From Promethearchaeati archaeon (GTDB lineage: Archaea; Asgardarchaeota; Heimdallarchaeia; Heimdallarchaeales; Heimdallarchaeaceae): a DNA stretch of 64,000 nucleotides. Made by a program: the position numbers and the translations under genes. Positions 1 through 64,000 of this stretch are shown one piece after another (the first letter of the stretch is position 1; each line of letters opens with the position of its first letter). Under the pieces are notes generated by a model. That model did not search any database. It was not told the origin of the DNA and saw nothing but the letters and a program-made list of their open reading frames with translations. The stretch is from NCBI GenBank assembly GCA_013166775.1, contig JABLTJ010000006.1, forward strand, positions 1 to 64,000. The letters are read 5' to 3'.

Positions 1-84
1 ATAAAGATTACTAATTATTCATATTCTTCAAAAAAAAGCTTAGTGAGAAAAATTTAATAAAATTAATAAAATCTATAATTTGAA

Positions 85-1143
85 ATGAATATTGATAGAG
101 AGAGTGTTATAAGAACACAAATGGAATTAAGTAATCTAATGGGATGTCCTGGTCATGAAGAAGAAGTAACCGATTATATCATGATGAGGTTAGAGAAATT
201 AACTGTAGACAAAGCTTGGATAGATCCTCTAGGAAATGTTTTGGCGATCAAAGAAGGTACAGATCCAAATGGACTAAGGATACTCCTCGATGGCCATGTA
301 GATGAGGTAGGTTTTATGATTTCTCACATCAGCGATAACGGTTTCATTACAGTGACTACTTTAGGTGGAATAGATAAACGAATAATTCTAGGAACGCTTG
401 TTCAATTTCAATCTTCCAATGGGGAAAGAATAATTGGTGTTTTTGGAGCATCTCCTCCCCATATTACCAAGCAAGACGAAAGAGAAAAAGTACCAGATAT
501 TTCAGATATGTTTGTGGACATAGGGTGCGATTCATATGAAGAAGTAATTGAGACAGGACTTGATATTGGTTCAGTAGGAACCTTTTATGTTGAAAGTATC
601 CAACTAAATGATAAAACTATTTTAGGAAAGGCATTTGATGATAGAACTGCTTGCAATGTAATTCTTCATGTACTTGAAATTCTATCTGATCAAGAAATTC
701 CAAATACTATTTTAGTAAACTTTGCAGTTCAGGAAGAGGTCGGTTTAAGAGGAGCTACAGTAGGAGCTTTTACACTTGATCCAAGTATTGCACTTGCTGT
801 AGAAAATACTATGGCATGTGATGTACCAGGAGTAAGTCCCCAAAAAACTATAACTAAACTTGGTGGAGGACCTGCGGTTACAGCTGCTGATCGATCTTTA
901 ATAGTTCCAAAAAAAATACTTGAAAGAATAAAAGAAGCAGCGGGGAAGGATGAAATAAAATGGCAATACAAAAAACCTGCTTATGGGGGAACAGACGCAG
1001 GAAGAATCTCTCTAACAAAGTCAGGGGTGCCTTCAGGAGTGGTTTCAGTTCCATGTAGATATATACATTCCACTGCTGGAATTCTACTTGTAGATGATAT
1101 AATAAACACAATTAAATTAGTTTCGAATTTCTGCAAAATTTAA
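85..1143 (+). CDS. M42 family aminopeptidase (TET-like)
   Basis: GHVDEVG, KAFDDR, QEEVGLRGA, GGTDAG and RYIHS motifs. Confidence 0.93.
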   Translation: MNIDRESVIRTQMELSNLMGCPGHEEEVTDYIMMRLEKLTVDKAWIDPLGNVLAIKEGTDPNGLRILLDGHVDEVGFMISHISDNGFITVTTLGGIDKRIILGTLVQFQSSNGERIIGVFGASPPHITKQDEREKVPDISDMFVDIGCDSYEEVIETGLDIGSVGTFYVESIQLNDKTILGKAFDDRTACNVILHVLEILSDQEIPNTILVNFAVQEEVGLRGATVGAFTLDPSIALAVENTMACDVPGVSPQKTITKLGGGPAVTAADRSLIVPKKILERIKEAAGKDEIKWQYKKPAYGGTDAGRISLTKSGVPSGVVSVPCRYIHSTAGILLVDDIINTIKLVSNFCKI

Positions 1144-2594
1144 CGCTTATTTTTCCTATCTTCAGATCCTCTGAAATAGGATAAAATTGCAGTAAGAAGC
1201 ATAATAAATGCAAATACTCCAAAGAGTACTCTCATAGCTGGAATGTAATTACTAGGATCTCCTAAATCTCCTCCATTAATTCTTTGAAAAAAATTCTGAT
1301 TAATTACAAAAACTGATGTTGCTAATGCTGTTCCTAAACTAAAACCAAAATTGGTTGATAAACTTAACATCCCGTTTGCAACCCCCAGTTTTTCTTTTGG
1401 AGCAGCTGACATCACTGAATTGTTATTAGGAGCAATGAATGCTCCTAAGGAAAAACCAATGATTACAGCGATTAGAACAATTAACCAAATTGGGACACTA
1501 AAAGTCACAAAAACTGCACCAACAATTAATGCAATCATCATACTAGCAACACCTATTGTAGCAATATATTTGGCATCTATTCTATCTGATAGAGAGCCTG
1601 CAACAACTGCTGATAGTGCCATAGCAACTGGCGTTCCAAGAATTATAAGACCTGTTTCAATTTGAGATAACTCCATTATTTCCTGCAAGAAGAAGGGGAG
1701 CTGGTAGATGATAACACATAATCCCATATATGCAAATATTGCAGTAAAAATACCAATAATAAATCTTCTATTTCTAAACATAGCTAGATCTACTATAGGA
1801 GCTTTTGATCTTCTCTCCCAAAAAATGAACATTACTAAAAGAATAAAACTACTCCCAAGACTTATTCCTGCCCAACGATTAGCATTACTAATAACATCAC
1901 TCTCAAAGATACTCAATCCAAAAACAATCAAAGTTAGAAGACTAGCTAACAGAAAAGAACCTATGGTATCTGCTTTTCTTCTTTCTTTCTGAATAGGTTT
2001 GGTTGCAGGAATAGCAAATTGTACCCAAATCAAACCTAAGAGACCAACAGGAACATTCACTAGAAAAATACTTGGCCACCCAAAATACTCAGTTAATACT
2101 CCTCCTAATATTGGACCAAGGGTAATAGCAAATGCTACAATTAGCGAATTCAGACCAATTGCTAATCCTCTATTTTCTTCTGTAGTAAACCTTGTAATAA
2201 TGGCAATTCCATTTGCAACTAAACCTGTTGCCCCGATACCCTGCAAAACACGAAAAATAATTAAAACAGTAAAAGAATTTGCAAAAAAGCAAAGTAATGA
2301 AGCTATTGAGAAAATAAACATTCCTATTTGGAAAATAATCTTGTTGGAAATTCTATCTCCTAAATCTCCAGCTATTGTAGTAAAAGCAATCATAGTTAAT
2401 AGATAACAAATGATTACCCATTGAATACTACTCTGTGAAACTCCGAGAGAATCTTTCATTGTTCTGAGACTGATATTAATTATAGTACCATCTAGGGATG
2501 CAAGAAAAACACCTATACCCGTAGCTGAAATCAGGATTCCTATTTTTACCTGAGATTCATTTTTTTCTTCTATAAGTACAGTGGATCTTTGCAT
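1140..2594 (-). CDS. MFS drug:H+ antiporter (DHA2/EmrB-QacA, 14 TM)
   Basis: LDGTIIN, GDLGDRIS, RVLQGIGA and GPILGG motifs; many hydrophobic segments. Confidence 0.9.
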   Translation of the reverse strand: MQRSTVLIEEKNESQVKIGILISATGIGVFLASLDGTIINISLRTMKDSLGVSQSSIQWVIICYLLTMIAFTTIAGDLGDRISNKIIFQIGMFIFSIASLLCFFANSFTVLIIFRVLQGIGATGLVANGIAIITRFTTEENRGLAIGLNSLIVAFAITLGPILGGVLTEYFGWPSIFLVNVPVGLLGLIWVQFAIPATKPIQKERRKADTIGSFLLASLLTLIVFGLSIFESDVISNANRWAGISLGSSFILLVMFIFWERRSKAPIVDLAMFRNRRFIIGIFTAIFAYMGLCVIIYQLPFFLQEIMELSQIETGLIILGTPVAMALSAVVAGSLSDRIDAKYIATIGVASMMIALIVGAVFVTFSVPIWLIVLIAVIIGFSLGAFIAPNNNSVMSAAPKEKLGVANGMLSLSTNFGFSLGTALATSVFVINQNFFQRINGGDLGDPSNYIPAMRVLFGVFAFIMLLTAILSYFRGSEDRKNKR

Positions 2595-2678
2595 TATATT
2601 GACTATTGCATTCCTTGATAATTATAAAATTGCCTAAATCAGCATATTTAATCCAATAAGCATAAGATTCCTTCTTAC

Positions 2679-3242
2679 TTACTTATTTTCGAATTCATTT
2701 CTTAGTATATCCATCTCTATAATGTCGTGATAAGAACCTTGAACAAAATGAGCTTGTCTCTTCTTTCCAACTTTCTTAAATCCTAGTTTTTCATAAACAT
2801 GAATGGCACGATCATTATATTCCATAACCCATAACTCTATTCTATTCAAGTTTAGTATATTAAAACCGAATTTCAGAAGGCAAATCATCGCATCTGTCCC
2901 ATATCCCTTGTTATGGTTTGCAGGATTATGAATTCCAATTCCTACAATTCCCGATTTTGCTATCCAATTCATATCTTCATATCCGCAGGTCCCAAGAAGC
3001 TCCTTTGTTTCCTTATTTTCTATTACAAAGGCAAATCCAGTTTGATTCTTAGCTTTTTCGTGAGTACTTTTAATCCAATCTTCCTCCATCATACTGGACA
3101 TAGGAATTACAGTTCCAAGACCTATTCTTGATTCAAATGTATTCCAGTGTTTCATTATGTCATCTAAATCAGATTTTTCAACTGCTCTTAGTTGTACTCT
3201 CTCACCAATGAAAGGAGAACCTTTAGATATGATTTTATCCAT
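2679..3242 (-). CDS. RimJ/RimL-type GNAT acetyltransferase
   Basis: NKGYGTDAM and NDRAIHVYEKLGF motifs; start moved to ATG at 3242 (MDKIISK) because the upstream extension is AT-rich promoter sequence. Confidence 0.88.
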   Translation of the reverse strand: MDKIISKGSPFIGERVQLRAVEKSDLDDIMKHWNTFESRIGLGTVIPMSSMMEEDWIKSTHEKAKNQTGFAFVIENKETKELLGTCGYEDMNWIAKSGIVGIGIHNPANHNKGYGTDAMICLLKFGFNILNLNRIELWVMEYNDRAIHVYEKLGFKKVGKKRQAHFVQGSYHDIIEMDILRNEFENK

Positions 3243-3373
3243 AAAGAAAAAGAAAAGATTATTCTTTTGAATGTTTGGTTTAAAGATGATTTTATTATTA
3301 AATATTTTACATAAAAGATAATTTATATATTCGAATTCCAACATAAGAAGTGTTGGTTGAAACTATTTAATCA

Positions 3374-6300
3374 GTGATTCTTATGAATTATATTAATAAT
3401 CTTATACAAAAAACTTTCAAACGAAGAATTGGAAAGAACGTTGGGACTCTGATAGCAATAGGTTTAGCAGTTAGTCTAATGGTAGGTGTACAAATAACAA
3501 TAACAAGTTTTGCTACTGAAGCTTTAGATTTTTTCGTCGATGCAATCGGAGAAAATGATATCATAATCAGTGGTTTTACTTATCCAATAAATACAACTAC
3601 AACATTACCTAATATTACAAATTCGGGTATAGATTATGCTGCATTTAACATTCGAATCACCCAATCTGTAGCTTTATACAATTTAAAATATGGGAGTCTG
3701 GAAAAAGGAGTAAGTTTTGTCGGTTTTGAATTGGACGAGGATCCTGTTTTTGGTAATTTGTACGACCAAAATGGTACTATTTATCGAAGATCGAAATTAG
3801 TAGATCTTTTCAAAAATGAAACCCACGTTATAATGGGAGAAGATTTAGCAGAGAATCTTAATGTAACAGTGGGAACCATATTAAAATTGAGAGTAGGAGA
3901 ATTAAATCAAGCGCAATTCAGGTTTGATTTTAAAACGTTTGATATTAAAGTTGTAGGATTAGTAGCTGAAGAAGAAAAAGGAAAAGAATTAGGTGGTTGG
4001 TCAATTTGGACTAGTATAGATAACATGAGGAAAATAATAGGATTTGCTGATGATGAATGCAGTGAAATAAATATTTCTCTAAGTAGTGACCATGAGAATA
4101 ATCCTATTTCCAATGAAGAAGCCATAGAGGTTGAAGAGCAATTAAATATACTCCTAGATTCTGAAAACTCTGGCTTAATTATTGTTGCTTTTAGAGCCTT
4201 AATTCTGGAGACATCTGACGAAATTCTCAAAGATGTTTTATTAGCCTTTAATTTATTCGGTGCTTTAATCATATTTTCTGGTGTTCTCCTCTTAGTTAAT
4301 ATCCAATTGATTCAGGTAGAAGATAGAGTACAACAGCTCGGGATTTTAAGGGCAATTGGATCAAGAAGAAGAGAAATTGTTAGATTATTTTTAGTTGAAT
4401 CCTTCATCTTAGGTTTCTTAGGTTCTTTTATAGGAATAGGGGGAGGATATACAATGTCAGTCTTTCTAGTTGACAGGATAGGTAAAACCTTCTTTGATGG
4501 TGAAATCGCTCTCCAACCAAATGTTACAGCTGGGGCAGTTGGTTATTCCATAGCTTTAGGATTAATTTTAGCAATAGGAGCTGGTGTTTTTCCAGCGATA
4601 AGAGCTGCTGGTGTAGATGTTATAGAGGTAATAAGGGGCATCAAGAAAATAAAAAGGAAAAAAACTGGAAGTCTTTCACTAGCTATAGGTCTAAGTCTAA
4701 TACTAGCTGGTATTTCAGTACTTGTAGCTCAAAGTTTCATTTATGATTCTATACTTACAAAAGCAGGATGGAATACTGCTATAGAACAATGGGTGTTTAT
4801 GGCAGGAGCCGGCGGGATTCTCTTAGGTATAAGTGTACTCTCAGGTTATTTATTCTCAAGGAAAATTATGGGGAACGGAATAGGATTAACATTCATAATT
4901 CTGTCAATATTAATGCTTCTTTTGTCTCTCCCTCAAACAAAGGGCTTAGAGGACAATAATAAGATATTAATTACATTGGTTGTAATTTTAGCACTGGGTT
5001 CAATTATATGGGTAGGAGTGAATCTTAACGCAGTCACCAATTTCATCAGAGGTGTTCTTTATAGAACTAGAATTAAAAAAGGAGTTTCTCTAATGGCAAG
5101 TAAATATATGACTTCAAAAACAATTAGAAGTACTCTAACATTTGGAATTTTCACTTTAGTATTAACAATGAACATCTTTGCTAGCGTATATCAAGCAACA
5201 TTTGCATATAATACCTTAGAATCTGTGGAATTCTATAGTGGTGGAGCTCCTATTTATATTGAATTAGATTCTCCAATCGCAAATGAATCTTTGGTTAACG
5301 TTGAAAGTGAACTACAAGAAGTAGATGATTCGATAAAACATGTAAAAGGTATAAATTCAACTTTAATCCTTATTACAACGGATGAAGAAGTGGAAGAATT
5401 AGACATACCCACGGACTTCTTTCCAGGGTCTGTAGATCTGATTTACAATAATACATTCAAAAATGGTGATGAATATGTTTTTGATTTCCTATTTGAACAA
5501 TCTTTGGCTCAATTTAATGAAAAATATAGACAAGCAGGTTCGGAAAGATATCAGTTGGAATATAGTCATGAAATTTGGGATTTCTTTTATAATAGAACAA
5601 AATTCAACGAAGAAGGCTATATAGATAATGAAAATGGAATGCCTACTGTTATCTCAACAACTCCCATTCTAAAACCAGGCAATGTATTCAATTTGACAGG
5701 TATTGGTTTTAATACATTTCCAGTTATAGTGCTTGCCTCTTTACAACAATATCCTTTCAGTCTATCGACTATGTTTCCAACCTTATTAATCACGCCCACT
5801 ATTGATTTCTTTCCAAGATTAAATCTTCACTTTGGGCTTTATCCTTCTTATATGAAGTTCTTAGTAAAGACAAATGAGGATTTCAGAGAAGGGAGAAACA
5901 CCATAATAGCAGAAGAAATTGAGACATTCTTTAATGGTAATGAATCAAAACTAGTTCTTGCTGAAGACTTCGTAGCAGCTTCAGCAAACAATGTTTGGGA
6001 TGACATGCTGGAACTAGTAGACTTTCAAGTTAGAACCTTTGATTTCCTCCAATACTTTGTAGGATTTGGTTTAATTGTGGGAGCAATGGGGATGGTAATT
6101 ATAGCGATGAGAAATGTTGCTGAAAGAAGAAGAGAAATAGGTATGAAAAGAGCGCTAGGTTACAAGAAACGACAAATAATAGGAACCATCATGCTAGAAC
6201 TCTTCATCCTAGCTGGATTAGGATTGATTATAGGTTTAATTAATAGCATAATATTGGGATGGGCGTTTGCTAGACTGTACGATTGGTTGCTTCTAGTTCC

Positions 6301-6421
6301 TCCATTAAGGATTCTTCTATATACGGGAATAATGATTGGAATATCGCTTCTCGCTGCAATTTTACCAGGCATTAGAGCTAGTCAAATAACACCAGCAGAA
6401 GCAATAAGGTATGTAGGGTGA
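3374..6421 (+). CDS. MacB/FtsX-family ABC permease (duplicated FtsX domains)
   Basis: Two copies of the R..E/Q.G..RA.G FtsX motif (RVQQLGILRAIG, RRREIGMKRALG); large extracytoplasmic loops. Confidence 0.9.
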   Translation: MILMNYINNLIQKTFKRRIGKNVGTLIAIGLAVSLMVGVQITITSFATEALDFFVDAIGENDIIISGFTYPINTTTTLPNITNSGIDYAAFNIRITQSVALYNLKYGSLEKGVSFVGFELDEDPVFGNLYDQNGTIYRRSKLVDLFKNETHVIMGEDLAENLNVTVGTILKLRVGELNQAQFRFDFKTFDIKVVGLVAEEEKGKELGGWSIWTSIDNMRKIIGFADDECSEINISLSSDHENNPISNEEAIEVEEQLNILLDSENSGLIIVAFRALILETSDEILKDVLLAFNLFGALIIFSGVLLLVNIQLIQVEDRVQQLGILRAIGSRRREIVRLFLVESFILGFLGSFIGIGGGYTMSVFLVDRIGKTFFDGEIALQPNVTAGAVGYSIALGLILAIGAGVFPAIRAAGVDVIEVIRGIKKIKRKKTGSLSLAIGLSLILAGISVLVAQSFIYDSILTKAGWNTAIEQWVFMAGAGGILLGISVLSGYLFSRKIMGNGIGLTFIILSILMLLLSLPQTKGLEDNNKILITLVVILALGSIIWVGVNLNAVTNFIRGVLYRTRIKKGVSLMASKYMTSKTIRSTLTFGIFTLVLTMNIFASVYQATFAYNTLESVEFYSGGAPIYIELDSPIANESLVNVESELQEVDDSIKHVKGINSTLILITTDEEVEELDIPTDFFPGSVDLIYNNTFKNGDEYVFDFLFEQSLAQFNEKYRQAGSERYQLEYSHEIWDFFYNRTKFNEEGYIDNENGMPTVISTTPILKPGNVFNLTGIGFNTFPVIVLASLQQYPFSLSTMFPTLLITPTIDFFPRLNLHFGLYPSYMKFLVKTNEDFREGRNTIIAEEIETFFNGNESKLVLAEDFVAASANNVWDDMLELVDFQVRTFDFLQYFVGFGLIVGAMGMVIIAMRNVAERRREIGMKRALGYKKRQIIGTIMLELFILAGLGLIIGLINSIILGWAFARLYDWLLLVPPLRILLYTGIMIGISLLAAILPGIRASQITPAEAIRYVG

Positions 6422-6425
6422 TAAA

Positions 6426-7127
6426 ATGAGTGAAGAAATAATACTAAAAACTGAAAATTTACACAAAATCTATGCTCAGGACACACCTATGGAAGTTCAT
6501 GCACTGAGAGGAATAGATATAGAGGTTAAGAAAGGAGAAATGGTTGCTATTATGGGTCCAAGTGGATGTGGAAAAACAACTCTACTTAATCTTCTTGGAG
6601 GAATTGATGAACCTACAAAAGGGCAAATATTCATTAGTGGACAAGATATTAATGAATTAACAGACATTGAGGTAACTCAATTTCGGTTAAAAAATATCGG
6701 ATACATATTTCAACTGTTTAATCTTTTCGAATTTTTGAATGCTCTAGAGAATACTGTTTTGCCTTTATTTCTTACTGATGCATCTAGATTTGAAGCTGAA
6801 GAAGAAGCGAAAATGATGCTAAGACAGATGGGCTTAGGAGATAAAATCAATCACCTACCTAATGAGCTAAGTGGAGGAGAACAGCAAAGAGTTGCAGTTT
6901 CTAGAGCATTATTAATGAATCCTGCAATCATCCTTGGTGATGAACCTACTGGTGATTTAGATCAAGATACTTCCACTGAAATTATGAACTTGTTTGTATC
7001 AATAAACGAGAACTATAATCAAACATTCTTAGTTGTAACTCACTCTGAATATATTGCTAGTTTCTGTCACAGGATTATCAGAATAGTAGATGGAGAGATA
7101 ATCAATCTTGGAGGAAAAGGTGATTAA
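6426..7127 (+). CDS. LolD/MacB-type ABC ATP-binding protein
   Basis: GPSGCGKT, LSGGEQQR, DEPTGDLD and VTH motifs. Confidence 0.95.
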   Translation: MSEEIILKTENLHKIYAQDTPMEVHALRGIDIEVKKGEMVAIMGPSGCGKTTLLNLLGGIDEPTKGQIFISGQDINELTDIEVTQFRLKNIGYIFQLFNLFEFLNALENTVLPLFLTDASRFEAEEEAKMMLRQMGLGDKINHLPNELSGGEQQRVAVSRALLMNPAIILGDEPTGDLDQDTSTEIMNLFVSINENYNQTFLVVTHSEYIASFCHRIIRIVDGEIINLGGKGD

Positions 7128-9008
7128 ATGTCAAGAATATCATATAAAATCCGAAAATTTCTCAAATCAGATAAAACTGAAGAAGGATCAACCGTTGATC
7201 TAACTATTGGTATTTTAATCAATAAACTCAATAGAGATTCTCTAAATACTCTTATTAATAAATTTCGAAATTATCTTTACAAACTGGATGCAATATACTT
7301 TGATATAATAGAGGTAAACACCTTTCTTTTCATTCATTGTGGATTTCCTTTAGAATTTGCAGAATTAACAGAACAGAGAGCTGAAGTTGTAAAAAGAATT
7401 GAACGAATTATGCATGACTATTGTTCAAAAGAATGCTCTCTTTATGCAAAGAAAATTAGACAAAATATAGAAATCAAAGATATTACAAAGATGTTAATTG
7501 AACTTGTGAAAAACTCAAAGACAGAAAATTCCAAAGAAATAATTCTAGAAATTGAGAATCAAGCAAATGACATTGATGATCGAGTAGTTAATCATGTAAG
7601 CGACGTGCTTTTGAACAGCTTTATTGCAGTCTGGGATTTTCCTGAAAATATTTCTGATATAATTATGTTTCCCGATATATTTCTCAAAAGAGATGTTTCA
7701 GATAAACAAAGTAATATCTCATTAAGAACTGTAGCTGAAAATCTTCTCATTATTCAATTTGGGAAAGCATGTGTAAATAACCTTTCACCAATATTTCTGT
7801 CATTGGAAAAAGCAATAGATTCTCTTGAAAATCTTTTTTCCGATAAGAAAAGAATGGATAAATTAATCACTACAATGAGTAATAAACTCTGGAGAACACT
7901 AAGGGTAGTTTTTGGCTTACTCTCTTCTACTCAACAAGCTATAACTATTCTAGAAAAACAAATCAGAAGGATTTCAGAGGTTCGGGGAGATTTAGTAGAA
8001 CAAGTTCAAGAATTGGAATATAATCCATTAATGGACTACCTCATGTTAATGGATAATACTTTAGCATGTGATGAATATATCACCAGATTGGATAAGCTTC
8101 AAACAAGAGTAAAAGCAACTTATCAATCATTGCTTGAGATAATAAACAAATTCCAAGATGTTCCTGACATACTGTCAGAAGATGTCAGCGATATAATTGA
8201 TGTATTTACAAAAGCTTTAACAGAAATCCAGTTAATGAAATTCTATTCAGACAAATTCAGAGATTTAGCTTATTTTCAGACGATTCCAACAGATATTATT
8301 TTAGAAAAACAAGAGAAATTAGATATTCCCCCTGAAATTATTTTAAAAGGTGTATCTCTCTTCAAAACCTATAGATTGTTAGGTTCTACTGTTTATGCTC
8401 TTCGTGGAATAGATGTTGAAATTAAAAGAGGAGAAATCGTAGCAATCATGGGACCAAGTGGAAGTGGTAAAACGACCCTGCTTAATCTACTCTCTGGATT
8501 AGATACACCTACAAGAGGTGCAGTTTTCCTCTCAGGGAAGAATATTGATGTTCTCTCTGACGCGGATTTATCAATTTTCCGACGAAAAAATATTGGTTTC
8601 ATCTTCCAATACTACAATCTTATACCACAACTCACAGTATTAGAGAATGTTATGTTGCCCGGATTAATGGTTGGGAGAGTAAATAGGGAAGTAAGAAGAG
8701 AAGCTCTCGAGTTAATAGAAGAAGTTGGACTATCAAGATTTCAGAATCAGTTTCCAATTAAACTATCTGGAGGACAATTGCAAAGAGTTACAATTGCAAG
8801 AGCAATGATTAATGAACCATCAGTACTTTTCGCTGATGAGCCTACAGGAGATTTGGATACTCAAACAGGAAAAACTGTTATCGACCTTATTCGAAGATTT
8901 GCAAAGGAAAAACAAACTGCAGTTATTCTTGTAACTCATGATAGATCAATCACAAAAATCTGTGATAGAACAATCGAAATAAGCGATGGAAGAATAGTTG
9001 ATAGCTAG
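7128..9008 (+). CDS. ABC ATP-binding protein (LolD-type) with ~400-aa unknown N-terminal domain
   Basis: C-terminal GPSGSGKT, LSGGQLQR, DEPTGDLD and VTHD; N-terminal helical region not recognised. Confidence 0.85.
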   Translation: MSRISYKIRKFLKSDKTEEGSTVDLTIGILINKLNRDSLNTLINKFRNYLYKLDAIYFDIIEVNTFLFIHCGFPLEFAELTEQRAEVVKRIERIMHDYCSKECSLYAKKIRQNIEIKDITKMLIELVKNSKTENSKEIILEIENQANDIDDRVVNHVSDVLLNSFIAVWDFPENISDIIMFPDIFLKRDVSDKQSNISLRTVAENLLIIQFGKACVNNLSPIFLSLEKAIDSLENLFSDKKRMDKLITTMSNKLWRTLRVVFGLLSSTQQAITILEKQIRRISEVRGDLVEQVQELEYNPLMDYLMLMDNTLACDEYITRLDKLQTRVKATYQSLLEIINKFQDVPDILSEDVSDIIDVFTKALTEIQLMKFYSDKFRDLAYFQTIPTDIILEKQEKLDIPPEIILKGVSLFKTYRLLGSTVYALRGIDVEIKRGEIVAIMGPSGSGKTTLLNLLSGLDTPTRGAVFLSGKNIDVLSDADLSIFRRKNIGFIFQYYNLIPQLTVLENVMLPGLMVGRVNREVRREALELIEEVGLSRFQNQFPIKLSGGQLQRVTIARAMINEPSVLFADEPTGDLDTQTGKTVIDLIRRFAKEKQTAVILVTHDRSITKICDRTIEISDGRIVDS

Positions 9009-10360
9009 AGTTTCTTCTTTTCAATCTTTTTTATTTTCTTTACCCATTTATCAAAACCATCAGGGTTTGACGGATAATTATTTGATATTTTCTTTATTTT
9101 CTCAGCTAATAAAATTCCTTTAGCTACTTTTATTAATAATCTTGGTTTTCTGATTCCTTGATATATTTTCTTAGCGATTGGTAACTTCACAGCATATGAT
9201 ATCATTATTGCATCTACATCCTCTTGTGAAATTATTCCTCTCTCAAATAAATACGAAAAATCACTGAAAGGTACGGCATTCAGTAACTTGTGAACAGCAA
9301 TCCCCAAACCTGCATCATAACCATAAAGGTTCCATATTTTCTTATTATACTCCCATAGAGTCTCTTCATCATATTTCTGATTTCGAACAGTTTTTTCGAT
9401 AATCTCTGAAGCATAGAAACCACTTAGAAGGGCTGGACCATGTCCTTCGCCGCTTATTGGATTAACTAGAGCACCAGCATCACCGCAGGCAATAAAACCA
9501 TCCGCAACTAACGAATATAATGGTAATCTACCAGTTAATAAATCTCCAGCCCCATCAACAACTTTTGCGTCAGGAAAGAACTTATTTCTCAATTGCTGAA
9601 GTACATTTTTCGCATTATAATGCTTGTTTTTTTCGTTGATTAACCATCCTACTCCAATATTAAGAGTGGTTTCCCCTTTGGAGAATATCCAAAAGTAACC
9701 AGGAGGAGGTAGTTCTTCATGATACTCAATTCTCATCTGATATTGATAATCATGAAGTTTGGGAGTTTCAATAATTTCTCTGTAAGAAATTATGATCTCA
9801 GTATTGGGAAGTTTCTTTGGAAACTTGGATGATATAGTCTCAGGAATATTTCTTCGAACAATTCCTGGAACACCAGAACAATCAGCGACAATTTTAGCGT
9901 AAATATTGATCTTTTTACCATCTTCTAAGCGAACCTTACAACCTACTACTTTGTTTTTCTTTACAATTGTATCCACTACTTTATGACTGTGTTTAATCTC
10001 AATCAAAGGAAAATCAACCAATGATTTCAGCAATCGTTGACCATATTCTAATCTATCAATTGTTTGTGATACAAAAGGTATCTCCAATTCAAATCCTAGG
10101 ACTGGACGAAAATGAGCACTTGCTAAATCTTCACTTATTTCTTCTCCCTTTGGTTGTAGAATTCCGCAAAGCTCAAATAAACGTCGGGTTGAATTTGGTG
10201 ATAGAGCATCACCACAAGGCTTATATCCAATTTTAGAACGAGGTTTCTGATCAACTAGTATGCAAGGGATATGTTTTTTTCCTAAATTTATTGCTAAGCT
10301 TAAACCTGCAGGTCCAGCTCCAACAATTAAAACATCAGTTTTTATATCCAAGTCCAACAT
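9005..10360 (-). CDS. Geranylgeranyl reductase family flavoprotein
   Basis: GAGPAG, KPCGDA, GYFWIF and GDAGALVNPISGEG motifs. Confidence 0.9.
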   Translation of the reverse strand: MLDLDIKTDVLIVGAGPAGLSLAINLGKKHIPCILVDQKPRSKIGYKPCGDALSPNSTRRLFELCGILQPKGEEISEDLASAHFRPVLGFELEIPFVSQTIDRLEYGQRLLKSLVDFPLIEIKHSHKVVDTIVKKNKVVGCKVRLEDGKKINIYAKIVADCSGVPGIVRRNIPETISSKFPKKLPNTEIIISYREIIETPKLHDYQYQMRIEYHEELPPPGYFWIFSKGETTLNIGVGWLINEKNKHYNAKNVLQQLRNKFFPDAKVVDGAGDLLTGRLPLYSLVADGFIACGDAGALVNPISGEGHGPALLSGFYASEIIEKTVRNQKYDEETLWEYNKKIWNLYGYDAGLGIAVHKLLNAVPFSDFSYLFERGIISQEDVDAIMISYAVKLPIAKKIYQGIRKPRLLIKVAKGILLAEKIKKISNNYPSNPDGFDKWVKKIKKIEKKKL

Positions 10361-10458
10361 TCAATTTTTCAAAGAAGATATACAATAAAAATCTTTCAGT
10401 TGACAATTTCCTCCAAAACTGAGAGCTTAAATATTTGTTGACATTTTTTCTCTTGCTC

Positions 10459-10920
10459 ATGAATCAAACAAAAATTAACTTTTATTTAGAAATAATCAGG
10501 AAATCTCATGATGCTTTTAAAGAATTCTTAGTACATTTACCTGAGGGTATTCTTAACTGGGAACTGCACGAATTTGCAAATACTGTAAACTGGATGGTTC
10601 AGCATATAATCCATGATCAAATGTGGATAGCAAATGTAATATTGAATAATCAAAATGAAGGAAAGCATTTCAAAAAAGAATCTAAAGATATTACCTTAGA
10701 AGATATGCTTGAAACATATGATAACCTTACATCTAAAACTGAATCGATGTTTCAAAGACTAAAAGATGAACATTTAACTGAAAGTAGAAGCTATAAAGAT
10801 TATCTAATGTCAGTTGAAGAATGGTTCTTTGAATACATTCACCATTTAAATCAGCATGCTGGGGAACTAGCTCTCTATCTTACTATCTGGAAAAGGGAGC
10901 AAAGAAGCTCCAAAAACTAA
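10459..10920 (+). CDS. DinB/YfiT-family protein
   Basis: NTVNWMVQHI and HHLNQHAGEL His pattern; four-helix size. Confidence 0.8.
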   Translation: MNQTKINFYLEIIRKSHDAFKEFLVHLPEGILNWELHEFANTVNWMVQHIIHDQMWIANVILNNQNEGKHFKKESKDITLEDMLETYDNLTSKTESMFQRLKDEHLTESRSYKDYLMSVEEWFFEYIHHLNQHAGELALYLTIWKREQRSSKN

Positions 10921-10926
10921 GCAATT

Positions 10927-11811
10927 TCACTCTCCTTCTAAACTCTCTTTGGGAGTAAACGGTTCAATGTGTATGATTATGTCTTTAAAGAGACCTGTAT
11001 TCTCAAGTTTCCCTTTTACTCCTTCTGAAATCTCATGTGCTTCCAATATAGATAATTTAGGATCAACTAAAATGTGAAAATCTCCTGTATAAGTTCCTAG
11101 AACTGATCTTAAACGTATTACATGAACCTCCATTACTTCTTCTGGTGTTAGAACTATTTTCTTCAGTTTATCAACAATCTCTTCTGTCGGTCCTTTATCC
11201 AATAGCTCAGGTAATGAGGTTTTTACAATATCAAAACCAGTGACTAAAATCAATGCTACAATAATAAAAGCGCATACTGGATCCAACCACCATACATTGA
11301 AATTTGCACCAAGAAATGCGATACAGACAAAAACAGAGGCAAAAGCATCAGTTCTGTAATTCTTTGCATTAGCAATGATAACAGGTGAGTTAATTTTCTT
11401 TCCTATTCTGACGAGAATTAAAGACATTATCATTTTACCAAAAAAAGATATTATTGCTGCTGCTAAAATTAGATAATTGAATGTTAATTGAGTGCTTGCT
11501 CTCAATCTATCTATGGATTCACTAGCAATAAAATAAGAAGATATGAACAGAGTAAGTGCAATTGCTAGACTAAAAACAAATTGAAACTTATGATGACCAA
11601 AGGGATGGGAAGAATCTGCAGGTTTTTTACTGATTCTCTCTCCAACTCCTGCAAATCCAGCAGTTACAAGATCTAAAATTGAATCAAATCCATCTGCGAT
11701 TAAACTTATTGAGTTAAATAGAAAACCAATTACAAGTTTTAGAATCACAAGTAAAGCGTTAACTCCTATTGAAAGGATAATAGAAATTGTTGTCAAACTG
11801 AAAGTTACCAT
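10927..11811 (-). CDS. Cation diffusion facilitator (FieF-like) transporter
   Basis: SLIADGFDSILD, PADSSHPFGH, LDP, AHEIS and IHIEP motifs; start placed at ATG 11811 to avoid overlap with pmbA. Confidence 0.9.
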   Translation of the reverse strand: MVTFSLTTISIILSIGVNALLVILKLVIGFLFNSISLIADGFDSILDLVTAGFAGVGERISKKPADSSHPFGHHKFQFVFSLAIALTLFISSYFIASESIDRLRASTQLTFNYLILAAAIISFFGKMIMSLILVRIGKKINSPVIIANAKNYRTDAFASVFVCIAFLGANFNVWWLDPVCAFIIVALILVTGFDIVKTSLPELLDKGPTEEIVDKLKKIVLTPEEVMEVHVIRLRSVLGTYTGDFHILVDPKLSILEAHEISEGVKGKLENTGLFKDIIIHIEPFTPKESLEGE

Positions 11812-11852
11812 TAAGAAGAAAGAAGGTAACCATGAAATAAATCTTATGGTAT

Positions 11853-13202
11853 TTATTTTCCTCCGCTTATTCGGATTGGAGATAGTAAAATCCAAGGAGC
11901 TATATGACCACTTCTATTTTCTGTTTCTTTGCTGACCTCTTCGATTTTATCAAAAATATCGTATACTGTGCATCCTACCACAGCTTCTTTAACTGGATAT
12001 TGGATTTCTCCATCTTTAACATAGAATCCTTGGTTGATTTGATCGGAAATTTGGGGACGATTACCACTAGATTCAAGGGATGAATCAATTAATAATATAC
12101 CCTCTTTCAAATCACTTAAAATTGCATCTTTAGAGATATCCCCGTTTTTAAAATTCAAAGAATATGGAGAAGGTCTTGGTTTCGATGCAAAAGAAAATCT
12201 TGATGCATGTCCTGTATTCTCTAATTCAACTAAAGGAGCAGTGTAAGAATCTGTGATATATGTTTGAAGAATACCTTCCTCTACTAATTGAATTTTCTTT
12301 GGAACTACACCTTCATCATCAAATGGAGCAGAATCTACTCCTCCTGGGTAAAGTGGATCGTCAAAAACACTTAGTTTGGGAGAACCTATTTGATCACCTA
12401 TTTTATCAACGAAGAAAGCTGTTCTGTTGAATACATTGAATGCATTTATACCATTAGCTAATATTGGAGCTAAGGTGCCATAAGTTGTTTCTGGATCCAT
12501 AAGTATAGGAAGATTTGTTGTATCTATCTTTTGAGCACCAAGCATTTTAAGGGCTCTCTCTCCAGATAATTTGCCGATTGAGAGATAATCAAATTTCTTG
12601 AGAGTAGTTTGTGCATCATAATGATAAGAACTACCGATATCGTCTCCTTCACTAATTTTTGTACTAAGAAAACCACTAACAGATGTTTGCATAGAAAATC
12701 TATCTACTCCTGCTGAATTTATAATATAGCGTTCTCCCTTACCTGCTGAAAAATTACCACCAATTATAGCATCCTCTCTAATTTTAGCTTCTTGAATGGT
12801 AGCTAAGATTAATTCTGTAAAGTCTTCAATGGACAGTTCTGAAATATTATCATCACAACGGTCCGGAATAATTGGAGTAGGAGTAGTATCTGATGGTAGA
12901 GATATGAAATTAGTGTCAGGAGGGCTAATTTTTGCTAAAGAAACTGCTTCACTAACAGTTTTTTCGATTGATTCTTGAGAGAAAATAGTTGTTGAAGCCA
13001 TTCCAGTTGCTTTATTTTTAAGAATCCTGATACCTATCCCTGAATTACTTGTATCTGTAAAGCGTCTGATTGAACCTCTCTCAATTTGAACACCTCTAAC
13101 GGCACCATAGAGCGTATAAGCTTCTACTTGATCTGCTCCTTTACTAAGACCGATCCTAATTACTTTCTCTGCTAAATCATGAAGACTAAAATCTGAATTC
13201 AT
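11853..13202 (-). CDS. pmbA: PmbA/TldE family protein
   Basis: PFDDEG motif, no HExxxH; directly follows tldD. Confidence 0.9.
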   Translation of the reverse strand: MNSDFSLHDLAEKVIRIGLSKGADQVEAYTLYGAVRGVQIERGSIRRFTDTSNSGIGIRILKNKATGMASTTIFSQESIEKTVSEAVSLAKISPPDTNFISLPSDTTPTPIIPDRCDDNISELSIEDFTELILATIQEAKIREDAIIGGNFSAGKGERYIINSAGVDRFSMQTSVSGFLSTKISEGDDIGSSYHYDAQTTLKKFDYLSIGKLSGERALKMLGAQKIDTTNLPILMDPETTYGTLAPILANGINAFNVFNRTAFFVDKIGDQIGSPKLSVFDDPLYPGGVDSAPFDDEGVVPKKIQLVEEGILQTYITDSYTAPLVELENTGHASRFSFASKPRPSPYSLNFKNGDISKDAILSDLKEGILLIDSSLESSGNRPQISDQINQGFYVKDGEIQYPVKEAVVGCTVYDIFDKIEEVSKETENRSGHIAPWILLSPIRISGGK

Positions 13203-14596
13203 TAACTATTCCCTCCTACTACCACATCAGTAACTGCTAGATTCGGACCCCCTCCAGATACAGGAACCCATTGTCCCCCCTTCCCACAATTTCCTTTAAA
13301 AGCTGGTTCCCATTTGTTGCCAATAGCATATGAATTATTTAGAACCTCTAAGATTAGACCAGTCATACCAACGTTACCCATCAAATCTGTAATCTCTCCA
13401 TTTTCAACAAAATAACCTGATTGACAATTAAAGGAAAATTGACCTTTATCTGTGAAAACATATCCACTGTATGATTTGCATAAATATACACCATCCTTTG
13501 TTATTTCTGCTATTTCTTCTAAAGACATATCACCAGGACCAACATATGTATTACTCATTCTTGATTGAGGAGTATAATTAAAATTCATTGTTCTTCCTGC
13601 ACCGTTTGGTTCTAAATCCATAGTTTCTGCAGTTTCAAGGGTATGAAGGTATTCATTTACTACACCTTCTTTTACAAGAATTCGTTTTTGTGCTTTAGTT
13701 CCCTCAGAATCATACTTAAAAGAACCTCTAAGGGTTGGTATAGTTGGATCATCATAAACATTGATTTGTTCAACACCAACTTTTTCACCAATTTTACCTT
13801 CAAGAATTGAACGTTTAGCAATAATGGAATCTGCTTCTGTAGCGTGACCAAATGCTTCATGAATGAATACTCCTGTGAGTGAGGGATCCATTATAACTCT
13901 CATTTTACCTGAAGGCGGACTCCTTGCGCTTATGAGTTTTTCTACTTCTTCAGCAGCTTTTAATCCTTCTTTTTCAGGATTCCATCCCTCTATCAGCTCC
14001 CATCCCCCTGTTCCCCCTAGAGAATCTGTCACATTTTGCATTTTGACTCCTTCTCTCCCAATAACATTTTTGCCTATTCTAATTATATGATTTTCAGTTT
14101 CCACTTTTGTTCCTTTGTTGTTAACAATAACCTCTTCTTTATGGGATTCTTGGTAATATGATGTTGATTCTGCTATAGTATCTGAAAAATGTCTTGCTGC
14201 TTTCTCAGTTTCAATAATTTTTTCGAATTTTGCTTCTTTGTCTATTTCTCTAGGATCTATTTCGATTTTTGTAATCTCCTTTCCTTCATAGACCCACTTG
14301 TCGCTGATATTCCTTTCCTGTTTAGTATATTTCGATCCTGTTTTAGCAATTCTTATTGCTTTTTTAGCTGCTTTAATTATTGATTCTTCATCAGTATTTA
14401 CAATAGTTGTAAAACCCCAAGTATTGTCAATCAATGCTCTTATTGCGATTCCTCCCATGGTTTGATTACTAATACTGTCGAATCTTCCATTTCTGACAGT
14501 AAAGGATTCTCCCATTGAATAAGAATGTCTTATATCTAAGAAATCTTTTGGTGACAAAGGTATTTTATTTAGCGCCTGTTCCAGTTTATCTAGCAT
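13202..14596 (-). CDS. tldD: TldD metalloprotease
   Basis: HEAFGH, YDSEG, RMSNT and CGKGGQWVPV motifs. Confidence 0.93.
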   Translation of the reverse strand: MLDKLEQALNKIPLSPKDFLDIRHSYSMGESFTVRNGRFDSISNQTMGGIAIRALIDNTWGFTTIVNTDEESIIKAAKKAIRIAKTGSKYTKQERNISDKWVYEGKEITKIEIDPREIDKEAKFEKIIETEKAARHFSDTIAESTSYYQESHKEEVIVNNKGTKVETENHIIRIGKNVIGREGVKMQNVTDSLGGTGGWELIEGWNPEKEGLKAAEEVEKLISARSPPSGKMRVIMDPSLTGVFIHEAFGHATEADSIIAKRSILEGKIGEKVGVEQINVYDDPTIPTLRGSFKYDSEGTKAQKRILVKEGVVNEYLHTLETAETMDLEPNGAGRTMNFNYTPQSRMSNTYVGPGDMSLEEIAEITKDGVYLCKSYSGYVFTDKGQFSFNCQSGYFVENGEITDLMGNVGMTGLILEVLNNSYAIGNKWEPAFKGNCGKGGQWVPVSGGGPNLAVTDVVVGGNS

Positions 14597-14668
14597 TATG
14601 CTCTGCTCTCAAATTTGAATATTATAAATCTAATTGTAAAACAATAACCTTGATAGAGGAAAATATAT

Positions 14669-15685
14669 TTATACTCTGAAGTCGGAGATTGTGTTGCATT
14701 TTCTACACTTACAATCTTTTCCAAGATGCTTAATTTTGACATTATAATGAACTCTTTCAACTAAGATAGCTTTACAATTCTGACAATAAGTTGTGTTTAT
14801 CTCTGAATAAGGCAGATTACCAGTAAAGACATACTTCAACCCAACTTCTTCAGCTATTTTTTTTGCATTGAGAACCGTTTCGACTGGTGTAGGAGGAACA
14901 TGTTGCATTTTATAGTGAGGATAAAATCTGCTGAAATGTATCGGAACTCTATCGCTCATTACCTCAATAACCCATCTTGAAAATTGCCTTATCTCATCAT
15001 CATCGTCATTATGATTAGGAATTAAAAGCATAGTAAGCTCAACATGGACTCCATTTTCATATAAAACTCTAGCATTCTTCTTTATCTGTTCTAAACCAGG
15101 AAAGTGTGCTATGTCTCTGTAAAAATCTTCACTAAATGATTTAATATCTATGTTTGCAGCATCGATAATTGTAATAAGCTCTTCTAAGGGTTTAGCATTA
15201 ATCAACCCATTAGATACTAGTATGTTTCCAAAACCGTTTTCATGAGCTAGTGTTCCTGTCTCTCTTATCCATTCGAAATTTATCAATGGTTCATTATATG
15301 TATAGGCTAGAGTATCACAATTGTGTTTGCGAACCAGATCCATAGCATGCTCTGAAGTTATGTTAATTAGATTCTTACTCTCTGCTGAAATTTGACTGAT
15401 AGACCAGTTTTGGCACATATCACAATGTAAATTACAGCCAGCGGTTCCAAAGCTCATTGTTCGAGAGCCTGGCTTGTAATGATAGATGGGTTTCTTTTCT
15501 ATTGGATCATCATCCACAGAAGTGAATCTGTTGAAATCTAGTGCATATAGAGTTCCATCTAGATTCTTCCTTGCCTGACAATTGCCAAGTTTGTCAGGTT
15601 CAATTATGCAGCTTCTAGGACATAAAAGACAGTGAACTTTCTTTCCCTCAAGTTTTTCATAAAAATCTGCTTCAAACAACGTCAC
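14669..15685 (-). CDS. AmmeMemoRadiSam-system radical SAM enzyme
   Basis: N-terminal CLLCPRSC, DPIEKKP, CNLHCDMCQNW and YTYNEP; C-terminal Zn ribbons; probable GTG start at 15685. Confidence 0.9.
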   Translation of the reverse strand: MTLFEADFYEKLEGKKVHCLLCPRSCIIEPDKLGNCQARKNLDGTLYALDFNRFTSVDDDPIEKKPIYHYKPGSRTMSFGTAGCNLHCDMCQNWSISQISAESKNLINITSEHAMDLVRKHNCDTLAYTYNEPLINFEWIRETGTLAHENGFGNILVSNGLINAKPLEELITIIDAANIDIKSFSEDFYRDIAHFPGLEQIKKNARVLYENGVHVELTMLLIPNHNDDDDEIRQFSRWVIEVMSDRVPIHFSRFYPHYKMQHVPPTPVETVLNAKKIAEEVGLKYVFTGNLPYSEINTTYCQNCKAILVERVHYNVKIKHLGKDCKCRKCNTISDFRV

Positions 15686-15873
15686 ATAAATCACAAATAC
15701 AATTATCGTTTGAATAATTAAACAAGTCAAAGTTTGAGGGACTATAAATTTATCTATAATCTACAAAGCCATTGAAAAGATTGTATTTACACCTCTTTTG
15801 TTACCCATATTTGAGGAACAATTACCAAAAAATAAAAAAGTAAATTAAACAAATCTAAAATGGTATAAGGACT

Positions 15874-16560
15874 ATGAATTCTGAATCTAAAAAGGAAGAA
15901 GTAGAAAAAAAAGATTTGAATATAATAAAACTAAAGAAAGGTGAAACTGTCAATATCAGCAAAGCTTTAGGTTCGAGTAAGCGATTATCAATTTTAGAGT
16001 TCTTATCCAAAGAAGAACTCAATCTCTCTGAGATAGCTGAAAAGATTGAAAGCACTCCTCAAGCAGTATACCATCATCTCCAAATTCTCGAGAAATCTAA
16101 ACTAATTCAGATTGTAAGAGAAGAACAGATAAAGAACATGGCAAAGACGATCAAGTTCTACAGAGCTACATATGAACCAGATGCAATAAACCTTATTCTT
16201 TGGGCTCCACTAGACGTTATAGAACCAACAGAACTTGAAGCAAGAGTACCTGTTCAAGAACGACCTGTCGAGAGAATAGTAAAGAAGATGGCAGATAAAG
16301 TTTTCAAAGATATTACAGATGCGAAAATAGAGGTTCTCACAGGTGTTGTGAAAGGTTTTGTAGATTTGTCACATGAGTCAATGAATTCATTACGGAAAGA
16401 TTATGGACTTGAAATGGATGAAAAACTTTGGAATTTAATTTTGTTATTCTCAAATCTATCGGTTATGAATGCTGTGAAAAAATTCTCAGAAAATAATGAA
16501 TATAGAAGGAAAATGGAAGATTTAGTATCCCTACTTTATGAAGAGTATCAAGAACTATAA
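15874..16560 (+). CDS. ArsR-type winged-helix transcriptional regulator
   Basis: KALGSSKRLSIL...LSEIAEKI..TPQAVYHHLQILEKSKLI. Confidence 0.85.
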   Translation: MNSESKKEEVEKKDLNIIKLKKGETVNISKALGSSKRLSILEFLSKEELNLSEIAEKIESTPQAVYHHLQILEKSKLIQIVREEQIKNMAKTIKFYRATYEPDAINLILWAPLDVIEPTELEARVPVQERPVERIVKKMADKVFKDITDAKIEVLTGVVKGFVDLSHESMNSLRKDYGLEMDEKLWNLILLFSNLSVMNAVKKFSENNEYRRKMEDLVSLLYEEYQEL

Positions 16561-16561
16561 T

Positions 16562-19174
16562 CTAATCTTCTGATTTTTTTGAATTTAGGATACTGAAGTC
16601 TAATGTTTTTTGGCTAGATGGATTAATGTCTTGTAATTCAACTCTCACACCAATTCTTTTAACATCTCTTAAAGCCTCTAGAATATAATGTTCTCTATCG
16701 ATTTTAGAAGGATCTGTTAATGTGGGATGTTTTGCTCTTTTGTAGAGAGGTGAATTGCCTTCCAAAATCACAAAAGGAAATCTCTCATAATCTTTCCAGA
16801 TTTCATCAACATCTAGTTCATAGCTAAAAGCAAAATCCTCTAATGCTCCTATTGCGGGAGTTTTACTCTTATAATCTTTAGGACTCCTTCTTATAGGACC
16901 TAAAATCATAGTTTTTTCAATTACTTTCTCTGGCTCCAAATCTTTGAATTCCAAGCACAATTCAATAACTTTTCGTCTTGCTTTCTGAATATCTCCATCT
17001 TCTAATACAAGTTTGAGTGCAGCAGTCTGAACTTCAACAGCAAAAGGTGAAGTATCACTTCTTATAGCCTCAAAACCAACAATTTTTAGATCACCAGTAA
17101 CAGCACTCACATAGCTGTACCTCTTTTTGGTTTCAGGAGCAAAAACTATCCTTAAGGCTAAATCAACAAATTGTAAATCCATTTGTTTAGGGAGTTTTGA
17201 GGCGAAATACTCAAGGAGATCATTAGCTTCAGGAACATTGCCCAATGAAAAAACCTTACCTCTGCTTGTGTTTTCAGCAGCTTTGAAAACAGAGGTTTTG
17301 TCAGAAAGCTTAACAAAAATGCTATCAGTATCTCCATAAACTACTTGACATCTATTTTCCGTAATGTCTTGTGTCCATTGATCCACTCTTTTGATGTATT
17401 CTTTTGAAATACTTGTAATGGCATTTGAAATTTCGGTATCGTAAAAACGACTACCAACATAATTATGACTACCATACATGGAATTTGCTACAATTTTGTA
17501 AGCGTTAGATTGAATTTTAAGTTTCTTTAGTTCCTTCTCTAAATTCTTATCTCGCTCTGATTTGGAGAAAGAACGGAGATAGGTCTCTAATTCATAAATT
17601 CTCTTCTTAACATTCTTTCTCTCTTCAAGAATCTGATTTTGCATTATTCGTAATCCCGTATCAGGTTTTGTCTTGAATTTATTCATCGGAGCTGCAACAG
17701 ATCCATCAAAACTTTCACCTCCTATATTGTGGCTTACCATAATTGATGGAAACATTGAAGTAAAGTCTGCTATAAGAACAGCTTCATGCAATGTTCCTTT
17801 TGGAACGAGAACAAAACCTCCTACAGCTAAAGATCTTGTACTCTTTCTAACCGATAATTCATCTCTTGTAGGTTCAGCTGGTATTATAGTGTCTTTTTGA
17901 TGCAAGACTCTAAAAAGCTGAAATTCTCCGAGATGTCTAGGTGTCGAATAAATACCTTCTGATGGTCTTATTCCAACTAATTTCATAACTTCTAGCCATT
18001 CTTCCATACCCATTGCGTAGAAAAGAGAATGAATGATAAAGGAATCATGATTACAAATATCTTCTAGTTCTTGTTTTTCTGTTTTCTTCTTGTTATCTAA
18101 CATCTGAAACCAGAGATCATTAATCTGCGAATAATCTCCTTTTCTTTTTGTATTCAGAAACTGCTGAGCAAGATCTTCTAAACCTTTTTTCCCAGTTTTT
18201 GTTCTAAGCCACCTTGTGCTTTTCACTAAATCATATGAGATGTATCCTGGAATTCTATACCCCAAATATCCGATCGAAGGTTTAATTTTAGCATTTTTTA
18301 GGGGACAGATAATGTTAGGATCAAGTCCTAAAGACTCCATTCTCGAGAAAAAGTAAGGTAAAGTAACTTGATTACCATTAAATGTGACAAATATCTCAGG
18401 AGATACTTCATGAATTGTTGCAATAATATTTTCAATCATTGTTTTCTCGCTTTCGTTCGAATCATCTTCTAGAAAAAAAGTTTTATTTTGTATTTTACCT
18501 TCTTCTCTTCCCCAACTCAAACAAATAGCAATTATTCTTTGACTTCTTTCAGCCATGATACTAGAGAAATTTCTAATTTTCTTACCATCCTCTGTTATCG
18601 AGTTAATAGCTATATTGAAACTCATGACAGTATATTGAAAATCTAGATTATCCACTTGTTCGATATCTTCGTAATTTACTTCAAAAATACGTGCGAATTG
18701 ATTTTCCTGCAATTCTTCATAATTCTTAATCTCAATCCAATTGAGACCCTTGAAGTTTGTATCAATTAAGAATCTCGAAGTATACGATATATCATTTTCA
18801 TAGCTCTTAATTCCTTTTTCTCTCAAAAGTTTACTAAATTTCATAATTCTCCAGGGATTGCGACCTAGGATTTTGTAGAGAAAAATTGGTTTGTTTTGAT
18901 AATATCTATATTTAGTAATAGGAAAATGATCTTGAATCCAATCTCCAAACTCTTTCTCTGTATATAAGAGACTCTGAATGGATTTTGTTGTCTCAGATAC
19001 ATCATCAATATAAAAATATGGGTAAAAACCAGTTACATGAATGATTATTACTTCATTATTTTCTGTTTTTCCCCTAATACGAATAATGGGTTCCTCAGTT
19101 TCTATTCCCTTTTCTTGAATAAAGAAATCTAAATCTACTATCAGACATTTTATTGGAGGAGGGTCTTCTGACAT
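16562..19174 (-). CDS. polB: Family B DNA polymerase with degenerate 3'-5' exonuclease
   Basis: DFTSMFPS, KIVANSMYG, YGDTDS, KKRY and GFEAIRSD; C-terminal PIP-like QKTLDF; ExoI/ExoII acidic residues substituted. Confidence 0.93.
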   Translation of the reverse strand: MSEDPPPIKCLIVDLDFFIQEKGIETEEPIIRIRGKTENNEVIIIHVTGFYPYFYIDDVSETTKSIQSLLYTEKEFGDWIQDHFPITKYRYYQNKPIFLYKILGRNPWRIMKFSKLLREKGIKSYENDISYTSRFLIDTNFKGLNWIEIKNYEELQENQFARIFEVNYEDIEQVDNLDFQYTVMSFNIAINSITEDGKKIRNFSSIMAERSQRIIAICLSWGREEGKIQNKTFFLEDDSNESEKTMIENIIATIHEVSPEIFVTFNGNQVTLPYFFSRMESLGLDPNIICPLKNAKIKPSIGYLGYRIPGYISYDLVKSTRWLRTKTGKKGLEDLAQQFLNTKRKGDYSQINDLWFQMLDNKKKTEKQELEDICNHDSFIIHSLFYAMGMEEWLEVMKLVGIRPSEGIYSTPRHLGEFQLFRVLHQKDTIIPAEPTRDELSVRKSTRSLAVGGFVLVPKGTLHEAVLIADFTSMFPSIMVSHNIGGESFDGSVAAPMNKFKTKPDTGLRIMQNQILEERKNVKKRIYELETYLRSFSKSERDKNLEKELKKLKIQSNAYKIVANSMYGSHNYVGSRFYDTEISNAITSISKEYIKRVDQWTQDITENRCQVVYGDTDSIFVKLSDKTSVFKAAENTSRGKVFSLGNVPEANDLLEYFASKLPKQMDLQFVDLALRIVFAPETKKRYSYVSAVTGDLKIVGFEAIRSDTSPFAVEVQTAALKLVLEDGDIQKARRKVIELCLEFKDLEPEKVIEKTMILGPIRRSPKDYKSKTPAIGALEDFAFSYELDVDEIWKDYERFPFVILEGNSPLYKRAKHPTLTDPSKIDREHYILEALRDVKRIGVRVELQDINPSSQKTLDFSILNSKKSED

Positions 19175-19343
19175 CCCTAAATCACTTTAGCCCATAGATT
19201 CTATAATCAAGTAATATTATCTGAAATATTTAAAACCTTTTTATTTAAATCATATATAAATGAGTAAAGATTTTGATATAAAAAGCATCAAGTGAAGGGT
19301 TAAATTTTTAATAGATAAAATTCTTTTCAATAATGTTGCTTAT

Positions 19344-19718
19344 ATGTCATCTAAAAGATTACCTGCGGATATTCACAAAAATCTGAAAAAATTAGAGCTT
19401 TCCGCAAGCACAAAAAGTGGAACAATAGAGGAGACTATCACTTTAGAGAAACTATCAGAAGATGAAGATCCAAGACCTCAATACTGGTTTATCGTGATGC
19501 TATCATTTGGGCAAAGAAGCGGATATGTTTATGATAGGTCAGGATTACATATTCCCGAGCCTGAAGCATATGTCTATAGTGTAGAGTTATGGAAATTCAG
19601 AGGATCACAGCTCAAAGGAGTTGAAACAAAAGTGAATAAAGTTAACTTTGATACGGCTGTTAAAACATTCCAAAATATCCAAAAACAAATCACAGATGAA
19701 AATTTTAGAATTCTGTAG
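19344..19718 (+). CDS. Hypothetical protein, possibly WGR-like fold
   Basis: Clean ORF with AT-rich promoter upstream; C-terminal pattern resembles the end of a WGR domain. Confidence 0.6.
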   Translation: MSSKRLPADIHKNLKKLELSASTKSGTIEETITLEKLSEDEDPRPQYWFIVMLSFGQRSGYVYDRSGLHIPEPEAYVYSVELWKFRGSQLKGVETKVNKVNFDTAVKTFQNIQKQITDENFRIL

Positions 19719-19725
19719 TTTATTT

Positions 19726-20289
19726 CTAAAGTATGAATAAAATCAACGTAGAAATAACAGAGGGAAGAAAGCTCAAAGAGATTAATAGTATTTTATTTGG
19801 TTGAAACAGAGGTTTCTGTAAATTACTGATGCTTGGTTTTTCTTTCATCAAAAATCTAAAATTGATTAGAAACAATACTGCTATTAAAATGACCTGAATT
19901 GCTCCCAGAACCAAAAGTTTCCATAATTCGAAACCACGGGTTGTATAAACAACCGCAAATCCATAAATTGGTAGAAATCCTACATAGAAAATAAGTATTT
20001 GGAAAATTATTTGTGCAATTATATTCTTCGATTTTTCAGCAATCGTATTGAATAAAGCAAATTTTGGGGAAAGTGATATAGCTGCCAATCCAGGTGCTAC
20101 TGAAAGGATAATTAAAAGAATTCCAAGAATACCAATCCCAATCCCTTCATTGTTTTTAATGAAACTTTTATCCAGTAATGCATGACCTAGTCCAAGGAAC
20201 AAACCTGTAAAAACACCTCCTAGGGGATTAAAGGTACGAGGTTTTTTTATAATTGGTTTAGTTGCTATATCTTTGTCAGTTAGAACCAA
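19726..20289 (-). CDS. Hypothetical membrane protein (~5 TM)
   Basis: Hydrophobic segments; GGTGAG Shine-Dalgarno-like sequence upstream. Confidence 0.7.
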   Translation of the reverse strand: MVLTDKDIATKPIIKKPRTFNPLGGVFTGLFLGLGHALLDKSFIKNNEGIGIGILGILLIILSVAPGLAAISLSPKFALFNTIAEKSKNIIAQIIFQILIFYVGFLPIYGFAVVYTTRGFELWKLLVLGAIQVILIAVLFLINFRFLMKEKPSISNLQKPLFQPNKILLISLSFLPSVISTLILFIL

Positions 20290-20300
20290 ATAATCTCACC

Positions 20301-20738
20301 TTAAGGTTTCTTAACTAATTCATTTTCTCTTAAGTATCTTTCAGCTGCTCGAATAACTTTTCGAGTATTCTCAAAAGTTAGCATCTCTAGAGATTTCTCA
20401 TATGTAGCCCATTGATACCCTATATGTTCTTCTGAGATTCTTACGTCATCTGTTGATGAAATACCGATTAAATAAATAACTGTTTTTTTGATTCTATTTT
20501 GCCCTCGAGTAAAGTAGTAAGTGATTTTGTGTTTAAACTCTTCTAGGATTGAAATATCTTTGATTCCCGTCTCTTCAGAAGCTTCTCTTAGCGCTGCTTC
20601 GATTACAGTTTCGTTTCGCTCAATTCGTCCTTTCGTTAATCCCCATCTGTTCGCTGTAATTCGGCTTTTTCCATAGTTAAGAAGGAGATACTTACCGGAG
20701 TTATAGATAACTATACCTGCCGATTGCTCAAGTTCCAT
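20301..20738 (-). CDS. NUDIX hydrolase (Ap4A hydrolase-like)
   Basis: Nudix box GRIERNETVIEAALREASEETGI; SEEH..YQW. Confidence 0.9.
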   Translation of the reverse strand: MELEQSAGIVIYNSGKYLLLNYGKSRITANRWGLTKGRIERNETVIEAALREASEETGIKDISILEEFKHKITYYFTRGQNRIKKTVIYLIGISSTDDVRISEEHIGYQWATYEKSLEMLTFENTRKVIRAAERYLRENELVKKP

Positions 20739-20847
20739 AGAATCATCATTTTTTTATTAAAATAATGCCAACTATTAATAAGATTATTGTATAAGTCAAA
20801 TAAACTCATAGATATTTTTATCAATAAAATAAGTTATATATTAGAAT

Positions 20848-21693
20848 ATGATACATCTCATTGCCTTCATGGATGTAGAGAGTGGACTCGGAAGAAGAAT
20901 CTATTCAGATGAGACATTGATGATGAGTGAGGAACTTGTTTGGCCCATGATTTGTGCTCTAAATAATTTCGTTATAGAATGCACTAAAAGTGAGAGGGGG
21001 CTAATCAACGCAGCTCTTGAGGATATCAAAATCTATCTCTATTCACCACTAGGGGAGGCCAATCCACTTAGGTTTGTATTCTTTACTGATCTATTTGATA
21101 ATAATGAGTATCTAGAAATGAGAGGACAAAGAATATTCGAAATTTTATCACAGTATATTTCATTTGAGGTTTTCGAACCTCCTGCTGAAATTCAGGAAAA
21201 GGTTTTGAAAATTGCTCAATATACTCAACAATTTCCTTCAGATACTTTGGAACCAATTTTGATTGATAGATTGAAATTAAAATTAAAACGATTAGAAGAT
21301 GAAGGTAAAATACTTGTAGCAGATTTATTTGTTGGTGATATTGATCAAGGTAAAGTTCTTTCACTAGCTTCTAATGAAGCTTTACATGAAAAAAATAGTG
21401 TAGTACTTTTCTCTGAGTTGTTAACTGCTTTCTCAATTGATAGTGAAATATTCGTAAAATCCTCCTTAACAAGGAAAGAAAGAGAGAAACTTGATAAAAT
21501 GGATATCAATTCTCTTGGAATGAATGAAGGATGGTTTCTCAAGCAATTAGTAGGAAAAGAAAGCGATTTTTGGCTAATTGGTTATTTCTTTTTCAGAGAA
21601 AATTTGGAAATGGAGATATCTGATACTTTGAATCTGATAACAACTGAACTATCTGCAGAAATTAAGGACGCAATTACTGTAAGACCATTTTAG
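20848..21693 (+). CDS. Longin-like domain protein (Asgard ESP-type)
   Basis: N-terminal MIHLIAF...SG...ALNNFVIE...LRFVFFTD..D pattern typical of longin/roadblock domains. Confidence 0.6.
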   Translation: MIHLIAFMDVESGLGRRIYSDETLMMSEELVWPMICALNNFVIECTKSERGLINAALEDIKIYLYSPLGEANPLRFVFFTDLFDNNEYLEMRGQRIFEILSQYISFEVFEPPAEIQEKVLKIAQYTQQFPSDTLEPILIDRLKLKLKRLEDEGKILVADLFVGDIDQGKVLSLASNEALHEKNSVVLFSELLTAFSIDSEIFVKSSLTRKEREKLDKMDINSLGMNEGWFLKQLVGKESDFWLIGYFFFRENLEMEISDTLNLITTELSAEIKDAITVRPF

Positions 21694-21698
21694 TTGAC

Positions 21699-23102
21699 TT
21701 AATCTTCATTATTTTCATTATGTTGATTGGTTGGAAATTTCCATGCTAGAACAAGTTCGATAGGAAATAAGCATATACTTATGAGAAATGGTACAAGCAA
21801 TCCCCACTGGTCTTTTGTCTTTTCTATGATGAACCCAGCAATAATCCCGGTAGGTAACCATCCTAAGGATTTAATTCCAGTAACCATTCCGTAAATTTCT
21901 GCTCTACGATTAGGATTAAAATCAGTAACAATAGAAAGTATTCCTGGAACCCAAAAAGCGATACTCGCTCCTAATCCTGCCCATCCTACTAAAATTACAT
22001 AAAACAGATATTTTGGAGCTATGAAATGACCTAATATATTCATAATGAAGAACAATGAACCAGTAAGTAGACTATAAGCAAGCAATTGATTTTTCTTTAA
22101 TTTATCAGATATAATTGTTAATGGGATGAAGAAAACAATTGTGCTAATATTAAGAACAATTTGCATAATTGCAATATGACTTTCATTATACCCATAAACA
22201 TATTTCACAGCTCCATTGTAAATGTTTAAACTTAAACCCCAGACAAAAGCATCAAAAATAAAAAAACCAATTGCATATTTTACACCAGGATTTTTGAAAA
22301 TATCTCTGAATAGATTATAATCTTGTTCTACACTTTCAGTATACTTATTCTGATTCATGTCTCTTTTAGTTTTACTATATATCAAGACGAAAGGCATCAT
22401 AAGAAATTGCAATAAAGATTTAACAAATTCATAGTATAGAACTCCTATTGCTTTTATTGATTGGGTAAATTGTTTTAATTTATTGGAGGAATAACCTTCA
22501 ATAACCAGAGGTTCTTTTAATGAAAAGAGTTGAAAGATAAAAAGTAATAAATTTCCACCAATTAAACCATAAAAATAGTAACTTAAAGGCACTTTATCTG
22601 AAAAAATGCGTATAATAATTGGACCTATCATGGCAGTTACATAAAATGCTAAGTTCACAATTGAGAAAGATGAAGCTCGTTTTTCTTTTTCACTGCTCTC
22701 TGCAACAAGAGAACTTCTAGCAGGATCGCTGAATCCAAATGACATGGATACAACCATTAATCCAGTTACAACTAGAAAAATAGGTGCATCAATTTTATTA
22801 TAGCTTGCTAGAGCAAATAATATTACCGATGGAATAATGAGAAAAGTTCCGGCAAGATATACTCTTTTTCTTCCAATACGATCACTTACTTTTGCAGCTA
22901 GGAGCATGGGTAGGATTTGAGCTAACGATGCCATAGTCATTACTAATCCAAAGACAGATTCTGATTCTATAAAATCTACAAGATAAGGCTGTAAAATTAC
23001 GTTATAGAAGCCACTACAAAGACCATTAATTAAGAAAACAAAGAACATTCTTCGAATATTAATTGTTCTCGATGGATGCAGTTGAGCTTCTCTAAATACC
23101 AT
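21699..23102 (-). CDS. MFS transporter
   Basis: SDRIGRKR motif A and ISDKLKK repeat; 12 TM pattern. Confidence 0.88.
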   Translation of the reverse strand: MVFREAQLHPSRTINIRRMFFVFLINGLCSGFYNVILQPYLVDFIESESVFGLVMTMASLAQILPMLLAAKVSDRIGRKRVYLAGTFLIIPSVILFALASYNKIDAPIFLVVTGLMVVSMSFGFSDPARSSLVAESSEKEKRASSFSIVNLAFYVTAMIGPIIIRIFSDKVPLSYYFYGLIGGNLLLFIFQLFSLKEPLVIEGYSSNKLKQFTQSIKAIGVLYYEFVKSLLQFLMMPFVLIYSKTKRDMNQNKYTESVEQDYNLFRDIFKNPGVKYAIGFFIFDAFVWGLSLNIYNGAVKYVYGYNESHIAIMQIVLNISTIVFFIPLTIISDKLKKNQLLAYSLLTGSLFFIMNILGHFIAPKYLFYVILVGWAGLGASIAFWVPGILSIVTDFNPNRRAEIYGMVTGIKSLGWLPTGIIAGFIIEKTKDQWGLLVPFLISICLFPIELVLAWKFPTNQHNENNED

Positions 23103-23210
23103 AAATTTTTTGGAGAGTAAAACAGTTAAAAATTAATTGGTCAGAGCTTGAATAAGGCAAAAAAGTTGCAAAACGATACATTTTATAAATCATAGTGAGG
23201 GGAAAAAGGC

Positions 23211-24593
23211 ATGAATGACGATTATTTAGATACACCTATTTCGTGGGGAAACGAAATAATTAACTTTTACATTCAAAAGGAGTATAAGAATCAAACAAAG
23301 CTTCTTCATCCTCCTGAGTTTTCGAAAGAAAAAATGTATAAAGGAACAATTGAAGAAGGATTAGACAAAGTATTGAATAATCCCATCGGTTATGATGTTA
23401 CTTTTGATGAACTTGTAAAAGAAAAATATACTGAAGGAAAACCAATAACCTTTGTCGTAGATGATCACACAAGACCAAATCTACACACAAAGATAATCTT
23501 ACCAATCATGATTGAACGAATTAAATCACTTGGAATTCCTGAAAAGGATTTTCGAGTTCTAATCGCAACTGGAACACATAGATTACCTAGAGAAGATGAA
23601 TATCCTAAGATTGTAGGAGAACCTATTTACTCAAGGTATAGAGAAAACATAGTTGCACATGATTGTGACAAAAATGTCAAAATGATTGGAGAAAGTGATG
23701 CTGGAACACCAATGGGTTTCGATAACTTGGTTTTTGAATCATCGATTCTAGTACCAATAACTGACAGTGAATTACACTATTTCGCAGGTGTAGCAGGAAC
23801 AATCAAAGAAATGTGCCCTGGGATTGCAGCAAGACAAACAGTAAGAATAAATCATCCAAAGATGTTTCACAGAGAATTTGGTTTTGTACCTGGCTGCGGT
23901 TTAGGTTGTACAGAAGAAAATCCAGTTATTACTGATATTAAAAATATGGTGAGTATTGTTAAAAAGCAAGTAACTATTTTTGGTATTGATACCATTGTTA
24001 CAGAAGGAGAAATTGTCTATATCAACGCTGGTGATCTTGTTGATTTACATGATGAAGCTTCAGATATAATAGTAGATATGAGAACTGTCAAACTTTCAAA
24101 ACCAGGAAACATAGTTATCTCTGGAATGCAAAGTTGGGGAATTAATCTCTATCAAGCTGGAAAAGGAATTCATGCAGCATGGAATGCAGTAGGTAAGGAT
24201 GGAAATAGTGAAATTATTGCTGTTGCACCTTTACCTGATAGAATTGGGAATGCCAATTACGAGAAGGTTATGATTGAAGCTAAAGATATGTCTTTACAAG
24301 AAGCTTTGGAATACATTTTAGACAACTACTGTACAGAAGATACATTCAAAATTGGTAACCAAAAACCTATAGATTCACTTCGTATTCTTAAAACAATTGG
24401 GGAAGGTAATTTGAAATTTGTTTCAAATATGGATAGCGAAGAACTAAAGATCTATAGAACAACTCCAATAAAGAAACCTGACGAAGGACCTGTTGAAGCA
24501 ATAAGAAGAGAAGTAAAAGATTATATGAGTAAAAATCCAGAAGGAATAATATACATTATGGATGATCCAGGATTGTATATTATTATTGAATAA
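23211..24593 (+). CDS. larA: LarA (lactate racemase, nickel-pincer) superfamily protein
   Basis: DDHTRP, ATGTHR, HD, HYFAG..G..K...PG, NH and NLYQAGK motifs. Confidence 0.85.
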   Translation: MNDDYLDTPISWGNEIINFYIQKEYKNQTKLLHPPEFSKEKMYKGTIEEGLDKVLNNPIGYDVTFDELVKEKYTEGKPITFVVDDHTRPNLHTKIILPIMIERIKSLGIPEKDFRVLIATGTHRLPREDEYPKIVGEPIYSRYRENIVAHDCDKNVKMIGESDAGTPMGFDNLVFESSILVPITDSELHYFAGVAGTIKEMCPGIAARQTVRINHPKMFHREFGFVPGCGLGCTEENPVITDIKNMVSIVKKQVTIFGIDTIVTEGEIVYINAGDLVDLHDEASDIIVDMRTVKLSKPGNIVISGMQSWGINLYQAGKGIHAAWNAVGKDGNSEIIAVAPLPDRIGNANYEKVMIEAKDMSLQEALEYILDNYCTEDTFKIGNQKPIDSLRILKTIGEGNLKFVSNMDSEELKIYRTTPIKKPDEGPVEAIRREVKDYMSKNPEGIIYIMDDPGLYIIIE

Positions 24594-24607
24594 CCCTTCT
24601 TTTTTTT

Positions 24608-24865
24608 CTATAATTCGATTGTATCTTCAGGCCACATTTTTTCAACAACTTCTGCATTACATTTCATGCAGAGATTCTTCTTTTGGATAATACCATCTCT
24701 ATCTGTAGAGAAGTTTTGTATTAATCCTCTGTCACACAAAATGTCTGATCTACAATCTGAACAATAAAAATATCTGCCCTTTTGTTTGGGAGACCAAAGA
24801 TATTTGCTACAAGAAGCACATCGATCTCGTAAATCACATTTTAGGTGTTGTGCAATAATAGTCAT
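24608..24865 (-). CDS. Small Cys-rich zinc-finger protein
   Basis: CASC, CSDC and CMKC plus two more Cys in 85 aa. Confidence 0.7.
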   Translation of the reverse strand: MTIIAQHLKCDLRDRCASCSKYLWSPKQKGRYFYCSDCRSDILCDRGLIQNFSTDRDGIIQKKNLCMKCNAEVVEKMWPEDTIEL

Positions 24866-24869
24866 AAGG

Positions 24870-25097
24870 CTAATCCTCTTCTTTCTTCATTAACCAGTCA
24901 TGATAATCTCTTTTGCGTTGTCTATCTTTTCTATCAATTTCTTCATCACTCTCACCCATTTCCTCTTTGAATTCTTCTTTAATTGTCTTCTTCACTTTCT
25001 CAAACTCTCCCCTTCGAAAAGATAATCCACAGTCTAGGCAGACATAAAAGGGGGGTCTCCATTTAACAATACCACCACAATCCTGACACTTTGCCAC
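24870..25097 (-). CDS. Small zinc-ribbon protein with charged helical tail
   Basis: CQDCGG...YVCLDCG; GGTGAG Shine-Dalgarno before GTG start. Confidence 0.75.
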   Translation of the reverse strand: MAKCQDCGGIVKWRPPFYVCLDCGLSFRRGEFEKVKKTIKEEFKEEMGESDEEIDRKDRQRKRDYHDWLMKKEED

Positions 25098-25193
25098 TTT
25101 TACTCACCTTTTCTTCAATCAAACATAATCGAATGTTATTTAAAAACTAACTTATTCTGTCAATAATCGCATATTTTCTATTTACAAAAAAAA

Positions 25194-25267
25194 TGGTGCA
25201 CGCACCGGGACTCGAACCCGGGTCAGCAGCGTGGGAGGCTGCAGTCCTACCACTAGACTATACGTGC
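25194..25267 (-). tRNA. tRNA-Gly(CCC), intronless, genome-encoded 3' CCA
   Basis: GCACGTA/TGCGTGC acceptor stem, GCAGC-CTCCCAC-GCTGC anticodon arm, GGTTCGAGTCC T-arm, ends ACCA followed by an oligo-T run. Confidence 0.97.
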
Positions 25268-25320
25268 TAAATTTCTGTTCGCTATATATCTTCTTCTTTT
25301 ATAATATTTTCTTTGCTTCT

Positions 25321-26514
25321 TTATGTCTCTATCTTAGATAGTATCTCTTCAAGAAATTCGATTAAAGTCTTTATTTCCTCTTCTGTGTTATAAAGATGTG
25401 TTGAGATTCTTGCTAAATCATTATATGGTAGTTCATACATGAATAAATGTGCACACAAAGCTCCACTCCTGATAATTATGTTTTTCATATCATCAAGTAT
25501 AATTGCTGTGTCATTTGCATCAAGAATATCACTTGCAAAAGTTGTAATAGGTCCATACTCAACTCCTTCGATTTCGATTAGTTCAATACTAGGTAAATTA
25601 CTAATACCCTTTCTAATCAGTGTACTAAGTTTAAGTTCATGTTCTTGAATTTTTGATAAACCGACATTTGATAAAAGCTCCAAGCTGTTTGTTAAACCCA
25701 AGATGTTTGCTAAATTCAGGATTCCACATTCAAATTTCGAACCAGAGGAAGTTAGATGAAACATTGTCTCTTCAAGAGCTATAATTGAACCACCTCCTAC
25801 TATTAGAGGATTCATTGCTTTTTCAATATCGTTGGATAGAATTTGGAGTGCTAGTCCTTGAGGTCCTAGAGCACCAACACAACTAGCTGTTAAAATGATA
25901 TCTGGTGAAATTCCATTCAATTCAATAGGCTCATGTCCTACTGAATTGCTAATATCTAAAATAAAAGTTGCTTCTATCTCATGACATAATTTTGCAATTT
26001 TCTTCCAATCTCTTTTTATCCCATTGGTAGGAGTCAATGAAGAAAGAATCAGAATATCAGCTTTGGATGTAATCTGCTCGTGTATTTTATCTGTTAGTTC
26101 TTGTTCGTCTTCAAAGTTGAGGTATTGTAGTTCATTCCCAAAAGATTGGTGGGTTTTTATTACTGGAGCAAGAATTGAATGATCTTCAAGGATACTTGTA
26201 ATAATTCTCCTCTTATCAATGGCTTCCAATGAGAACAAAGCATTTGTTAATGCTGTTTCTTTGGATGGTAAAAACGAAACCTGTGTTGTTTCTACTTTGA
26301 AGAAATCTGCTATATTCTTTCTATTATTTTCCAACTTCTTCATGCTCTCCATTGCTTCGTGATGCACACCTCTAATAGCTGCTGAACCTTCTTTCTGATA
26401 GAAGTCAACAATCGTGTCTAAAGAAGAAACGGGCATTTTACCTATGGTTGCTGAGTCAAGGTAGATCTTGTCTTCTTGTAGATTAAAATCATTTCCGAAT
26501 CTTGTAATTGTCAT
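25321..26514 (-). CDS. SufS-like (class V aminotransferase) protein lacking the PLP lysine
   Basis: YLDSAT, GGGSI, RSGALCAH; the SGHK motif reads ASCV. Confidence 0.85.
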   Translation of the reverse strand: MTITRFGNDFNLQEDKIYLDSATIGKMPVSSLDTIVDFYQKEGSAAIRGVHHEAMESMKKLENNRKNIADFFKVETTQVSFLPSKETALTNALFSLEAIDKRRIITSILEDHSILAPVIKTHQSFGNELQYLNFEDEQELTDKIHEQITSKADILILSSLTPTNGIKRDWKKIAKLCHEIEATFILDISNSVGHEPIELNGISPDIILTASCVGALGPQGLALQILSNDIEKAMNPLIVGGGSIIALEETMFHLTSSGSKFECGILNLANILGLTNSLELLSNVGLSKIQEHELKLSTLIRKGISNLPSIELIEIEGVEYGPITTFASDILDANDTAIILDDMKNIIIRSGALCAHLFMYELPYNDLARISTHLYNTEEEIKTLIEFLEEILSKIET

Positions 26515-26736
26515 ATTACTAACGATGAGTTATTTGTACTCCTTTAAAACATTACTAGGGAAAGATAGGTAAAAACGACATACTAAATTATTTCTTTAGT
26601 AAGAATGAAGTAGTTTGAACAGAAAAATTTGTTAATATGAATGTTCACTTTCTATACTAGGGAATGATCGAAAGGCATTTAGTAAAGCAAAAGAGCTATG
26701 CCAGAAAGAAGCTTATGTGACCCTCAATAACTGTTT

Positions 26737-27930
26737 CTAAATCTCTTCCATTATCGATCTAAGGAGTTCGTTGAATTTTCTTATATCCTCTTCAGTATTA
26801 TAGACATGAGTAGAAACTTGTATGAGAGAATCCATCCCAATTTCATCCATAAACAAGTGGGAGCACAAAGCTCCGCTCCTGACTGAGATTTTTCCTAAAT
26901 CTTCTAAAATAATCGCTATATCATGAGCATCTATTTCTTCACTCATAAAAGAGAGGATGGGTCCGTATTCTACTCCATCACTTTCCATTAAACTGATTTT
27001 AGAAGCATCGTTTAATCCATCAATTATATGATCTCTCAATTTTGTTTCATAGGATTGTATTTTTTCAAATCCAATATTTTTGAGTTCTGTTAAACTATTT
27101 TCCAATCCTACAATAGCAGCTAAATTCAATTGACCAGGCTCATATTTGTTACTTCCTGAAAGTAATTTGAATGAATTGGTGTTTAGAGATACTATTGAAC
27201 CACCCCCTACTAAAAATGGTTCAAATGTCTTATCTATATCCTCAGCTAGTATCTGGAATGCTATTCCAGGTGGCCCCAATGCTCCTGAAGAACCAGAAGA
27301 AAGCACTATATCTGGAGAATGCTGAGTAAAATCATATGGTTCATGTCCAACAGAATTACTGATATCTAGAATGAAAGGAACTTCCTTTTCCTCACAAATT
27401 TTTGATATACTTCTCCAATTTCTTTTGACCCCCATACCAAGAGTCAATGATGATAAAACAACTGCTTTTGTTTCAGAGGAAATTCTTTCGTTCAATTTAT
27501 CTACAAGATTTTCTTCATCTTTAAGAGATAGAAAATCAATCTCCAAATTATATAACTCACTGATTTTTATTATTGGTGCAAGAATAGAATGATCTTCCAG
27601 TACACTGGTCAGTATTTTGCTTTTTCCAGATTTATCAAGATAAAATAGGGAATTAAGAATTGCAACTTCTCTTGAGGGTAGGAAGGATAGCTGATTAGGA
27701 GCAATACTGAATACTCTGGATATGGCATTTCTCTTTTCTTCAAGGATTTTCGAAGCTTCAATGGCCAACCTATGAGTACCTCTAATTGTCCCACCGATGT
27801 TGGTTTCATAGAAATCTTGAATCTTTTTTATCGAAGAAGTTGGAAGCCTTCCGAGAGTTGCAGAATCTAAATAGATGTCTTCATCAGGAAGTGAGAACTC
27901 TAAATCGAAATTTTGTCTATTGTTAGACAT
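26737..27930 (-). CDS. SufS-like (class V aminotransferase) protein lacking the PLP lysine, tandem paralogue
   Basis: YLDSAT, RGTH, GGGSI, RSGALCSH; the SGHK motif reads SGSS; probable start at ATG 27930. Confidence 0.85.
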   Translation of the reverse strand: MSNNRQNFDLEFSLPDEDIYLDSATLGRLPTSSIKKIQDFYETNIGGTIRGTHRLAIEASKILEEKRNAISRVFSIAPNQLSFLPSREVAILNSLFYLDKSGKSKILTSVLEDHSILAPIIKISELYNLEIDFLSLKDEENLVDKLNERISSETKAVVLSSLTLGMGVKRNWRSISKICEEKEVPFILDISNSVGHEPYDFTQHSPDIVLSSGSSGALGPPGIAFQILAEDIDKTFEPFLVGGGSIVSLNTNSFKLLSGSNKYEPGQLNLAAIVGLENSLTELKNIGFEKIQSYETKLRDHIIDGLNDASKISLMESDGVEYGPILSFMSEEIDAHDIAIILEDLGKISVRSGALCSHLFMDEIGMDSLIQVSTHVYNTEEDIRKFNELLRSIMEEI

Positions 27931-28016
27931 GTATAATGAGAACAAAACATGTACTATTATAAAATATTTGTTTGAAAACATCATTTTTTTATATTAGGCT
28001 ACTTTTTCGCTGATTA

Positions 28017-28466
28017 ATGTCTTCCTCTGATGAGTATTCTATCATAAAACAAGATATTCAAAAAATCATGAAATCATATACTGAGCTTCTTGAAGTGATA
28101 TCAGAAAAAAATTCAAATGAAGTTAACCAAATCTTATGGAAAATACGAGCAGATTTGGAAACAATTGTCATTGAATTCAAGAGTTTGATTACTGATAGCT
28201 TACTGATAGAGAATTGGCAAGAACAATTCCATTCAGACTTTAAGGGAACAAAATCAAAAGAGAAAGCTATTTTTAAACTACAAGAATTTAATATGAGTGT
28301 AGGTGAAATTATGGACTTATTCTCCAAAAAAAAGAAGGAATGTTACCAATATCTTTGGAAACTTAAAGAAGTAATATCTTCTGTGATTTCAGCTTTTCCC
28401 AAAACTAGATTGAAATGGGAAGACAATCAATTTCAGGAAGAGAAAGAGAAGATTTTTGAGATTTAG
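28017..28466 (+). CDS. Hypothetical all-helical protein
   Basis: Clean ORF with internal repeat LWKIRADL/LWKLKEVI. Confidence 0.65.
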   Translation: MSSSDEYSIIKQDIQKIMKSYTELLEVISEKNSNEVNQILWKIRADLETIVIEFKSLITDSLLIENWQEQFHSDFKGTKSKEKAIFKLQEFNMSVGEIMDLFSKKKKECYQYLWKLKEVISSVISAFPKTRLKWEDNQFQEEKEKIFEI

Positions 28467-28511
28467 AATCCCTTTACATCTAACAGTAAATATAAATTAT
28501 AAGATGTACTT

Positions 28512-29015
28512 ATGTGGTTGATGAGTGTTAGTCCAATCAAGAAAGAATTCCCTGATGATATGGATAATATCAGGGACGCAATGAAATTGGAAAAATACAT
28601 TTGTCCGCATAGAGGAATAAACTATCCCTGTGTAATCTGCAAAGATTGCAGAGATATGGATCTAAGACAATTTCCTCTAAAAAATGGTTTTATTGAGAAA
28701 ACCAAGAATTCAAGTTTAATTTCACTTATTTTAGAACTCAGAGATCCATTCGATGACATGCTGTTAAGAAGGTTAAGTTTTGCACTTTCAGAAGCAACTG
28801 GAATTGTTCAAAAAGAACCAGAACCAGGTTTTTCGATCACATTCTATATCTCTGAAGCACTAATGGAAAAAGTACAAGAACCTGAAAAATTAGTGAAATT
28901 CATCTCAAATTTTCAACACACTTTCCTCTCAGAGACAATAGCTGCACGAAGTGCAATAAACAAATGGGAACGGACCACAACAAAAAGATTACTCTGGGAT
29001 ATGAGCATAGTTTAG
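28512..29015 (+). CDS. ARPC4 (Arp2/3 complex subunit 4)-like protein
   Basis: IEKTKNSSLISL...D..D..L...P.PGFSITFYI...KLVKFI..F...E......IN...R matches the ARPC4 pattern IEGSINSVRVSI...KPVEGYDISFLIT...KLVDFVIHF...EI....SVNARAR; similar length. Confidence 0.7.
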   Translation: MWLMSVSPIKKEFPDDMDNIRDAMKLEKYICPHRGINYPCVICKDCRDMDLRQFPLKNGFIEKTKNSSLISLILELRDPFDDMLLRRLSFALSEATGIVQKEPEPGFSITFYISEALMEKVQEPEKLVKFISNFQHTFLSETIAARSAINKWERTTTKRLLWDMSIV

Positions 29016-29040
29016 CTAGAAAAAAATCTTGATATTTTCA

Positions 29041-30159
29041 TCAGGAAACGCTCTTCCAATATACTCCTAAATCATCAGCATGCTTCCTAACATTATACAT
29101 TTCTGAAGTAGTTGGCTTTTTTTTGATTTCAGGATACATCTCTGTTCTAAGAACCTTATACTCAGGTCTGTATTGACCCATAATATTAACTAAAGGAGTC
29201 TTTAGATTTTCGTTCACCCAATTTAGAATTGGAATTGAACAACAGTTTGTGTGGTTGGGCATTACAAGATGTCGAATGATGTATTCTCCACTTCCCCGTT
29301 CCTCTATCATTTTCATATTTCGTTGAAGAGCTTCCCAGTATTTAGATGCTTTAGAATATTTAGTTGCGCAATCGTTGTTACTATACTTCATATCTGGCAA
29401 CCAAATATCGAAAACGTCTACTAGAATCTTCATGCTAGTTTCAGTAAGATACATATTACTATTCCAGAGCATAGGTAAATCTACCTGAGCTTCCAAGAAG
29501 GACTCTAAAATTAAATGAAGGTTGGGTGTAGGTTCTCCACCAACAAAGTTAATATTTCTAACGCCTTGACTCTTTAGACTATAATACATTTGAGCTAAAT
29601 CTAATGGAGTATGACCTTTACCTTTGAATCTTTCAAATGCAAATTCTTGACTTATATCGTGGTTCTGACAAAAGACACATTGGAATGTACAACCATAAAA
29701 GAAAATTGTTCCACTAGGCACAATAGGACTCTCTTCTCCCATATGAACAAAAGCTGAAGAGATGTAAGCTTGTCCATCAACACCGCAATTACCTATTTTA
29801 CCTCCAGCTCTGTCAGCTTTACATCTATTCTCACAGAATTCACAAGCAGAGAGTATATCCTTTGTTATCATAACCTTGAGCTTTAGATAGTTATTCTTCC
29901 GTATTTCTTCTTCCTTATGTTTAGCAAAAACTTCTTTTTCTATATCCTCAAGAGGTACAGTTTGTTTTTCTTCTAACCACGTTTTGAATTTTGTATGATA
30001 ATGTTCATGAATGTCCAAAAGATCTTTCTGTGATTTCTTCTCATCAATAGGTACATAAAACAAGCGTGCAAGTTTATATCTAGGGATTCTTTTTCCTTGG
30101 AAGATTTCTCTGTACTCAACTAATCTATCTTTAAGTTCAAATTGTTGCCAGACAGACAT
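29041..30159 (-). CDS. pflX: PflX-like radical SAM protein
   Basis: HMGEE.PIVPSGTIFF.GCTFQCVFCQNHDIS, GGEPTPN, WNSNMY, RHLVMP and MGQYRP motifs. Confidence 0.9.
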   Translation of the reverse strand: MSVWQQFELKDRLVEYREIFQGKRIPRYKLARLFYVPIDEKKSQKDLLDIHEHYHTKFKTWLEEKQTVPLEDIEKEVFAKHKEEEIRKNNYLKLKVMITKDILSACEFCENRCKADRAGGKIGNCGVDGQAYISSAFVHMGEESPIVPSGTIFFYGCTFQCVFCQNHDISQEFAFERFKGKGHTPLDLAQMYYSLKSQGVRNINFVGGEPTPNLHLILESFLEAQVDLPMLWNSNMYLTETSMKILVDVFDIWLPDMKYSNNDCATKYSKASKYWEALQRNMKMIEERGSGEYIIRHLVMPNHTNCCSIPILNWVNENLKTPLVNIMGQYRPEYKVLRTEMYPEIKKKPTTSEMYNVRKHADDLGVYWKSVS

Positions 30160-30204
30160 AGCATCTCTTCTTTGTAAAGCCCACATTAAGAAAATTTACT
30201 CATA

Positions 30205-30927
30205 TTAAATGAAATACTTTTTGTTTTTACTTTTTCTCTTCAATTGAATTAAAAAGGATATAACCAATAAGGAAATAATTACGAAACTAGAACTGAATTT
30301 GACTTCTCTGGAGTAATAATCTGTTTTATCTCCCCATTCAATTCCTATCTCTACACCCTCCTCTGTTATATTCATAAAAGCATGAGAAACTATAGTTGGA
30401 TAATATACATCAGAATAATTGATGTCTATCCAGATTGTGTAGAAACCAATTGGAAGTTCTTCTTCTTTATACGAATCTATACTAAAATAGACCTTAATTT
30501 TTTGGTTTGTTTTTATACCAGGTTCAAATGATTGAGAGCACACCATTGCAACAAACTAATGATCATATAAGATTCGTAATCCTTCATCTTCAAATGATGC
30601 ATTGATATGGTAAAAAGGTAGATTATAACAATTTGCCATCAAAATAGAAATAGTTTCATCATTTGGATTTTCAAGCTCATATTTCACATCCAAACTATAT
30701 CTAATATAAAAATTAATAGTATCATCCTCATCATGTACTGACACTATTGGAGGATAAGATAGCGCTAATATTCTTATCTCAAGAGGAAGAAGTGATTGAC
30801 CATTTAAGCAGTAAATAGGATTCAAGCAGATAAAGAATACTGTAATAAATAGAAGAATCTTCCACTTATTCGAAGCCAAGACAATCAGTAGATTTATGGT
30901 AAAAACATTAATTAAAGTTCTTCTCAC
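30205..30927 (-). pseudogene. Secreted, C-terminally anchored protein interrupted by a single in-frame TAG (30556-30558)
   Basis: ORFs 30556-30927 and 30205-30546 are in the same frame (CAT TAG TTT GTT GCA ATG); the first carries a signal-like N-terminus and the second a TM plus basic tail. Confidence 0.65.
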
Positions 30928-31066
30928 TTATCGATGATTTTCTGGTGTCTATTTTCCTCATTTTGAAACAATCCGACTATAAAGACCTATATATCTTAAT
31001 TGAAAATTTCATTTCAAGAGTAATGCAAGTTTAAATAAATTTTTAAAAGAAAGATTTACATCTCTC

Positions 31067-32107
31067 ATGAATCTAATGACTGAATCTACGTTACATGAAG
31101 CTGAATTCTATGAATTAATAGATTATGATGAGCAAATAGTATGTTGCCACTTATGTCCTCATGAATGTAAATTAGAATCAGGGGAAAGGGGAATCTGTAA
31201 AGCTCGAAAGAACATTTTTGGAAAGCTATACAACCTAAATTATGGTTTTACAGAAATGAGAATAGATTTGATAGAAAAACAGCATGTTTATCATTTTTTC
31301 CCAAATTCAAGAGCGCAAACATTCGTAACATTCAATTGTAATCTTGACTGCGATTTCTGTACTGATCCTCTAAAATCCTTCATAGATCCAGAGAAGAATC
31401 CTGCAAAAAAACTTTCACCAGATCAAGCAATTATGTTTGGAATGGCTTCAGGTTCAAAGGTAATATGTTTCGGAGAATCTGAACCTCTTATCTCGTATGA
31501 ATGGGTAAGAGATACTGCAAAATTAGCAAAGGAAAGAGGTTTGAAAGTACTATTAAGAACAAATGGTTATTTCAAAGAAGCTCCTTTGAGAGAAATTTTA
31601 AGATTTGTTGATGCTGTTAAAATCGATATTAAAGCTACTAATAATGAAGGTTATATCAGATTATGTGGTGGTGGAAATTTCGAACATGTCAAAAACTCAA
31701 TTAAGATTATTCATGAAATGGAGAAACTGATTGAATTATCAATAGTAATCCACGATACTTTTAATAATGCTGAGGAGTCAGTAAGAAAATTATCTGACTG
31801 GATAAAGACTGAACTCTCACCAGGTGTTCCATTACACTTATCAAGATTAAAACCTGCTCATAGAACAAAACATCTACTTCCTACTTCACTTGAATTATTG
31901 GAAAAAACTTACAATATAGCAAAAGAAATGGGATTACAGTTTGTTTATCTAGATGATGTTCCTGATCATGATTCAGGAAATACATACTGTCCTCAATGTG
32001 GAGAATTATTAATCAAAAGAACTTCAATCGGAACTGAAGCAAGAAGAATATCTTTACAAGGCCACTGCAATAAATGTCAATCTCCTTTGAAGATAATAAT
32101 GTCATAG
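31067..32107 (+). CDS. AmmeMemoRadiSam-like radical SAM paralogue
   Basis: CHLCPHEC, IEK, CNLDCDFC, TYCPQCG and CNKC motifs. Confidence 0.85.
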   Translation: MNLMTESTLHEAEFYELIDYDEQIVCCHLCPHECKLESGERGICKARKNIFGKLYNLNYGFTEMRIDLIEKQHVYHFFPNSRAQTFVTFNCNLDCDFCTDPLKSFIDPEKNPAKKLSPDQAIMFGMASGSKVICFGESEPLISYEWVRDTAKLAKERGLKVLLRTNGYFKEAPLREILRFVDAVKIDIKATNNEGYIRLCGGGNFEHVKNSIKIIHEMEKLIELSIVIHDTFNNAEESVRKLSDWIKTELSPGVPLHLSRLKPAHRTKHLLPTSLELLEKTYNIAKEMGLQFVYLDDVPDHDSGNTYCPQCGELLIKRTSIGTEARRISLQGHCNKCQSPLKIIMS

Positions 32108-32112
32108 GAGTA

Positions 32113-32433
32113 CTAAATTATATTCTCAATGTCAAAATCTACAATTGTTATGTTAAGATGACTTTCTAGTGATTCTGTTACAAGATCAATAAATCTATTA
32201 ATATCCTCAGAGCCATCTCTGAATGATACTCTAAATCGTAAAACTATTTCTAACCAATCCTCGTGAAAGTAATTAGTCTCTAAATGAGGTTGTCTTTTTG
32301 GTTCTTTTTCATTAAGTTCTCTTTGAACAAGATTTAGGTGAATATCAAAATCTCCGAAATCTTCATACTGATCCTCATCATTTGGCTGAGCAGTGATTCC
32401 ACAGTAATAATGGTAAAAACCAGCAGAAGTCAT
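32113..32433 (-). CDS. Hypothetical acidic protein
   Basis: Clean ORF directly downstream of lonB. Confidence 0.6.
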   Translation of the reverse strand: MTSAGFYHYYCGITAQPNDEDQYEDFGDFDIHLNLVQRELNEKEPKRQPHLETNYFHEDWLEIVLRFRVSFRDGSEDINRFIDLVTESLESHLNITIVDFDIENII

Positions 32434-32452
32434 GATAACATCACTTTTAGTA

Positions 32453-34411
32453 TCACTTAGCTTTAGCTTTCTTAATCTTCTCTTTATTCCCTTTTGAAAT
32501 AGAAGATTCTAAAGCAAGTGCCTCATATTTATCAGCAACATAACTATAATCAGGAGAAAGAGCCTCACGCAGAACTTCATGGAAATTTCGAACAGGAATA
32601 ATCTCTACTTTACCTTTATACTTCTCTTCAATCTTTACATCTTCAATATTCTGAAAAGGAATTATAATGCGTTTGATTCCTGCTTCAGCAGCAGCTTCTA
32701 TTTTGGCTGTAGCACCTCCAATAGGTATAACCACTCCTCTAACTGTTAAGCTTCCAGTCATTGCTGTATCTTGTCTTATTGGTGCATTTTCCATTGCTGA
32801 AATTATTGCTGCAGCTATTGAAACAGATGCAGAATCACCTTCGACTCCTGCATAAGCACCTACAAATTGGATATGGTAATCGTAATCAGAAATATCTTTG
32901 CCCACATACTTTTTGACTATAGCAGAAACATTTTGCACAGCTTCTCTAGCAACTATTCGCAGTTGACCAGTTGCAACAATTTTTCCTTCTCTTCTACTAA
33001 ATGCTGGTACAACTTCAGCTTCAATAGGCATGACTATACCAGATCGCTGATTTATGACTGCTAATCCATTTACTCTTCCTGCTAAAACATTTTCAGTTTC
33101 AAATATTTTGTAGAGTTTTCTATCATCTGCATAAGAATCACTTATTTGATTTTCAAGTGTTCTTGCGAGAGTTTTTGCTAATCTAACTGTTTCAACAGTA
33201 ACTAGAGGTTCATTCTTTTCTTTTGAAAGATCACCTGCTGCACGAATTAAACCTCCAAGTTCTCTTAACCTTAGAGTAAGCTGGTATTTTCTATCTGCTC
33301 TTCTTTGTGCTTCATAAATGATTTCCTCAACAGCTTCATATGTGAAATGAGGTATTCTTCTATCCTTGACAATCTCCTGTGCACAAAATCTTGCTAGCTT
33401 TCTTCTGTTTTCAAGAGTATCTGGCATTGTATCTTTCATATAAACTTCATAACCAGAGCCTTGGATTCTCGATCGCAAAGCTGGATGCATATTCCTGGTT
33501 GTTTCAATATTTCCAGCTGCGATTAAAACAAATTTGCATGGTACTGGTTCTGTTCTAACCATTGCCCCACTACTAAGTTCTGATTGACCTGTAATTTGTA
33601 ATTTTCCTTCTTGCATCGCAGTTAGAAGTTTTTGTTGAGTACGCATTTCAAGTGTTCCGATTTCATCAGAGTATAAGACTCCTAAATTTGATTTATGAAT
33701 TAATCCAGCTTCGACTCTTTCATGTGGAGGAGTACCTAGTCCCCCGCTTTGAAAGGGATCATGTCGAACATCACCTAACAATGCTCCCGCATGACTCCCT
33801 GTTGCATCATTAAATGGAGCTGTATCTTTCTTACTACTATCCACTAATAATTTAGGAATTAACATCTCAGTTCTCCCTCTTGATTGATTGAGCATGAAGA
33901 AGATAAAGAAACCTACAAACATCGCCATCAATAGGGTTTGAGGTTGCACAGCAGGATTTCCGGCTGTAGCGATTAATGCATATCCAATAATTGCCAGTAG
34001 TATTGCCAATGAAATAATAAATCGTTTATTTCCACTTTTTCTTGCAACCTCTGCATCCATTTCTACTTTTCTAGCTCCATGTCCTGCAGGTAATGTTGCA
34101 ACTCTAGGTTGATTAGGATATTTTGGATTAGGGATACATAAAACATCAACTAATTCTTCCTTAGGAAGAAGCTCAGCCATAGCTTGTCCAAGCATACTCT
34201 TTCCTGTTCCAGGCTCACCGATTAACAGAACATGACGGCGTTGTAGAGCAGCTTTCTTTATTATTTCCACAGAATTATCTTGACCAATAACTTGATCAAT
34301 TAAACGAGGAGGTACTGAGATTTCACTAGTATCATTAAACTCAATGTCTAATAATGAATCTCTTTTGGCTTTTTTTTTAGTAGCCTCTTTTGCTTCACCC
34401 ATGCCTACCAC
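32453..34411 (-). CDS. lonB: Archaeal membrane-anchored Lon protease
   Basis: GEPGTGKS, TM insertion, LLGDVRHDP, EGDSAS (catalytic Ser) and AKIEAA (catalytic Lys). Confidence 0.96.
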   Translation of the reverse strand: MVGMGEAKEATKKKAKRDSLLDIEFNDTSEISVPPRLIDQVIGQDNSVEIIKKAALQRRHVLLIGEPGTGKSMLGQAMAELLPKEELVDVLCIPNPKYPNQPRVATLPAGHGARKVEMDAEVARKSGNKRFIISLAILLAIIGYALIATAGNPAVQPQTLLMAMFVGFFIFFMLNQSRGRTEMLIPKLLVDSSKKDTAPFNDATGSHAGALLGDVRHDPFQSGGLGTPPHERVEAGLIHKSNLGVLYSDEIGTLEMRTQQKLLTAMQEGKLQITGQSELSSGAMVRTEPVPCKFVLIAAGNIETTRNMHPALRSRIQGSGYEVYMKDTMPDTLENRRKLARFCAQEIVKDRRIPHFTYEAVEEIIYEAQRRADRKYQLTLRLRELGGLIRAAGDLSKEKNEPLVTVETVRLAKTLARTLENQISDSYADDRKLYKIFETENVLAGRVNGLAVINQRSGIVMPIEAEVVPAFSRREGKIVATGQLRIVAREAVQNVSAIVKKYVGKDISDYDYHIQFVGAYAGVEGDSASVSIAAAIISAMENAPIRQDTAMTGSLTVRGVVIPIGGATAKIEAAAEAGIKRIIIPFQNIEDVKIEEKYKGKVEIIPVRNFHEVLREALSPDYSYVADKYEALALESSISKGNKEKIKKAKAK

Positions 34412-34563
34412 AAATAGAAATACTATATTTTCAATAGTTATGACATTTCTGCGTTAATAAAGATATGTTTTTGGTCAAATTTTTATCTGTTTTGATTATA
34501 AATTTTATATATTTGACATATAAAAAGTTTAAATTCTGAAAGATTTTATATGTATATGTAGAA

Positions 34564-35454
34564 ATGAAAATTCTTCCAGGACCAGCTTCAAAAGAACTAG
34601 GTGAAAGAATAGCTAAATTACTAAAATTACCTCTTCTAGATCTCAATTCTAAGTATTTCAGTGATGGGGAAACATACTTGCAGATTGTTGGTGATGTACT
34701 AAATGAAGAGATAGCTATAGTTCAAACTACAGCTCCACCTCAAGAGAAAAGGTTGATGGAAATTCTTCTACTAGCATCTACGCTAAAGGAGATGGGAGCT
34801 AGTAAAGTAATCGCAATTGTTCCATACTTGTGTTATGCAAGATCAGATAGAAGAAGAAAAGATGGTGAAGTTGTTTCTCATGAAATAACAATGAATCTTT
34901 TTTATAATTCTGGAATAGATACTCTAATAACTATAAATGCACATAATTCAGAAATATTTCTTGAAACTGCTCCTAATATGGAGAAATTTGATTTGAATAT
35001 AATTCCATTTTTAGCAAAGGAAATTAAGAAATATAAAGACAAAGAATGGCTAATAATAGGTCCTGATTCAGGAAGTATAAAAGATATAGAACTAACCTCA
35101 AGGATCCTAAATCTCCCCTATATAACATTAGAAAAATATCGCGATCCAGATACTCATAAAATTTCGATTAAAGATGCAGAGATTGATTGTAAAGACAAGG
35201 ATGTTCTTCTCCTAGACGATATAATCTCTTCAGGAGGTACTGCAATAGACGCTATTAAACTAATATTAAAAAATAAGCCTTCAAGCTTGATTTTCTTCTG
35301 CATTCACAATCTAGCATCAGAAGAAGTGATCAACGAAATTAAAGGATTAGGAGTAAATGAAATCATATCATCAAATACAGTTGAAAGGGATGATATTGAA
35401 ACTATAGATATTGCTAATTCTATTACAGATTTACTTGAGGAAAAATATCTATGA
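34564..35454 (+). CDS. prs: Ribose-phosphate pyrophosphokinase
   Basis: FSDGE, PYLCYARSDR, GPD.G and DDIISSGGT motifs. Confidence 0.92.
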   Translation: MKILPGPASKELGERIAKLLKLPLLDLNSKYFSDGETYLQIVGDVLNEEIAIVQTTAPPQEKRLMEILLLASTLKEMGASKVIAIVPYLCYARSDRRRKDGEVVSHEITMNLFYNSGIDTLITINAHNSEIFLETAPNMEKFDLNIIPFLAKEIKKYKDKEWLIIGPDSGSIKDIELTSRILNLPYITLEKYRDPDTHKISIKDAEIDCKDKDVLLLDDIISSGGTAIDAIKLILKNKPSSLIFFCIHNLASEEVINEIKGLGVNEIISSNTVERDDIETIDIANSITDLLEEKYL

Positions 35455-36476
35455 ATAAATATCTAGCATACATTCGAGGTCAGTTTTTACCTTTAGGATA
35501 TGAAGAGTTTTTTGCTTGTATGGAAGCTGAGAATATAAAATATCGAACAGAATTCTCTGAAAATCAAATTATATTGTTAGAAAGTGCTGGTAATCCTTCA
35601 AAAGCTGCATCTAGGTGTGCATTTTTACACTCGTTATTGAAAGTTGTAGCTATAGGAAATGTAGATGAATCAATCTCTATCACAAATGATTATAGACTCG
35701 ATGAAATTGAAAAAAATAAATCCTTTTGTGTAAGAGCAAATCGAATAGGAAAAAAACAAACTCGGATTTCAAGAGTGGAAATTGAAAGAGATTTGGGTAG
35801 TCATATCTATAAGAAATTTGAAAACAAATATTTGAATGTAAATCTCACCAATCCTGATTATCAATTTTATGCGATTATTCATAACAAAAAATTCTATCTG
35901 GGTTTAAAGCTATGGAGTGTGGATAGAGAGACCTACCGAAAGAGAGAACCAAGTCAACGTCCATCATTTAGACCTGGTTCAATGAAAACAGATTTCGCTA
36001 GAGCTTTGGTGAACTTGTCGAGAGTAAGAGAAGGAGATATCTTCTACGATCCCTTTTGTGGTGGAGGAGGATTCCTTATTGAATCATCAATTCTAGGAGC
36101 TTATTCTCTGGGATCTGATATATCAGCAGAAGCAGTTTTGAGTGCTGCAAAAAACCTAAAAAAATTCTCTGAAGGGGATTTTGCTATTATCAGAAGTGAT
36201 TCAAGAAAATCCATAATTAGAAAAGCTGATGCAATAGCAACAGATCCACCTTATGCTATTCAATCCTCCACTCATGGAAAGCAAGTAAAAGATCTACTAC
36301 ATGATTTTCTACTCGAATCAAAAACAATATTAGAACCAGGAAGATACTTAGTATTTGGTTCTCCTAAGAGGATAGAACCTGAAAAAATAGTTAAAAAGGT
36401 AGGGTATGAGATAGTTTCTATGATTGATGCGAGGATTCATAAATCCCTAACTAGAAGAATTATGGTTGTAAAGTGA
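35451..36476 (+). CDS. trm11: THUMP-domain tRNA m2G10 methyltransferase (Trm11/TrmG10)
   Basis: VNLTNPD, RPSFRPGSM...ARALVNL, DPFCGGGG, TDPPY and IHKSLTR motifs. Confidence 0.88.
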   Translation: MNKYLAYIRGQFLPLGYEEFFACMEAENIKYRTEFSENQIILLESAGNPSKAASRCAFLHSLLKVVAIGNVDESISITNDYRLDEIEKNKSFCVRANRIGKKQTRISRVEIERDLGSHIYKKFENKYLNVNLTNPDYQFYAIIHNKKFYLGLKLWSVDRETYRKREPSQRPSFRPGSMKTDFARALVNLSRVREGDIFYDPFCGGGGFLIESSILGAYSLGSDISAEAVLSAAKNLKKFSEGDFAIIRSDSRKSIIRKADAIATDPPYAIQSSTHGKQVKDLLHDFLLESKTILEPGRYLVFGSPKRIEPEKIVKKVGYEIVSMIDARIHKSLTRRIMVVK

Positions 36477-36480
36477 TGCA

Positions 36481-37404
36481 ATGTCAGATAAAATGATTAT
36501 TACCTTTTTAGGAACTTCATCTGCTCCACCCCAAGCAGATAGAAGTCAGAGCTCAATGTCCTTAAAATATAGAAGGCACAATCTTTTATTTGATGTTGGT
36601 GAAGGGACACAATTTCAAATGGTGAAGAATAAAATTAGTATGAAGAATCTGACAATATTACTCACACATTTGCACTCAGATCATACTTTAGGATTGATTG
36701 GATTACTAACAACAAGAGATTTCTATAGCATTTCTTCTCCTGTTACTATAATTGGACCTCCATGGACTAGCTCGTTTGTTTTCTTACAGCTTTTAGCTTA
36801 TAGGTTAGAACCAGATTATGAAATTAAAATAATAGAAACTGAGGGAGGAATAGTAACATCAAATGATGACTTTTACATAGAATCCTTTAAAGTATCTCAC
36901 TCAGAAAATAGTTTCGGCTATAAAATTGAAACCCATAAACCCTTAGGAGTATTCAATGTAGAAAAAGCTGAAGAGAAAGAAATTCAGAAAGGAAAGCTAT
37001 GGAACAGAATTCAAAACGGTTTTCCCATAGAGATAGATGGAAAAATAATCTACCCTTCGGAAATTATGGATGATTCTCAAGCTAAGCAATTTAAAGTTGT
37101 AATTACTGGAGATACTAATATCTGTCAAAGTGTAATTAATAAGGCTTCTGAGGCAGATTTGTTAATACATGATGCAACTTATCCTCATACTGAAGAAAGA
37201 AGAGCAAAAAAATATCTGCACTCTACCTGTGTTGATGCTGCAAGAGTTGCTAAATTTTCTAATGTAAAGAAATTGGTGATGACCCATATTTCTACTCTGC
37301 ACGAGAATTTGAATGAATCTTTAGAATCAACTCAAAAAATTTTTCCTAATTCAGTTTTCGCGGAAGATGGTTTAAGGATTATTTTAGATCCTAAAGATTA
37401 TTGA
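36481..37404 (+). CDS. rnz: Ribonuclease Z
   Basis: FLGT, DVGEGTQ, THLHSDH, TGDT, HDATY, HST and THIS motifs. Confidence 0.93.
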   Translation: MSDKMIITFLGTSSAPPQADRSQSSMSLKYRRHNLLFDVGEGTQFQMVKNKISMKNLTILLTHLHSDHTLGLIGLLTTRDFYSISSPVTIIGPPWTSSFVFLQLLAYRLEPDYEIKIIETEGGIVTSNDDFYIESFKVSHSENSFGYKIETHKPLGVFNVEKAEEKEIQKGKLWNRIQNGFPIEIDGKIIYPSEIMDDSQAKQFKVVITGDTNICQSVINKASEADLLIHDATYPHTEERRAKKYLHSTCVDAARVAKFSNVKKLVMTHISTLHENLNESLESTQKIFPNSVFAEDGLRIILDPKDY

Positions 37405-37840
37405 TTTCATTAAATTCTATTCTTCTTGTTTCTCTACCCTCTACTGTTTGGGGTGCAAGCCAATCTAGGATCTTTTCTGGATTTTTCCCCTTAATTGATA
37501 GTTCAACGTTTCCTAACGGAGATGATGTATCAGCTGTAATGACAGCAAATTTTTTTGCAAAAAGTGCTTGTTTATGAAAATTTAAAACAACGCTATTTCT
37601 TTTGAAATCTAATATTGCACAGTATCTAACAGCATCCAAGATTTCCACTTTCCTGATGTAGTTAAAGAACTTCTCAAGTCCAGATATAGGTAGATTTTGA
37701 GCTTCTAGTAAGGTGTTATTCAAGATTTTTCTTTCTTCGAATTCAGGAATTACACCAAGAAGATTGCTAATGCAAATCTTAATCTTCTCTTTATTTTCTG
37801 TTGAAAAAAGAGGAACTGAAATTGCTAAAGAAGCACACAT
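37391..37840 (-). CDS. UPF0201/DUF54 RNA-binding protein
   Basis: TE..EK, ILDAVR, HKQA, SPLG and WLAP.T motifs. Confidence 0.82.
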   Translation of the reverse strand: MCASLAISVPLFSTENKEKIKICISNLLGVIPEFEERKILNNTLLEAQNLPISGLEKFFNYIRKVEILDAVRYCAILDFKRNSVVLNFHKQALFAKKFAVITADTSSPLGNVELSIKGKNPEKILDWLAPQTVEGRETRRIEFNEINNL

Positions 37841-38418
37841 TATTCTTCACCTTTTTCTAATTCATTCAAAAGATCTAATGAAGAATCTCTAAATTCATCT
37901 AGAGTTCTATTATTAAGGATAATATAGTTTGAGAAGGCAATAGTCTCTCCTAATCCTAGTTTCAGTTCAGATTCATCTCTTTTCTTAAAATCCTCCTCTG
38001 TTTGTGGAGCGTCCTTTCTCCCCCTTAATCTCAATCTTTCATATCTCAAAGTGGGATCCACATGTATTGCTACTATAACAAATTCGTCATTAAGATGATT
38101 CTTAAAATGATCAACTTCAGCTTGACTTCTGATTCCATCAATAATTATTCGATGATTTTCCTCTTCTATCAATTTATCAGTTGCTTTGCAGGTTAGATGT
38201 GCGACTGCATCTTCACCCATTTTTTCTCTGACTTGAACCATTACTCTTTGAGTATTATTGGGAGTAGGTTCAAATCCTTCTTCAATAACCTTCGCTCGAA
38301 TTACATCTCCCATAATGACAGTTTTGTAGCCTTTTTGAGCAGCATACTGTGCAAATAAGCTTTTCCCAGAACCAGGCATACCTGTTACTCCAATCACTCT
38401 AGTAATTCGATTTGTCAT
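37840..38418 (-). CDS. UPF0200 P-loop nucleotide kinase (dephospho-CoA kinase-like)
   Basis: GMPGSGKS, MGDVIR, DGIRS..E, RGRKD and RD..EL.LG motifs; start at ATG 38418. Confidence 0.88.
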   Translation of the reverse strand: MTNRITRVIGVTGMPGSGKSLFAQYAAQKGYKTVIMGDVIRAKVIEEGFEPTPNNTQRVMVQVREKMGEDAVAHLTCKATDKLIEEENHRIIIDGIRSQAEVDHFKNHLNDEFVIVAIHVDPTLRYERLRLRGRKDAPQTEEDFKKRDESELKLGLGETIAFSNYIILNNRTLDEFRDSSLDLLNELEKGEE

Positions 38419-38521
38419 CAAGTTCAAAGAGGAAATGAAGATTACAGTTAAAAGTTTTGTTAATTGATTAATTTTCTTACATGAATAAAAATTTATAAAA
38501 TATGAAAAAAACCAATAAATA

Positions 38522-39082
38522 ATGGTTCGTGCATTTATCTCCGTGGATTTCACTGATAAGAGTATTAAAGAGAAAATAAAAGATTTACAGGATGAAATCA
38601 GTTCTTCTGGAGCACATTTGAGAATAGTTAATCCAAGTAATTTACACATTACTTTAGAATTTCTAGGAGATATTACTGAGGATCAAGTTGCAGTATTAAA
38701 AGAAATTCTTGAAGAGCTGGAATTTGATTTAATTAAACTGAATGTAAAAAATCCTAATGTACTACCTAATGAGAACCATATCAGAGTAATCTATTGTGAA
38801 CTAGACGGAGATATCGAACCACTCAAAGAAATACAGAAAATTCTTAGAGAGAAACTTCGAACAAACGGTTTCAGAGTTGATAATCGCTCCTTTAAACCAC
38901 ATTTAACAATAGCAAGGGTGAAATCTGCTAAGAATAGAAAAGAATTAATTAGAGTTATTAAACAACAATCTAAAGTATCTTGTGGAATTCAAGAAATAAA
39001 TACAATAAATTTAAAAAAATCTATATTAAAACCAGAAGGACCTCAATATACGAAATTGCATGAAATTCAGGCAAGAAAATAG
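38522..39082 (+). CDS. thpR: RNA 2',3'-cyclic phosphodiesterase (2'-5' RNA ligase family)
   Basis: Two HxT motifs (HITLEFLG, PHLTIAR). Confidence 0.93.
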   Translation: MVRAFISVDFTDKSIKEKIKDLQDEISSSGAHLRIVNPSNLHITLEFLGDITEDQVAVLKEILEELEFDLIKLNVKNPNVLPNENHIRVIYCELDGDIEPLKEIQKILREKLRTNGFRVDNRSFKPHLTIARVKSAKNRKELIRVIKQQSKVSCGIQEINTINLKKSILKPEGPQYTKLHEIQARK

Positions 39083-39100
39083 AATAAGAAAAGTGATAAA

Positions 39101-40612
39101 ATGAGCAAATCTAATACTTCAGATCTAACTAGAAAGAAAGAGGTTCTTAATCATGAAGAAGTAGAAAAAAAAGTACTTGAAGTAATTCAAGTTCAATGGG
39201 AACAGCATGAAATACAAAGAGAACTTTTGTCAATCCTAAGTGAAAAAATTCAGATGGATTTGAATTCTCTTGGTTATATCGGAAGAGTAGAAACTCAGGG
39301 CTCATTTATTCGTAAAACCTATCTAAGTGAAGACGAAACTTTTGATTTGCTTCTGATTCTATCAAGATCAGAGAAAGCAAAAGTCCATCAAATTTTAGAT
39401 GCTTTGGTTCAAAGACTGAGAAAAGATAGAGTTAAGAAGCAGTTAATCAGTGTTGAAAAACATACTGGTAAGATGCCATACTTACGGATTATAATTGATG
39501 ACGAATTCATTAATCTGTTTGTAGGATTTGAAGTATTGCCCGGAGAAGAAACCATTTCCATTTTCGATTTAATCCCAATGCACACACAATATATTCTAAC
39601 CCATATGAAAGAAGAAACAAGACAAGAAGTCCTCCTATTCAAGAAATTCGTAAAAGCGATAGGTGTATACAGGAGTGAAATTGGAGCCATTGGATTCAAC
39701 GGATATCTTTGTGAGTTATTGATAATCTTCTACGGTACTTTTATAAAAGCAATTGAAGCAATAAGAAATTGGAAACCTAGAACCATTATTGATCCTAAGA
39801 AAAATCAAGAAAAAACTGAGGACGTTGATTTTCTTACAAGTGAACTTCTAGTAGGATATTATCCATTGTATGTTTTAGATCCACTTAATCCAAAAGATAA
39901 TGTAGCTGCAAGTGTTTCAGTAGATCAATATAATTCAATTATTGCAGCTGCAAATATTTACTTCTACAATCCTTTAATCAGCTTTTTTGAGGATCAATTG
40001 TGCGAAGCTCCACCCTTTGATGAATTAGTACGAAAGATAATTAATTCAGGAAGAGAAATAGTAGTTTTAGTAATAAACAGAGATTTTAAAGAGTCTGAAG
40101 TGTGCTGGCAAAAAGCAATAAGTATAAGATCGTCATTTGAAACTGAATTAAGGAACAACAATTACTTGCTTGAGAGAATAAAGCCTTTTGTCTCCGATGA
40201 ATACTTTGGGGTCTTTGTAAGTTTAATGGCTGCTAATCCACAAATTTCTTTAAGAAGAGAAGGACCTGAAATTACATCAAGAGAATCACTAAGATTCCTT
40301 AGACGATATTCTAAACATGCAGATGTAGTAGCTGGACCTTTTATTGATAATGATAAGTGGGTTATTCACTTTACTAAAAAAGGTCAAATAATACGTGATT
40401 TCCTTCAAAATCTTGTAAAGAAGAATACATTTGTTCTAAATGTAGATTCCTTTCTTAAAATAGAAATTAAAGAAAAAATGTCTGTTTTAAGCTTAGATGA
40501 AAAGCTAAGAGAAATGTATGAAATAGATGAAACTTTCTCTGAAAATCTCTTCTTATTTATCGAACGGAAACCTCTGTGGATATGTAGTTTAAAGGATGCT
40601 GATATATTTTAA
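39101..40612 (+). CDS. cca: Class I CCA-adding enzyme homologue with degenerate catalytic motifs
   Basis: GS..R.TYL, GFNGYLCELLIIFYG.F and DP.NPKDNVAASVS; thpR-cca synteny; catalytic carboxylates altered. Confidence 0.85.
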   Translation: MSKSNTSDLTRKKEVLNHEEVEKKVLEVIQVQWEQHEIQRELLSILSEKIQMDLNSLGYIGRVETQGSFIRKTYLSEDETFDLLLILSRSEKAKVHQILDALVQRLRKDRVKKQLISVEKHTGKMPYLRIIIDDEFINLFVGFEVLPGEETISIFDLIPMHTQYILTHMKEETRQEVLLFKKFVKAIGVYRSEIGAIGFNGYLCELLIIFYGTFIKAIEAIRNWKPRTIIDPKKNQEKTEDVDFLTSELLVGYYPLYVLDPLNPKDNVAASVSVDQYNSIIAAANIYFYNPLISFFEDQLCEAPPFDELVRKIINSGREIVVLVINRDFKESEVCWQKAISIRSSFETELRNNNYLLERIKPFVSDEYFGVFVSLMAANPQISLRREGPEITSRESLRFLRRYSKHADVVAGPFIDNDKWVIHFTKKGQIIRDFLQNLVKKNTFVLNVDSFLKIEIKEKMSVLSLDEKLREMYEIDETFSENLFLFIERKPLWICSLKDADIF

Positions 40613-40638
40613 AAATAAAAAAAGAAAAAAGAATGAAA

Positions 40639-42153
40639 TTATTTCTTTCTGCGTAGATATACTATTGCAATAATTGGTGTTATTGAAGCTGTGATTATTA
40701 ATAAATCTGTAGCACTGAAACCTATTGTGAAAGTATTACCATTTCCTTCATCTGTTGGATTTTCACCTTCTTTCAGCAACTTAACTGGATGAATGACGAA
40801 ATATGGTTTTCCATCAATATCTTTCAAATCAAAATAATTAGGCCCATCTTCAGAGTTTTGAGCTAAAACCACAGTTATATACATATAGTCTCCTGCAGTG
40901 AAAACCCAATCTTTTCCAACTGAATCACCAGAATTTAGTGGTTTAGAAAATTCCACTTGTCTGTGAGTACTTGTATAGGTAACATTTGCTTGACCATCGT
41001 TCATACCGCCAACTGATTCATCAGCTGTTGGTTCACCAAGACCTCTAGGAATATAACCGTCAAGATAACCGTAGCTTCCCATCATCACGAAATCAGTTCC
41101 TTCTGAATAATTAAGCATATCAACTCCTTTACCTAGCACTAAACCTATCCAGTCTCCAGGTGACTCAAGTTCATCATATAAATCAAAGTAGAAATACATG
41201 TTAACTCCATCATGGCAAACTAACATTGTGATATTCCAAACTAGATTTGTGTCAATTATCCCAGTACTCCAATTTAGATAAGATAGTGTCAATTGATATT
41301 CCATCGCATCATTCCATGCTGCTTCATTAGCTTCACCATCTATTTCAATAGGTTTTACTATGTATGGAGCTTGATATTCAGAACCTTCAACAGATCCTGG
41401 ATACATGGGTCCTCCATATATGTCCAATTGATCTCCTAGATTATCTCCTATATCTAATCGAATGTAGCGGAATTCCTCAGGAATCATTGTACCAAAGTTT
41501 GGTCCATTATCTTCAGGTAAGATATTAATCCATGCTGCAATTTCAACTGCAATTGCTTGTCCATAGTCCAAGAATATATCTTTCCCTGCTGAGTCACCTG
41601 ATCTAAGAGGTTTACTTCCTTCAAAGAAAGAACCATACAAACTTGTGTAGTTTAAGTAGCAAAAGGCATCATTTGTACCACCATAATACTCATCTCCCAT
41701 TGGTGGTGATGGGTCTTCATCCCCATCCGGAAAAGCTAAGTCCATATAAGTATTATAATAAGCATACATGTGTACTCCATCATTCTGTCCTGGTTTACCA
41801 AAGAAATGAATATCTGCTGCTTTAACATGACCCAAATCAACTGGAATGTATAGAAACCAGAAAAGATGAGAATTGTTGTGAGCGAAATTTATGACTGTGG
41901 TTAGTGTGTCATATTCGCTTTGAAAAGTGGTAGTTGTTCCATCATCATAACCAAAGATATCAAAATATCCTTCGTTAGCCATATTCCAATCACCGTAATC
42001 TCCATCAACTAAGATACCAGGATTATATTCAGCAACTAAGGATAGAGTGGGTGCAATTGTATCTTGGGCAGCTGTGTCAATTACGCCTGTGCTCAGGATA
42101 CTTATTCCAAAAATTGTAATAACTACTATTGTTAGTGTTCTATAGACCTTCAT
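40639..42153 (-). CDS. Secreted surface protein with two DOMON/CBM9-like repeats and C-terminal TM anchor
   Basis: Signal peptide; repeated VDG..GDW/IDG....AW and KPL.SGDS.GKD; ends IGF...TM...RRKK. Confidence 0.75.
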   Translation of the reverse strand: MKVYRTLTIVVITIFGISILSTGVIDTAAQDTIAPTLSLVAEYNPGILVDGDYGDWNMANEGYFDIFGYDDGTTTTFQSEYDTLTTVINFAHNNSHLFWFLYIPVDLGHVKAADIHFFGKPGQNDGVHMYAYYNTYMDLAFPDGDEDPSPPMGDEYYGGTNDAFCYLNYTSLYGSFFEGSKPLRSGDSAGKDIFLDYGQAIAVEIAAWINILPEDNGPNFGTMIPEEFRYIRLDIGDNLGDQLDIYGGPMYPGSVEGSEYQAPYIVKPIEIDGEANEAAWNDAMEYQLTLSYLNWSTGIIDTNLVWNITMLVCHDGVNMYFYFDLYDELESPGDWIGLVLGKGVDMLNYSEGTDFVMMGSYGYLDGYIPRGLGEPTADESVGGMNDGQANVTYTSTHRQVEFSKPLNSGDSVGKDWVFTAGDYMYITVVLAQNSEDGPNYFDLKDIDGKPYFVIHPVKLLKEGENPTDEGNGNTFTIGFSATDLLIITASITPIIAIVYLRRKK

Positions 42154-42351
42154 TTTGAACCCCCGTTCAAATGTTCTAATTATATTTATCCTTTTTTTAT
42201 ATATATACGATATGTTTGAGGAAAATGGAATTATGGGAGTTCGAGAAAAGTGGAGTTGTCTTCTTAAGAATTTTTGTCAGTATTTTAAATACATTTCAGT
42301 TTTTATAATGAAATCTATAACTGAAAATAACCTCATGGAGTAGAGATTATA

Positions 42352-43350
42352 TTGAAAATCTTAGCTACAGCAGATAGCCATTTTGGCTATGAATTTGGAA
42401 GAACTTCACAAGCTAAGAATCAATCTATTCAAAAGATGTTCGATGTTTATCAAGAAGTAATGAAACAAGCAAAATCAGAAAGAGTTGACCTAGTACTCCA
42501 TGGTGGAGATATGTTTAATCGATCTCAACCAAAGGAGAAAATAATCTCTGAAGCTTACAATATAATCAGGAACTTGGCAGAAGATGGAATCCCATTCATT
42601 GGAATACCTGGAAATCATGATAGATCAAAACTCCCTGAATCACTTCTAAATTTCATAAGCAAAGATATATATTTACTTAGTAAATTCTCTGCTATTGAAA
42701 TAGAAGATTTAGTAATACTTGGATTTCCGTTTATTGGTAAGGATCCAAGAGTAATTCTATCAAAAACATATAATCTAGCTAAGAGTTCTCCACAAAAATC
42801 TTTTCTTATTCTATGTCATCAACTCTTTGATGGTGCCATGTTTGGTCCCCACCAACATGTTTTCAAAAATAAATCTGATACGCTAGTGACTACAGATTTG
42901 CCAGAAAATGTTAGATTGATTTTATCAGGTCACATTCATAGAGCTCAATCTTTGCAAAACAGACGAGTATTTTATACAGGATCTTTAGAGAGAACTAGTT
43001 TTATGGAAATTGTTGAACCGAAGGGATATCTGTTGATCAATTTGGAAGATGATTACCTTGATGTAAAATTCCAGAAAATAGAGACATCGCCTATGGAAGT
43101 CAAAGAGCTGGATATAACTAATGTTAACCAAATCTCAAAGCTAATTGAACAACATTATCCAGATAATAGCATTAGAACGCAACTTCGATTTTTTGGAAGA
43201 AAACTAACAGAAGATGAAATTAAATTCCTTTGGAGTTACTTACCAGCAAAAGAATTTCCTCTCATTTCTTTCTCTCCAAAGAAACCTTCACACATTCTGA
43301 GGAAACTATATAACAACAAAAAAAAGAATTTTCAGTTTGAAGCGAGTTAA
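42352..43350 (+). CDS. Mre11/SbcD-like metallophosphoesterase
   Basis: ADSHFG, GGDMFN, GNHD, CHQ, GHIH and YTGSLERTSF.E motifs. Confidence 0.88.
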   Translation: MKILATADSHFGYEFGRTSQAKNQSIQKMFDVYQEVMKQAKSERVDLVLHGGDMFNRSQPKEKIISEAYNIIRNLAEDGIPFIGIPGNHDRSKLPESLLNFISKDIYLLSKFSAIEIEDLVILGFPFIGKDPRVILSKTYNLAKSSPQKSFLILCHQLFDGAMFGPHQHVFKNKSDTLVTTDLPENVRLILSGHIHRAQSLQNRRVFYTGSLERTSFMEIVEPKGYLLINLEDDYLDVKFQKIETSPMEVKELDITNVNQISKLIEQHYPDNSIRTQLRFFGRKLTEDEIKFLWSYLPAKEFPLISFSPKKPSHILRKLYNNKKKNFQFEAS

Positions 43351-43397
43351 TTTTGTAAATTTCTAAGGATTAAAAGAATAAAACCAGATATTATTTT

Positions 43398-43535
43398 ATG
43401 GAATTAAACGAAGTTATGGATGAGCTTGAGAGACAAGGAATTGCTCAGAATGTAAAAATTTACAAACATCATGGTTCTGGAGATAATGACTTTGAGGTAA
43501 GTTTTGCTAACCTAAAGGAGAAATTTCTAGTTTAA
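43398..43535 (+). pseudogene. Truncated remnant of an AlkD-like DNA alkylation repair protein
   Basis: Translates MELNEVMDELERQGIAQNVKIYKHHGSGDNDFEVSFANLK, resembling the N-terminus of DNA alkylation repair family proteins, then stops after 45 aa. Confidence 0.6.
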
Positions 43536-44147
43536 ATAGGGATTTTTTATTGAAAGGTAAATGTGACTTCAGTGTGCTATATTAAGAAAAAGAAAGAATT
43601 AGTAAACCTAAGCCGAGAAATCACAGAATTGTATTGTTTTAATAGTCGAAATCAAAGTTGGACTGCAATGTAACTCTAAGGAATAAAAAAACAGATATTC
43701 TATTTGAGAACATAAAATTTGGCTCTTTTTCTATTGTCGTCTATCAGTAACGATCAGCAATTAACTAGTCGCATACTAGAAACGACAAAAAATATGCCAG
43801 TCGATTTCTAAATGCAAGGTAGTGCTTGAAATCAAAAATAAGAAGTTGTTAATAAGTTTTTTAATATAATTGAAAATTGGAGAGCAATAATGGAGATTTT
43901 AATTCTAATTTATCTATAACTTTGAAATTCATTCCTTTGCTTAATGATCAAATCATAATTGCTTTCGATTCAATGTCTACAACATAAAAAGAATATACTA
44001 ATATTTTGTGAATTGTTTGTGAAAATAATAAATGATTTTTATAAAATATTGATTCTGCTTATTATTTCTGAATTGTTATACAAAAAATATATAAATATGA
44101 AAATTGGTAACTTAATGATTAACAAAATCATGAAGAGAGTAAGAAAA

Positions 44148-44537
44148 ATGAAGGTGAGAGACAATATACTAATAAGTTCTATTATTACTATACTAATTCT
44201 TGGAGGTCCTCTGATTGTTAGTGCTATAGAGTTAGATTCTGGAGGAGGAGAAGATTCTCCAACTCATGTTAACGTAGCTCTTGATATCACAAAAATCCAT
44301 CTTTGGGACGATGGTGATGCAATAGCAGTAGCACTTGCAAATAAACCACCAATAATACTTGCAGATGAACCAACAGGGAATATAGATGTGGAAAACTCTA
44401 GAGTTGTTTATGAACTATTATCTGAGATGTGCTATATCCACAATACAACCTTACTTTTAGCATCTCATGATCCTGATGCAGCAAATTTTGTTGATAGAGA
44501 AATTTTGTTATCAAAATTAAAATCAAAAGAATTATGA
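44148..44537 (+). pseudogene. Chimeric ORF: secreted-protein N-terminus fused to the C-terminal part of an ABC ATPase
   Basis: Signal peptide MKVRDNILISSIITILILGG..., then abruptly AIAVALANKPPIILADEPTGNID...SHD; no Walker A or LSGGQ. Confidence 0.7.
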
Positions 44538-44548
44538 CGCAAATTCAG

Positions 44549-45307
44549 CTAAAGCTCTTTGATTAAATAGCGATAACGATATTTCTCCTTGAACCCTACT
44601 TTTTTGTATAAATTTATTGCTGATGTATTTTCTGATTCTACTTGTAAGAAAACTCTGTCTACTAAATTAACATCCCCCCATTCTATCATATTAGCTAATA
44701 TCGTCTGTGCAATTCCTTTGCGTCTATAGTCTGGATGAGTAAACATACTGTAAATAACCATGTAATTCTCTTGGAGAACGGCAAGACCCACAGCTACAGT
44801 TTTTTTATTATCTCTAGCTACGAAATACCCTACATTGGATTGAGCAATTCTACTAATAATTTCTCTTCTTCCATCAATCTGTAGTTTATCTGTTTGATTG
44901 ATTAATTGCAGATCATTCAACCATTTATCTAATTGATTCTCCAGAAGGTGAAACTCATATTTTTCATTTTGATAAGGAAGGTTAATTTCATCAATATTAG
45001 CCATCATGACAATTGTTTCATCTACTATTTTGTAATCGAGTGATAGAAGTTTATCTTGTAGAGATACAGGTTCAAAGGTGTCGTGTAATTGAAATATTGA
45101 AGGAAGTCTATTGACTCGATAATAATTCTCAACTACTGAAATATCTTCAATTAAATTATTACCAGAATATTCCAATGGAGATACACTATTTGCTCTCTTA
45201 GTAATCCCCTCGGAAATCCGAATCTTCCAGCCATTTAGATTTAAAATCATCTTAGGTGGCCAAGTAAGAATCGATATCTCCTGCAATATTCTTATTTCAT
45301 TGCTCAT
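44549..45307 (-). CDS. GNAT acetyltransferase
   Basis: G.TKRANSV, THPDYRRKGIA and LQVE..N..AINLY.K.GF motifs. Confidence 0.88.
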   Translation of the reverse strand: MSNEIRILQEISILTWPPKMILNLNGWKIRISEGITKRANSVSPLEYSGNNLIEDISVVENYYRVNRLPSIFQLHDTFEPVSLQDKLLSLDYKIVDETIVMMANIDEINLPYQNEKYEFHLLENQLDKWLNDLQLINQTDKLQIDGRREIISRIAQSNVGYFVARDNKKTVAVGLAVLQENYMVIYSMFTHPDYRRKGIAQTILANMIEWGDVNLVDRVFLQVESENTSAINLYKKVGFKEKYRYRYLIKEL

Positions 45308-45409
45308 ATCTCTATCTTCAGTCAGAAAGTTATAAAAATACTGCAACAGCAATAACACCTTGCAAAGGTGTGCATAAATTTAAAACAGTTTTTAATAATA
45401 AATATTCAA

Positions 45410-46219
45410 ATGAGGGTGATTCTTCGCAATCCTACTAAACAGGAGATAATTCGTGCGATTGAGGAAAATATATTTGAGTACAGAAAATGGTATTCAAAAA
45501 GAATCAAGGGGATTGAAATAATCGAAAATGATGAATATTATCTATTTAATTCTGGTTTGGAGTTTGGTTTTGCTAATTTTGTACTAAACGTTAGGATATC
45601 TGAAGAAATCGAACCAAAAATCAAACAACTATGTTCATATTTTCAAGAAAGAAATTTACCTTTTCATGTTTTAATTTCCCCAAATAGTAAGCCTGCTAAT
45701 ATTGAAGATAAGCTAACGAATTATGGATTAATCCTCCGTTTTCAAGAACCTGGAATGGCTTGTAATCTCAAGAATTTTGAAGAAAAACCTATTCAACCAG
45801 AAGGAATAGAAGCATCTCTCGTTTCAGATTTGAAAGGAATGAATGATTGGAACAAAATAAGAAAAATAGTTTATAATTTTCCTAAAGAGTTAGATGAAGA
45901 TTCTTTTCTATTTCATGTACATGAATTAGAAGGAAGAGCATATGTAGCTTATTCAAATAAAACACCTGTAGCTGTTTCTCTTTCATATTATGGATCTGGA
46001 GTAGCAGGAATATATTCGGTTGCTACCTTGCCAGATCATAGACAAAGAGGAATTGGAAAGTACTTGACTCTTCTTCTTCTTGAAGATGCTAAAAGAGCAG
46101 GATATGAATTAGTAATCCTACAATCTAGTACCATGGGTATCAATATCTATAGAAAACTTGGGTTCAAAAAATACTGCGATATGAGATTTTTTACTTGGAA
46201 GTTAGATGATATAAGCTAA
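45410..46219 (+). CDS. GNAT acetyltransferase
   Basis: GIYSVATLPDHRQRGIG and LQSS.MG..IY.KLGF motifs. Confidence 0.88.
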   Translation: MRVILRNPTKQEIIRAIEENIFEYRKWYSKRIKGIEIIENDEYYLFNSGLEFGFANFVLNVRISEEIEPKIKQLCSYFQERNLPFHVLISPNSKPANIEDKLTNYGLILRFQEPGMACNLKNFEEKPIQPEGIEASLVSDLKGMNDWNKIRKIVYNFPKELDEDSFLFHVHELEGRAYVAYSNKTPVAVSLSYYGSGVAGIYSVATLPDHRQRGIGKYLTLLLLEDAKRAGYELVILQSSTMGINIYRKLGFKKYCDMRFFTWKLDDIS

Positions 46220-46274
46220 TTCTTCTGGAATGTTTCAAGATTAATTTTATATAATTCTCAATTCATCTAGATTT

Positions 46275-47237
46275 ATGGTTTATGATCCTTTCCTAATTAT
46301 TAATCCTAATGCTGATTCAGGCAAAACAGGCAAAAAACTAAATAAACTTCTTCCTCAAATCAAAGAGCATTTTGGTGATATCAATTATGAAGTAACAACA
46401 AAACCAAGAGATGAGGTTTCAATTACAAAAAAAGCAGTTGAGAAAGGATACAAAACTATTCTGTCAATGGGAGGAGATGGAACCGCTTCAAACATTGGTG
46501 ATGTGTTAATAGATTACCCAGAAGTAAAACTAGGAATGTTATTAGCTGGGTCAATGAATGATTGGGCAAGAACTCATTCTTTACCTTTGAAATTTAAGGA
46601 AAACATGGAAGTTATATCTGAAGGTTACCATGAATCCTTTCCAGCTTTGAAATGCGTTGGGGACAGAACTCGTTACGCATTTGATCATGTCGATGGAGGT
46701 TTTGTAGCAGAAGCTGGAGCTGCAGCACAACATGAAGCGAAATGGATAAAGAATGGTTTCTTAAAATATACTTACCTTGCTCTAAAATATGTCATTAAGT
46801 TCAAGAATGTCCAAGTTGATATTCAGATTGATGATGGAGAGGTTCTTCGAGTAGATGATCTTTCTGCAAGTGTATTTGGTTTTAGTGATGAAATAGCGGG
46901 ATTCAAGATACTTCCAGGAAATTCATTTTTCTCAAGGAAGAATAATGATATTGGATTTGTTTTTGCTAGGGGATTAAAGGGAATAAGTAGATTGCAATTG
47001 TTACTCAAAACATCTTCAGGAAAACATGTAGATATGAAAGGTGTTTGGCTAGCTCGAGGAAAGAAAATCACAATAGAGTCTGAGAGAACTTTAGCATGGG
47101 AAGCAGAAGGGGAATTGTTCAACGAAATGGAAAAGAAAGTTTCTATTGAATACATAGAAAATGCACTAAATCTAATTGTTCCTAAACAAAGAGAATATTT
47201 AGAAAATTTTGATGAATCTAGATACTATAAAAGCTAA
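46275..47237 (+). CDS. Diacylglycerol kinase family (YegS/DagK-like) lipid kinase
   Basis: IINPNA, GGDGT, GSMNDWAR and EGE motifs. Confidence 0.88.
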   Translation: MVYDPFLIINPNADSGKTGKKLNKLLPQIKEHFGDINYEVTTKPRDEVSITKKAVEKGYKTILSMGGDGTASNIGDVLIDYPEVKLGMLLAGSMNDWARTHSLPLKFKENMEVISEGYHESFPALKCVGDRTRYAFDHVDGGFVAEAGAAAQHEAKWIKNGFLKYTYLALKYVIKFKNVQVDIQIDDGEVLRVDDLSASVFGFSDEIAGFKILPGNSFFSRKNNDIGFVFARGLKGISRLQLLLKTSSGKHVDMKGVWLARGKKITIESERTLAWEAEGELFNEMEKKVSIEYIENALNLIVPKQREYLENFDESRYYKS

Positions 47238-47310
47238 ACTATCCCAAGAGTTTATCCAAAAAATCCAATTTTAAACACTGGATGTATAAAAAGGAAGAAA
47301 CGACGTAAAT

Positions 47311-47844
47311 TTAGTCTTCTTCATAAGCGACCGAAACAATTTTCTTTTTTTCTTTCTCTTTTTCTTTTTTAAGCTTAGGATTGAAAGTCCATAAATCATT
47401 CCAAATAAAATTATTAATCATACCTACAAAAAAAGCGATGCTTGATGCAAGGTACTCATTAGCATGCAATAGCGTAAATAGGACATACATAACTCCTGTA
47501 TAGAAAGCAAGACCTGTCAATCCTATCAAAGTAAATTGAATAAATTGTTTGATTGTATTGGTTTGAACATCTTTTTCCAATTCTTTAAACGTCCAACTCT
47601 TATTCAATATGAAATTAAAAACCATTACAATAGCTATTGATATTAGAGATGCAACTAGAGCTTTTTCTATATCAAACCTCCAAATTTCAAAGAGAAGGTC
47701 ATTTTCAAAAAATCTATCTAACAAAAGGAGAAAGAGATATATTAAGAGTTCATTTAATCCCCACCCTATCAAACCAATCACAGCAAATTTAGCAAATCTT
47801 TTCCCTCTTTGTGTTGAAAAGAATTTATCTTTCTCCGTTTTCAT
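47311..47844 (-). CDS. GtrA family membrane protein
   Basis: KFAVIG, NFILNKSWTF and NFIWNDLWTF motifs. Confidence 0.88.
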   Translation of the reverse strand: MKTEKDKFFSTQRGKRFAKFAVIGLIGWGLNELLIYLFLLLLDRFFENDLLFEIWRFDIEKALVASLISIAIVMVFNFILNKSWTFKELEKDVQTNTIKQFIQFTLIGLTGLAFYTGVMYVLFTLLHANEYLASSIAFFVGMINNFIWNDLWTFNPKLKKEKEKEKKKIVSVAYEED

Positions 47845-47937
47845 GAAAATACCTGATAGATGAAATATCTTTTGTAGTTTTTAAAATTTGTATTGCTTTT
47901 TGATTCAGAAATAATGAAAAAAATAAAAAGGAAGAGA

Positions 47938-49173
47938 TTAGAAAATCTTTAGTTCTTTTCCTAGTTTCTCAAAAGTTCCCAAAGCTAAATTGAGATCGTC
48001 TTTGGTTAAACCAGCATTCATCATAACTCTGATTCTTGCTGTTCCTCTTGGTACCATTGGGAACATTATTGGTAAAGCAAATATGCCTTCTTCCATTAAT
48101 CTACTACTCATTTTAGTAGCTACTTCGTTCTCACCACAAATGATAGGCACAATAGCGGTAGGACATTCAGCAGAAGCTGAAGTAATTGGATGGTTGAAGC
48201 CTATATTTACAATCTCGTTCTTGAAGTAATTACAATTATCTAGAAGTTTCTCAACTACAGGAATGAAAAGCTCAGATTTTGGATCAAGAAGTTCTAATGA
48301 ACCAATTGCTGCACCAGCAACACCAGGTGGTTGAGAACCACTAAGTAAGTAAGAACGTCCAGTGTTTCTTAGAAAATTAACTAAATCTTGTGAACCAACA
48401 ATCGCTCCACCTACGACACCCATTGCTTTAGAGTATGTGTTCATTTCAACCTGAACTTTACCTTGAAGACCAAAATGATCAACGATACCTTTACCTTTCT
48501 TATCACGACCAAGAACACCGTCTCCATGAGCATCATCAACAAAGATCATTGCACCGTATTCTTCACTGAGTTTTTGAATCTCATCTAATGGAGACATATC
48601 TCCATCCATTGAGAAAACACCATCAGTGATAACAAGTATTCGCTTTTCTCCATTAGGATCAGCAGCATCTGCTTCTCTTAGTCTGTCTTCTAAGCTTCCC
48701 ATATCAACATGATCATAGATTGTTCTAACTGTTTTTGTTAATCTTACACCATCAATGATAGAACCATGATTTAACTGATCTGAGATTATGAAATCGTCTC
48801 TCCTTACTAAGGGAGGGATAGCACCTTCATTTGCAATAAATCCTGACATCCAAACAATTGAAGCTTCTTGTTCTTTGAAATCAGCATGCTTTCTTTCCCA
48901 CTCTTCATGTATAGCCATATTTCCTGCTATTGCTCTTACTGAACCTGAACCAGCACCATATTTCTCCACAGCTTCTATTGCTCTTTTCCTGAGATGGGGG
49001 TGGTTGCTAAGATTTAGGTAATTATTAGAACATAGCATCAAAAGTTCTTGACCATCAACAACAACTTGTGTTTCCGAAGGAGTTTCAAGTTTTCGATGTA
49101 CCCACTCTCTACCTTCAGCTTGAATTTTTTGATATTCTTCTTTTAAAAATGCGGTTGGATTTCTTTTTACCAT
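47938..49173 (-). CDS. kbl: Glycine C-acetyltransferase / AONS family PLP enzyme
   Basis: SNNYL, GAGSGSVR, NHGSIIDG, DGVFSMDG, DDAHG, TYSKA (Lys intact) and ARIR motifs. Confidence 0.88.
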   Translation of the reverse strand: MVKRNPTAFLKEEYQKIQAEGREWVHRKLETPSETQVVVDGQELLMLCSNNYLNLSNHPHLRKRAIEAVEKYGAGSGSVRAIAGNMAIHEEWERKHADFKEQEASIVWMSGFIANEGAIPPLVRRDDFIISDQLNHGSIIDGVRLTKTVRTIYDHVDMGSLEDRLREADAADPNGEKRILVITDGVFSMDGDMSPLDEIQKLSEEYGAMIFVDDAHGDGVLGRDKKGKGIVDHFGLQGKVQVEMNTYSKAMGVVGGAIVGSQDLVNFLRNTGRSYLLSGSQPPGVAGAAIGSLELLDPKSELFIPVVEKLLDNCNYFKNEIVNIGFNHPITSASAECPTAIVPIICGENEVATKMSSRLMEEGIFALPIMFPMVPRGTARIRVMMNAGLTKDDLNLALGTFEKLGKELKIF

Positions 49174-49329
49174 ATTAGCACCTTTACAGTCTAGCTTCAT
49201 AACTTTTTGTCCCTTTTTATCTTTTATCGTCTGGATTATGCTTTATCCTTTCCAAAAAAAGCTGTTTTTCCCATTTTATCAGCAAAAAGATTTTTATGTG
49301 ATTTTTTTTAACAATTATCAAGCTATAAA

Positions 49330-50547
49330 GTGTTGAGAATAATGGTCTCTGTTAAGTATGAAAAAATTGGATGCGCTTATGATGATTTTATAGTAGTACA
49401 AGATTTCGATTTAGAGATACCAGATGGAACTATTACTACCCTCTTAGGTCCTAGTGGTTGTGGAAAAACAACTGTTCTGAGAGCTCTTGCAGGTTTTGTT
49501 GAACCTTTTGAAGGTAAGGTTTTTCTAGGTGATAAGGATATAACCATCCTTCCTCCACAGAAACGAAATACTGCTATGATATTTCAAAACTATGCTCTCT
49601 GGCCACATTTAACCATTTTCAAAAATGTTGAATACGGGCTGAAAATGAGAGAACCTGAGGAATTAGCAAATCTAGAATCTCCATGGTACAGTAAGATATA
49701 CTTCTTCACAAAACCCTATTTCTGGATTAGAAATTTAATCAAAAGAAAAGATAAAATCAGCTATGATGATAAAAGAGCAGAATTTGATAAAAAGTTTGAA
49801 TACAGAAGAGAAAAGGTACTTGATGTATTATCATTGGTTCATTTAGAAGATCAAGCTTCGAAACTACCAACACAACTTTCAGGGGGGCAACAACAAAGAA
49901 TTGCTCTTTGTCGTGCAATTGTAACGCAACCTGATGTTCTATTATGTGATGAACCTTTGTCAAATCTTGATGCAAAATTGAGGAAAGAAATTAGGACAGA
50001 GATAAGATCTATTATAAAGAAAATTGGTATGACAGCAGTTTACGTAACACATGATCAAGAAGAAGCACTTGCTATCAGTGATAGGATTGCAATTCTACAT
50101 GAAGGTATAATTCAACAATATGGCACTCCATTAGAAGTTTTTACTGACCCTGCAACACTTTTCGTAGCACAATTTATAGGTACTTCAAGCACTCTAGTAG
50201 GAAAAGTAGTAAAACCAAATGTTGTGGAACTAAAAGGAGGAGAACAAATAAATACACAGATCAAGGAAAATATTCCTAATGATACTGAAGTTAATCTTGT
50301 TGTTCGTCCAGAACACGTAAGTCTTACAAGTGAAACTGAATGTCAAGTAGAATTTGTAATTAATACTATAGAATACCTAGGTACTGAAGTCAAGATGACT
50401 GGAACACTAAAAGATGAAACTATTTTACTTTTAGATGTAACTGAGCAACCTCATGAATTCGCAAAAATGAAAGTAGGCGACAACGTAACAGCATATGTTG
50501 ATCCAAAAGAAGTTTTTGTTTTCATTGGACAAGAAAGAAAATACTAA
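49330..50547 (+). CDS. PotA/MalK-type ABC ATP-binding protein with TOBE domain and ~45-aa insertion
   Basis: GPSGCGKT, FQNYALWPH, LSGGQQQR, DEPLSNLD and THDQEEA motifs. Confidence 0.9.
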   Translation: MLRIMVSVKYEKIGCAYDDFIVVQDFDLEIPDGTITTLLGPSGCGKTTVLRALAGFVEPFEGKVFLGDKDITILPPQKRNTAMIFQNYALWPHLTIFKNVEYGLKMREPEELANLESPWYSKIYFFTKPYFWIRNLIKRKDKISYDDKRAEFDKKFEYRREKVLDVLSLVHLEDQASKLPTQLSGGQQQRIALCRAIVTQPDVLLCDEPLSNLDAKLRKEIRTEIRSIIKKIGMTAVYVTHDQEEALAISDRIAILHEGIIQQYGTPLEVFTDPATLFVAQFIGTSSTLVGKVVKPNVVELKGGEQINTQIKENIPNDTEVNLVVRPEHVSLTSETECQVEFVINTIEYLGTEVKMTGTLKDETILLLDVTEQPHEFAKMKVGDNVTAYVDPKEVFVFIGQERKY

Positions 50548-50594
50548 ATCTTCTTTTCTTTTTATTTTCTAAAATCTTTATATATGATTAATCT

Positions 50595-51293
50595 TTGATT
50601 TTAATGATTAACATGTTTGAATATGAAGGTATAAAGATACATTGGTTAGGACATGATGCATTCTGGATAGAAGCTAAAGATAAAAATATCTACTTGGATC
50701 CATTCAAGTTAGGAAAAACTGATTTACCCTCAGCTGATATTATAATAACTTCCCATGAGCATTTTGATCATTGCAATGCAGATGCAATCAATATGATAAG
50801 TGGTGAAAATTCTGTATTAATAGGACCAAAAATAACACAAGAGATTCTCAATAATCAAATTACAGTCAAAAAGGAAGTAAAAGAGTTAAATCCAGGAGAA
50901 ATGGTAGAGATTGAAGGAATCAAGATAAAAGCTATACCAGCTTATAATATACATAGATTCAGAGATCCTGAAACAAAGACACCTTTTCATCCAAAGGAAT
51001 CGGGTCATATTGGTCCGATTATTGATATTGATGGAATAACAATCTATCATGCTGGTGATGCTGATCTGATAAATGAGATGGTTGATTTGCAACCCACAAT
51101 TGCGTTAATACCAGTATCTGGAACATATGTCATGGATGTACCAGAAGCAGTTGAAGCTGCTAAATCTATCAAAGCTAAGATTACTATCCCTATGCATGTT
51201 GGAAGAGGAATCGGAGATCTTTCTTTCTTAGAAGATTTCAAAAACAGTCTTCCAGAATTCGAAATTGTTCTCCTAGAATTGGAAGAAGATTAA
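50595..51293 (+). CDS. Metallo-beta-lactamase fold hydrolase (UPF0173-like)
   Basis: WLGH, SHEHFDH, YHAGD and IPMH motifs. Confidence 0.88.
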   Translation: MILMINMFEYEGIKIHWLGHDAFWIEAKDKNIYLDPFKLGKTDLPSADIIITSHEHFDHCNADAINMISGENSVLIGPKITQEILNNQITVKKEVKELNPGEMVEIEGIKIKAIPAYNIHRFRDPETKTPFHPKESGHIGPIIDIDGITIYHAGDADLINEMVDLQPTIALIPVSGTYVMDVPEAVEAAKSIKAKITIPMHVGRGIGDLSFLEDFKNSLPEFEIVLLELEED

Positions 51294-51300
51294 AAGAGAA

Positions 51301-52440
51301 TTATTCTTCTTTATCCTCTTTTTTCTCATATTCCCAAGGCATGATAATGTCTACTGTATTCTTTGTTAGAAATGAAGCAATAGATCTGTTAGTATAACAC
51401 CGTATATCATCATAGAAAGCTAAGATAGTTCCATATTCAGGAGCAACTATTGTTTCTTTAACTTCCCCAAATATGTCGTGAACAACCGCTATAGGTTCAT
51501 TTTGTTTCACAATCTCGCCTGCTTTTACCAGAGGAATATAGAGTCCTGTTTCTTGGACTCTTATTGCTATCTCTCTCCAAATTTCTTTATTTATTTCTGG
51601 ATTTGTCTTTATAGATATTGGTTCTCCATCCAAATTATTTGCCCATTTTAGAACATTGAGAACGGCATTCTTTGCTGATTTAATTATATCCATTACAACT
51701 ATATCTGAAGCTCCAAGTTCCACAGTGAAACCAGGTTTTCTTTGCTTGTTTGTGAAACTACCAGTTGTGGATCGATGAAGATTTTGTCTAAAATAATGTC
51801 TTGGAGGATCTTCAAGAACAATTGGAAATCCAAAAGCCTTAGCCATATCTAGAGTTTTATCAAACAGTTTTTGCGATTCTTCTTTCTCTCCCTCTTTTTT
51901 CTCATCATAATAGACTCTATCAACATATGAGAATGGAAAAGAACGGACTGAATGACAATGAAGATCAATAAAATAATCTACATCAGAAAATATTTCCGCT
52001 AATTTTGTATAGAAAACCTCTTGGACACTAGGATATTCCAATGGATCAAGATTTTTATCATAAGGATCTTCATACTTCAATTTAGGTTCTTTCTTTGGTT
52101 TAGGATCTGGCCATAGTCTATTGGGATCAGAACGATCATAGAATGGTGATCTAGTTAGCGTGAGTAAACCAGCAGGATTTAAAGTTGGAATGATTATTAC
52201 TGTTCCTTTTACATCCTCAGGTTCAATTGCCTTGATTACCTCTTGAAGTGTGACGAGTCCATGTACTTCATTTCCATGTATGTTACCAGTTAGTAGAAAG
52301 ACAGGTTTTTCTTCTGTTCCTTGAACAATAACAATAGGCATCTTTTCCACTGTTCCATGAGGATATTCGAACATATCTACGAATTCGAAAATCTTTTTCC
52401 CAGGTACGCTTTCTATATCAAATATTTTCATTATAATCAA
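51301..52440 (-). CDS. Succinylglutamate desuccinylase/aspartoacylase (M14) family protein
   Basis: HGNE, DPNR, DLH and ELG motifs; C-terminal biotinyl-like domain. Confidence 0.88.
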   Translation of the reverse strand: MIIMKIFDIESVPGKKIFEFVDMFEYPHGTVEKMPIVIVQGTEEKPVFLLTGNIHGNEVHGLVTLQEVIKAIEPEDVKGTVIIIPTLNPAGLLTLTRSPFYDRSDPNRLWPDPKPKKEPKLKYEDPYDKNLDPLEYPSVQEVFYTKLAEIFSDVDYFIDLHCHSVRSFPFSYVDRVYYDEKKEGEKEESQKLFDKTLDMAKAFGFPIVLEDPPRHYFRQNLHRSTTGSFTNKQRKPGFTVELGASDIVVMDIIKSAKNAVLNVLKWANNLDGEPISIKTNPEINKEIWREIAIRVQETGLYIPLVKAGEIVKQNEPIAVVHDIFGEVKETIVAPEYGTILAFYDDIRCYTNRSIASFLTKNTVDIIMPWEYEKKEDKEE

Positions 52441-52550
52441 AAGAAAAATAATTAGTGAGTATAAAGATTTTTCTCATTTTCCTGTATTTCCTTCTACGAG
52501 TTTCAAACGAGTATTTATATATAACATGATGATTTGAAGGATAGATATAT

Positions 52551-54002
52551 ATGGATGAAAACGTTGGTACTATAGAGTTAGAAGCACAAAAAACAAGTTA
52601 TAGAAACGTATTTTTATGGTCAAGTTATGATGCAGCTGATACTCTTTTTAGTCAAGCAATCATAAGTATTGCTTTCCAACCCTTTATACTACTTCTTGCC
52701 TTGGAAAACGGAATCACTGATTATTGGACTGCATTTGCATTAATGTCCGTTTTTATGGCAGTTTCAAACTTACTAGTTGCTTTGTTAGGGCCTTTTATAG
52801 GGGCACTAAGCGATACTATAGGTAAAAGAAAACCTGCTGTTCTGATATCTGCATCAGTGATGTGTATTGCAACGTTTGGTTTCATGTTCTGGAAGAATGT
52901 TTGGTGGGCCTGTATCATGTTTGTCATAGCAAATTTCGGTTATCAAGTAGGTAGGATGTTTTATGACTCGATGATACCATTCATCTCTAAAACTGAAGAA
53001 AGAGGAAAAACATCTGGTATTTCAGGAGCCCTAAGCTTCCTTGGAACTTTCGCTGCAATAGGATTATCAATGTTAGCATATGAAATCTGGGATAAATATA
53101 GTGAACCCGGTATGGTATTTGCTGATCCTGTAACAAATCCTCCTGAATATAGAAGTATATACTATCTTTTCGGAATTGCAGTTGCTGCGATTATTTTATT
53201 CGCAATCCCATTCTTGTTTAGTAAGGAGAAAGAAAACCCAAATCTAAATGGATTCCGTCAAAATCTTAGCATAGCAAAAAAATCATTTAGAGAAACTTTG
53301 AGAGAAATTTTCGTTCATCGATATAAGAATGCTATTCTCTTTATATTAGCTTGGTTTTTCGTTACAGATGCAGCAAACACAACAATTCTATATATGCAAT
53401 TAGTCATGGTAGATGGAGCAGGTGCTAATCCAAGTCAAGCTCTGTATGTTATAGGAATTGGAGGAATCCTAGCAATGATTGGAGCAATTGGTGTCGGATT
53501 ATTACTAGATAGATGGGGACCAAAAAAGAATTTTATCATTAATGTTTTCGCTTGGTTTTTTGCAGTAATTATCTGTATTTTAGCTTGCATAAAAATCGAT
53601 GGAGTTCATATTCTCCCCTGGCAGATAATGTATGCAGTTGCTTTCTTTATAGGTCTTGGATTTGGTGGTCTTTGGTTAATAGGCAGACAATTTATTTTTG
53701 AAATTGCCCCACCTGATAAAGTAACTCAATATCAAGGATTCAAACAAATTGCTGGTAGAGTTAGTGCGATTGTCAGCCCCCTAATTTTCATGGGTTTTCT
53801 AGGACTAGGAAATGCTCTTGGTTATAATATCTCAAATCAATATGCACTTGCACTTGCACCTTTACTTGTTTTCTTTCTTATAGGATTTTTTATTTTGCTC
53901 AGATACAAGGATGTTCACAAAGCCTATTTAGTAGGGGAACGAGCTCCATACAAAAGATTAGAAAAGAAGATGCTTAAAGAAGATCGAGAACTAGAAGTAT
54001 AA
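52551..54002 (+). CDS. MFS transporter, UMF1/ATG22-like
   Basis: W..YD.A, GALSD..G.RK and FYDSMIP....EERG..SG motifs. Confidence 0.85.
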   Translation: MDENVGTIELEAQKTSYRNVFLWSSYDAADTLFSQAIISIAFQPFILLLALENGITDYWTAFALMSVFMAVSNLLVALLGPFIGALSDTIGKRKPAVLISASVMCIATFGFMFWKNVWWACIMFVIANFGYQVGRMFYDSMIPFISKTEERGKTSGISGALSFLGTFAAIGLSMLAYEIWDKYSEPGMVFADPVTNPPEYRSIYYLFGIAVAAIILFAIPFLFSKEKENPNLNGFRQNLSIAKKSFRETLREIFVHRYKNAILFILAWFFVTDAANTTILYMQLVMVDGAGANPSQALYVIGIGGILAMIGAIGVGLLLDRWGPKKNFIINVFAWFFAVIICILACIKIDGVHILPWQIMYAVAFFIGLGFGGLWLIGRQFIFEIAPPDKVTQYQGFKQIAGRVSAIVSPLIFMGFLGLGNALGYNISNQYALALAPLLVFFLIGFFILLRYKDVHKAYLVGERAPYKRLEKKMLKEDRELEV

Positions 54003-54029
54003 TCATGCTTCTTCTTTTTCTCTTATACT

Positions 54030-55328
54030 TTACTCATATTCTTTCATTACAAGTAATGTAGTAACATCTTCTATCCATGATAGTTTAGCAATCGATTTTT
54101 CAATAAGTCTGAAAGTTTTACCTATGCTTCTAATTTTAATATTGATTAATATATCATAGATCCCCGTAATAAAAGAGAAATCTTCAACTCCTTTTAACTT
54201 GGATAACTCCTCCGGAGAAATTTTCACTCCTTGTTTAACTTTAGCAAGCAAAATACTCCTTGTTTCGGATAAAGCTAGAGCAATTACTCCAATCAGTATC
54301 AGAATTGATCCTGAAATTTTCAGAACGATGTTTGTATTGCTCCAGAAATCTACACTTACTAAACCTGGTATACCTATTCCTGCGATAGCTAACATGGGAA
54401 GTGTTGATACTACACTTACACTTTTGAGAGCTCTCACAATAGACATCTTCCCCATTGTTAAAGCTCTTGTATAGAAAACTACTGCAATAAATACAAGCAG
54501 CATTGACAGAATAACTGGAAAAAGAGTAGGTTGCCAATATTCTCGTACAACAGCTAATCCACCATTTCGATAGGAGGGAATTGCAGCTAAACAGTGACCG
54601 ATAGTTATTATCATCATAGTCCAGATTCTTAAGTTAATAGAATCATATACCTTCCCTTCCTTATCCTTTGTAGTGAGAGCTTTTTTCTGAAAGAAAATGT
54701 AAAACGCAGAGCATAAAGAAAGTGGTCCTATAATTAAAAAAATATCAACTAGGAAGGAAGAAGAGCTTGAACTTGTTATATTATTAGAAACAGTAGCAAT
54801 AATTACACCAACAGCTATCATTGCCATTGATTGTAATTCAACTAATACAGGTTTTTGCTTTTCTGAAATAGAATCCCCTAATAATAAATAAATTAACACA
54901 AACTGACTGAAGGGCATGATGACAGAAGCATCATTTCTTTCTAGAAGAACATAATAAAGAATTGAAGAACCTGATGCAAAAAAACCTGCTAGTAAAGTAT
55001 AAATACCAATTCTTCCTTGAGGAAATCTTATTCTTCGAAAATTTCGATCAAAGAAATAACCTATATTGTAGAACCACTTTCCATCTAATTTTTTTCTGAT
55101 AGGAATGTGTAAAAGAGCTACTAAAACTAAAGATACTATTACACCAACAACCATCTCGTAAGCTCCAAGAATATATGGATCAGAAATATATATCTTGTTC
55201 ACATAATCATCTAGAATAACATACACACTTACTATAATTCCACTAATTAATGAAAGAGAATAAAATGTACTCTTCCTTCTAAATTTGCTAACTGGCCGGG
55301 ATTCTGGTGCTATCATTTTTTCACTCAA
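54030..55328 (-). CDS. DMT/EamA-like membrane protein fused to a C-terminal Lrp/AsnC ligand-binding domain
   Basis: About 10 TM in two repeats; C-terminal GVEDFSFITGIYDILINI...I.KL.WIEDVTT. Confidence 0.75.
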   Translation of the reverse strand: MSEKMIAPESRPVSKFRRKSTFYSLSLISGIIVSVYVILDDYVNKIYISDPYILGAYEMVVGVIVSLVLVALLHIPIRKKLDGKWFYNIGYFFDRNFRRIRFPQGRIGIYTLLAGFFASGSSILYYVLLERNDASVIMPFSQFVLIYLLLGDSISEKQKPVLVELQSMAMIAVGVIIATVSNNITSSSSSSFLVDIFLIIGPLSLCSAFYIFFQKKALTTKDKEGKVYDSINLRIWTMMIITIGHCLAAIPSYRNGGLAVVREYWQPTLFPVILSMLLVFIAVVFYTRALTMGKMSIVRALKSVSVVSTLPMLAIAGIGIPGLVSVDFWSNTNIVLKISGSILILIGVIALALSETRSILLAKVKQGVKISPEELSKLKGVEDFSFITGIYDILINIKIRSIGKTFRLIEKSIAKLSWIEDVTTLLVMKEYE

Positions 55329-55569
55329 TCAGAACTTCTTTTTCAACAACTGCTGTCTGAGTATCTTCAATTCCTTCTATCATGTGAATTCTCTGTGTAG
55401 CAATTTCATAGAGTTCTTCTAAATTTTCGACGATTACTTTAGCAATAACATCATATTCTCCAGTTACAACGGCAACACTAACAATCTCAGGAATCTTACG
55501 TAGTTGATCTATCACTTCTTGTGTCTTCCCTAATTTTATTATGAAGAAAATATACGCTGATACAGTCAT
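55321..55569 (-). CDS. Stand-alone Lrp/AsnC ligand-binding (RAM) domain protein
   Basis: AYIF...VTGEYDVIAKV...I..IEGIEDTQT; no HTH. Confidence 0.88.
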   Translation of the reverse strand: MTVSAYIFFIIKLGKTQEVIDQLRKIPEIVSVAVVTGEYDVIAKVIVENLEELYEIATQRIHMIEGIEDTQTAVVEKEVLIE

Positions 55570-55779
55570 AAAAATAGGTTTTAAAAGCTGTAAAAAAAGA
55601 TTTTCTACTGTGGTTAATATTGATGGAATCTTTTTTGTTTTTCTAAATGATTACATAAATAAATTATCTATTTAAATGACAAAATGAAAAAGCAAATTTT
55701 TTTTAAGTGCAATGTTCTAACCAATTTATATTATCTGAAATAATACACTAACAATCGACTAAATCCAGAGGAATTACTC

Positions 55780-56667
55780 ATGAATAAAGCTAAAGAATCT
55801 TTAGATAAAGAGGTTTTGGATTTAGAGGATTTTTTAAATCAGGCTACAGTTTCAAACATTGATGTTAAGGAACTTCAAGAAAGAAATAGGATTCTGTTAG
55901 AAGCACTTAGAAAAGTCAAATTACTTGTTGAACGATTATTAACTCAAAATAGGCAATTCAGAAGAAAAGTAGAGCAAATGGAGACAGAAACTAGTGAGCA
56001 GAATAAGCAAGGAGTAAAAATAGTTTCTGCAGCACGGTATAAGGAAATGCAAAACAATGCTGATGAACTTGGGAGAAGTCTTCCAAAATTAATTAAGTTG
56101 ATTAAACTCCTAAATCAAGAAAATAAACTGTTCAAAGATAAATATAACGCTCTCGAGAATGAATTTGAGGACATAATCAATGAGAGAGATGATCTAAAAG
56201 ATAAAATTGTTCATCTTAACGATCAAACACAGCAAGATAAAATCGCTGAACTGACAGAACTCTTTCCTATTGAAGAGTTAGCTGATAAAGTTGCAAAATC
56301 TATCAAAGCAACAACCGATTTATCAAAGCTAGTCGGGAATGATCTTGAACAAGATTCCAAAACAATTGCTCAAGCAACAAGTGATGCAGTTCCAAGCTTT
56401 GAAGAACGTGCAAGAACTGACTTACATCAAGTAAATGGTTTTAGCAATGAACAGATTTCCAAACTTGTTGATCTTGTTGTGGAAATTAACGATAAGATTG
56501 AAAATTTAAGTAGTACAATGGTAGTTGCATCCCCAGCTAGACGAAGAGGAAAAACAGTTTTAGATTTATCACAAGCTATCACAGATGGAGATTTAGAAGA
56601 ATTAGATGAACCTCCAGAAAGACCGGATTTAGAAGAGGTTTTAGATGATATTCTTATTTCAGGTTAA
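55780..56667 (+). CDS. Coiled-coil protein with acidic Pro-containing C-terminal motif
   Basis: Heptad Leu repeats; ends DLEELDEPPERPDLEEVLDDILISG. Confidence 0.7.
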   Translation: MNKAKESLDKEVLDLEDFLNQATVSNIDVKELQERNRILLEALRKVKLLVERLLTQNRQFRRKVEQMETETSEQNKQGVKIVSAARYKEMQNNADELGRSLPKLIKLIKLLNQENKLFKDKYNALENEFEDIINERDDLKDKIVHLNDQTQQDKIAELTELFPIEELADKVAKSIKATTDLSKLVGNDLEQDSKTIAQATSDAVPSFEERARTDLHQVNGFSNEQISKLVDLVVEINDKIENLSSTMVVASPARRRGKTVLDLSQAITDGDLEELDEPPERPDLEEVLDDILISG

Positions 56668-56696
56668 TTTTTAGTTAATTTTAGGGTGTAATCGTA

Positions 56697-57134
56697 GTGT
56701 CAGAAACTAGTAATTTTGAATACGAAATTAAATTGGTTAAAAAGGACAATTATAAATTCGAAGTTGATTTTGGTGATGCAATACCTAAACTCTTGATGGA
56801 TGAATCAACTGATGTTCCTGGAGGAGAAGGAAAAGGGCCCACAGCTTCCTTTCTACTAGCGACAGCAGTTGGAAATTGCTTATCAGCTTCATTCACATTT
56901 TGCTTGTCGAAAAAAAAGGTTGCTTTGGTTAGTCTGAAAACAAAAGTTCGATTTAAGCGAGAAAGAAATGAACAAGGTTTTTGGAGAATATCAAAGATAG
57001 ATGTTGATTTATTCCCAGAAGTGGAAAATGAAAATGATAAGAACTTTGAAAGGTGCGTAGAGATTTTCAAGAATTACTGTATTGTCTCAATGAGCGTCGA
57101 ACAAGGAATAGATATAGAAGTTACTGTAAAATGA
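56697..57134 (+). CDS. OsmC family protein
   Basis: DE...GG.G.GP, GNCL and YCIVS..V (two conserved Cys). Confidence 0.88.
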   Translation: MSETSNFEYEIKLVKKDNYKFEVDFGDAIPKLLMDESTDVPGGEGKGPTASFLLATAVGNCLSASFTFCLSKKKVALVSLKTKVRFKRERNEQGFWRISKIDVDLFPEVENENDKNFERCVEIFKNYCIVSMSVEQGIDIEVTVK

Positions 57135-57148
57135 GCTATACTAGATTG

Positions 57149-57215
57149 TGAGAGTCTCAGACTGCATTCTTTCGCAATATTTAGCGACGTAGTGCATGGT
57201 CATCATCAACTCTCA
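57149..57215 (-). ncRNA. Box C/D guide sRNA
   Basis: Minus strand reads TGAGAGTT-G-ATGATGA(C)-CCATGCACTACGTCG-CTAA(D')-ATA-TTGCGA(C')-AAGAATGCAGT-CTGA(D)-GACTCTCA: 8-bp terminal stem, canonical K-turn geometry, 67 nt, intergenic. Confidence 0.8.
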
Positions 57216-57361
57216 TATGAAGAATAAAGAAATAACTAATATGCGTTTTGATTAAACATCAAACGCAGTCTAGAAAGATTTTCTTCAGATTCTCGAAGAT
57301 ATTTTATTTACAATGCAAAAGACATATATAATAATACAGAAGTAATACGCCTAGTGTATAG

Positions 57362-58219
57362 GTGATTAAAATTCCACCAAAGAAAAATGAAACGAGATCA
57401 TCAAATGTTTATACTATTAACATTCCATCGAATTTCAAGGATGGCGTTTTAGAGCATTCAAGGAAGTTTGGTGGTGCAAGTCAATTAATTACTATGTCTC
57501 TAGGAGATTTGGCATCTAGAATACACGGGATTCAAAATAAATTAGATATAATGCAGGAATTAAGGGATTATATCAAGTTGGAAATTCTTTTAATGCAAAG
57601 GTATGAAGAAGAATCAAAAGTAAAAAAGGATACAAAATTATCTTTTCGAATAAAAGATCAAATAAGCCATGAATGCTTAACTGCGATAAGGAAGAAAACT
57701 GGTTGGTCTACATCAAAATCTGTGAGAATTTCTCTCCTTTGGTACTTATATGCAAATTTTGATGAACTGGTATCATCAGACAGTTATGTTCCTTTATTAA
57801 CCTGTCCTAATTGTGATTTTAGAACTCATGATCAAAGAGCTTTAGGAGTTCATGCTCAAACTATTCATGCATCTACACAAACTTATGAGACTACCGTAAC
57901 ACCTTCTCAGACAACAATAGATCAATTTACTACTGAAGCAATTTCAGATATAGAACTAGATGAATCAAAATTGCTTCAAGAGCTCGGTCTAAAAGACCTA
58001 GGGACTCTACAACCAACCGAATTGGAACCTGAAACTATTTCTCTAGTTCCTGATACAATAGTAGATGTTACTGATAAAAGTGATTTGAAGGAAATAATCG
58101 AAGAAAGAATAAAAGAAAGAAGATCGAAAAAAGATAAAGATGAGAAGATAGATGAGTTGCAATCTGAGATTTCTGATATTCTTGAATCTTTGAGAGAAGA
58201 TGGGTTAATAGATGATTGA
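57362..58219 (+). CDS. Putative DNA-binding protein: RHH-like domains + C2H2 zinc finger + acidic tail
   Basis: LSFRI...RKKTGWSTSKSVRISL (RHH-like); CPNCDFRT.....LGVHAQTIH (C2H2). Confidence 0.65.
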   Translation: MIKIPPKKNETRSSNVYTINIPSNFKDGVLEHSRKFGGASQLITMSLGDLASRIHGIQNKLDIMQELRDYIKLEILLMQRYEEESKVKKDTKLSFRIKDQISHECLTAIRKKTGWSTSKSVRISLLWYLYANFDELVSSDSYVPLLTCPNCDFRTHDQRALGVHAQTIHASTQTYETTVTPSQTTIDQFTTEAISDIELDESKLLQELGLKDLGTLQPTELEPETISLVPDTIVDVTDKSDLKEIIEERIKERRSKKDKDEKIDELQSEISDILESLREDGLIDD

Positions 58220-58274
58220 CATTATGGTAAAGATAATATAAAGAAAGACAATATAATAGCTTGGAGTAATCTGG

Positions 58275-59129
58275 ATGGCCAATCCATTAAAAATTCTATT
58301 GTGTGAAGATGATACTGATATCGCCTTTTTAATCAAGATTAATATTATAAAGTCATATCCTGAAGCTGAGGTATTCATTACAAGAACAAAAGAAGAAACA
58401 CTCCAAACTCTTTTTGATGTAAAATACGACATCGATGTTATATTACTTGATTATCTTTTAGTAAATACTACTGGTCTGGAAATTTTGGAAGAAATAAGAC
58501 AGATTACTGAAATCCCTGTTATCATTATAACTGGGCAAGGTTCTGAGGAGGTAGCTGTCAACGCAATGAAACTTGGAGCTTCAGATTATATAGTAAAAAG
58601 AGGGAGATTTTTCAATCAAATTCCTGGTGTAATTGACAAAGTGACCAAAATTGAATCTAAATACGATTTAGATAAAATCTTTGTATCGTTTTATCGGTTT
58701 GGTGAATCCGGAACAGATCCGATCTATATCAACAAAATCCCAGCGGAATATGAAAAAGTCAAAGAAACTGTTATTCTAGCCTTGGGTGTTCTGTTGTTTA
58801 CCATTTATGGTATGGGAGAATTAGATATGCTTGAATCAGGTTCAATGATAACGGGTCCTGTGAAAATTCCAAAAATGAAACAATATAATGCAACAAGCTT
58901 TCTCTATGTAGTAAGTGATGAAAGTCAAAAAGATCCACGATTCAGAGGTAAAGATTACTGTATAGTTGCACTTGGATATCCAGCAGAATACTCTGATCTA
59001 GTTTATGGTATAGACAAAATAAGAAACATCCTCAACCTTTTCTTTGAAGAAGTCAATGATATTTCTGAAGTTGAAGATAAAGCTGAAGATGTTGAAGAAC
59101 AGGTTTACAACGTTATTCGTCGTTTCTAA
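58275..59129 (+). CDS. Response regulator receiver domain fused to a longin/uDENN-like domain
   Basis: REC motifs EDD, LLDY, ITG and YIVK; C-terminal F..SG.DP...GP..IP...D....DPR..G..YC. Confidence 0.75.
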   Translation: MANPLKILLCEDDTDIAFLIKINIIKSYPEAEVFITRTKEETLQTLFDVKYDIDVILLDYLLVNTTGLEILEEIRQITEIPVIIITGQGSEEVAVNAMKLGASDYIVKRGRFFNQIPGVIDKVTKIESKYDLDKIFVSFYRFGESGTDPIYINKIPAEYEKVKETVILALGVLLFTIYGMGELDMLESGSMITGPVKIPKMKQYNATSFLYVVSDESQKDPRFRGKDYCIVALGYPAEYSDLVYGIDKIRNILNLFFEEVNDISEVEDKAEDVEEQVYNVIRRF

Positions 59130-60286
59130 CCCTTATTACTGAAAGCTTCATTGTATATCTCTATTAATTTTTCCGCTTCAATTTCCCAGTTGAATTGTTT
59201 TTCATAATTTTCCTGAGCTTCAGTTTTCAATTTATCAAGCAATTCTTTGTCATTGTAAAGTTTGAAAATTTGATCTGCTATTTCTTGAGGAGCGGTTGGA
59301 TCAATAAGAAAACCTATTTTACTTGCATTCTTAATTGCTTTCTGAAGTCCTTCAAAGTTGGAACCAATAAATGGAACTCCTGCTGAACAATATTCAAACA
59401 GTCTATTTGGCATTCTAAGAAAATTGTTTTTTCCTGGTTGAAATAACACTAAACCCACATCACATGACCTGAGAATAGATAAGGCATCATAGTAGTTCAT
59501 CCATCCTGTTAGATTGAAATAGTCAGACAGTCCTTTAATCTTAATTAACTCCTTCATTGGTTCAAGAGCTGCCCCTGATCCCATAACAAGGAATTCAATT
59601 TCTGAAGATTTAATATTCTCCTTTAAAATTTCTGCAGTTTCCACTGTTTTATCGTATCCTAAATTACTATACATAACACCAAAATGAACCACTCTAAATT
59701 TATCAGTGGAATATTCATTTGGTATTTTCATCTTATGGGCTTGCTCTACATCCAATTTCGAAGGATAATTTGATACCCATGAGCTTTTTACTTTATACTT
59801 TCGATGAAGATTATCAGAATAAGTTTCCCCTGGAGTTAGTATTCCATCTACTAGTTTGATATACTTTCTTTCCATCCATGTATATACCCAGAGAGCTGGA
59901 AAACCAAATGTTTCAGACATTTGTTCAGGAAAATTTTCGTGACTATCATAAATCAGAATCTTACTATTTTTCTTTAATTTCGATGAAAGAGGAAGTACAT
60001 TAAGATCATGGAAATGTATTATATCGAATTTCTCATCCCCTACTAATTTCCTCACCTTTTTCCAGAATTCAAAGTATTTAAAAAATAGTTTCTTCTTTAT
60101 TGGAACTCTTTTAATTGTATATCCATCTCTTTTTTCTTCCTCAGCTAGACCACCAATCGGATTTGTTGCAATCACTGTAACTTGATTTCCCTTACTCGCT
60201 AGAAACCTAGCTTCCTTTTCCACTCTAACATCAGGAGCAACTGTACTTAAAACAACCATCAAGATTTTCCAAGATTTACTACTCAT
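59126..60286 (-). CDS. Glycosyltransferase family 4
   Basis: DVRV.KEA, HFHD, YDSHE and PNRLFEY...GVP motifs. Confidence 0.9.
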   Translation of the reverse strand: MSSKSWKILMVVLSTVAPDVRVEKEARFLASKGNQVTVIATNPIGGLAEEEKRDGYTIKRVPIKKKLFFKYFEFWKKVRKLVGDEKFDIIHFHDLNVLPLSSKLKKNSKILIYDSHENFPEQMSETFGFPALWVYTWMERKYIKLVDGILTPGETYSDNLHRKYKVKSSWVSNYPSKLDVEQAHKMKIPNEYSTDKFRVVHFGVMYSNLGYDKTVETAEILKENIKSSEIEFLVMGSGAALEPMKELIKIKGLSDYFNLTGWMNYYDALSILRSCDVGLVLFQPGKNNFLRMPNRLFEYCSAGVPFIGSNFEGLQKAIKNASKIGFLIDPTAPQEIADQIFKLYNDKELLDKLKTEAQENYEKQFNWEIEAEKLIEIYNEAFSNKG

Positions 60287-60392
60287 TGATTTGAATAAAG
60301 TTAGTTAGTATATCAAATTTTTGAATGTAAGGTTATAAGGGTGAAAAGCATAATTCTACATATTTAAATAAGAAATAAGTAAGTCTCCAATA

Positions 60393-61682
60393 ATGAATAA
60401 GGATTTAGAATTTCCTGAAAATTTCCTCTGGGGAGCAGCTCAATCTGCATATCAAACAGAAGGTCATAATTATAATAATGATTGGTATAAATTTGAACAA
60501 ATAAAAGGAAAAATCAAAAACAATGATACTTGTGGTGCAGCTTGTGATCATTATAATCGCTTTGATTCTGATTTTGAACTTTTGAGCAATCTAAATCAGA
60601 ATGCTCATAGGACAGGCATTGAATGGAGTAGAATTGTTCCTGAAGAAAATGAAGTGAATCATGATGAAATAGAACATTATCATAAAGTATTTGAATCACT
60701 AAAGAAACACAATTTAACAAGTTTTGTAACAGTTCATCATTTTACGATCCCCCTCTGGTTTGAGAAGAAAGGAGGGTTTCTCAAAAGAAAGAATCTCAAG
60801 CACTTTGAGTACTATTGTGATATTTTAGCTAAGAATTTCCCAGAAGTAGAGTACTGGAACACAATAAATGAACCTGGAGTTTTGCCATTAATGGGTTATA
60901 TGTCAAAAGATTATCCTCCTGGAAGAAGCTCGTTTCTAGCATTTCTTAAGGTATACAATAATATTCTAAGAGCGCATGGAATCGCTTATCATAAAATAAA
61001 GGAAAAAAATCCTAAGAGTCAAGTTGGTATTGTTAAAAATGTTCCCTATTTTTATCAGAAATTTTATGGCAAATTTTGGAAAAAGAGAGTGGTATCTTTT
61101 TTTGATAATGTCTACAATCAGATTTTTTTTGATTTACTAAATAATGGCAGAGTCTCATTAAATCCACTAATAAGAGAAAAATGCTTGAAAGGAACATCTG
61201 ATTTCTTTGGAATAAATTATTATGATGCTCTATACTTTAAATTTAAACTTGGTATTCCTTATGGAATGGATTTTATGCTTCCTGAAGATACTAGATTTAC
61301 TCAAATGGGTTGGGGAATTTATCCAAGAGGATTATATGAAAATATTATGAGAGTTAAGAAAGAATTTAATGGACCAATATATATAACTGAAAATGGCATC
61401 GCAACTCTCGAAGATAAAGAGAGACAATCATTCATTTTGGAGCACCTTTTAGCAGTTCACAGAGCGATTAAGGAGGGTGCAGATGTTCGAGGATTTTTCT
61501 ACTGGTCTTCAATGGATAATTGGGAATGGGCAGAAGGATTCGAACCTCGTTTTGGATTAATAGGAATTGACTATGAGACACAAGAAAGACAAATCAGAGA
61601 GTCAGCTAAAATGTATGGAGAAATAGCTAAACAAAACAAAATCTCAGCAAACCTGTTAGAGAAGTTTAAATTAAATGCTTAA
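60393..61682 (+). CDS. Glycoside hydrolase family 1 beta-glycosidase
   Basis: FLWG....AYQ.EG, TINEP, YITENG and DNWEWAEG motifs. Confidence 0.95.
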   Translation: MNKDLEFPENFLWGAAQSAYQTEGHNYNNDWYKFEQIKGKIKNNDTCGAACDHYNRFDSDFELLSNLNQNAHRTGIEWSRIVPEENEVNHDEIEHYHKVFESLKKHNLTSFVTVHHFTIPLWFEKKGGFLKRKNLKHFEYYCDILAKNFPEVEYWNTINEPGVLPLMGYMSKDYPPGRSSFLAFLKVYNNILRAHGIAYHKIKEKNPKSQVGIVKNVPYFYQKFYGKFWKKRVVSFFDNVYNQIFFDLLNNGRVSLNPLIREKCLKGTSDFFGINYYDALYFKFKLGIPYGMDFMLPEDTRFTQMGWGIYPRGLYENIMRVKKEFNGPIYITENGIATLEDKERQSFILEHLLAVHRAIKEGADVRGFFYWSSMDNWEWAEGFEPRFGLIGIDYETQERQIRESAKMYGEIAKQNKISANLLEKFKLNA

Positions 61683-61697
61683 GATATATATTATTAA

Positions 61698-62207
61698 ATG
61701 ATAAATTCTATCAAGATTCTCTATGATCCTAAAGTTGATGAAAAAGAAGTTCAAGCTATTAGTACAGTTATCGAAGAGATTTATCAGATAGAAGTTGCAA
61801 GTAGTACCATTTTCAAAATAAAAAAGGCAGCTTATAATAAAAAAAGAAAGCAATACAATGGTCAAAAGCTGTTAAATGAGTTAATAGATGAAGAAAATCT
61901 CGAGTTTTTTTTCTGGATTATAAAAGATGATATTTATGTACCTGTTATGAATTTTGTTTTTGGATTAGCAACACAGTTTTGTGGTGCAATAGTTTCATTC
62001 TACAGATTAGAATCTCTAGAGATGAAAATCAAAGAAAGTGTACATGAATGTGGACATATCCTTGGTTTAGGGCATTGTACCAATCTCTGTGTGATGCAAT
62101 ATTCACATAATCTCCAAGAAGCAATTGAAAAACCTTCTAGTTTATGTTCAGAATGTGAAAATAAAATAAAGGAAAACAAGAGAAATTTTGAACCAAACAA
62201 AGATTAA
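61698..62207 (+). CDS. amzA: Archaemetzincin (M54 zinc metalloprotease)
   Basis: HECGHILGLGHC, CVM Met-turn, LCSEC and NFVFG motifs. Confidence 0.9.
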   Translation: MINSIKILYDPKVDEKEVQAISTVIEEIYQIEVASSTIFKIKKAAYNKKRKQYNGQKLLNELIDEENLEFFFWIIKDDIYVPVMNFVFGLATQFCGAIVSFYRLESLEMKIKESVHECGHILGLGHCTNLCVMQYSHNLQEAIEKPSSLCSECENKIKENKRNFEPNKD

Positions 62208-62232
62208 ATAAATACCTTGCCTTCAGTACTAA

Positions 62233-62508
62233 ATGAAGTCAGGTGTCAATTGGTTGCATCAACGATTTGTTAGCTCCATAGTAGAAAGTTGTACAAAAGA
62301 CCAAAGCTATGTAATCATGTTAAAATGGGATGCAATAAATGAAGTTCATACGAAACTAAAACAGAAGTGTGAACTAGTACAACAAATAGGTGGTATTATA
62401 GAGAAATACCAATATAAGGATTTAAAAATATCCTTCTATAAAACAGGAAAACTGTTGCTAACAAATGTGAATCATATAGATGTTTTGCTGAAAGAACTAT
62501 TCAAGTGA
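62233..62508 (+). CDS. Small hypothetical protein co-transcribed with iscS-iscU
   Basis: Overlaps the iscS start (GTGA); single Cys (ESCT) and ISFYKTGKLLL. Confidence 0.6.
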   Translation: MKSGVNWLHQRFVSSIVESCTKDQSYVIMLKWDAINEVHTKLKQKCELVQQIGGIIEKYQYKDLKISFYKTGKLLLTNVNHIDVLLKELFK

Positions 62509-63725
62509 TAACAATGTCTAACGTTGAAGATTTATTAAAACAACACGGAAAGGCAATCAAAGAAGTATATCTAGATTGGGAGAATGGTACAAGAATAGAA
62601 GAAGAAGTGCTTGAAGCAATGAAACCATTTTATTTAGAAAAACAATTTGGCAATCCTGCAATTACGCATAGAGTTGGTTGGGAGACGTATGATTTTTATG
62701 TAAAAGCAAAAACAACTCTAGCAAAACCTCTGAATGTTCAACCACAATCCATCGCGTTAACTCATAGCTTCACTGAATCCAATAATCTAGCTATCAAAGG
62801 TTTAGCGAAGATGAATAAAAAAAGAAAGAAAATTATTGTCTCTGAAGTAGAACATCTTAGTGTTATTCATACTGCCAAATCTATGTTCAGTGATGACTAC
62901 AAAGTAGTGATTTTACCTGTTTCAAATGATGGAACTGTGAATGTCGACATGCTTCAAGAGGAACTAGATAGTGAAACTTTGCTAGTTAGTTTACAATCTA
63001 TCAATCATGAAATTGGGACAATACAACCGGTAAGAGAAGCTTTGGAAATTGTAAAAGACTTCGATGAGAAAATATTCTTTCATACTGATGCTACTTCGGC
63101 TTTTGGAAGAATTCCTCTAGATCTGAGTAATTTAGATGTTGATTTAGCTTCCTTCAGTAGTAATAGAATACTTGGTCCAAAAGGGATTGCTGGGTTGTAT
63201 ATCAAGGAAGGGATAAAACTAAAATCAATTTATGAAGGGCAACTCAGTGTTGAAACTCTCTCACCAGATGTGGAAAATCCTGCATTACTTGCTGGTTTTG
63301 CGAAAGCAGTGGAATTGCAATTTAAGCAGTTTGAAGAAATAAGAGAACATACAATTAAACTTAGGGATAAATTGATGTATGGGTTGCATACAAGTATTGA
63401 GCGAACTGATATTAATGGTCCTGCAGGAAATAGAAGAGCACCTGACAATGTTAACATAAGTTTCCTTGGATGCGAAGGTGAAGCGTTAACAGTCGATTCT
63501 TCAATGAACGGCATTTATGCTTCAAGTGGAAGTGCTTGCACTAGTAGAGTATTAATGCCAAGTCATATACTTACAGCAATTGGTCGGAAACCTGAGGAAG
63601 CTCATGGAAGTTTATTGATGAAAGTCAATAGATTAAACACTGAAGAAGAAATAGATTACGTATTAGAAAAAATGCCTAAAATTATTGAGAGAATAAGATC
63701 AATAACGGGTGGAATACAAATTTAG
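62505..63725 (+). CDS. iscS: IscS/NifS-like protein with Lys->Arg at the PLP site
   Basis: FGNP, TESNN, EH.SV, NHEIGTIQP, SSNRILGPKG and SGSACTS; immediately upstream of iscU. Confidence 0.88.
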   Translation: MITMSNVEDLLKQHGKAIKEVYLDWENGTRIEEEVLEAMKPFYLEKQFGNPAITHRVGWETYDFYVKAKTTLAKPLNVQPQSIALTHSFTESNNLAIKGLAKMNKKRKKIIVSEVEHLSVIHTAKSMFSDDYKVVILPVSNDGTVNVDMLQEELDSETLLVSLQSINHEIGTIQPVREALEIVKDFDEKIFFHTDATSAFGRIPLDLSNLDVDLASFSSNRILGPKGIAGLYIKEGIKLKSIYEGQLSVETLSPDVENPALLAGFAKAVELQFKQFEEIREHTIKLRDKLMYGLHTSIERTDINGPAGNRRAPDNVNISFLGCEGEALTVDSSMNGIYASSGSACTSRVLMPSHILTAIGRKPEEAHGSLLMKVNRLNTEEEIDYVLEKMPKIIERIRSITGGIQI

Positions 63726-63737
63726 AAGGAAAAGAAA

Positions 63738-64000
63738 ATGTCAAGTAGAATACCATTACCATATGCTCCAAGAGTCCTTGAGTTATTTCAAAATCCACAA
63801 AATTTAGGAAGAATGGAAAATGCTACTATTACTTCATCAGCTGGAAGTCCAGCTTGTGGTGATATGATCGCATTTTATCTTTTAATTGATGAAAAAAGTG
63901 AAGTAATAACTAAATCAAGCTTTGAAAGCTATGGTTGCGCAAGCAATATCGCAGCTGCAAGTCAACTAACAATTATGATAGAAAATAAAACTCTAGAGGA
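63738..64000 (+). CDS. iscU: IscU/NifU-N Fe-S scaffold protein (runs off window end)
   Basis: MSSRIPLPYAPRVLELFQNPQNLG...GSPACGDMI...YGCASNIAAAS; not in the ORF track because it is truncated. Confidence 0.92.
   Translation, partial: MSSRIPLPYAPRVLELFQNPQNLGRMENATITSSAGSPACGDMIAFYLLIDEKSEVITKSSFESYGCASNIAAASQLTIMIENKTLE

Follow-up and report, generated by a model that had tools for sequence, protein, structure and literature searches.

How sulfur enters the Fe-S clusters of anaerobic archaea, without cysteine desulfurases or beside them, is an open question, and in the SMS/MIS work the protein handing the sulfur on is stated as unknown (PMC12192291, PMC13066941). The 64,000-nucleotide stretch of DNA analyzed here (the window), from a member of the Heimdallarchaeaceae, bears on this question through two neighboring genes, A and B, whose products resemble the desulfurase SufS, lack its Schiff-base lysine and keep the cysteine of its active loop: what can such proteins still do? 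Every database record that we saw for proteins of this type is labelled 'PLP-dependent enzyme' or 'cysteine desulfurase', and as a consequence of desulfurase labels, these enzymes are over-counted when the metabolism of the archaea closest to eukaryotes is reconstructed.

The gene pair, its fold and its selection

Genes A and B are arranged head to tail on the minus strand, with a gap of 222 bp after B (Table 1), and both frames are uninterrupted, as the original prediction had stated. The frame of B is open as far as a first ATG at 27984 (26737..27984, 415 aa), and its true start is more probably 27930 (397 aa) than 27984, because the database gene call P0052 (397 aa) begins there and the lengths of orthologues agree; the position of the A/T-rich element TAATATAAAAAA, 55-66 nt before the ATG at 27930, would likewise favor this start. 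A second TATA-like box, TTTTAAAG, suggests that A may have its own promoter in the gap after B. We also considered whether A forms an operon with the pair of small zinc-ribbon genes that lie downstream, which was rejected, as a tRNA-Gly gene lies in between; the two gaps, each of about 220 bp and with TATA-like boxes, also count against it.

Table 1. Features of the window referred to in the text (positions are those of the window)
Feature	Position	Strand	Description	Basis
Gene A	25321..26514	minus	397 aa, downstream copy, lysine-less SufS-like	intact ORF
Gene B	26737..27930	minus	397 aa, upstream copy, lysine-less SufS-like	intact ORF
Cys212-Val213 of A	25876..25881	minus	in place of the His-Lys of SGHK; Cys212 25879-25881, Val213 25876-25878	codon check
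Ser214-Ser215 of B	27286..27291	minus	in place of the His-Lys of SGHK; Ser215 27286-27288	codon check
Cysteine loop of A	25447..25470	minus	RSGALCAH, Arg349-His356; Cys354 25453-25455	codon located
Cysteine loop of B	26857..26880	minus	RSGALCSH, Arg351-His358; Cys356 26863-26865	codon located
Arg369 of A	25408-25410	minus	C-terminal Arg	codon check
Gln371 of B	26818-26820	minus	at the C-terminal Arg position, B numbered from 27930	codon check
TATA-like TTTTAAAG	26542..26549	minus	some 30 nt ahead of the start codon of A	sequence read
TATA-like TAATATAAAAAA, A/T-rich	27985..27996	minus	directly before the first ATG of B	sequence read
IscS-like gene	62505-63725		lysine-less, type I, adjoins iscU, which is encoded from 63738

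The two proteins are 49% identical to each other. Both match PF00266 (Aminotran_5) over its full length (profile positions 1-371; A 207.5 bits, B 185.9 bits; gathering cut-off 21.5), and on TIGR01979 (SufS/CsdA) they reach 195.2 and 181.1 bits, respectively, below the NCBIfam curated cut-off of 475.1. Profile, alignment and fold comparisons agree that their nearest known class is type II SufS, not type I IscS, and the protein atlas yielded generic class V clusters only. The AlphaFold (AF2) model of A (pLDDT 91.9) has a type II SufS fold that matches the enzymes of E. coli, B. subtilis and T. onnurineus over the whole length, with TM scores of 0.87-0.90 at 22-26% identity.

Signs of selection were sought in close relatives, where A and B have dN/dS values of 0.18 and 0.17, respectively (0.08-0.29 in close pairs), versus 0.075 for canonical SufS in the same five genomes, and where identity to same-genus relatives is 58-59% for A and 46-47% for B versus 81-82% for SufS. 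This faster evolution, with dN/dS about 2.3 times the canonical value, is what decaying SufS duplicates, pseudogenes in the making, would lead one to expect; however, the frames are intact in 26 of the 28 Heimdallarchaeaceae genomes, the motifs do not vary, dN/dS lies well under 1, and the clade to which the pair belongs predates the Asgard families. Decay is thus refuted at the level of sequence and we give it virtually no credence, in line with the original prediction, for which low dN/dS (about 0.17-0.18), a confidently modelled fold, and a lysine missing and a cysteine kept in 72 of 72 full-length relatives all speak. Taken with the predicted structure, this shows that both genes encode real proteins under selection, with a modelled type II SufS fold.

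PLP site and cysteine loop across the Asgard family

Alignment of A and B by HMMER to the Thermococcus onnurineus desulfurase of solved structure 5b7s shows its GHK replaced by SCV (A) or SSS (B), EHHS by EDHS and DAAQ by DISN in both, and RSGHHCA by RSGALCA in A and RSGALCS in B, where Arg349 and Cys354 of A correspond to R359 and C364 of E. coli. The substitutions originally proposed for this locus, namely the loss of Lys, the changes of EHH to EDH and of DxxQ to DISN, the retention of the active-loop Cys, and the absence of the C-terminal Arg from the upstream copy, were all recovered at the codon or alignment level (Table 1).

This pattern extends well beyond the window. Among 72 full-length relatives, the Lys column (K226) is never K (I, V, L or S instead) and the His column (H225) never H (C, S or N instead), the stacking His (H123) is replaced by D or E in 70, and the loop Cys is present in every one; the 43 canonical sequences of that alignment carry H, K and H without exception at the stacking-His, Lys and His columns. 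Loss of Lys and His with retention of Cys is far beyond chance, and the original expectation that Cys, and not Lys, would be conserved among Asgard orthologues is borne out. A substitute for the Schiff-base Lys elsewhere in the chain appears excluded by the alignment, as the family has no other invariant Lys; its best Lys column (92% K, 8% R) sits one before the conserved non-catalytic Lys column of canonical SufS.

The changes go beyond the Schiff base. In the lysine-less relatives the phosphate-binding Thr (T95) has become an invariant Glu, T278, a residue of the partner subunit, is I or L, the HH ahead of the loop Cys is AL, Q203 is N, Y, H or Q, and the N175 contact to PLP is lost. With the whole PLP site apparently gone, the two proteins are predicted to be non-catalytic as PLP-dependent desulfurases, as had been proposed. 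They might nevertheless depend on a cofactor, holding PLP or PMP non-covalently in support of some reaction, as A. fulgidus IscS does with PMP despite lacking the Lys, and the Asp partner of the pyridine nitrogen is indeed kept in 71 of 72 relatives; but A. fulgidus IscS retains far more of the PLP site, and almost all other contacts are altered here (the stacking His to D/E, Thr to Glu, H225, T278 and N175 lost), which makes this alternative highly improbable.

What is kept is of a different kind. Arg349 is found in 70 of 72 relatives, Arg48 (equivalent to R56 in the mobile loop of E. coli SufS) is conserved in 65, with K in 6 others, and His334, equivalent to the H342 of B. subtilis that contacts the SufU zinc, occurs in 59 of 72 and in 30 of 30 from the wider clade. 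In E. coli SufS, R56, R359 and C364 are tied mainly to persulfide transfer, and K226 and H123 have acid/base roles in C-S cleavage (PMC11507941). The C-terminal substrate-binding Arg (R379) is present in A and its clade; B, the single-copy genera and the wider lysine-less clade have Gln in its place. Across the 72 sequences each chain has a single invariant Cys, so that a stand-alone Fe-S carrier seems unlikely.

By the motifs of their sequences, A and B are the Heimdallarchaeaceae branch of a broader Asgard clade of lysine-less SufS-like proteins. The earlier description of a local tandem pair holds for the pair itself and missed the scale, since the clade spans the Asgard archaea. Its motifs (SGHK stripped of its Lys and His, RSGxxC retained, and a His four residues past the RxS/QxS position) were found in A, B and 40 sequences from other Asgard families, and were read and confirmed in 10 families; our counts include only sequences whose motifs were read. 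A wide profile that hit 196 of 300 genomes of the phylum was set aside as not specific, as it also scores Lys-bearing SufS to ~1e-121. In a quick tree, 37 lysine-less sequences, which represent at least 10 Asgard families, group as one clade (100% SH-aLRT) that excludes the Lys-bearing SufS of this phylum. The clade would therefore be older than the Asgard families, and because its members group together across those families, the Lys was probably lost once and long ago. Those few members that have a named source in the databases all come from Asgard archaea. Three genera of the Heimdallarchaeaceae and most other Asgard loci read have a single copy, and B groups with the clade that contains these single-copy genera. 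In our literature searches we found neither a paper on a lysine-less (type II) SufS nor experiments on any member, and this old family is apparently undescribed.

Could the PLP pocket have been rebuilt as a new active site with different chemistry, for example a carboxylate/histidine metal site with the Cys, or a Cys-His dyad? The family has invariants that are absent from canonical SufS (Glu86, His112, Glu137, Arg168, Trp170, His194, Thr372 and His373, as well as His356, two residues past the loop Cys), and the wider clade has a signature of its own, with the substrate Arg changed to Gln, Q203 to Arg, and a new His. However, clade-wide conservation is confined to the Cys loop, the His-Asp pair, Asp187 and a handful of structural positions, the remaining pocket residues differ by branch, which fits filling of the pocket better than a shared catalytic site, and genomic context points to no substrate. 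We regard a neofunctionalised enzyme as quite unlikely. As an observation in its own right, a new site is also what Glu86, His112, Arg168, Trp170 and His373 could mean, and to that extent they count against a simple relay of sulfur.

Genomic context and the proposed sulfur relay

Neighborhoods were taken from GTDB genomes. Synteny around A and B is general within the Heimdallarchaeaceae, with an ARPC4-like pair, a tRNA, small zinc-ribbon genes and a LarA-like gene as neighbors; no gene recurs beside the loci read in other Asgard families, no candidate donor or acceptor was seen there, and neither within the family nor across the families read is there a conserved partner gene. SufE, SufU and SufBCD genes are absent from the vicinity of A and B, and neither SufE nor a SufBD core was found anywhere in the source genome (89% complete). 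That genome does have one Lys-bearing SufS, on another contig (C51:13475-14740), which is a possible sulfur donor. The trio of a normal SufS, a lysine-less SufS-like protein and a lysine-less IscS recurs in a genome of a different family (G001) and in one of a different genus (G074). The only U-type scaffold of the source genome sits beside its own lysine-less IscS, in the window itself; this arrangement, together with the lack of SufE and SufBD, is a point against a relay.

One role that such a context could allow is that of a non-catalytic structural or regulatory partner, itself no sulfur carrier, which would pair with active SufS or dock on IscU, supplying the loop Cys as a ligand to the cluster or tuning the active enzyme. 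The same role has been proposed for A. fulgidus IscS, M. acetivorans IscS1 is a further precedent, each genome for which class V genes were listed also has an active SufS, and the His equivalent to the SufU-zinc contact of B. subtilis is kept. But neither iscU nor canonical sufS ever adjoins A or B in the loci read, IscU already has its lysine-less IscS in the same window, and the type II Cys loop is short, such that known SufS enzymes need the acceptor to come to the loop. We therefore hold a partner role to be unlikely.

What we propose instead, with about even confidence, is that A and B act as a PLP-free persulfide relay or adaptor. They would no longer bind PLP and thus could not cut sulfur from cysteine, and would retain the persulfide-handling half of the enzyme, i.e. 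the loop Cys (C364), R359, R56 and, in most members, the H342 equivalent. The loop Cys could be loaded as a persulfide by the genome's one normal SufS, or from sulfide or polysulfide, and its sulfur passed to an acceptor in the synthesis of Fe-S clusters or thio-cofactors; we infer the loading, the donor and the acceptor, and likewise a SufS-like dimer, homo- or heteromeric. Support comes from the loss of the cleavage residues in every member alongside retention of the transfer residues, from purifying selection, an intact fold and an old, single loss, and from the precedent of A. fulgidus IscS and the presence of a normal SufS in the genome. A heterodimer of A and B is possible, and is not obligatory for the family, since some genera have a single copy.

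The retained residues belong to the donor side of the known SufS-SufE/SufU interface, which counts against a relay, and why a relay or acceptor would need donor-side residues is not obvious.

A more specific form, which we put forward only tentatively and consider rather doubtful, is a dedicated PLP-independent sulfurtransferase built on the whole SufS fold, its Cys loaded by environmental sulfide/polysulfide or active SufS, that would feed the lysine-less IscS-IscU (MIS-type) scaffold or a different thiolation pathway, with A and B of the Heimdallarchaeaceae as a heterodimer of two non-equivalent sites (carboxylate-binding Arg versus Gln). Were it true, the family would supply the protein link that is missing from Fe-S assembly based on sulfide. 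In the broader relay that we favor, this is an old, strongly conserved Asgard family that appears to have kept the persulfide-transfer half of SufS and discarded the cleavage half, and it offers a concrete, expressible candidate sulfur relay.

Comparison with known systems

Like the type II SufS/CsdA enzymes (E. coli 1jf9/6mr2, B. subtilis 5xt5, T. onnurineus 5b7s), A and B have the fold over its whole length, the short RSGxxC loop, the equivalents of R56 and R359 and, in most members, that of His342. Unlike them (EC 2.8.1.7), they are without the Schiff-base Lys and the stacking His, the contacts to the PLP phosphate and O3' are replaced, and TIGR01979 scores fall far below the cut-off.

With SufE, SufU and TusA, the resemblance would be one of working mode, not of homology: each has one conserved Cys that takes and passes on a persulfide without lyase chemistry of its own, which is the role proposed here. 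Unlike those small proteins of unrelated folds, A and B would reuse a full 44-kDa enzyme fold.

By analogy, A. fulgidus offers the closest precedent in its lysine-less IscS, which is inactive and whose loop Cys is used in the IscS-IscU complex (PMC8918507, PMC7585200). As in that protein (4hvk, 4eb5; Asp199) and in M. acetivorans IscS1, the Lys is lost, the gene maintained and the loop Cys kept, a Cys for which a role in Fe-S assembly is proposed in both organisms. Those two proteins, however, are of type I, sit beside iscU and still hold PMP/PLP; the long SSGSACTS-type loop and the iscU neighbor are absent for A and B, and both are found in the IscS-like gene of the window (Table 1). Being of type II, stand-alone and with nearly the whole PLP site lost, the family to which A and B belong is a type II counterpart to A. 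fulgidus IscS, the single well-studied dead desulfurase.

The tandem genes and their active sites

Genes A and B, recovered by an ORF search of the window, are arranged head to tail on the minus strand and share 49% identity over their whole length. The internal ATG listed for B is most likely its true start, since the database gene call P0052 begins there, the orthologues fit, and the first ATG is immediately preceded by an A/T-rich, TATA-like stretch. The two genes look to be transcribed separately, given the 222-bp gaps with TATA-like boxes and the tRNA-Gly(CCC) gene right after A. Both proteins match PF00266 (Pfam) end to end, and the best NCBIfam model for each is SufS (TIGR01979), at 195 (A) and 181 (B) bits vs a cut-off of 475.

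Aligned with the desulfurase of Thermococcus onnurineus, whose structure is solved (5b7s), A has ASCV and B has SGSS where that enzyme has SGHK; both carry EDHS for EHHS and DISN for DAAQ, and RSGHHCA is replaced by RSGALCA (A) or RSGALCS (B). These motif changes, their positions and the loss of the C-terminal Arg in the upstream copy had all been described in the original prediction, and the alignments and codon check bore out every detail. An AlphaFold2 model of A, with the family alignment as input (pLDDT 91.9, pTM 0.92), matched the SufS of E. coli, B. subtilis and T. onnurineus with TM 0.87–0.90, at 22–26% identity.

Features of the window and of two related loci (codons of single residues were checked directly)
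Feature	Positions	Strand	Remarks
LarA-like protein	23211-24593	+	Lar_N domain, E 9e-40; converges on the A side
Zinc-ribbon-like Cys-rich proteins, 75 and 85 aa	24870-25097, 24608-24865	-	no family match
tRNA-Gly(CCC)	25194-25267	-	immediately downstream of A; separates A from the two zinc-ribbon genes
Gene A	25321-26514	-	intact ORF, 397 aa
C-terminal Arg retained, A	25408-25410	-
Loop Cys, A	25453-25455	-
Val213, A	25876-25878	-	Lys position
Gene B	26737-27984	-	intact ORF; 397 aa from likely start, in-frame ATG at 27930
Gln for C-terminal Arg, B	26818-26820	-
Loop Cys, B	26863-26865	-
Ser215, B	27286-27288	-	Lys position
Helical protein, 149 aa	28017-28466	+	no Pfam family; divergent from B
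ARPC4-like protein	28512-29015	+	PF05856, 31 bits; divergent from B
Two radical SAM proteins, archaeal LonB protease	29041-30186, 31067-32107, 32453-34411	-, +, -	family-wide syntenic block
IscS-like gene	62505-63725	+	third class V protein; SSNR, Arg replaces PLP Lys; SSGSACTS loop kept
IscU	contig C65:63738-64235 (= L005:2674-3171)		intact; past window end, directly after IscS-like gene
Canonical SufS	contig C51:13475-14740	-	sole Lys-bearing SufS of the genome
81-aa protein	C51:14753-14998	-	CAGC motif; precedes canonical SufS

Pairwise Nei-Gojobori dN/dS between close genome pairs was 0.10–0.29 for A and 0.08–0.22 for B, and, as ratios of sums over the same five genomes, 0.18 and 0.17, compared with 0.075 for canonical SufS. 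Constraint on A and B is weaker than on the real enzyme, yet selection is clearly purifying; with both frames intact, the earlier view that these are not decaying genes holds, and we give decay practically no credence.

Conservation and history of the lysine-less family

Searching 5.8 billion proteins gave 78 close relatives (≥40% identity), and a steep fall in score separated them from the ordinary Lys-bearing desulfurases that came next, at 28% identity. All named close relatives were Heimdallarchaeota or Heimdallarchaeaceae. In a single alignment of 72 full-length lysine-less relatives with 43 canonical sequences, the Lys column (K226; E. coli numbering here and for the other canonical residues) held Lys in 0/72 relatives (I, V, L, M, S and others), the neighbouring His (H225) was never His (C, S or N), the stacking His (H123) was Asp or Glu in 70/72, the phosphate-binding Thr was Glu in 72/72, and the partner-subunit Thr (T278) was mostly Ile or Leu. 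The loop Cys354, by contrast, was kept in 72/72, as expected if Cys is conserved among orthologues and the Lys column is not; the residue directly before it, His in 95% of canonical sequences, was Leu in all 72. Also retained were Arg349 (70/72), Arg48 (R or K in 71/72) and His334 (59/72, and 30/30 in the wider lysine-less clade).

No Lys was invariant anywhere in these 72 sequences, so that a substitute Lys at the PLP site, which would argue against the original prediction, is ruled out at the sequence level; the top Lys column (92% K, 8% R) lies one column before a conserved non-catalytic Lys column of canonical SufS. Retained non-covalent use of PLP or PMP seems very improbable. A rebuilt active site, for which the new invariant residues (His, Glu, Arg and Trp) speak, is less far-fetched, but we still doubt it.

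The close family occurred in 26/28 GTDB genomes of the window's own family and in 0/272 from other Asgard families (E <= 1e-60). In the window's genus B and A form a tandem pair, except in one genome where 5.6 kb separates them; two copies without linkage occur in a second genus, and three genera have a single copy each. In the tree, A and B form distinct clades and single copies cluster with B, so the duplication is older than the genus, with a subsequent gain or loss of A.

Among the best 150 hits of a profile search against 1.84 billion cluster representatives, 31 lacked the Lys, which shows the close family to be a branch of a larger lysine-less group, whose named members come from Promethearchaeota, Kariarchaeaceae and Ranarchaeia and are all annotated as PLP-dependent enzymes. 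Its signature (Arg for Q203, Gln for the substrate Arg with a new His four positions further on, and an RSGxxC loop) was read in 30/30 best loci of an Asgard-wide genome search (families f2, f3, f4, f8, f9, f11 and f30) and in one f28 locus; a tally of 196/300 genomes by the wide profile is not specific, as this profile also scores canonical SufS. In a tree made by a quick method, in which fast-evolving rows can attract each other, 37 lysine-less sequences grouped as a single clade (SH-aLRT 100%), to the exclusion of 28 Lys-bearing SufS, including those of Asgard genomes; this fits a single, ancient loss of the Lys.

Genomic setting

The genome (3.85 Mb, 89% complete) has its canonical SufS on another contig, where the end of the gene overlaps the start of an NAD-dependent epimerase-like gene and no Fe-S assembly genes lie nearby. 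At that completeness, the genome yielded neither SufE nor the SufBD core (PF01458). Among 30 genomes of the family surveyed, the SufBD core was present in just 4/24 others of the window's genus, and other genera have a 316-aa SmsB-like protein; loss of the SMS/SUF scaffold in the window's genus is possible. IscU is the only U-type scaffold in the genome.

Two further genomes hold the trio of normal SufS, lysine-less SufS-like protein and lysine-less IscS: G001, a complete 1.4-Mb genome from a different family, and G074, from a different genus of the window's family. Canonical SufS, IscU and an IscS-like gene are clustered at three loci from other Asgard families (L096, L099 and L100), the HK motif of the IscS-like gene being ND in L100's family and YK in L099's; these clusters suggest that a dead or altered IscS adjoining IscU is common in Asgard genomes.

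The 149-aa and ARPC4-like genes accompanied the B-type or single copy in 14/14 loci, drawn from five of the family's genera and including some with otherwise broken synteny, and the two zinc-ribbon-like genes adjoin A across the family. The radical SAM and LonB genes showed no link to A or B. Conserved neighbours within the family, the LarA-like gene on the A side among them, are uninformative, and no neighbour of the lysine-less gene recurred in the loci read across other Asgard families.

Proposed role and known systems

In E. coli SufS, K226 and H123 carry out acid/base steps of C-S cleavage, and R56 and R359 have moderate weight in cleavage and are essential for persulfide transfer to SufE; in SufS-SufU structures, R359 lies 3–4 Å from the incoming acceptor Cys (PMC11507941). 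His342 of B. subtilis has been discussed as a SufS-SufU interface residue (PMC13066941). Since the lysine-less family has wholly lost the cleavage set (K226, H123) and kept the transfer set (equivalents of R56, R359, His342 and the loop Cys), we read A and B as putative persulfide handlers. We would give roughly even chances to their being PLP-free proteins that hold and pass on a loop-Cys persulfide, with the single active SufS of the genome, or else sulfide or polysulfide, as the putative sulfur source. As to oligomeric state, which, like the acceptor of the persulfide, we infer, an A/B heterodimer is plausible because the genes are in tandem and co-retained in the genus, but single-copy lineages show that it is not how the family works in general. 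A stand-alone Fe-S carrier role is unlikely, with only one invariant Cys per chain.

That A and B act like A. fulgidus IscS, as partners with a structural or regulatory part only, is also unlikely, if a little less so than a rebuilt site. That protein is an inactive type I desulfurase homologue with Asp199 for Lys, whose Cys is a proposed cluster ligand, and M. acetivorans IscS1 is a further lysine-less type I paralogue (PMC8918507, PMC7585200). Lysine-less type I IscS paralogues are thus already known, whereas A and B are type II SufS-like, a case that is apparently new in that no description was found in the literature searched, an absence that is no proof. The IscS-like gene of the window and its neighbour IscU, for their part, resemble the dead IscS-IscU pair of A. 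fulgidus.

Follow-up and report, generated by a model that had tools for sequence, protein, structure and literature searches.

A candidate box C/D sRNA gene family of Heimdallarchaeia with a predicted guide against helix 34 of 16S rRNA

Between two plus-strand open reading frames (56697-57134 and 57362-58219) of the window, the whole 64-kb stretch of DNA that we analysed, lies a previously unannotated element of 67 nt (57215-57149) that carries the features of a box C/D sRNA gene. It is encoded on the minus strand, a detail missing from the earlier note, and no open reading frame of at least 40 amino acids overlaps it. The first flanking frame codes for an OsmC-like protein (Pfam OsmC, E = 4.7e-14) and is a convergent neighbour, context rather than part of the RNA; the second is of unknown family. 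Read 5' to 3', the element is composed of UGAGAGUU (57208-57215), the 5' strand of a terminal stem that pairs with 57149-57156; a bulged G and box C AUGAUGA, an exact match to RUGAUGA (57200-57207, with box C at 57206-57200); a D' guide spacer of 12 nt, CCAUGCACUACG (57188-57199); a degenerate D' slot, UCGC (57184-57187), placed by alignment to relatives; UAAAUAUU, the internal part between UCGC and GCGA; a degenerate C' slot, AUUGCGA (57172-57178), likewise aligned to the C' of relatives and including that GCGA; a D guide spacer of 11 nt, AAGAAUGCAGU (57161-57171); box D CUGA (57157-57160); and GACUCUCA (57149-57156), the 3' strand of the stem, leaving 15 nt between its end and the stop codon of the OsmC-like gene. 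Box C is therefore found near the 5' end and box D near the 3' end. The C and D boxes, the 8-bp stem and the 3-nt bulge that the earlier note had described all lie exactly at 57149-57215, and the degenerate C' that it had reported is borne out as well.

The terminal stem has 8 bp, seven of them Watson-Crick and one U-G, and is followed by a 3-nt bulge, G-A-U, that precedes tandem G.A pairs in which the GA of box C stands opposite the GA of box D. A stem, a 3-nt bulge and two facing GA dinucleotides form the standard layout of the C/D kink-turn, a geometry that the element matches at the level of sequence and fold, so that the kink-turn is a predicted one. The minimum free energy fold (-21.4 kcal/mol, z = -3.65) keeps the terminal stem and adds an inner 4-bp helix between UCGC and GCGA (57172-57175). 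Both spacers of the element (57149-57215, minus strand) have the palindrome UGCA in common, so that in this fold the two guides are also partly paired with each other, which is probably incidental.

Upstream of the stem lies a promoter-like element, CAAAACGCATATTA (57237-57250, minus strand), BRE/TATA-like in composition, whose 3' end precedes the first stem base by 21 nt. Homologues of the genera g1 and g2 carry the motif CAAAAnn(C/A)ATATTA, ending 20-21 nt upstream of the stem, with unconserved sequence between motif and stem, and other genera have TTTAAA- or TTTAATA-like boxes at a similar distance. From its sequence and spacing, the motif would suit an archaeal promoter of BRE/TATA type from which transcription would begin at the stem. 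On the other side, the sRNA is found 10-30 nt past the stop codon of the OsmC-like gene, on the opposite strand, at all seven related Heimdallarchaeota loci (7/7) fetched through the OsmC-like protein. The genome also codes for the proteins with which such an RNA would be expected to work: Nop5 (PF01798, E = 2.5e-66) adjoins fibrillarin (PF01269, E = 1.4e-94) on contig C94, and there are two genes of the L7Ae family (PF01248) on contigs C1/C51.

Taken alone, the boxes and the stem are not significant genome-wide, since the exact motif (RUGAUGA...CUGA with a flanking stem of at least 7 bp) occurs twice in the 3.85-Mb genome against about 1.0 times per shuffled genome; for the 64-kb window the expectation is about 0.02. 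Most of the other strict motif matches in the genome look like coding sequence and were rejected. The chance that a 12-nt spacer contains a perfect 11-nt complement to about 7.4 kb of rRNA and tRNA is low (p ~0.004, by arithmetic: 2 x 7400 / 4^11). The decisive evidence is comparative, with guide-target co-evolution as its strongest part, and it is conservation together with this covariation that places the element far beyond chance.

Searching relatives with BLAST yielded the homologues, 17 of which were used to build a covariance model. With this model, 25 of the 30 genomes of family f1 have exactly one copy each, those without a match being 76-90% complete, and there are also weaker matches that carry the same guide. 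Relatives fetched through the OsmC-like protein belong to Candidatus Heimdallarchaeota, in agreement with the idea of the earlier note that the organism is an Asgard archaeon. The homologues show little or no change in box C, CAUGCACUAC and box D, the latter two being invariant within family f1, and the variants of box C (AUGAAGA, AUGACGA and GUGAUGA) are all compatible with a K-turn. The internal loop and the second spacer are variable, and their insertions and deletions do not come in multiples of three. The terminal stem covaries: across 16 distinct homologues 95% of its cells are paired, against 27-62% in slid controls, and four of its eight pairs show two-sided changes, a number reached by none of 500 shuffles. 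In more distant genera, boxes and guide are enclosed by stems that are entirely different and again complementary (GGUAC/GUACC, GAUGGGUU/AACCCAUC, GGGGCU/AGCCCC, CACGAG/CUCGUG and ACCC/GGGU). In genus g4, where box C reads AGGAUUG and box D reads AUGA, the pair G6-C1 is replaced by U6-A1, a compensatory change; the two copies of this genus (L056 in G030, 1503-1566, and L057 in G027, 1506-1569) have guide and register unchanged.

These data bear on another explanation of the locus, namely that it is no RNA gene at all: it might be a conserved inverted repeat that terminates or regulates the convergent OsmC-like gene, or the motif might have arisen by chance. The constant position shortly past the OsmC stop codon would agree with it, as would the rate of about one box and stem motif per shuffled genome. 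We nevertheless consider it very improbable, because the element is conserved in the manner of a guide RNA (invariant in the boxes and in one spacer, free in the other, with indels not in threes), the invariant spacer follows changes of the 16S rRNA in four lineages, and the genera g8, g11 and g13 keep the guide with other stems. In addition, no terminator-like hairpin was scored by a sigma-70/terminator scan, which is uninformative for an archaeon. On this sequence-based evidence, 57149-57215 can be regarded as a real box C/D sRNA gene and as a member of a gene family of the Heimdallarchaeia.

The D' guide finds its match in the 16S rRNA of the same genome (contig C52, 1513 nt), on the 5' strand of helix 34, where the earlier note had expected it. 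Positions 989-999 of this 16S read GUAGUGCAUGG and not the usual GUGGUGCAUGG, so the pairing involves no wobble: the guide CCAUGCACUAC (57189-57199) is a perfect 11-nt Watson-Crick complement. The complementarity proposed by the earlier note therefore stands, without the G-U pair that it had included, and the extension of the pairing through box C by wobble that it had envisaged is unsupported. Likewise, its proviso that the idea would fall if the 16S of the host lacked complementarity to the guide does not apply. The pairing exceeds the 9 nt required at least of a guide against a stable RNA and includes N5, the fifth base upstream of the D' slot, a C at 57192. Following the D+5 rule, whose application had been suggested, this base pairs with G992, the G immediately 5' of UGCAUGG, at about E. 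coli position 1051. G992 is the predicted target because in relatives the canonical D' CUGA sits directly after the 12-nt spacer. No other locus was found with boxes beside an antisense match to 16S 989-999.

Where D' is placed determines the nucleotide predicted to be modified. The earlier note had read D' as CUAA, and these letters do exist at 57181-57184, 3 nt on the 3' side of the homologous slot, which reads UCGC and directly follows the 12-nt spacer. Were CUAA the true D' of a methylation guide, the target would be G989, three positions 5' of G992. CUAA is nearer to the CUGA consensus than UCGC, and the duplex would span N2-N15 with a single G.G mismatch at N4. A 15-nt spacer with a mismatch beside the target would be atypical, however, all relatives have D' directly after the 12-nt spacer, and CUAA exists only in this genome (G000) and in G006. 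To judge from the alignment, CUAA is probably misplaced as a D' box, and we hold the shifted target to be quite unlikely. We thus retain G992 as the predicted target.

The strongest argument for this guide comes from its co-evolution with the target. All 16S sequences of family f1 read GGUAG-UGCAUGG and their guides read CAUGCACUAC. Genus g11 has GGUGG-UGCAUGG with the guide CAUGCACCACC / ACAUGCACCACC, genus g13 has GGUGU-UGCAUGG with CAUGCAACAC, and genus g8 has GCUGG-UGCAUGG with CAUGCACCAG / ACAUGCACCAG. Each of the four 16S helix 34 variants (GGUAG, GGUGG, GGUGU and GCUGG before UGCAUGG) is matched exactly by the guide of the same lineage, and even in g13, where the target position is a U, the guide base is an A. 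In all 14 genomes in which both the sRNA and the helix 34 stretch of the 16S could be read by script (14/14), spacer and 16S are perfectly complementary over 10 or 11 nt that include N2-N11. A fifteenth genome, G021, whose 16S contig begins inside the motif, was left unscored, and the visible part also fits. A 16S pattern search on ten entries gave nothing, and an Rfam SSU search recovered the 16S for two of five genomes. The earlier note had proposed to look for covariation in related genomes: it is found both in the stem, through the double changes in four of eight pairs, and in the guide, which tracks the 16S in four lineages.

Some observations on other RNA genes of this genome were made along the way. 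The 16S (L001, 99-1611, minus strand) and the 23S (L002, 4985-8366, plus strand) lie about 3.4 kb apart on contig C52 and, being divergently oriented, cannot form one operon transcript. Near its 3' end (~1445-1490), the 16S has an additional hairpin, AT-rich and about 30 nt long (AAAAAUUCUAGAAGAUCUUCUAGUUUUU), directly upstream of the helix 45 sequence GGGGAACCUGCGG. A hairpin at this place is not known from other archaea, and it may represent an expansion segment or a small insert resembling an intron. On contig C35 (47450-47542, minus strand), ARAGORN predicts a 93-nt tRNA with anticodon CUA ('tRNA-Pyl'), which could be a pyrrolysine or suppressor tRNA, or a misread intron-containing tRNA.

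The second guide of the element presents a different picture. The earlier note had named no target for it, and none was found: the D spacer AAGAAUGCAGU has no match with at most one mismatch over N2-N11 in the 16S, the 23S and 32 tRNAs of this genome, and nothing convincing on the rRNA contig. Of the checks against the organism's own 16S, 23S and tRNAs that had been advised, the D' guide therefore returns its 16S match and the D guide nothing. In the whole genome, the D spacer has 24 perfect 10-mer matches, one of which is the sRNA gene itself; these are uninformative because the word is so short and the genome AT-rich. The variable D guides of relatives gave no rRNA matches either, with the rRNAs of the present genome as proxy for some of them. 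The element looks like a single-guide RNA, because its D spacer has no rRNA or tRNA match and differs among relatives. The D guide is probably non-functional or directed at a target other than rRNA, so that the element would in effect have one guide and a degenerate C'/D' motif.

This internal motif varies strongly within the gene family. In relatives, the D' slot always lies directly after the 12-nt spacer and reads canonical CUGA in genera g5, g8, g11 and g13, UUGA, UUAA or UCAA in g1 and g2, and UCGC in the present genome. The C' slot is canonical (AUGAUGA or UGAUGAU) in g8 and g3 and reads AAUGCGA or AAGGCAA in g1 and g2. Taken together, C'/D' is canonical or near-canonical in the homologues of g3, g5, g8, g11 and g13, and the tandem GA needed for a K-loop is absent in g1 and g2. 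The present genome has no internal C'/D' K-loop (UCGC / AUUGCGA), and its two slots can form a plain 4-bp helix instead. In classical archaeal systems, the C'/D' motif is needed for D'-guided methylation; eukaryotic C/D snoRNAs likewise lack an internal C'/D' K-loop and methylate with degenerate D' boxes. Because the G.A pairs of a K-loop are missing from C'/D' in this genome, activity or the exact position of the ruler could differ here.

It might thus be asked whether the RNA, although a real C/D sRNA pairing with helix 34, acts only as an antisense chaperone in 16S folding and directs no methylation, in keeping with the degenerate D' of g1. We find this unlikely. All lineages have a Watson-Crick pair at N5, the N2-N11 register of 10 bp is exactly that of methylating archaeal RNPs and is the same in relatives with canonical D' CUGA, and eukaryotic snoRNAs are generally known to methylate despite degenerate D' boxes. 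What the chaperone has in its favour is the decay of the motif (D' reading UCGC here and UUAA, UCAA or UUGA in congeners, and C' without tandem GA), as well as the fact that conserved guide-target pairings without methylation have been discussed for Pyrobaculum and yeast (PMC6009581).

The methylation guide, by comparison, is the reading that we consider likely: an independently transcribed C/D sRNA gene of about 67 nt, predicted to guide 2'-O-methylation of 16S G992. Its anatomy, its conservation, the co-evolution of guide and target, the covariation of the stem and the presence of the protein genes are direct observations, from which we infer transcription, RNP assembly, methyl transfer and the exact position of the latter. 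Together with the 3-nt bulge and the terminal stem, box C (AUGAUGA) and box D (CUGA) would fold into a kink-turn to which L7Ae would bind, after which Nop5 and fibrillarin would assemble. The 12-nt spacer 3' of box C would then pair through N2-N11/N12 with 16S 989-999, GUAGUGCAUGG, on the 5' strand of helix 34, and fibrillarin would 2'-O-methylate G992, which pairs with guide base N5, counted upstream from the D' slot.

The family seems to be at home in the class Heimdallarchaeia. Among 399 Asgard genomes, a stringent pattern (box C, one base, CAUGCA, five bases, YUGA) was matched 15 times, and the reversed pattern, run as control, never; the real sRNAs among the 15 all fall within the class of the element, in families f1, f3, f4 and f7. 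Homologues with the canonical archaeal layout (12-nt spacer followed by D' CUGA) occur in families f3, f4 and f7 of this same class. Matches in other Asgard classes look like coding sequence and were rejected. With a phylum-wide pattern (RTGATGA N1-6 CATGCANNAC), the Loki-like genera g53 and g54 also gave matches (such as CCAUGCARAAC), which were rejected because the 16S of these genera reads GGAGGUGCAUGG and the loci have neither D box nor stem. With a class-wide pattern (TGANGA N1-6 CATGCACC), most matches were discarded as the antisense strand of 16S or as coding sequence variable at third positions, and only those in G035, G037 and G044 are sRNAs. Families f5 and f6 and the other Asgard classes gave no member of the sRNA family with these patterns, which are restrictive, so that the result means 'not found' and not 'absent'. 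A copy in family f7 (L161 in G077, bases 12-60), 26 nt from a contig end, consists of AUGAAGA, a 12-nt guide CCAUGCACUACU, CUGA, a short stem partner and a T-rich run; it is possibly a half-size version from which the second half of the RNA is missing.

The element resembles known archaeal box C/D sRNAs, such as the sR RNAs of Pyrococcus and Sulfolobus in their L7Ae-Nop5-fibrillarin RNPs. Like them, it has a K-turn made of box C and box D, a 12-nt spacer, a duplex of 10-11 bp over N2-N11 that obeys the N5 rule, a size within the common range of about 55-80 nt, an rRNA target in a functional region and the partner genes in the genome. It differs from them in its long 8-bp terminal stem, in the internal K-loop, which in its genus is degenerate or replaced by a short Watson-Crick helix, and in having an rRNA target for one guide only, most archaeal sRNAs being dual guides (PMC7994747). 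Reviews of archaeal C/D sRNAs cover only non-Asgard groups (PMC7994747, PMC4644070). In seven non-Asgard archaea, the 16S hot spots are listed as helices 3, 18 and 27, with helix 34 unlisted (PMC7994747); the supplement of Dennis et al. (2015) places several guides of Crenarchaeota and Methanopyrus somewhere within E. coli 1020-1120. Rfam at gathering thresholds gives no match at the locus. In E-value mode (57100-57270), the only families returned are C/D-box ones, all below threshold, that coincide with the element in strand and extent, the best being snoR26 (17.6 bits) and sR11 (17 bits).

Helix 34 is also a site of modification in eukaryotes, as the earlier note had stated in naming its yeast and human guides. 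The SNORD33 clan (Rfam CL00054) comprises yeast snR40 (Gm1271), human U32/SNORD32A (Gm1328) and Arabidopsis snoR21, and the snR55/U33 guides of eukaryotes are directed at a U two positions upstream of the snR40/U32 site. The D' guide of yeast snR40 directs the formation of Gm1271, snR55 serves Um1269, and the helix that holds Gm1271 also contains ac4C1280 (PMC4344503; PMC5464676); yeast Gm1271 corresponds to human Gm1328 (PMC3511168). We mapped the sites by aligning 16S 1042-1054 of the present genome (AACGAGCGAGACC) with a yeast primer site ending at 1336 (PMC5464676). In this mapping, which assumes no indel within the conserved 50-nt stretch, G992 equals yeast 1271 and U990 equals yeast 1269, the sole register that fits both base identities. 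The predicted target of the element is therefore, by positional mapping, the G 5' of UGCAUGG that is targeted by the SNORD33 clan, namely Gm1271 of yeast (snR40) and Gm1328 of human (U32).

The resemblance extends to architecture. Like snR40, the element uses the guide upstream of D' and, like the clan as a whole, it has a single functional guide, a degenerate C'/D' and a terminal stem. It is much shorter, however, and it is a stand-alone gene with a promoter-like motif of its own, rather than an intronic one. No sequence or profile similarity to the clan is detectable: a sensitive Rfam scan of 57100-57270 with the clan models RF00133, RF01201 and RF00472 gave no match at E <= 10. Hoeppner and Poole (PMC3511168) saw in general no significant similarity between LECA snoRNAs and archaeal sRNAs, and they report sR12 as essentially the one archaeal counterpart of such snoRNAs. 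The suggestion of the earlier note that this is an Asgard counterpart of those snoRNAs thus holds in the sense of positional and functional equivalence only, functional equivalence to snR40/U32 being plausible. That the helix 34 sRNA family of Heimdallarchaeia and the eukaryotic SNORD32/33-snR40/55 clan descend from one guide that methylated the same nucleotide before eukaryogenesis seems doubtful to us.

If true, such shared descent would make this one of the very few snoRNA lineages traceable across the boundary between archaea and eukaryotes, and it would mean that a eukaryote-like architecture, with the single functional guide, decaying C'/D' and long terminal stem of this genus, arose within Asgard archaea. 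The literature searched yielded no catalogue of Asgard C/D sRNAs and no methylation data for Asgard rRNA, and the sRNA family described here can seed covariance-model searches and genome annotation. The RNA itself is of an ordinary kind and yet an informative member of it, with a predicted target that is positionally equivalent to a eukaryote-wide modification. The series of its C'/D' motifs, from canonical in g5, g8, g11 and g13 to degenerate in g1 and g2, bears on the origin of single-guide C/D RNAs of the eukaryotic style, and the family makes it possible to ask, on a concrete example, whether individual sites guided by snoRNAs are older than eukaryotes.

Follow-up and report, generated by a model that had tools for sequence, protein, structure and literature searches.

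Analysis of the window, that is, the whole stretch of 64,000 nucleotides under study, revealed three tightly coupled genes of a Heimdallarchaeaceae (Asgard) archaeon. They encode an 84-aa protein, an IscS, and an IscU, and are separated by 5 and 12 nt, respectively. The explanation that we favor, with a probability of about 60% based on sequence comparison, combines three elements: the IscS would be a catalytically dead structural partner of IscU, sulfur would come from outside the IscS site, and the operon would be the main one for de novo assembly of Fe-S clusters, an essential process. The operon itself is rather likely to represent the archaeal minimal ISC (MIS) type, and no HscAB, ferredoxin, or IscA gene adjoins the iscS–iscU pair in it. 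The coordinates of the genes and of the key residues are listed in Table 1.

Table 1. Genes and diagnostic IscS residues at the iscS–iscU locus
Feature	Position	Strand	Description
Archaemetzincin-like gene (Peptidase_M54)	61698..62207	+	Pfam 1.9e-15; upstream neighbour, context only
Small gene	62254..62508	+	84-aa protein, predicted TBP-like fold, one invariant Cys
iscS (MisS-like)	62514..63725	+	Class V fold, 403 aa, degenerate PLP/substrate site, mobile-loop Cys kept
Arg221, AGA	63165-63167	+	Schiff-base PLP Lys position; SFSSNRILGPKG vs SFSAHKxYGPKG
Cys345, TGC	63537-63539	+	Mobile-loop cysteine, intact in SSGSACTS
Leu371, TTG	63615-63617	+	Substrate-carboxylate Arg position; GSVRFS (9wep) vs GSLLMK
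iscU (misU), N-terminal 87 codons in window	63738..64000	+	Pfam NifU_N 5.5e-23

Active site of IscS and its IscU partner

The iscS frame can be read from ATG 62514 (403 aa) or from GTG 62505 (406 aa) and ends at 63725 on the forward strand. Its product matched the Aminotran_5 family (Pfam PF00266, 1.7e-49) over model positions 1–370 of 371, and the PDB matches spanned the full-length fold (residues 19–400). The best of them was the IscS of Archaeoglobus fulgidus (4eb5/4r5f, 2.7e-83), and the canonical IscS/NifS structures (1p3w/3lvm; 9wep series) gave values of 1e-80 to 3e-63. By homology, the protein has kept a dimer-type architecture. The NCBIfam equivalog cut-offs were all missed, with scores of 353.5 vs. 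530.75 for NifS and 290.3 vs. 643.2 for IscS.

Residue-level comparison showed that five catalytic/PLP active-site motifs of IscS were eroded. Arg221, at the position of the Schiff-base lysine, is preceded by Asn220 instead of His (SSNR vs. S-x-H-K). The Gln of DAVQ is replaced by Ser198 (HTDATSAF), with the Asp kept, and the Arg that binds the substrate carboxylate (Arg354 in E. coli IscS) is replaced by Leu371. The residue-by-residue alignment with the canonical 9wep added two more erosions, from DHAATT to DWENGT and, in the phosphate loop, from RAGTEN to SPDVEN. His117, Asp195, Ser218, and Thr90 are left in the PLP pocket, and Lys373, located two residues past the lost Arg, is invariant across the clade (xLMK). 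The mobile-loop cysteine, which is the persulfide carrier in active IscS and a cluster ligand in A. fulgidus IscS, is intact. These observations agree with an earlier sequence-only reading of the same DNA, whose motifs SSNR (with the AGA codon), DATS, HGSLLMK, and GSACTS were all confirmed by direct codon reading. More active-site positions proved to be altered than that reading had named. Its suggestion of an A. fulgidus-like non-catalytic IscS was also supported by the structure search, in which the two chains of 4eb5 were the best solved matches of IscS and IscU.

The iscU gene is complete on the contig (63738 to 64235, 165 aa). All cluster residues of its product, namely Cys40, Asp42, Cys67, and His109-Cys110, are present and invariant in the IscU alignment. 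The protein scored 120.6 bits against NifU_N (PF01592), and its best PDB match was A. fulgidus IscU (4eb5_C, 2.5e-29). It accounts for the single NifU_N match in the genome and is the only U-type scaffold found. The assignment of the pair as an A. fulgidus-like non-catalytic IscS with a complete IscU is supported by these comparisons.

Drift of the lysine position among IscS orthologues

In the alignment of the query with its 120 listed homologues (121 sequences), the Lys position was occupied by K in 94 cases, R in 24, H in two, and S in one, and the same four residues were found among 36 Heimdall-clade proteins. Switching between them occurred among orthologues that are 60–91% identical. When species representatives were compared, most of genus g1 had R, genera g2, g3, and g4 had K, and g5 included one R and one K. 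The maximum-likelihood tree of 39 close orthologues required at least six K/R changes, and at least three were forced by well-supported branches. The substrate-Arg site reads xL[MF]K or ILFR in 77 of 80 related species loci, and the catalytic His is changed to Pro in Bathyarchaeial members of the clade. The canonical Lys was kept in 68 of the 80 loci, and most clade members outside Heimdallarchaeaceae retain it.

The mobile-loop Cys was present in 79 of the 80 species loci and was invariant in the IscS alignment. The loop around the Cys (SSGSAC[TS]SR.L.PSH), like numerous further positions, was invariant or nearly so, which places the iscS gene under purifying selection. The possibility of a decaying pseudogene was rejected, as about 30 genomes carry an intact frame and a large number of positions do not vary. 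An assembly or sequencing error at R221 was also rejected, given that the database cluster of this protein has 14 member sequences and that R is shared by many independent relatives (24 of the 121 aligned sequences). As a control within the family, we used the SufS orthologue, which was found in 28 of 31 family genomes at 70–96% identity and never varied in HK, EHH, DxAQ, Cys, or Arg.

Since five motifs are eroded and the Lys position switches among orthologues, it is very unlikely that this IscS acts as a PLP desulfurase. The data describe a large archaeal IscS clade without the substrate Arg, within which the “catalytic” Lys drifts freely in the Heimdallarchaeaceae lineage. This drift provides comparative evidence that the IscS fold has been kept in this lineage for a role other than cysteine cleavage.

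The 84-aa protein, sulfur supply, and alternative explanations

The small gene ends with TGA at 62506–62508, 5 nt ahead of the iscS ATG. The sequence-only reading had placed a small Cys-containing ORF here; the gene proved to be real, but its start is more likely TTG 62254 (84 aa) than ATG 62233 (91 aa), because many relatives have a stop as the preceding codon and because AGGTG, which resembles a Shine-Dalgarno motif, is found 8–9 nt upstream. The relatives' proteins are always 84 aa long and start with TTG or GTG preceded by AGGTG. Cys13 (TGT 62290–62292) was invariant in 48 of 48 sequences, while the other columns averaged 34% identity. In every family locus that reaches upstream of iscS, covering five genera, the small gene is located directly 5′ of iscS. 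In most loci of genus g1, as well as in g4, the archaemetzincin-like gene is the immediate 5′ neighbour of the small gene; in g2, it lies farther upstream. At the level of archaeal species, the small gene was detected within 2.5 kb of the clade IscS in 48 of 80 loci, at varying positions and in three of the 48 on the opposite strand. Members from Asgardarchaeia, Baldrarchaeia, Bathyarchaeia, and other groups, also at different positions, were recovered with hhalign probabilities of 97.6–98.5%. The word-based search for homologues yielded eight near-identical proteins, and the profile search yielded 54 clusters. Because it is found beside this IscS–IscU clade in 48 of the 80 species loci, the small protein is regarded as a candidate third component of the IscS–IscU machinery.

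Searches of Pfam and NCBIfam with the window's own small protein returned no family, and no significant sequence match was obtained; across the 48 members, Pfam matches to TBP were found in 13 and to DUF3378 in six. The AF2 model (pLDDT 89.7) has a beta-beta-alpha-beta4-alpha layout. Its best Foldseek match, 3vn5, was weak (E 0.11, probability 0.97, TM 0.52). VIA Z values of 6–7 to CYTH, TBP, Med18, and the RNase H3 N-domain were within the range of common arrangements, and those to 3vn5 and archaeal TBP were 6.2–6.3. Apart from generic matches of the TBP-like or CYTH-like kind, the fold searches returned nothing, and they gave no hint of a function.

A canonical type II SufS is encoded on another contig (G000:C51:13475-14740), with HK, EHH, DxAQ, RxGxxC, and the C-terminal Arg all aligned (Aminotran_5, 335.7 bits; solved SufS 1t3i, 1.5e-81). 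The sequence-only reading had stated that all three desulfurase homologues of the window lack the Lys and that Kbl keeps its own. Both statements hold within the window, where TYSK of Kbl was verified (ORF 47938–49200, reverse strand), but the first does not extend to the genome, since the fourth homologue is canonical. The idea of a desulfurase-independent organism was contradicted by this SufS, which was found when the whole genome was searched, as that reading had proposed, for an intact S.HK plus Cys. SufE was not found in the genome, the A-type carrier (PF01521) had no match there, and three TusA homologues were present. The search for SufB was negative in this genome (88.7% complete) and in 20 of 24 congeners; the other four have one. 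Since SufB is lacking from these searches in the genome and in most congeners, the cell probably relies mainly on the three-gene operon for de novo Fe-S assembly. The SufS is described here as an orphan, and the candidate sources of sulfur for IscU are sulfide or this enzyme.

In the mechanism that we propose, IscS would no longer cleave cysteine and, by analogy with the (IscS-IscU)2 complex of A. fulgidus, would act as a structural partner of IscU. Its loop Cys may supply the fourth ligand of the nascent [2Fe-2S] cluster held by Cys40, Cys67, and Cys110 of IscU, or relay sulfur to this cluster, or both. With cysteine cleavage lost, sulfur would have to bypass the active site of IscS, arriving as free sulfide or as persulfide made by the conserved orphan SufS, and the 84-aa single-Cys protein would be the best candidate for an adaptor or carrier delivering it. 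This conserved partner offers a concrete candidate for the way in which sulfur reaches IscU without IscS chemistry. We tentatively extend the proposal further: the archaeal minimal ISC might possibly have a third core component that has gone unrecognised, namely the small protein, which delivers sulfur (sulfide or a persulfide taken from the orphan SufS) or completes the cluster ligand sphere and lets MisS lose its desulfurase chemistry. If this is true, three proteins would assemble Fe-S clusters without any need for their IscS to cleave cysteine. Such a system would occur across Asgard, Bathyarchaeia, and further lineages of archaea, and most members of this Heimdallarchaeaceae genus would have no other scaffold system. 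The eukaryotic host lineage has some of its closest known relatives in Heimdallarchaeia; thus, the Fe-S machinery of this group bears on the equipment of that lineage before the arrival of the mitochondrial ISC.

The function of the proteins may also be explained otherwise. An IscS with Arg221 might still be a cysteine desulfurase or a related lyase with a rearranged site, where, for instance, Lys373 binds the substrate or even forms the Schiff base, with PLP held non-covalently. The clade-wide invariance of Lys373, the persistence of His117, Asp195, and Ser218, and the canonical Lys of most clade members outside Heimdallarchaeaceae are consistent with such a site; however, no compensating pattern was seen in the toggling between K, R, H, and S, the RSGT phosphate loop and the DAxQ Gln are gone too, Pro has replaced the catalytic His in the Bathyarchaeial members, and the D199K variant of A. 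fulgidus IscS had no activity (PMC8918507). We consider retained catalysis highly improbable. It might also be supposed that a functional cysteine desulfurase is altogether missing from the organism and that all its clusters are made from environmental sulfide, with the dead IscS/SufS folds only as co-ligands. The absence of the Lys from the three class V homologues of the window points in this direction, archaeal minimal systems are able to use sulfide as a sulfur source (PMC12192291, PMC13066941), and Methanococcus uses sulfide (PMC7585200). Such a cell is nevertheless improbable, given the canonical C51 SufS, maintained across the family with its catalytic residues unchanged, and the three TusA homologues, which point to persulfide trafficking.

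As for the small protein, its resemblance in structure and sequence to TBP and to the duplex-binding RNase HIII N-domain would suit a TBP-like protein that binds nucleic acid and regulates the operon in an IscR-like role. IscS and IscU would then work by themselves as a pair, like those of A. fulgidus. The loci with the gene on the opposite strand would suit such a regulator as well. However, the protein is predicted to be a single half-TBP domain, in which neither a helix-turn-helix nor a second repeat was found, its gene is translationally coupled to iscS in the window (5-nt gap), and the strict conservation of Cys13 contrasts with the divergence of the remaining columns. A regulatory role therefore seems unlikely, and we prefer to regard the small protein as a candidate partner of IscS and IscU.

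Comparison with known systems

The modelled layout of the small protein resembles that of TBP-like single domains (the RNase HIII N-domain and DUF3378, as well as the TBP repeat), with weak structural matches. Unlike these domains, it forms a protein on its own and occurs throughout in association with iscS–iscU, and they are not known to possess a counterpart of its invariant Cys. Canonical type I IscS/NifS proteins have the fold and the GSAC loop Cys in common with the Heimdall IscS, which has lost the five catalytic/PLP motifs.

[quoted passage not shown] The Heimdall operon resembles it as an archaeal iscS–iscU pair without chaperones, ferredoxin, and an A-type carrier, and close homologues carry Heimdallarchaeaceae names; in contrast to the described MIS, the Heimdall MisS lacks the residues needed for desulfurase activity, and the pair is accompanied by one more conserved gene. 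Literature searches on lysine loss in MisS/MisU or on a third MIS component found nothing relevant. IscS1 of Methanosarcina acetivorans, in which the catalytic lysine is reportedly absent and an A. fulgidus IscS-like role has been suggested (PMC7585200), is similar by description, but it coexists with an active IscS2–IscU2 and SufBC, whereas only one IscS–IscU pair and no SufB were found in the Heimdall genome.

The IscS of A. fulgidus is inactive as a desulfurase; it binds PMP and provides the cluster with one Cys as a ligand (PMC8918507, PMC7585200, PMC13066941), and its D199K variant is likewise inactive (PMC8918507). The comparison was made with the A. fulgidus IscS–IscU structures 4eb5, 4eb7, and 4hvk and with the D199K variant 4r5f. 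Both proteins lack the Schiff-base Lys, the substrate Arg, and the Gln of DAxQ, have Asn in place of His (SSN-), and retain the loop Cys; the neighbouring IscU, which has the three Cys as well as Asp and His, is also A. fulgidus-like. The differences are that the Lys position holds Asp in A. fulgidus IscS and Arg in the Heimdall protein (K, H, or S in relatives), that the RSGS/T phosphate loop is kept in the former and lost in the latter, that the 84-aa protein accompanies the Heimdall pair, and that the Heimdall IscU has a conserved C-terminal tail of about 35 residues. The A. fulgidus-type K-to-D IscS was found in eight other Asgard families sampled. These SSND-type proteins are 34–40% identical to the Heimdall IscS and have HGSLQ/LL... 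tails instead of xLMK, so that the Heimdall IscS belongs to a different subclade and its Lys loss is independent. Given the K-to-D change in eight other Asgard families and the independent loss in the Heimdall lineage, the inactive IscS of A. fulgidus may be one instance of a recurrent phenomenon rather than an oddity.

Organization of the operon and the active site of IscS

The region 62233–64000 was found to contain three tightly spaced ORFs on the forward strand: a small gene, iscS, and iscU. The small gene ends with TGA (62506–62508) 5 nt before the ATG of iscS, and 12 nt separate the iscS stop from the iscU start. In IscS, the position of the PLP Schiff-base lysine is occupied by Arg221 (AGA at 63165–63167, within SFSSNRILGPKG), where solved IscS and NifS proteins have SFSAHKxYGPKG. 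Comparison with the canonical solved protein 9wep revealed Asn in place of the His preceding this position, as well as the replacement of DAVQ by DATS, of the substrate Arg of GSVRFS by Leu371 (GSLLMK), of the phosphate loop RAGTEN by SPDVEN, and of DHAATT by DWENGT. His117, Asp195, Ser218, and the loop Cys345 (SSGSACTS) are kept. The protein scored below every NCBIfam desulfurase equivalog cut-off. The observations on the IscS motifs made in the sequence-only reading were right in every detail that codons and alignment allowed to be checked, and the TYSK motif that it gave for Kbl was found as stated.

The iscU gene, the sole NifU_N match in the source genome, encodes an intact IscU. Its C-terminal tail (P.WLP..LTK[DE]EK.ALEEE.LA..L.KKY) is conserved from Heimdallarchaeaceae to Bathyarchaeia; solved IscU proteins are shorter (124–143 aa) and do not span it.

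Features of the operon, its surroundings, and related loci (G000, source genome; C, contigs; L, cut-out loci)
Feature	Location	Strand	Remarks
Archaemetzincin (Peptidase_M54)	window 61698–62207	+	46 nt 5' of the small gene's TTG
Small gene	window 62254–62508	+	84 aa
iscS	window 62505 (GTG) or 62514 (ATG) to 63725	+	full-length class V fold; Pfam Aminotran_5 1.7e-49
iscU	starts in window, runs on past its end along the contig	+	165 aa; Cys40, Asp42, Cys67, His109-Cys110
IscU C-terminal tail	G000:C65:64125–64235 (= L042), just past window		residues about 130–165
SufS-like paralogue	window 25321–26514	-	TIGR01979 1.6e-57, far below cut-off
SufS-like paralogue, tandem	window 26737–27984	-	TIGR01979 3.2e-53, far below cut-off
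Canonical type II SufS	G000:C51:13475–14740 (= L001:1462–2727)	-	421 aa; solved SufS matches ~1e-81
Rab/Ras-like small GTPase ORF	G000:C51:19289–19858	-	GDPGVGKSS ... DIGGQERF
Class V paralogue	G000:C22:36154–37455	-	Lys kept (SGYK), no loop Cys (RSGHYYS)
Class V paralogue	G000:C36:2518–3846	+	Lys kept (SGYK), no loop Cys (RSGHYYS)
Second aminotransferase-fold gene, Bathyarchaeia GCA_038880555.1	L076:4723–5961	+	412 aa; between iscU and small-protein gene
Degenerate locus, GCA_001399805.1	L078:2528–3342	+	52-aa Aminotran_5 fragment
Aminotran_5 protein near degenerate locus	L078:4827–6342	-	886 aa; intein (PF14890)

Drift at the lysine position and the wider IscS clade

Among the query and the 120 listed database homologues, the Lys position is K in 94, R in 24, H in two, and S in one; all non-K states lie within the Heimdall clade, at 60–100% identity to the query, and the close homologues bear the names Heimdallarchaeota or Heimdallarchaeaceae. 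In the species-representative genomes of the family, the source genus (g1) has mostly R and a few K, genera g2, g3, and g4 have K, and two single-contig genomes of g5 disagree, one having R and the other K. A maximum-likelihood tree of 39 of these proteins required at least six K/R changes, of which well-supported branches force at least three; counted over all states, the number was nine. A Schiff-base lysine is not expected to drift like this. The SufS orthologue served as an internal control: in 28 of the same genomes, its HK, EHH, DxAQ, RxGxxC, and C-terminal Arg were kept without one change. The Cys loop of IscS and many other positions are invariant across the aligned relatives, so selection is maintaining the gene for a role other than that of the Lys. 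This comparative evidence is the strongest argument for inactivity, and IscS is most probably not a Lys-dependent desulfurase.

The survey of loci cut out of 16 genomes from other Asgard families revealed SSND, the signature of Archaeoglobus fulgidus IscS (Asp for Lys, Arg missing), in eight families (f8, f10, f13, f16, f17, f19, f22, and f26; L123–L136). An iscU match lies within the cut-out stretch in all of these except f17, and f13 has an additional, canonical IscS copy (SAHK/SGHK, DAVQ, GSLR). The SSND proteins are just 34–40% identical to the IscS of the window and form another subclade; by these sequence relationships, the loss of Lys in Heimdallarchaeaceae is therefore independent.

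Judging by their distributions, the substrate Arg disappeared earlier than the Lys and across a broader range of archaea. A scan of species genomes yielded 80 loci of this IscS clade, from Heimdallarchaeota, Bathyarchaeia, Methanomethylicia, Culexmicrobium, Nezha-, Brock-, and Aigarchaeota, Desulfurococcales, Methanoregula, and others; xL[MF]K or ILFR stands at the place of the substrate Arg in 77 of them, and iscU is adjacent in 79. The catalytic His is replaced by Pro in many Bathyarchaeia among the listed homologues. The IscS of GCA_038880555.1 combines this replacement (EIEPLS) with SSYK. The degenerate locus of GCA_001399805.1 also encodes a 113-aa product, an IscU C-terminal remnant fused to the small protein.

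The conserved small gene

Relatives often have a stop codon immediately ahead of Leu8, as numbered in the 91-aa ORF; TTG or GTG comes 8–9 nt after an AGGTG motif, and the product is always 84 aa long. The start was therefore placed at TTG 62254. Such a pattern marks the small ORF as a genuine gene. Every family locus whose sequence extends beyond the 5' end of iscS has it directly before iscS; this holds for five genera, at 40–70% identity. The archaemetzincin gene is adjacent in most g1 loci and in g4, and lies further upstream in g2.

When 1.84 billion representative proteins were searched with a profile, only 54 clusters emerged, all of 63–113 aa; every one of the 48 aligned members has Cys13, although the columns average 34% identity. 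Homologues (hhalign probability 97.6–98.5%) adjoin iscS-iscU in other lineages at differing positions: upstream in Asgardarchaeia and a Logan contig, after iscU in Baldrarchaeia, and after iscU together with an extra aminotransferase in Bathyarchaeia. Of the 80 species loci, 48 have the gene no more than 2.5 kb away (40 downstream, 5 upstream, and 3 on the opposite strand). In a sample of 201 Asgard genomes, strong matches were restricted to families f1, f11, f12, and f23, all among the five with an IscS at least 45% identical to that of the window (these four and f20). That the linkage persists while the gene order varies points to a functional connection with iscS-iscU, and the small protein probably works with IscS-IscU.

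The AF2 model (pLDDT 89.7) has a beta-beta-alpha-beta4-alpha layout, in which Cys13 begins the least confident block (residues 11–20). Structural matches were weak and generic (TBP, RNase HIII N-domain, and CYTH). Pfam TBP or DUF3378 match some members; the window's own protein fell outside every curated family, and the literature search found no published description.

Sulfur supply and comparison with known systems

The sequence-only reading had proposed an organism that assembles Fe-S clusters independently of a desulfurase. This proposal fails on the whole-genome search for an intact desulfurase: PF00266 gave 21 matches, and the top one (335.7 bits) is a canonical SufS with all catalytic residues aligned (LSVHK, LEHH, DEAQ, RSGNMCVHP, and VRAS), kept in 28 of 31 family genomes at 70–96% identity. 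This SufS is an orphan, lying outside any suf operon and adjoining an NAD-dependent epimerase; neither SufE nor SufU as its acceptor was found in the source genome, which has three TusA homologues and one Mrp/ApbC homologue. Given these homologues and the canonical SufS, the cell is very probably able to derive persulfide from cysteine. The contig of this SufS also carries an ORF for a Rab/Ras-like small GTPase, a kind reported from Asgard archaea. The two tandem SufS-like paralogues in the window keep the loop Cys (RSGALC), and their S-x-H-K segment (ASCVGALGP and SGSSGALGP) is without the Lys, as previously read; at the Lys position, where the sequence-only reading had Val and Ser, a gapless anchor on GP places Gly in both.

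SufB/SufD (PF01458) and an A-type carrier were not found in the source genome (88.7% complete). SufB/SufD matched in just 4 of 24 congeners and is present in g2, g4, and g5. The four congeners (G012, G014, G016, and G027; L043–L046) have a 415–426-aa form and the other genera a 316-aa SmsB-like form, which suggests a separate origin of the former. If the absence of SufB is real, most of the genus would depend mainly on this operon for de novo Fe-S assembly.

We propose that IscS is a non-catalytic partner that holds IscU and, on the A. fulgidus model, supplies Cys345 as ligand or relay; the sulfur would come from sulfide or from persulfide made by SufS, and the single-Cys small protein is a candidate carrier or adaptor. 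We give this mechanism as a whole a probability of about 0.6; that the small protein itself carries sulfur seems rather doubtful.

The literature search found no description of independent Lys loss by drift in a different IscS subclade, of this more deeply eroded IscS site, of a genus most of whose members apparently lack SufB, or of the conserved third gene. An IscS that lacks the Lys and adjoins IscU is not new. For IscS (2.7e-83) and IscU (2.5e-29), the top solved matches were the two chains of 4eb5, the IscS-IscU complex of A. fulgidus; the A. fulgidus IscS has PMP bound, shows no desulfurase activity, and contributes a Cys as ligand of the IscU-borne [2Fe-2S] cluster (PMC8918507, PMC13066941). 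The Lys is also reported missing in Methanosarcina acetivorans IscS1 (PMC7585200). The pair studied here thus belongs to a known kind, and both it and the A. fulgidus protein are without the Lys; however, A. fulgidus IscS has Asp199 at this position, whereas here it is Arg221.
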